A DNA stretch of 64,000 bases from Eledone cirrhosa (Eukaryota), in assembly GCA_964016885.1 (NCBI GenBank), contig OZ024742.1, positions 251,162,001 through 251,226,000 on the forward strand, in the 5' to 3' direction. Below the pieces are notes generated by a model, which was not told where the DNA came from, ran no database searches, and was given only the letters and a program-made list of their open reading frames with translations. A program made the position numbers and the translations under genes. Positions 1 to 64,000 of this stretch are shown here, piece after piece; position 1 is the first letter of the stretch; every line of letters starts with the position of its first letter.

Positions 1-49557
<49,557 letters not shown>

Positions 49558-50544
49558 CTGCAAAGAAATTGAGACATGACTCCTTTAAACTGAAGATTTC
49601 AATAATAACTGTAAGCAATAAACCCCCATATGGTGAAAAATATTTGAATTTCTTCAAAATACAACAGCAATAACAACAACAATAATAATGATTTCTAGTA
49701 TAGGCACAAGGCCATTAATTTTGGGGGAGGGGAAAGTCGATTAAATCGACTCCAGTACGTTACTGGTGCTTTATTTTATCGACCTGCGTAAGGATGAAAG
49801 GCAAAGTTAACCTCGGCAGGATTTGAACTCAACAACAACAACAATAATAGCAAACATTTTAAGGTCATTTTCTCTTTCAAAGTAGGGAAAATGGCCTTGT
49901 GGGCCCCATAACATGCTTCTCCGTTTTTCTTTATTGTTTACAATGCCTTGCCATCCTTTAAGTCTTCATTTCCTTCTCTATCATCCCTAGTCATGTCTTT
50001 CTTGATCTTACCTTTCCTCTACTTCCTTCCACATTCATTTCCATCACTCCCCTTATCCAGTCACTTCTTCAACATATGACCCAACCATCTCATTCCATTT
50101 CATTTCACAACATTCATCACTGGTTCTATTCCTCTCACCCAATCATTTTCATTCTTCCTCAACACAAGACCCGACCATCTTATTCCATTTCTCTTTAAAA
50201 TATTCATCACTGGTTCTATTTCCATCACAGCCACTTTTATCCTTCCACAGTAAATGACCCAACCTTCGCATTTTATTTCTCTTCACAACATTCATCATTT
50301 GCTCTATTTTCATCTCTTCTTTGTAATTTATTGTTTGCCTTCCTCTCACATTGATACATCACTAATCCAGCATGCCAATCTAATTTCTGTTCTTACCAGC
50401 CATCTCAGAAAACATGAAGTTAAGTTAAATCTTGAAGTGAAGATAATCTTGACATGATTTACTAATGGTAGGCACAGCAAAAGAAGTTTGATTTTATTAG
50501 AAATATGGTAATGAAACAGTTAAAGGAATCAAGATGTCTATCTA

Positions 50545-51012
50545 GTTAGTAAGGCACAGTAGATAGTCTAGGGGACAGACAGTAGATAGTTTAGAGGACA
50601 GTAGGTATTCCAAAGGACAGTAGATAGTTTAGGGTACTAATGAGCCTAGTTATTATTTAAGGGATTGTAGATATTCCAAGGGACAGACAGTAGATAATTT
50701 AGTGTACCAAGGAGTCTAGTTATTGTTTAGGGGACTGTATGTATTACAAGGGATAGGCAGTAGATAATTTAGAGGTCAGTAGATAGTTTAAGGGACAATA
50801 GATAGTTCAGGGAACAGTTGAAAATTTAGTGTACCAAGGGACCTAGTTATTCTTTAGGGACTGTAGATACTCCAAGGGACAGACAGTAGATAATTGAGGG
50901 TAAAAAGAGGCCTAGTTATTGTTTAGGGAACTGTAGATATCTGAAGGGACAGCCAGTAGATAATTTAAGGGTAGTAGATAGTTTAGAGTACCAAGGGACC
51001 CTAGTTATTGTT
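50545..51012. repeat. Degenerate minisatellite (gggacagtagatagtttag-like)
   Basis: Repeated motifs visible. Confidence 0.75.
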
Positions 51013-51899
51013 CATTCATATTTGACAACTAAGTCTATATACGAGGATCTAACTTTAGAGAGAAGATATGAAAATCTTGGTTGGAAACATGACATTTTAA
51101 TGTCTGTAGGGGAAGTAGTGATACAGGGGTAGATAGAGGAATTCAGCAACACACATATATTTATAAGAGAGAAAATTGTGTTAGTGGAAGATGACCATTG
51201 GGTGAAAAAGTACCAGGGGATCCCTGTGAAAGGAAGTTGTGCTGGAAAAGACCTATCCAGCTTATACAAATATGGAAAAACAGACATCATCATCATTTAA
51301 TGTTTATTTTTCACACTAACATAGGTTAGATGGGTTGTCCTGTTTGAAGCAAGTTGGGTCAGGTGACCATGTCTTGCTCATACAGAACTGCTTTTGACTT
51401 AGTTTCTATGGTTGGATGCTCTTGGCACAACAATAAGCAGCCCCAGACCAACACCAGAAAACTACTATAGGTGATGGAGCAAACAGTAACACTGTTAGTT
51501 CCCAAGAAAACTCTCACAACACAGTGAAGTAGCTATGATGAAGTAAGTAAAGGCTGTCTGTAAAAAAGCCTAGTCTTCACGGGTTTAAGAAAAGTACCGA
51601 ATTGGTGACTGGTGTGAATAAGCCCACCAGACCACTGTAATATTGTTAGACACAATAAAAGCACTCATACAACACCATCCTTTGCACAGGGTAAAAGGGG
51701 TGCATTCAGGCTTTAGATAGAGGGGCTTGTTTGAAAAATATATTGCTGACTCCATCCAACTGGCAATGGTCTTGTGATCTGTCCTGTGAGGCATGGGATG
51801 GAGACACAAAGGTTGTGTATCCTGAGATCTCAAATGGGTCTAGAAGGGAGTAAATTTTAACAACTGACAACAGGAGCATTACAAACCTTACAGGTAATG

Positions 51900-53560
51900 A
51901 GCAGGAACTAGTGGAGGAGACATCTTAAAACTTAATCTGAGAAAAAGGTCTCTGTGGGTGGTACAAGTTTATGCACCAAAGAGAGAGCCCAAATACAGAT
52001 TCTTCCTTGTTGAATGTCACTGCAACATTAGAAGTAGTAAAGACTGAATCATATATCCTAATGAGGAACTTCAATGTATATGTTGGTACTGACCACCTGA
52101 TATTGGAAGGAACAGCGATCCCAATCTAAATATGAATGAAGAGGCCTTATTAGACTTCTGTTCTAGTAATAAGCTCTTTATTATGAATACCTTCTTCCAG
52201 CACAAAGACATCCATAAATATACATGGTATAAGAGAAATCAGAAGCAGAGATCAGTAACTGATTTCGTTATTGTCTCTGATCTCTTCAATTTTGTGCTGG
52301 ATGTTTATATTAAGGGAGGGGCTGAGCTGCCAACTGATCACCATCTTGTTATCTGCATCCTGAAACTACCTAAAGCCAGGTAAGCCGACAAATCTATTAA
52401 ATCCAAATTCAGAGAATTCTCTAAGTAAACTGAGGGTGTTGAAAAGGAGTGGAGATTTTTCAAATCAGCAGTTTCTGCCTCAGCTGTTAAATGTAGAGGG
52501 TGAAAGCAACTTGGTGTGGCACTGGGTGAAAGGAGGGTCCCTTGGTTCCATCAAGAAGTTAAAGATGCCATCCAAGTAAAGAAGGAGGCTTAAAAAGCTT
52601 GGCTTGAAAATAATTCTTCCTTCTTGCACTTGAGATACAAGCAGGCACAAAAAGTCGCAATAAAGACAGTAAAGGTGTCCAATGTTAGACATGGGAGGAC
52701 TTTGGGGTTAAGCTGGAATCTGACTTTAGATCAGCAAATAAAGTATTCTGGCATATCATCTGCTGACTAATAATAAGAAGTTCCCCTCCATATCTACTAT
52801 CAAGAATGCATATCTAGTTCTTCTCTCTTTAGAGAGGTACATCCTCGTGAGAGAGAAAGAACACTTTGCTGATCTCCTAAACTTGGTTATAACATCTTCT
52901 GATGTACATGAGGTACATCTAGGAGCAATGGCTAATCTCTCAGAGGTTAAGGTCACCAGAGCAATACAAGAGCTCAAATTTGGCAAGGCTTCTTCTGGAG
53001 ATGATGAAATCAATTCTGGGATGTTAAAAGATTTAAATAGAGAAGGTATTCTCTGACTGACTCATGTGTTGGATGGCCTGAATCCCCGGAAAGGCACAAA
53101 AGTAATGGATAATTGGGAGTGATAATCTCAATTTTCAAAATAGGAGACAAGAGAGATTACTCTAATTGTAGAGGGATTTCCATGTTAAGCCACTCATGTA
53201 AGGTCTACACTAAGTGTCTAGCAAAGAGATGAAGGGATATTGTTGAGTTCAAATTAGCTGAAAAACAGCATTTGCCTTGGATGCAGCACAACTGACCAAA
53301 TATTCAAACTAAAACAAGTCTTCAAGAAATTGAGGGAGTATTGGCAAGAGGTGTATTCTTGTTTTGTAGATGTCACAAAGACATATGACCACATTCCATG
53401 ATATCTGTTGTAGACAGTTCTGCAGGAGTATAGGATCAATGGACAGCTTCTTGTTGCTCTGAAGTCTCTATATGAAAGCCCTAGTATTTGTGTTAAGATA
53501 AATAGTGCTAAGTCAAAACTATTCAATGTGGATGTCTGACTCCACCAAGGGTGCATACTG
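51900..53560 (+). mobile_element. Old RTE-type LINE remnant (endonuclease end and RT start)
   Basis: NTFFQHKDIHKYTW, D..I, TDHHLV (APE); KASSGDDEI..MLK; degenerate KAYD and HQG RT motifs. Confidence 0.85.
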
Positions 53561-53994
53561 TGGTTTAGATAATAATGAAAAATAATTTATTTTATTGACC
53601 ACAAGTGCTCAATACATTGGGGAAAATACAAGGACAAAAGCAACACAACACAGAATGGGCTTTACATCAAGTAAAGGAAAAAAGGACATCACTGGAGTGA
53701 AAACAGTAGGAATAACATTAATAGAAATTGTAATGAATGTACATAAAAATAGGGAAAAAAATAAAGAAAAACAATAACAAATGTCAATAAGGACAAGTTC
53801 CTCAAGAGTGGGGAACTGCACTTTAGGGTAATCACAGGGAGAAACCACACACGAAGCTCCAGATTACTCTGTTACTTCACAGGCATAAAAATGCACTCTT
53901 CTGGTTAACTTCCTCTTTAGAAAAGCATAGTCAGATTAGGCCTATTTCAGTCTTAACCAAAAAATGTATATATCCACAGAAATGATAGAGTTGG

Positions 53995-54545
53995 GGCTTA
54001 TATACACTGGAAGTTATGCCAACAGAAAATAAGTGGTACAAACTTATACCAGAAAGGTGTCAGAGAATAACAAAGCAACCATACTCTGGGATATGCCAAT
54101 ACACACAGACAAGGAAATCAAATCCAACTGACTGGATATTATAGTCAAAGACCACAAAGTAAAAATGTCTTCTAATTGATGTATCTATCCCCACTGATGA
54201 CAACATTTCTACCAAGGAAATGGAGAGATTATCCAAATATAAAGTTCTAAAGATAGAAATAACCTGAATGGGGGTGGTGAAAACAGAAACAATACCTATA
54301 ATAATAGCTGCACAGCAAATGATTAAAACAACACAGACAGATGCATAATCAAAACCCCAGCGCTCACAAATATATGCAGCATACAAAAAATAATACTATT
54401 GCCTACTGCACATATATTATGAAGAGTTCTCACAATACAATAGAAACAAAACCAACAAAAACCACACAACACATACCCAAGATGCACAGAGTTGTGCTCA
54501 GTAATGCAATGATGACACACAACAAATATAAGACTAATAATAATA
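53995..54545 (+). mobile_element. R4/Dong-like non-LTR retrotransposon 3' fragment
   Basis: Frameshifted ILWDMPIHTDK..LLIDVSIPTDDNISTKEMERLSKY (RLE endonuclease); ends in (TAA)n. Confidence 0.75.
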
Positions 54546-55072
54546 ATTGTTTCTACTTTTTTGGCACAAGGCCAGCAATTACCCAGTACATCACTGGTAC
54601 TTTATTTTATCGACCCCGTAAGGATGAAAGGCAAAGTTAACCTCGGCGGGATTTGAACTCAGACCATTAAGGGCCATAACTCTTTGCTGCAAAGCATTGC
54701 GTCAATAATAATAATGGTTTCTGATTTAGGCATAAGGCCAACAATTTTGGAGGAAGGGTAGTTGATTAAAATCGACCTCAGTATGTTACTGGTACTTATT
54801 TTTTCAACCACTCAGCAAGAAATGGAAAGAAAACTGAAGAAAGAGGAAACACACTAATGATAATAATAATAATAATCCTCTAGGGAAATATGTATGACCA
54901 GATTTATTCTGACCAATGACCCAATAGCTAGTAAGTTATAGCTTCTATTGTTGTACCAAATATATTGGCAAATAGTCAAGACCTACTCAGACCACTGCCA
55001 ACTATTGACATAGACTGAAGACATCTACATTTTCACATTTTAGTAACTAGTACTACTACTACTATTATTACC

Positions 55073-55104
<32 letters not shown>

Positions 55105-55504
55105 ATAAACATATTTTGTATGCCTGCGCATAATATATGTATGTAAATTATGTGTGTGTGTAAGTATATATGTATATATATACATCATTATTACTGAGGT
55201 TAACTTTGCCTTTCATCCTTACGGGGTCGATAAAATAAAGTACCAGTAATGTACTGGGTAATTGCTGGCCTTGTGCCAAAAGTAGAAACAATTATTACTG
55301 ATGGGGTCCATCAACAGGAGCAGCTATGACTCAGCCCTGGTAGTATTGATAAGATACAGTTAATCCTATCAACACCTCAAGCAACAACTATAAGTGTGGA
55401 CACGATAAGAAGAAGATTATTTCTGATGATTTCATATGAATGAAACAGTTCTATTCATGTAGAAGTCATGTCTATATAAAATAAAGATACCTTTAACCAC
55501 ACGG

Positions 55505-55885
55505 TTGCACATGGCTTAGTGGTTAGAGCATTGGCCTTGCAATCAAAATGTTGTGAGTTCAATTCTCAGACTGGGTGATGTGTTGTTTCCTTGAGCAAGA
55601 CACTTTATTTCACATTGCTCCAGTCCACTCAGCTGTAAAAATGAGATGATAGGGACTGGGGTCCATATCATTCCACTGCAAAGTGGTCGTGGAGGTGCCA
55701 TGGCAAAAAAGCACTCAGCCAACACTGTAAAGTAAACGTGTAGGCACCACGGAAAAAAAGCACCCAGCACTCACTGTAAATGAGGTTGGTGTTAGGAAGG
55801 GCATCCAGCTGTAGAAATCAAGCCAGAATCAGTTCCCGTCCCACCCTTGCAAGCAGGGAAAAGCGCACGTAAAATGTTGATGATG
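55505..55885 (+). mobile_element. CORE-type SINE copy
   Basis: Homology to 13200-13537. Confidence 0.85.
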
Positions 55886-56691
55886 AATGATATCTTATTG
55901 AGTACCTTTTTTAACTGTGGTTACCTCCTGATACCCATCAGGAATGCAAACGTAATTATATATATATAAATATAGATATATATATATAGTTATGAAATAA
56001 TTATATAATTATTATATAATAATTGTTTCTGAGGAAGACAGTAAAACAGATCTAGGATATTCAGACTAGAAATAGGTGGTGACATAACCAATATATCAAT
56101 TTACTATGATCAATCAACTCTCTGAAACAATTGTAAAATATTGAAGTAATTAAGAACCTATCTTTGACTTTTGTTTTATTTTCATTGTCCAATAGACAGA
56201 CATATATATATATGACTCTGTAGTTCAATTAGAATCTTCGATGGAACCTAATGCGATGAAAGCCTACTACAAAAACTAGAGCTTTCAAAGCATAATCTCA
56301 TTGAAATCATCTCTTCAAGACTGAATAAAGTTATAACAATGTTATTGGCCCCACCATAAACAGATTGATACCAGTGTATATATATATATCATCATCATCA
56401 TCGTTTAATGTCTATCTTCCATGCTAGCATGGGTTAGATGGGTTTGTCCCATTTAGAGGCAACTTGAGTCGGGTGACCATATCTTGCTCATATAGGACTG
56501 TTTGTGGCTGGTTTTCTACAGTTGGATGCCCTTCCTAGTGCCAACCACATTTACAGTATATGCAGGGTGCTTTTTGTTGTGACACCTACATGACCACTCT
56601 ACAGTGTTGGCTGGATATTTTGTGGTACCAACATAACATACATGTATATATATATATCATGATAATGGTATATGTATATATATTTGTGTAC

Positions 56692-57372
56692 ATGAAAGTA
56701 CAGTAGCTAGAGTCAGAACTGGCTGGAAAAAGTTCAGAGAGCTTATACCACTATTAGCTGCTAAAGGGTTCTCCCTAAAAATGAAAGGCAGGTTGTACGA
56801 TGCCTGCATACGAACAGCAATGTTGCATGGCAGTAAGACCTGGGCATTGTGTGCAGAGGATATACGCAGACTAGAGAGGAACGAAGCTTGCATGCTCCGC
56901 TGGATGTGTAACAGTAATATACGTGAACGGCAAAGCATAAACGAACTAAGGAAAAAATTAGAAATAAGAGGGATCAGATGTTGTTTACTCGAGAGAAGGC
57001 TACGTTGGTATGGACACGTGATGCGCATGAAAGTCGATAGCTGTATAACAAAGTGCAGGGCAATAAAGATAGACGGTAGCCACGGAATAGGCAGACCTAG
57101 AAAAACCTGGGACGAGCTGATAAACTCCGACCTCACACACTTACACCTCTCCAAGACAATGTCACTGGACCGAGACCTTTGGCGGTACTCAGTAACAGAG
57201 AAGACCCGCCTTACCTAAATACATAGTAAAACCTACTACAGCCAGTAGGCATCTCTAACAAAATACCCCCCCCCCCCGTCCCACCACCACCACCCCCACC
57301 CCATCCACACCACCCCGTTCTATGTAAAGTTATGTTGGTCCCACACCATCCAGGCCGAAACAAATGAGATCG
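56692..57372 (+). mobile_element. RTE-clade LINE 3' fragment
   Basis: ORF 56781-57218 KGRLYDACIRTAML...RLRWYGHV...GRPRKTW, then C-rich UTR. Confidence 0.92.
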
Positions 57373-57695
57373 TCAAGCATAGATGAGTTGAGAGAGAAAC
57401 TGTGTATAAGATGGATAAGTTGTGGCGTGTGGGAGAGAAGACTGAGATGGTATGGACATGTGATGTGCATGGAGGATGACCACTGGGTAAAGAAGTGCCA
57501 AGAAATCCCAGTAGAAGGAAGACGCAGTAGAGGAAGACCAAGAAAAACATGGGCGGAGGTGGTGAGAGCAGACCTCAGATCGCTGAAACTCACGGAGGAG
57601 ATGATGAAGGATCGTGTCAAATGGAGAGATGCTGTGCTGAATAGGACCCGTCCTACCCTTGCAAGCAGGGAAAAGCGGACGTAAAATGATGATGA
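57373..57695 (+). mobile_element. RTE LINE 3' end, second subfamily
   Basis: RRLRWYGHV..GRPRKTW; tail cccttgcaagcagggaaaagcggacgtaaaatgatg; same family at 8140-8450 (-). Confidence 0.9.
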
Positions 57696-57724
57696 ACATC
57701 ATCATCATCATCATCACCACCACC

Positions 57725-58510
57725 GTTTTATGGCTATTTTCCACGCCTGCATGAGTTAGACGAGTTGTCCTGTTGTGGGCAATGCTAGGTCAGGTGACCA
57801 TGTCTTGCTCATACAGGACTGATTCTGGCTTGGTTTCTACAGCTGGATGCCCTTCCTAACGCCTACCTCATTTACAGTGAGTGCTGGGTGCTTTTTGTCG
57901 TGACAACTACATGACCACTTTACAGTGTGGGCTGGGGGATTCACTGGATGTATTTACTTTGGCCTGTCCTCATAGGGGTGTATGGGAGGGTGGGTTGGGG
58001 TATACTGTATATAAGCTTTGGCTTGTGCTCGTGGGAAGTCAGGTCTTCTGTATTACTGCGTATCGCCAGAGATATTTGTCCCGTGTCGTCGCCTTTGAGA
58101 GGTGCAATTGGGTAAGATCGGCTTTTATAACAAGATCGGCTTTTATTACCTCGTCCCAGGTCTTCCTGGGTCTCAAAACTCCAAGGCTTCCATTGACTTT
58201 GAGCGCTCTGCAGCTTTTTACGCTGCTGTCATCCTTCATAGGCATCACATGTCCATACCAACGCAACCTCTTCTCCTGAACACAGCATTTGATTCTTCTT
58301 ATGCCTAGTTTCTCTCTCAGTTCATTTGTGCTTCACCGTTCTTGTACATCACTATCACATATCCATCAGAGCATGCAAGCTCCATTTCTTTCCAATCTAT
58401 GGAAGTCTTCTGCACACAGTGCCCAGGTCTCACTACTATGCAACATTGCTGTTTGTATTCATGCATCATACAGACTGCCTTTCATTCTGAGGGAAAAGTC
58501 TTTTGCAGCA
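57725..58510 (-). mobile_element. RTE LINE 3' fragment
   Basis: RWYGHV, RPRKTWDEVIKADL; shared 3' UTR. Confidence 0.88.
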
Positions 58511-59133
58511 GAGCTGATACATAAACGTGAGTATGCATATGTACACACATACACATATATATATATATACATATCAGTGTATATATGTATACACACACAT
58601 ATATATACATATACATATGTATGTATGAGTTATATTGAACATTAATAATCATTTTTTATTCGTTTCTAAACAAACAAGCCCAATTAGAAGCAGTGCCATG
58701 CTGGTGACCGGTTGTCACCTGTTTGTTCAACACTGGCTTTGAGGAACAATCAACATGTTTCTGGGTCATTACCCTTCATACAACTGGTTGCCGACATAGC
58801 ATAGCTTCAAATTGGGCTCGTTTGTTTACAAACGAATTGAACATTATTATTAATGTTCGATATAACCCATACATACATAAGTATATGTACATATTTGTGT
58901 GTGCATATATATATATACACAGATATGTATATATATATATGTGTGTGTGTGTACGTATGTATACTTATTTTTATGTATCAGCTGTGCTAGACCAAGAAAT
59001 AAAATTCTTATTTTATTTTTAATATTCGGCAACGCCAGCTGCAACTCGCTCACTATGCAAATGAGGCTACTCAGCCGATGTATACTTAAGAAAATACTAT
59101 ATATTTTCAACCATTCAACACATTGGCAGAAAG

Positions 59134-59178
59134 GTATACAGTCCTGATGAAGGGTAATGACCCAGAAACATGCTGTAC
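59134..59178 (+). ncRNA. Hammerhead-like motif, degenerate; inverted partner at 58746-58790
   Basis: CTGATGA-A-GGGT-aatg-ACCC-A-GAAACATG; the partner has palindromic AACATGTT but a mutated CTGA. Confidence 0.45.
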
Positions 59179-59488
59179 TTTTATGTATCAGCTGTGCTAG
59201 AGCAAGAAATAATATATATATATATATATATATGCACTCAGTATACTCTGTAATGTGGTTGGTGTTAGGAAGAACGTTTGACTGTAGAAACCATACCAGT
59301 GTGGAAAATGGACAAAATATGATGATGATAATGAGGCGTGTGTGTGTATATATATACAAAGGTTATATTTAATTTGTTGGAATTCAACAAACTTAAAAGT
59401 TTTATAACTGATATAAAGCACTCAACAGATTGGTGGAGTAAATATTCATTATATTAATAAATGGAAACTATATTTATAAAACCATAAT

Positions 59489-59556
59489 TATTTTATTATA
59501 TATATTTCAAGGGCAACCAAGGCAAATATTTTGGTGCACTTTCATCAGATAAAATA
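59489..59556 (-). ncRNA. Putative minimal type I hammerhead ribozyme
   Basis: tattttat-CTGATGA-aagtgcaccaa..ttggttgccctt-GAAA-tatata-TA-ataaaata: 8-bp helix I, paired helix II, palindromic helix III. Confidence 0.7.
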
Positions 59557-59729
59557 CAAAATTTGTTTTATGAATGTTGACATACCTGCCGAAGAACAAC
59601 CTTGACGGTTGGAGGTTCACTGGATATGGTTTTATAAATATAGTTTCCATTTATTAATATAATGTATATATATATATATATATATATAACAGAGTGTTGT
59701 AGTTTGCTTGAAGCATTGTTGAATAGGAA

Positions 59730-60058
59730 ATATAAATTTAAATAATTTTAAAAGCCATACAATGAATTAGAAAATTAAAGGTGCCAAGATAACAATAGAA
59801 TTTTACCGTAAAAAATTTAATTATCCCAAATATTTTCAGGTTTGAAAACCCATTATCAAGGGAGTATCCCTGTGAAGGTCTTCGAGGACTTAAAGGGTTG
59901 GTCGGAGATGAGTTGTTGATACTCCCTTGATAATGGGTTTTTAAATCTGAAAATATTTGGGGTAATTAAATTTGCTAAGGTAAAATTCTATCGTTATCTT
60001 GGCACCTTTAATTTTTTCTAATGCATTGTATGGCTTTTAAAATTATTTAAATTTATAT
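59730..60058. repeat. Fold-back element, ~138-bp arms, ~49-bp loop
   Basis: tataaatttaaata..gggagtatc vs gatactccc..tttaaatttata; loop holds a decayed hammerhead-like string. Confidence 0.92.
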
Positions 60059-62420
60059 ATATATATATATATATAAAGGGTTGAGAAAACTCTTCAGTTA
60101 TGGCAAGGACATGACAACCTCCCTACTGTTGGTGCCACAATAAAATGCACCCAGTACACTCTGTAAAATGGTTAGTAAAAGGTTATTTGCACTAGAAAGT
60201 GAAAGATCCAAGAATATTCACACAGGAAAGTAAGAAGTTCCATGATAATAGTTGTGGAAAATAAGGGAGAGAGATCAGATATGTGTGGTCTTGAGCCAAT
60301 GGAAGAAACCATATTTGTAACTATTGTTTTAAACTTCACCACTGACTAGACAGAACCTTACATTGGAGGAGGAGGAGGAGGAGGAGGATGGTGGAGGGGA
60401 GATCGGAGAAGGAGGTGGAAGCAGGAGAGGATAGGGGTTAAAGGAGGAGAATAAGGAGGTGGATGATAACTATTGGCTTATGTATGCTGTCCTCAACATC
60501 ACCATCAACAACAGCACCACTACCTTCAACCCCCCCCCCCCCCCACACACACACACCACCACCACCTTCAACACCCCCACCAACACTAACAATGCCACTA
60601 CCTTCAACTTCCCTCCCCACCTTTAACCCCCACCAACACTAGCAATGCCACTACCTTCAACCCCCCACCACCTTCAACACCCCCCACCACTAACATTAAC
60701 AATGCCACTAACTTCAACACCCACCACTGCCACCACCAACAACACCACTAAATTTCCTACCAACACCAACACCAACACCAACAACAACACTACCACTATT
60801 AGTTAGACAAAGAACATTATCATAAGTAGCTTTTATAATCACCCATTGTTATCTATAACCATAAAGTATTCATCATTATATAATAAGATCAGATGATATA
60901 CTTAACAAGTTATTGATCATCAATATTTGATGACTTAATTGTTTTTTCACATCATAATATGTTAATTAATAATTGGTAATTGGCAATAAGTGACTCTGGT
61001 TATAATCGATGTTTGTTCATAGAACACGTTTGACCATGATTTATGGAAAGGACTCAATGCAGGTTAACAGAATGAGCCAAATAATACAATACAGTGTGTA
61101 AACTATAGGTAGAAAAGATATATAGTGGATGAGCAGGCAAGCTAACACAGATGTACGGGGATAGTTTACAATAAGATACATGTGAAATAAACTTTCTTCC
61201 AATCCTGGGTATGTATCGTCGATGTAGTTATAGTTTCTGTTACCTAGGTGACTTAATTAGCAACGGAGGAGGTTGCTTTATGAGTATAGTAGCTAGAATA
61301 AGAAAAAACCCCTGAAAACTGCTACCTCAATTGACAAATGAGAGTATGGCTGTACAATGCCATGCTACATGATAGAGACACATGGGTAGTGAATGCAAAT
61401 AATATACAATGGCTGGAGAGAAAGGAAGCAAGCATTAGATGTGTGATGTTAAAGTGTAAACCAAACCATGAATGGACATGTGATGCATATGAATGATGAT
61501 TTTTGGATGATGAAGTGCCAAGAGATTGGAAGGAAGTTGTGATGGAGGAAGACCAGGGCAAAAGTGGTGCGGATTAATCTTTAAATGCTTAACCTGACAG
61601 AGATGACAATGGAATGCAATAAATGGAGACAGATTGTGCTAACCCATGCAAGCAAGTAAAATGTTGATGGTGATGGTGACAAGCATTTTAAAGCCATTTT
61701 CCTCTTAAAAACGTTTTGGGGCAATATTTTACATCAAAACACTCTTCTTAGCACCAGCCCTTTTAGTTGCCTCTTACAAAACAGAAATATGGTATGCATA
61801 TTCTAAACTGGATACAAATATTGTATCTGGTAAATGGTGATGAATAATATTTAAATATATAAAAAGAGTAAAGACCTCCTTCAGGCACAAATGACCATGA
61901 GCTTTGCACCTAGAAAGTTCCCCTTCAAGGCACAAACCTAGGCAAGGTGGGTTTTTTTTTTGGGGGGGGGGGGGAACCAGCAGTCTCTCCACTTTATACC
62001 AATAATGTTGTCCGAGAAAAGGCAAAGGCCAATAAAGTTTGGGACTAGTAACGTTGCATCATATACACATTATATATACATTATGTACACTATATATGAT
62101 GTCCAAGGGAAAGGTAAAGGTCAATACAGTTTGGTACCAGTGGTGTCACAATTCATTTCTAAAGCTGAATGCATCACCCAGTCTGGGACTCGAACTCTCC
62201 ATACTACACACATGCAGCAGTTGTCTTCTAAAAAAGCATATTTTCAAGTATTGAGGAAGTTTTGTCTTTATTCTGATATATATATATATTACTTCTACTT
62301 TTTTCTTCTCACCCGTCTATTTTTCTCTCCCACCCTAGTACTCCACCATGCCTAATCTCTAAAAACATTTTTTCCAATTCCACCCCGCCCGTCTCTGCAA
62401 TCTTTCTAATTTCTCATTCT

Positions 62421-62458
62421 TTCTTCTGATGAAGGACTAGCGTCCGAAACGTTAAAAC
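62421..62458 (+). ncRNA. Hammerhead-like motif (Penelope-type, degenerate helix I); homolog at 3626-3662
   Basis: CTGATGA-A-GGAC-tagc-GTCC-GAAA-CGTT; downstream ~90 bp also shared with 3662-3750. Confidence 0.5.
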
Positions 62459-64000
62459 CTTCTTCCTGCTTTTTCAAGCGTTAACCTAATATATTCCTTC
62501 CATATACTGTACCAATTGTGTTGTTATTTCTGTTTACCTTTTACATATATATATGTGTGTGAGTGCTGATATGGCTGTATGGTTAAGGAGTCTGCATCAC
62601 AATTATACACAATCGACAGCTAGTGGTTATGTCTTGGAAGCTGCTACAGTGCAGGTGAGGTTGTAAAGATTAAAGTAACAAAATCAAGTGAAGAACGAGG
62701 GAGGTGAGGTTGAGTGAAGAACAGGGAGAAAAACAAGAATCAGAAATAATGTTACCTTAGAAATATTTATGAGCTCCTATATATTTAAGAGATACCATCT
62801 ATTATCAGGGAATCAATTGGGAACCTTGAAGAACCCCACTCGGAGGCATACAAGGTCCTTTTCAACATATATACATACGTACAAGTGTGAGTGTGTGTGT
62901 GTGTGTGTGAGACTGTATATCTGAGTGTGTTTATGTCCAATAACTTAGTGATTAAATAAAAAGAAATCAATAAAATAAGTATCAAACTTGAAATGAAAAT
63001 TGAAAAAAGTACTGGGGTCAGTAGTGGTTATTAGGCAGTGCCCCAGCATGGTCACAGTCTAATAACCAAAACCACTCACATAATAGGTTTCTGTGTGAAA
63101 ATGGAGCAGTGGAGAAGAAATTGGTAGGGGTAGTTAGTTATTAACCCTTTAAATATCAAACCACATGAAACTGTTCTGGGTTCTATGATACAATACTGTT
63201 TGTTTTAAAGTATTTATGGTTATCTAAAAGCTTTCCATTATAATTTTATGTAAGAACCTTTGTTCTGTTACATTCCAAACACCAACTTAATAATTGTTTC
63301 TACTTTTTGGCACAAGGCCAGCAATTACCCAGTACATTACTGGTACTTTATTTTATCGACCCCGTAAGGAAATAATGACAAATAAGTTTGGCGAATTCTT
63401 AATTTTTTTTTTTTCATCATTTGAAATATATACAGGATTTTTAAAAATTAGAAATAAGGTAATGAAAGAGTTAACGAAGTGGTGGTGGTAGTGGTAGTGG
63501 TGGGTCAATAGAAATTGTAAAGAAGAGAGAAAAGAAAAGATAGGTAGATATTTTGAATACTGTCAATTAATCATCATTAGTGAGTTACTAGTTTAAATGG
63601 TTTATGTGTCTACTTTCTCAGATTTGCACCATTTACGAGATTTATCCATTTTACTATTGATTAAACATATATACTATAGTACTACAGTACATTATATAAA
63701 GTACTGTAGTACTATATTTACTGATTTAAAGTACTGTAGTACTATTCTGATATAAGAACTATAGCATATGTACTATAGTATATATATACTGTAGAACTAT
63801 ATATACTATAGTATATTATATATTACAGTATATTATATACTATAGTATATTTATTGTAACAGTATATTACTACATGAACTAAAGTATATATACTTTAGCA
63901 CTATATGTATTATACTTTAGCACATATATATATAAAGAAAAACAGGCCCTTAAATATATTTTCCGTGCTATTTCCAATTTCACCTTTTCTCTATAACCAC

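What the first reader, a model, noticed from the sequence alone, without database searches (positions are those of the whole stretch)
59489..59556. Complete hammerhead-ribozyme consensus in the loop of a fold-back element, sense to the TRP gene
Seen: the minus strand reads tattttat CUGAUGA [aagugcaccaa-loop-uugguugcccuu] GAAA uauaua UA auaaaaua. That gives a full catalytic core, an 8-bp helix I, a helix II with one mismatch and one bulge, a palindromic AUAUAUAU helix III and an AUA cleavage triplet. It sits in the spacer of a ~40-bp inverted repeat (59447-59486 / 59626-59664). Established: Penelope-like retroelements carry minimal type I hammerheads with palindromic helix III, thought to work as dimers. 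Inference: a possibly still active self-cleaving RNA on the same strand as the channel gene, upstream of it or in its 5' intron.
Basis: partly seen in the sequence, partly recalled or inferred. Interest (0 to 1): 0.72.

Follow-up and report, generated by a model that had tools for sequence, protein, structure and literature searches.

The report
Hammerhead stub of a Hydra retrotransposon
The ribozyme-shaped sequence is real, but it is one of about 35,000 similar pieces of a known kind of jumping gene scattered through this octopus-type genome, and this copy, which sits in a long intron of an ion-channel gene, is predicted to be misfolded and likely does not cut.

Summary
The motif is at 59489-59556 (minus) as described (1 hit against 0 in 100 shuffled windows). 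It is the pLTR hammerhead of a Hydra-clade Penelope-like element (PLE). The genome holds 34,784 exact matches to the family pattern, about 0.7 per 64 kb. A parent with reverse transcriptase and GIY-YIG endonuclease between two pLTRs was found. The window copy is a 269-nt leader stub plus a 39-nt inverted 3' piece, between (TA)n runs: the published PLE insertion form. It lies sense in the 93-kb first coding intron of a TRPM2-like gene.

Across subfamilies the core is conserved and helix II covaries, so the ribozyme fold is under selection in the master elements. This copy looks like decaying debris: helix III needs a dimer partner and the intron has none, a near-private U>C breaks a distal helix I, and the fold-back arm captures that helix's other strand. 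Cleavage was not assayed.

Copy ends fall beside twin hairpins, which this scan found before on other DNA. Added here: a sharp fixed 5' end, a conserved splice-donor-like GTAYGT (no splicing seen) and a conserved C-C mismatch in helix II.

The parts
59489..59556 (-). Type I hammerhead: proximal helix I, CUGAUGA, helix II, GAAA, palindromic helix III, AUA cleavage triplet
59357..59625 (-). Main stub, 269 nt: pLTR/5' leader of a Hydra-clade PLE, from the family's fixed 5' end to its long 3' end
59626..59664 (+). Inverted 39-nt copy of the same element ending at the short 3' end; makes the fold-back with 59447-59486
59565..59575 (-). 5' strand of a predicted distal helix I; carries U>C at 59572 (28 of 29 other close copies have U)
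59472..59482 (-). 3' strand of the predicted distal helix I; lies inside the fold-back arm
59580..59585 (-). Conserved GTAYGT splice-donor-like motif (here CAG|GTATGT); use as a donor not shown
59418..59439 (-). First of two RCTCC-N-GAGYRC hairpin motifs, just 3' of the short end; the second lies beyond the long end and is absent from this stub
59357..59446 (-). About 90-nt tail present on the main copy only
59665..59688 (.). (TA)n flank (target); a shorter TA run at 59347-59356 flanks the other end
49159..49557 (-). Second coding exon of the TRPM2-like host gene; the intron holding the stub runs from 49558 to beyond the window (93,099 nt)

Best explanation
This is the hammerhead-bearing 5' leader (pLTR) of a Hydra-clade Penelope-like retrotransposon, inserted as a short fold-back stub into a TA repeat in the first coding intron of a TRPM2-like gene, where it is likely inactive debris. 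Shown: family membership, parent element, copy number, end positions, intronic sense location. Inferred mechanism of birth: a master element is transcribed from a fixed start in its pLTR; its RT/endonuclease nicks (TA)n and primes internally beside one of two hairpins about 91 nt apart. One end copied uncleaved RNA from the far hairpin back to the RNA 5' end (269 nt); the other copied 39 nt from the near hairpin before the two joined, giving the lopsided inverted repeat. Inferred ribozyme role: in the master, the hammerhead would cut only as a dimer (two pLTRs in one transcript) or with protein help. This solo copy is predicted not to reach the active fold.
For: Family: 40 best-scored of 2108 candidates give top matches at 92-96% identity; 34,784 exact family-pattern matches, control 0. 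Parent: L031 has pLTR-ORF-pLTR 3.7 kb apart with RT motif GGLYRDD and a GIY-YIG hit (E 1.5e-4, 22.4 bits, just under the 22.6 cut-off); L051 holds a 743-aa open frame. Hydra marks of PMC8557442 section 11 are present. Ends: 70 of 74 3' ends fall just 5' of one of two hairpin motifs; of 30 copies (of 67) picked on the 19-mer after CACT, 17 end within 4 nt upstream, 13 run on 81 nt or more, none between. Uncleaved template: of 96 copies anchored downstream, 82 hold both core halves and 72 an intact core plus triplet; of the 8 that begin inside or 3' of the ribozyme none clearly begins at the cut site, one is ambiguous. This copy: monomer helix III hairpin +4.7 kcal/mol; hammerhead fold 8.7 kcal/mol above the free fold without the arm and 19.2 with it; distal helix I probability 0.02 here against >=0.82 in 9 of 10 family copies; no same-family sense copy in the intron; 3 of its 4 rare substitutions are at CpG. 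Published metazoan PLE hammerheads showed no monomer cleavage and low dimer cleavage (PMC4209133, parts 1-2 of 4 read).
Against: The catalytic core, triplet and proximal helix I of this copy are intact. Folding predictions ignore tertiary contacts, proteins and co-transcriptional order; PMC11167929 (parts 1-2 of 4 read) found that a PLE hammerhead cuts when the element's protein is added. The proximal helix I in cleavage register is also improbable in 9 of 10 other family copies, so the model does not separate this copy on that helix. With longer 5' context the distal helix is >=0.9 in only 7 of 10 copies and it shows no two-sided change. The fixed 5' end could be an RT stop rather than a transcription start. 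TA flanks blur 3' ends by several bases. No reads cover this copy, so its transcription is inferred from exon-intron structure.
Confidence: 0.88

Rival explanations
1. The copy is an active or protein-assisted intronic ribozyme that cuts TRPM2-like pre-mRNA about 10 kb before the acceptor and tunes channel expression, in the manner proposed for the CPEB3 intronic ribozyme.
For: Sense orientation in the 93-kb intron; intact core and triplet; protein-assisted cleavage is known for one PLE (PMC11167929, part 2 read); CPEB3 precedent (PMC10919898, search listing only).
Against: 0.74 such motifs are expected per 64 kb; no dimer partner; broken distal helix and competing fold-back; CpG-type decay; no sign of selection on this copy could be tested.
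Confidence: 0.05
2. The stub belongs to a non-autonomous tandem retrozyme / circular-RNA family rather than being the end of a coding PLE.
For: Stubs far outnumber ORF-bearing copies (34,784 against 870 matches to an ORF N-terminal motif); animal retrozymes derive from pLTRs (bioRxiv 10.64898/2026.07.22.740005, abstract only).
Against: The same leader runs directly into the RT ORF in 16 of 30 ORF-motif loci; none of the 30 closest loci shows a head-to-tail array of the unit; copies do not begin at the cleavage site.
Confidence: 0.05
3. The fold-back is a MITE or DNA-transposon terminal inverted repeat that happens to hold a hammerhead-like sequence.
For: About 40-bp near-perfect inverted arms in a TA context.
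Against: One arm is an internal part of the element, arm length varies from none to over 120 nt among copies, and the element continues about 90 nt past the arm; the parent is a retroelement.
Confidence: 0.02

Closest known systems
Hydra clade of C-terminal EN+ Penelope-like elements, incl. Hydra-1_Obim of Octopus bimaculoides (Craig et al. 2021, PMC8557442; section 11, passages, supplement tables and part 2 read)
   Same: DKT, CxCx5C linker, CxxC and CxH around the EN E/N residues, GLYRDD, (TA)n target, type I hammerhead with palindromic helix III, inverted 5'-truncated copy plus one-sided tail.
   Different: A different family: its hammerhead and four diagnostic strings are not in the supplement. 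RWR in place of RWK; tail about 90 nt instead of the 30-40 bp given for PLEs; longer helix II with a C-C mismatch; repeat unit 3.7 kb in L031 against generally under 3 kb.
Minimal hammerheads of metazoan PLEs (Cervera and de la Pena 2014, PMC4209133; parts 1-2 of 4 read)
   Same: Thousands of mostly solo motifs, subfamilies with compensatory changes, palindromic helix III, opposite-strand pairs 100-700 bp apart.
   Different: First helix II pair is mostly A-U (59 of 71) rather than the conserved G10.1-C11.1; no extra nucleotide after A9; 8-bp helix I with a predicted distal extension; their largest reported set is about 9,000, here about 35,000 by another method.
Poseidon_Ac internal RT initiation (Frangieh et al. 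2024, PMC11167929; parts 1-2 of 4 read)
   Same: Two internal initiation sites define the tail; uncleaved RNA is the template; AT-rich target.
   Different: Here both sites lie in the 5' UTR before the ATG, each beside a repeated hairpin, and are inferred from genomic ends only.
5' UTR intron of D. virilis Penelope and Chlamys-3_cRei (PMC8557442 passages; PMC4209133)
   Same: Start site in the pLTR followed by a donor-like motif in the leader.
   Different: No acceptor or spliced product found here; if real, the intron would contain the whole hammerhead rather than end at helix I.

Membership tests
Type I hammerhead ribozyme | CUGANGA / GAAA core and NUH triplet | tested here: met
   in 82 copies only N7 varies freely
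Type I hammerhead ribozyme | Three helices, helix I open, pairing kept by compensatory change | tested here: met
   Helix II: 4 of 6 pairs change on both sides, 30 cells against 8.8 shuffled, 0/500 (but 49/500 for the pair count) in 24 hand-picked distinct copies of 60; positions 2, 3, 5, 6 paired in 68, 69, 66, 69 of 71; helix I kept mainly by G-U changes
Type I hammerhead ribozyme | Match to an Rfam hammerhead model | tested here: not met
   no hammerhead family among 78 matches at E<=1
Type I hammerhead ribozyme | Stable helix III as a monomer | tested here: not met
   probability 0.00-0.01, +4.7 kcal/mol; intermolecular 8-mer -3.2 kcal/mol
Type I hammerhead ribozyme | Self-cleavage | not testable with these tools
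   needs an in vitro assay
EN+ Penelope-like element | Single ORF with RT and C-terminal GIY-YIG between pLTRs | tested here: met
   L031 and L051; GIY-YIG E 1.5e-4, slightly below the Pfam cut-off; no Pfam RT hit on the fragments
EN+ Penelope-like element | Inverted 5'-truncated copy and one-sided tail | tested here: met
Hydra clade | DKT in place of DKG | tested here: met
   KSDKTNN in L031 and L051
Hydra clade | CxCx5C linker | tested here: met
   CNCRIKSNC / CNCRNKSNC
Hydra clade | CxxC and CxH around the EN E and N residues in place of CCHH | tested here: met
   L051 C-terminus, read by eye
Hydra clade | N-terminal RWK motif | tested here: inconclusive
   RWR in this family; RWK in other octopus families hit by the same pattern
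Hydra clade | (TA)n insertion preference | tested here: met
   most 3' ends run into TA repeats
Hydra clade | Placement in the Hydra branch of an RT tree | not tested
   no tree built
Non-LTR retrozyme | Head-to-tail tandem non-coding units | tested here: not met
   none among the 30 closest loci; leader joins an ORF

The most novel reading that the evidence does not exclude
Hydra-clade stubs are not random truncations but complete cDNA copies of a short leader RNA, made from a fixed transcription start to one of two hairpin-marked priming sites. The leader's hammerhead, with a distal helix I and an invariant C-C mismatch, lies inside a retained 5' UTR intron, so splicing would decide between ribozyme-free mRNA and ribozyme-bearing template. 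That would explain SINE-like amplification to tens of thousands of copies and give the PLE hammerhead a testable job.
Probability: 0.25. Interest if true: 0.55.

Novelty: new member of a known kind. Interest (0 to 1): 0.2.

Why it matters
For this locus, little: one such motif per 86 kb is the background, so a sense copy in a 93-kb intron is expected. For PLE biology the family is useful material: tens of thousands of copies with sharp ends and subfamily covariation define an extended hammerhead fold and the likely start and priming sites, which makes the open question of what PLE hammerheads do easier to test. If even a small share of intronic sense copies cut, it would show as an orientation bias in octopus genes.

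Tried and rejected
Rfam scan: no hammerhead hit, only AT-hairpin miRNA and tRNA-like noise. Back-translated pattern for the first coding exon: 0 matches because of an N>S difference; found by fetching neighbours. Sequencing runs: no RNA holder listed. Contigs of 4 runs laid on the pLTR-ORF junction of L043: two related-species runs laid nothing, and no GT-AG joint appeared in the other two; contigs break in repeats, so this is inconclusive. No reads were laid on the window copy, so its transcription and any cut RNA remain open. Search for a spliced genomic copy in one abundant subfamily: 0 matches (denominator not counted). Acceptor: TATCAG is shared by most ORF-joined copies but absent from two other subfamilies, so none is claimed. 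Pairing of GTAYGTC with GACATAC at the ORF start was considered and dropped: the GTACGTC subfamilies do not compensate. Raw counts of three 19-mers (55, 67, 521) are not comparable across subfamilies and were not used as a truncation curve. 5' end classes for L053-082 were unreliable for lack of matching references (6 at the fixed end, 9 longer, 15 called shorter). Helix I and III variation is partly fixed by the search pattern; searches use a downstream anchor instead. The 789-aa PLE ORF near stubs in L034 is unrelated. Literature searches for octopus + Penelope + hammerhead or Hydra gave no description of this family; the library lacks most subscription papers and Repbase/Dfam were not searchable; bioRxiv supplements were not seen.

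Full report
Observation. A descriptor with core, helix II, palindromic helix III and helix I finds it once in the window and never in 100 dinucleotide shuffles. Rfam does not detect it and the 68-mer alone folds no better than shuffles. The inverted repeat is real; its 3' arm starts 3 nt after helix I.

It is a dispersed repeat. The 139-nt spacer has 2108 candidates in the own genome; of the 40 scored, the full-length matches are 92-96% identical. A pattern fixing the core, helix III and proximal helix I but leaving helix II free has 17,553 + 17,231 = 34,784 exact matches and 0 for the reversed control, one per 86 kb or 0.74 per window. A 23-mer just downstream has 46,544 matches.

Parent element. 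L031 holds two same-strand copies 3.7 kb apart with a broken ORF between them: RT motif GGLYRDD, a CxCx5C linker and a GIY-YIG domain (E 1.5e-4, just under the Pfam cut-off). L051 has a 743-aa open frame. In 16 of 30 loci sampled from 870 matches to an N-terminal ORF motif, this leader lies 201-209 nt (GAAA to ATG) before the ORF. DKT, CxCx5C, CxxC/CxH in the endonuclease and (TA)n targets match the Hydra clade as defined in PMC8557442 section 11; RWK is RWR here. That paper lists one octopus family, Hydra-1_Obim, with another hammerhead; four strings of this family are absent from its supplement. No tree was built.

Anatomy of the window copy. Main stub 59625 to 59357 (269 nt, minus), inverted piece 59626-59664 (39 nt), TA runs on both sides. 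Arm length varies among copies. An inverted 5'-truncated copy and a one-sided tail are published PLE features. 3' ends are bimodal, about 90 nt apart, and 70 of 74 fall just 5' of one of two RCTCC-N-GAGYRC hairpin motifs (37 + 26 of 67, plus 7 whose reference had one motif mutated; 4 elsewhere; TA flanks blur ends by a few bases). I obtained this before reading earlier scan notes, several of which report the same twin hairpin on other DNA of this genome. 5' ends are sharp: of 30 copies (of 67, the window's own included) chosen on the 19-mer after CACT, 17 end within 4 nt upstream, 13 extend 81 nt or more, none between. I infer a transcription start there; an RT stop is the alternative. The window stub runs exactly from that end to the long 3' end.

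The fold is under selection in the masters. Helix II, free in the search, has 4 of 6 pairs changed on both sides (30 cells against 8.8 +/- 4.6, 0/500; pair count 49/500) in 24 distinct copies picked from 60. In 96 copies from the first 18 Mb of contig C1, anchored downstream of the ribozyme, 82 have both core halves and 72 an intact core and triplet; only N7 varies freely; helix I is kept by A-U/G-U/G-C exchanges. Helix II position 4 is C-C in 68 of 71 while neighbours covary. An 11-12 bp distal helix I is 97% paired in 16 copies, with two one-sided G-U changes and none two-sided, and is predicted at >=0.82 in 9 of 10 copies with short context and >=0.9 in 7 of 10 with longer context. Of 8 copies beginning inside or 3' of the ribozyme none clearly starts at the cut site (one ambiguous), in line with uncleaved RNA as template in Poseidon_Ac (PMC11167929).

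Host gene. The gene matches O. bimaculoides TRPM2 at 98% over the exon tested with about 23 coding exons on the minus strand of the window. The first 16 residues are encoded about 79 kb beyond the window, followed by a GT donor, so the stub is sense in a 93,099-nt first coding intron, about 10 kb before the acceptor. This rests on protein homology; no reads cover it.

Is this copy active? Probably not. Monomeric helix III costs +4.7 kcal/mol and has probability <=0.01. The intron has 4 sense and 9 antisense core-like motifs by a loose scan, and no other sense member of this family. Against the majority of 29 close copies it has 4 rare substitutions (3 at CpG), one common variant and a 2-nt loop insertion. 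U>C at 59572 goes with a distal-helix probability of 0.02-0.04, and the fold-back takes that helix's 3' strand, widening the gap to the hammerhead fold from 8.7 to 19.2 kcal/mol. Published metazoan PLE hammerheads did not cut as monomers and cut poorly as dimers (PMC4209133). Against this reading: the core is intact, the proximal helix I is also improbable in 9 of 10 other copies, and the Poseidon ribozyme cut when its protein was added.

Donor-like motif. GTAYGT lies 6-36 nt before the pattern in 26,164 of 34,784 copies while the spacer diverges, about 44 nt after the fixed 5' end, as for the 5' UTR introns of Penelope and Chlamys-3. No junction was seen in contigs (inconclusive), no spliced genomic copy in one subfamily, and no acceptor is shared by all subfamilies. 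It stays a lead.

Verdict. Real motif, ordinary context: a new octopus family of a known clade, one of tens of thousands of stubs, likely inert in this intron. Interest 0.2. The remaining novelty is at family level (fixed 5' end, distal helix, C-C mismatch, donor-like motif) and is untested at the bench.

Noticed in passing
window 59133-59180 (+) and about 58745-58790 (-): An inverted pair of another PLE-type hammerhead (helix II GGGTAATGACCC, GAAACATG); the plus copy lacks the cleavage triplet region and the minus copy has a damaged CUGA, so both look dead. The minus copy sits in the loop of a 209-nt fold-back (I2, I24).
   Followed up: partly
window 59730-60058: A second fold-back (arms of about 140 nt, 93-98%) abutting the stub, with a degenerate core-like sequence in its loop (I3 and I10).
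   Followed up: no
window 59580-59588 (-): A G>A change (1 of 29 other copies) turns the family's donor-like motif into CAG|GTATGT, a strong possible cryptic donor in the sense strand of the TRPM2-like intron.
   Followed up: no
window 3630 (+), 62426 (+), 24868 (-), 35137 (-), 41377 (-): Further CUGANGA...GAAA motifs with paired helix II, probably from other repeat families.
   Followed up: no
L034:1463-3829 (-); G000:C1:86.07-86.14 Mb: An open 789-aa PLE ORF (Pfam RVT_1 and GIY-YIG hits) of an unrelated family inside a 99% identical multi-kb duplication that also holds head-to-head Hydra stubs.
   Followed up: partly
L105, L113, L114, L117, L121, L124, L132: Other Hydra-like families with different leaders still carry a CTCC...GAGC-like hairpin shortly before the ATG (by eye).
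   Followed up: no
window 19633-21108 (-), 35938-37688 (-), 42579-43401 (-), 56637-57218 (+): Several LINE reverse-transcriptase fragments in introns of the channel gene; family not determined.
   Followed up: no
window 37796-38833 (+), 41016-41741 (-): Transposase-like fragments, mariner-type by recalled resemblance only.
   Followed up: no
G000:C1:217.3-217.7 Mb: Nine same-strand matches of the family 19-mer at 30-60 kb spacing, suggesting a large tandem segmental array.
   Followed up: no
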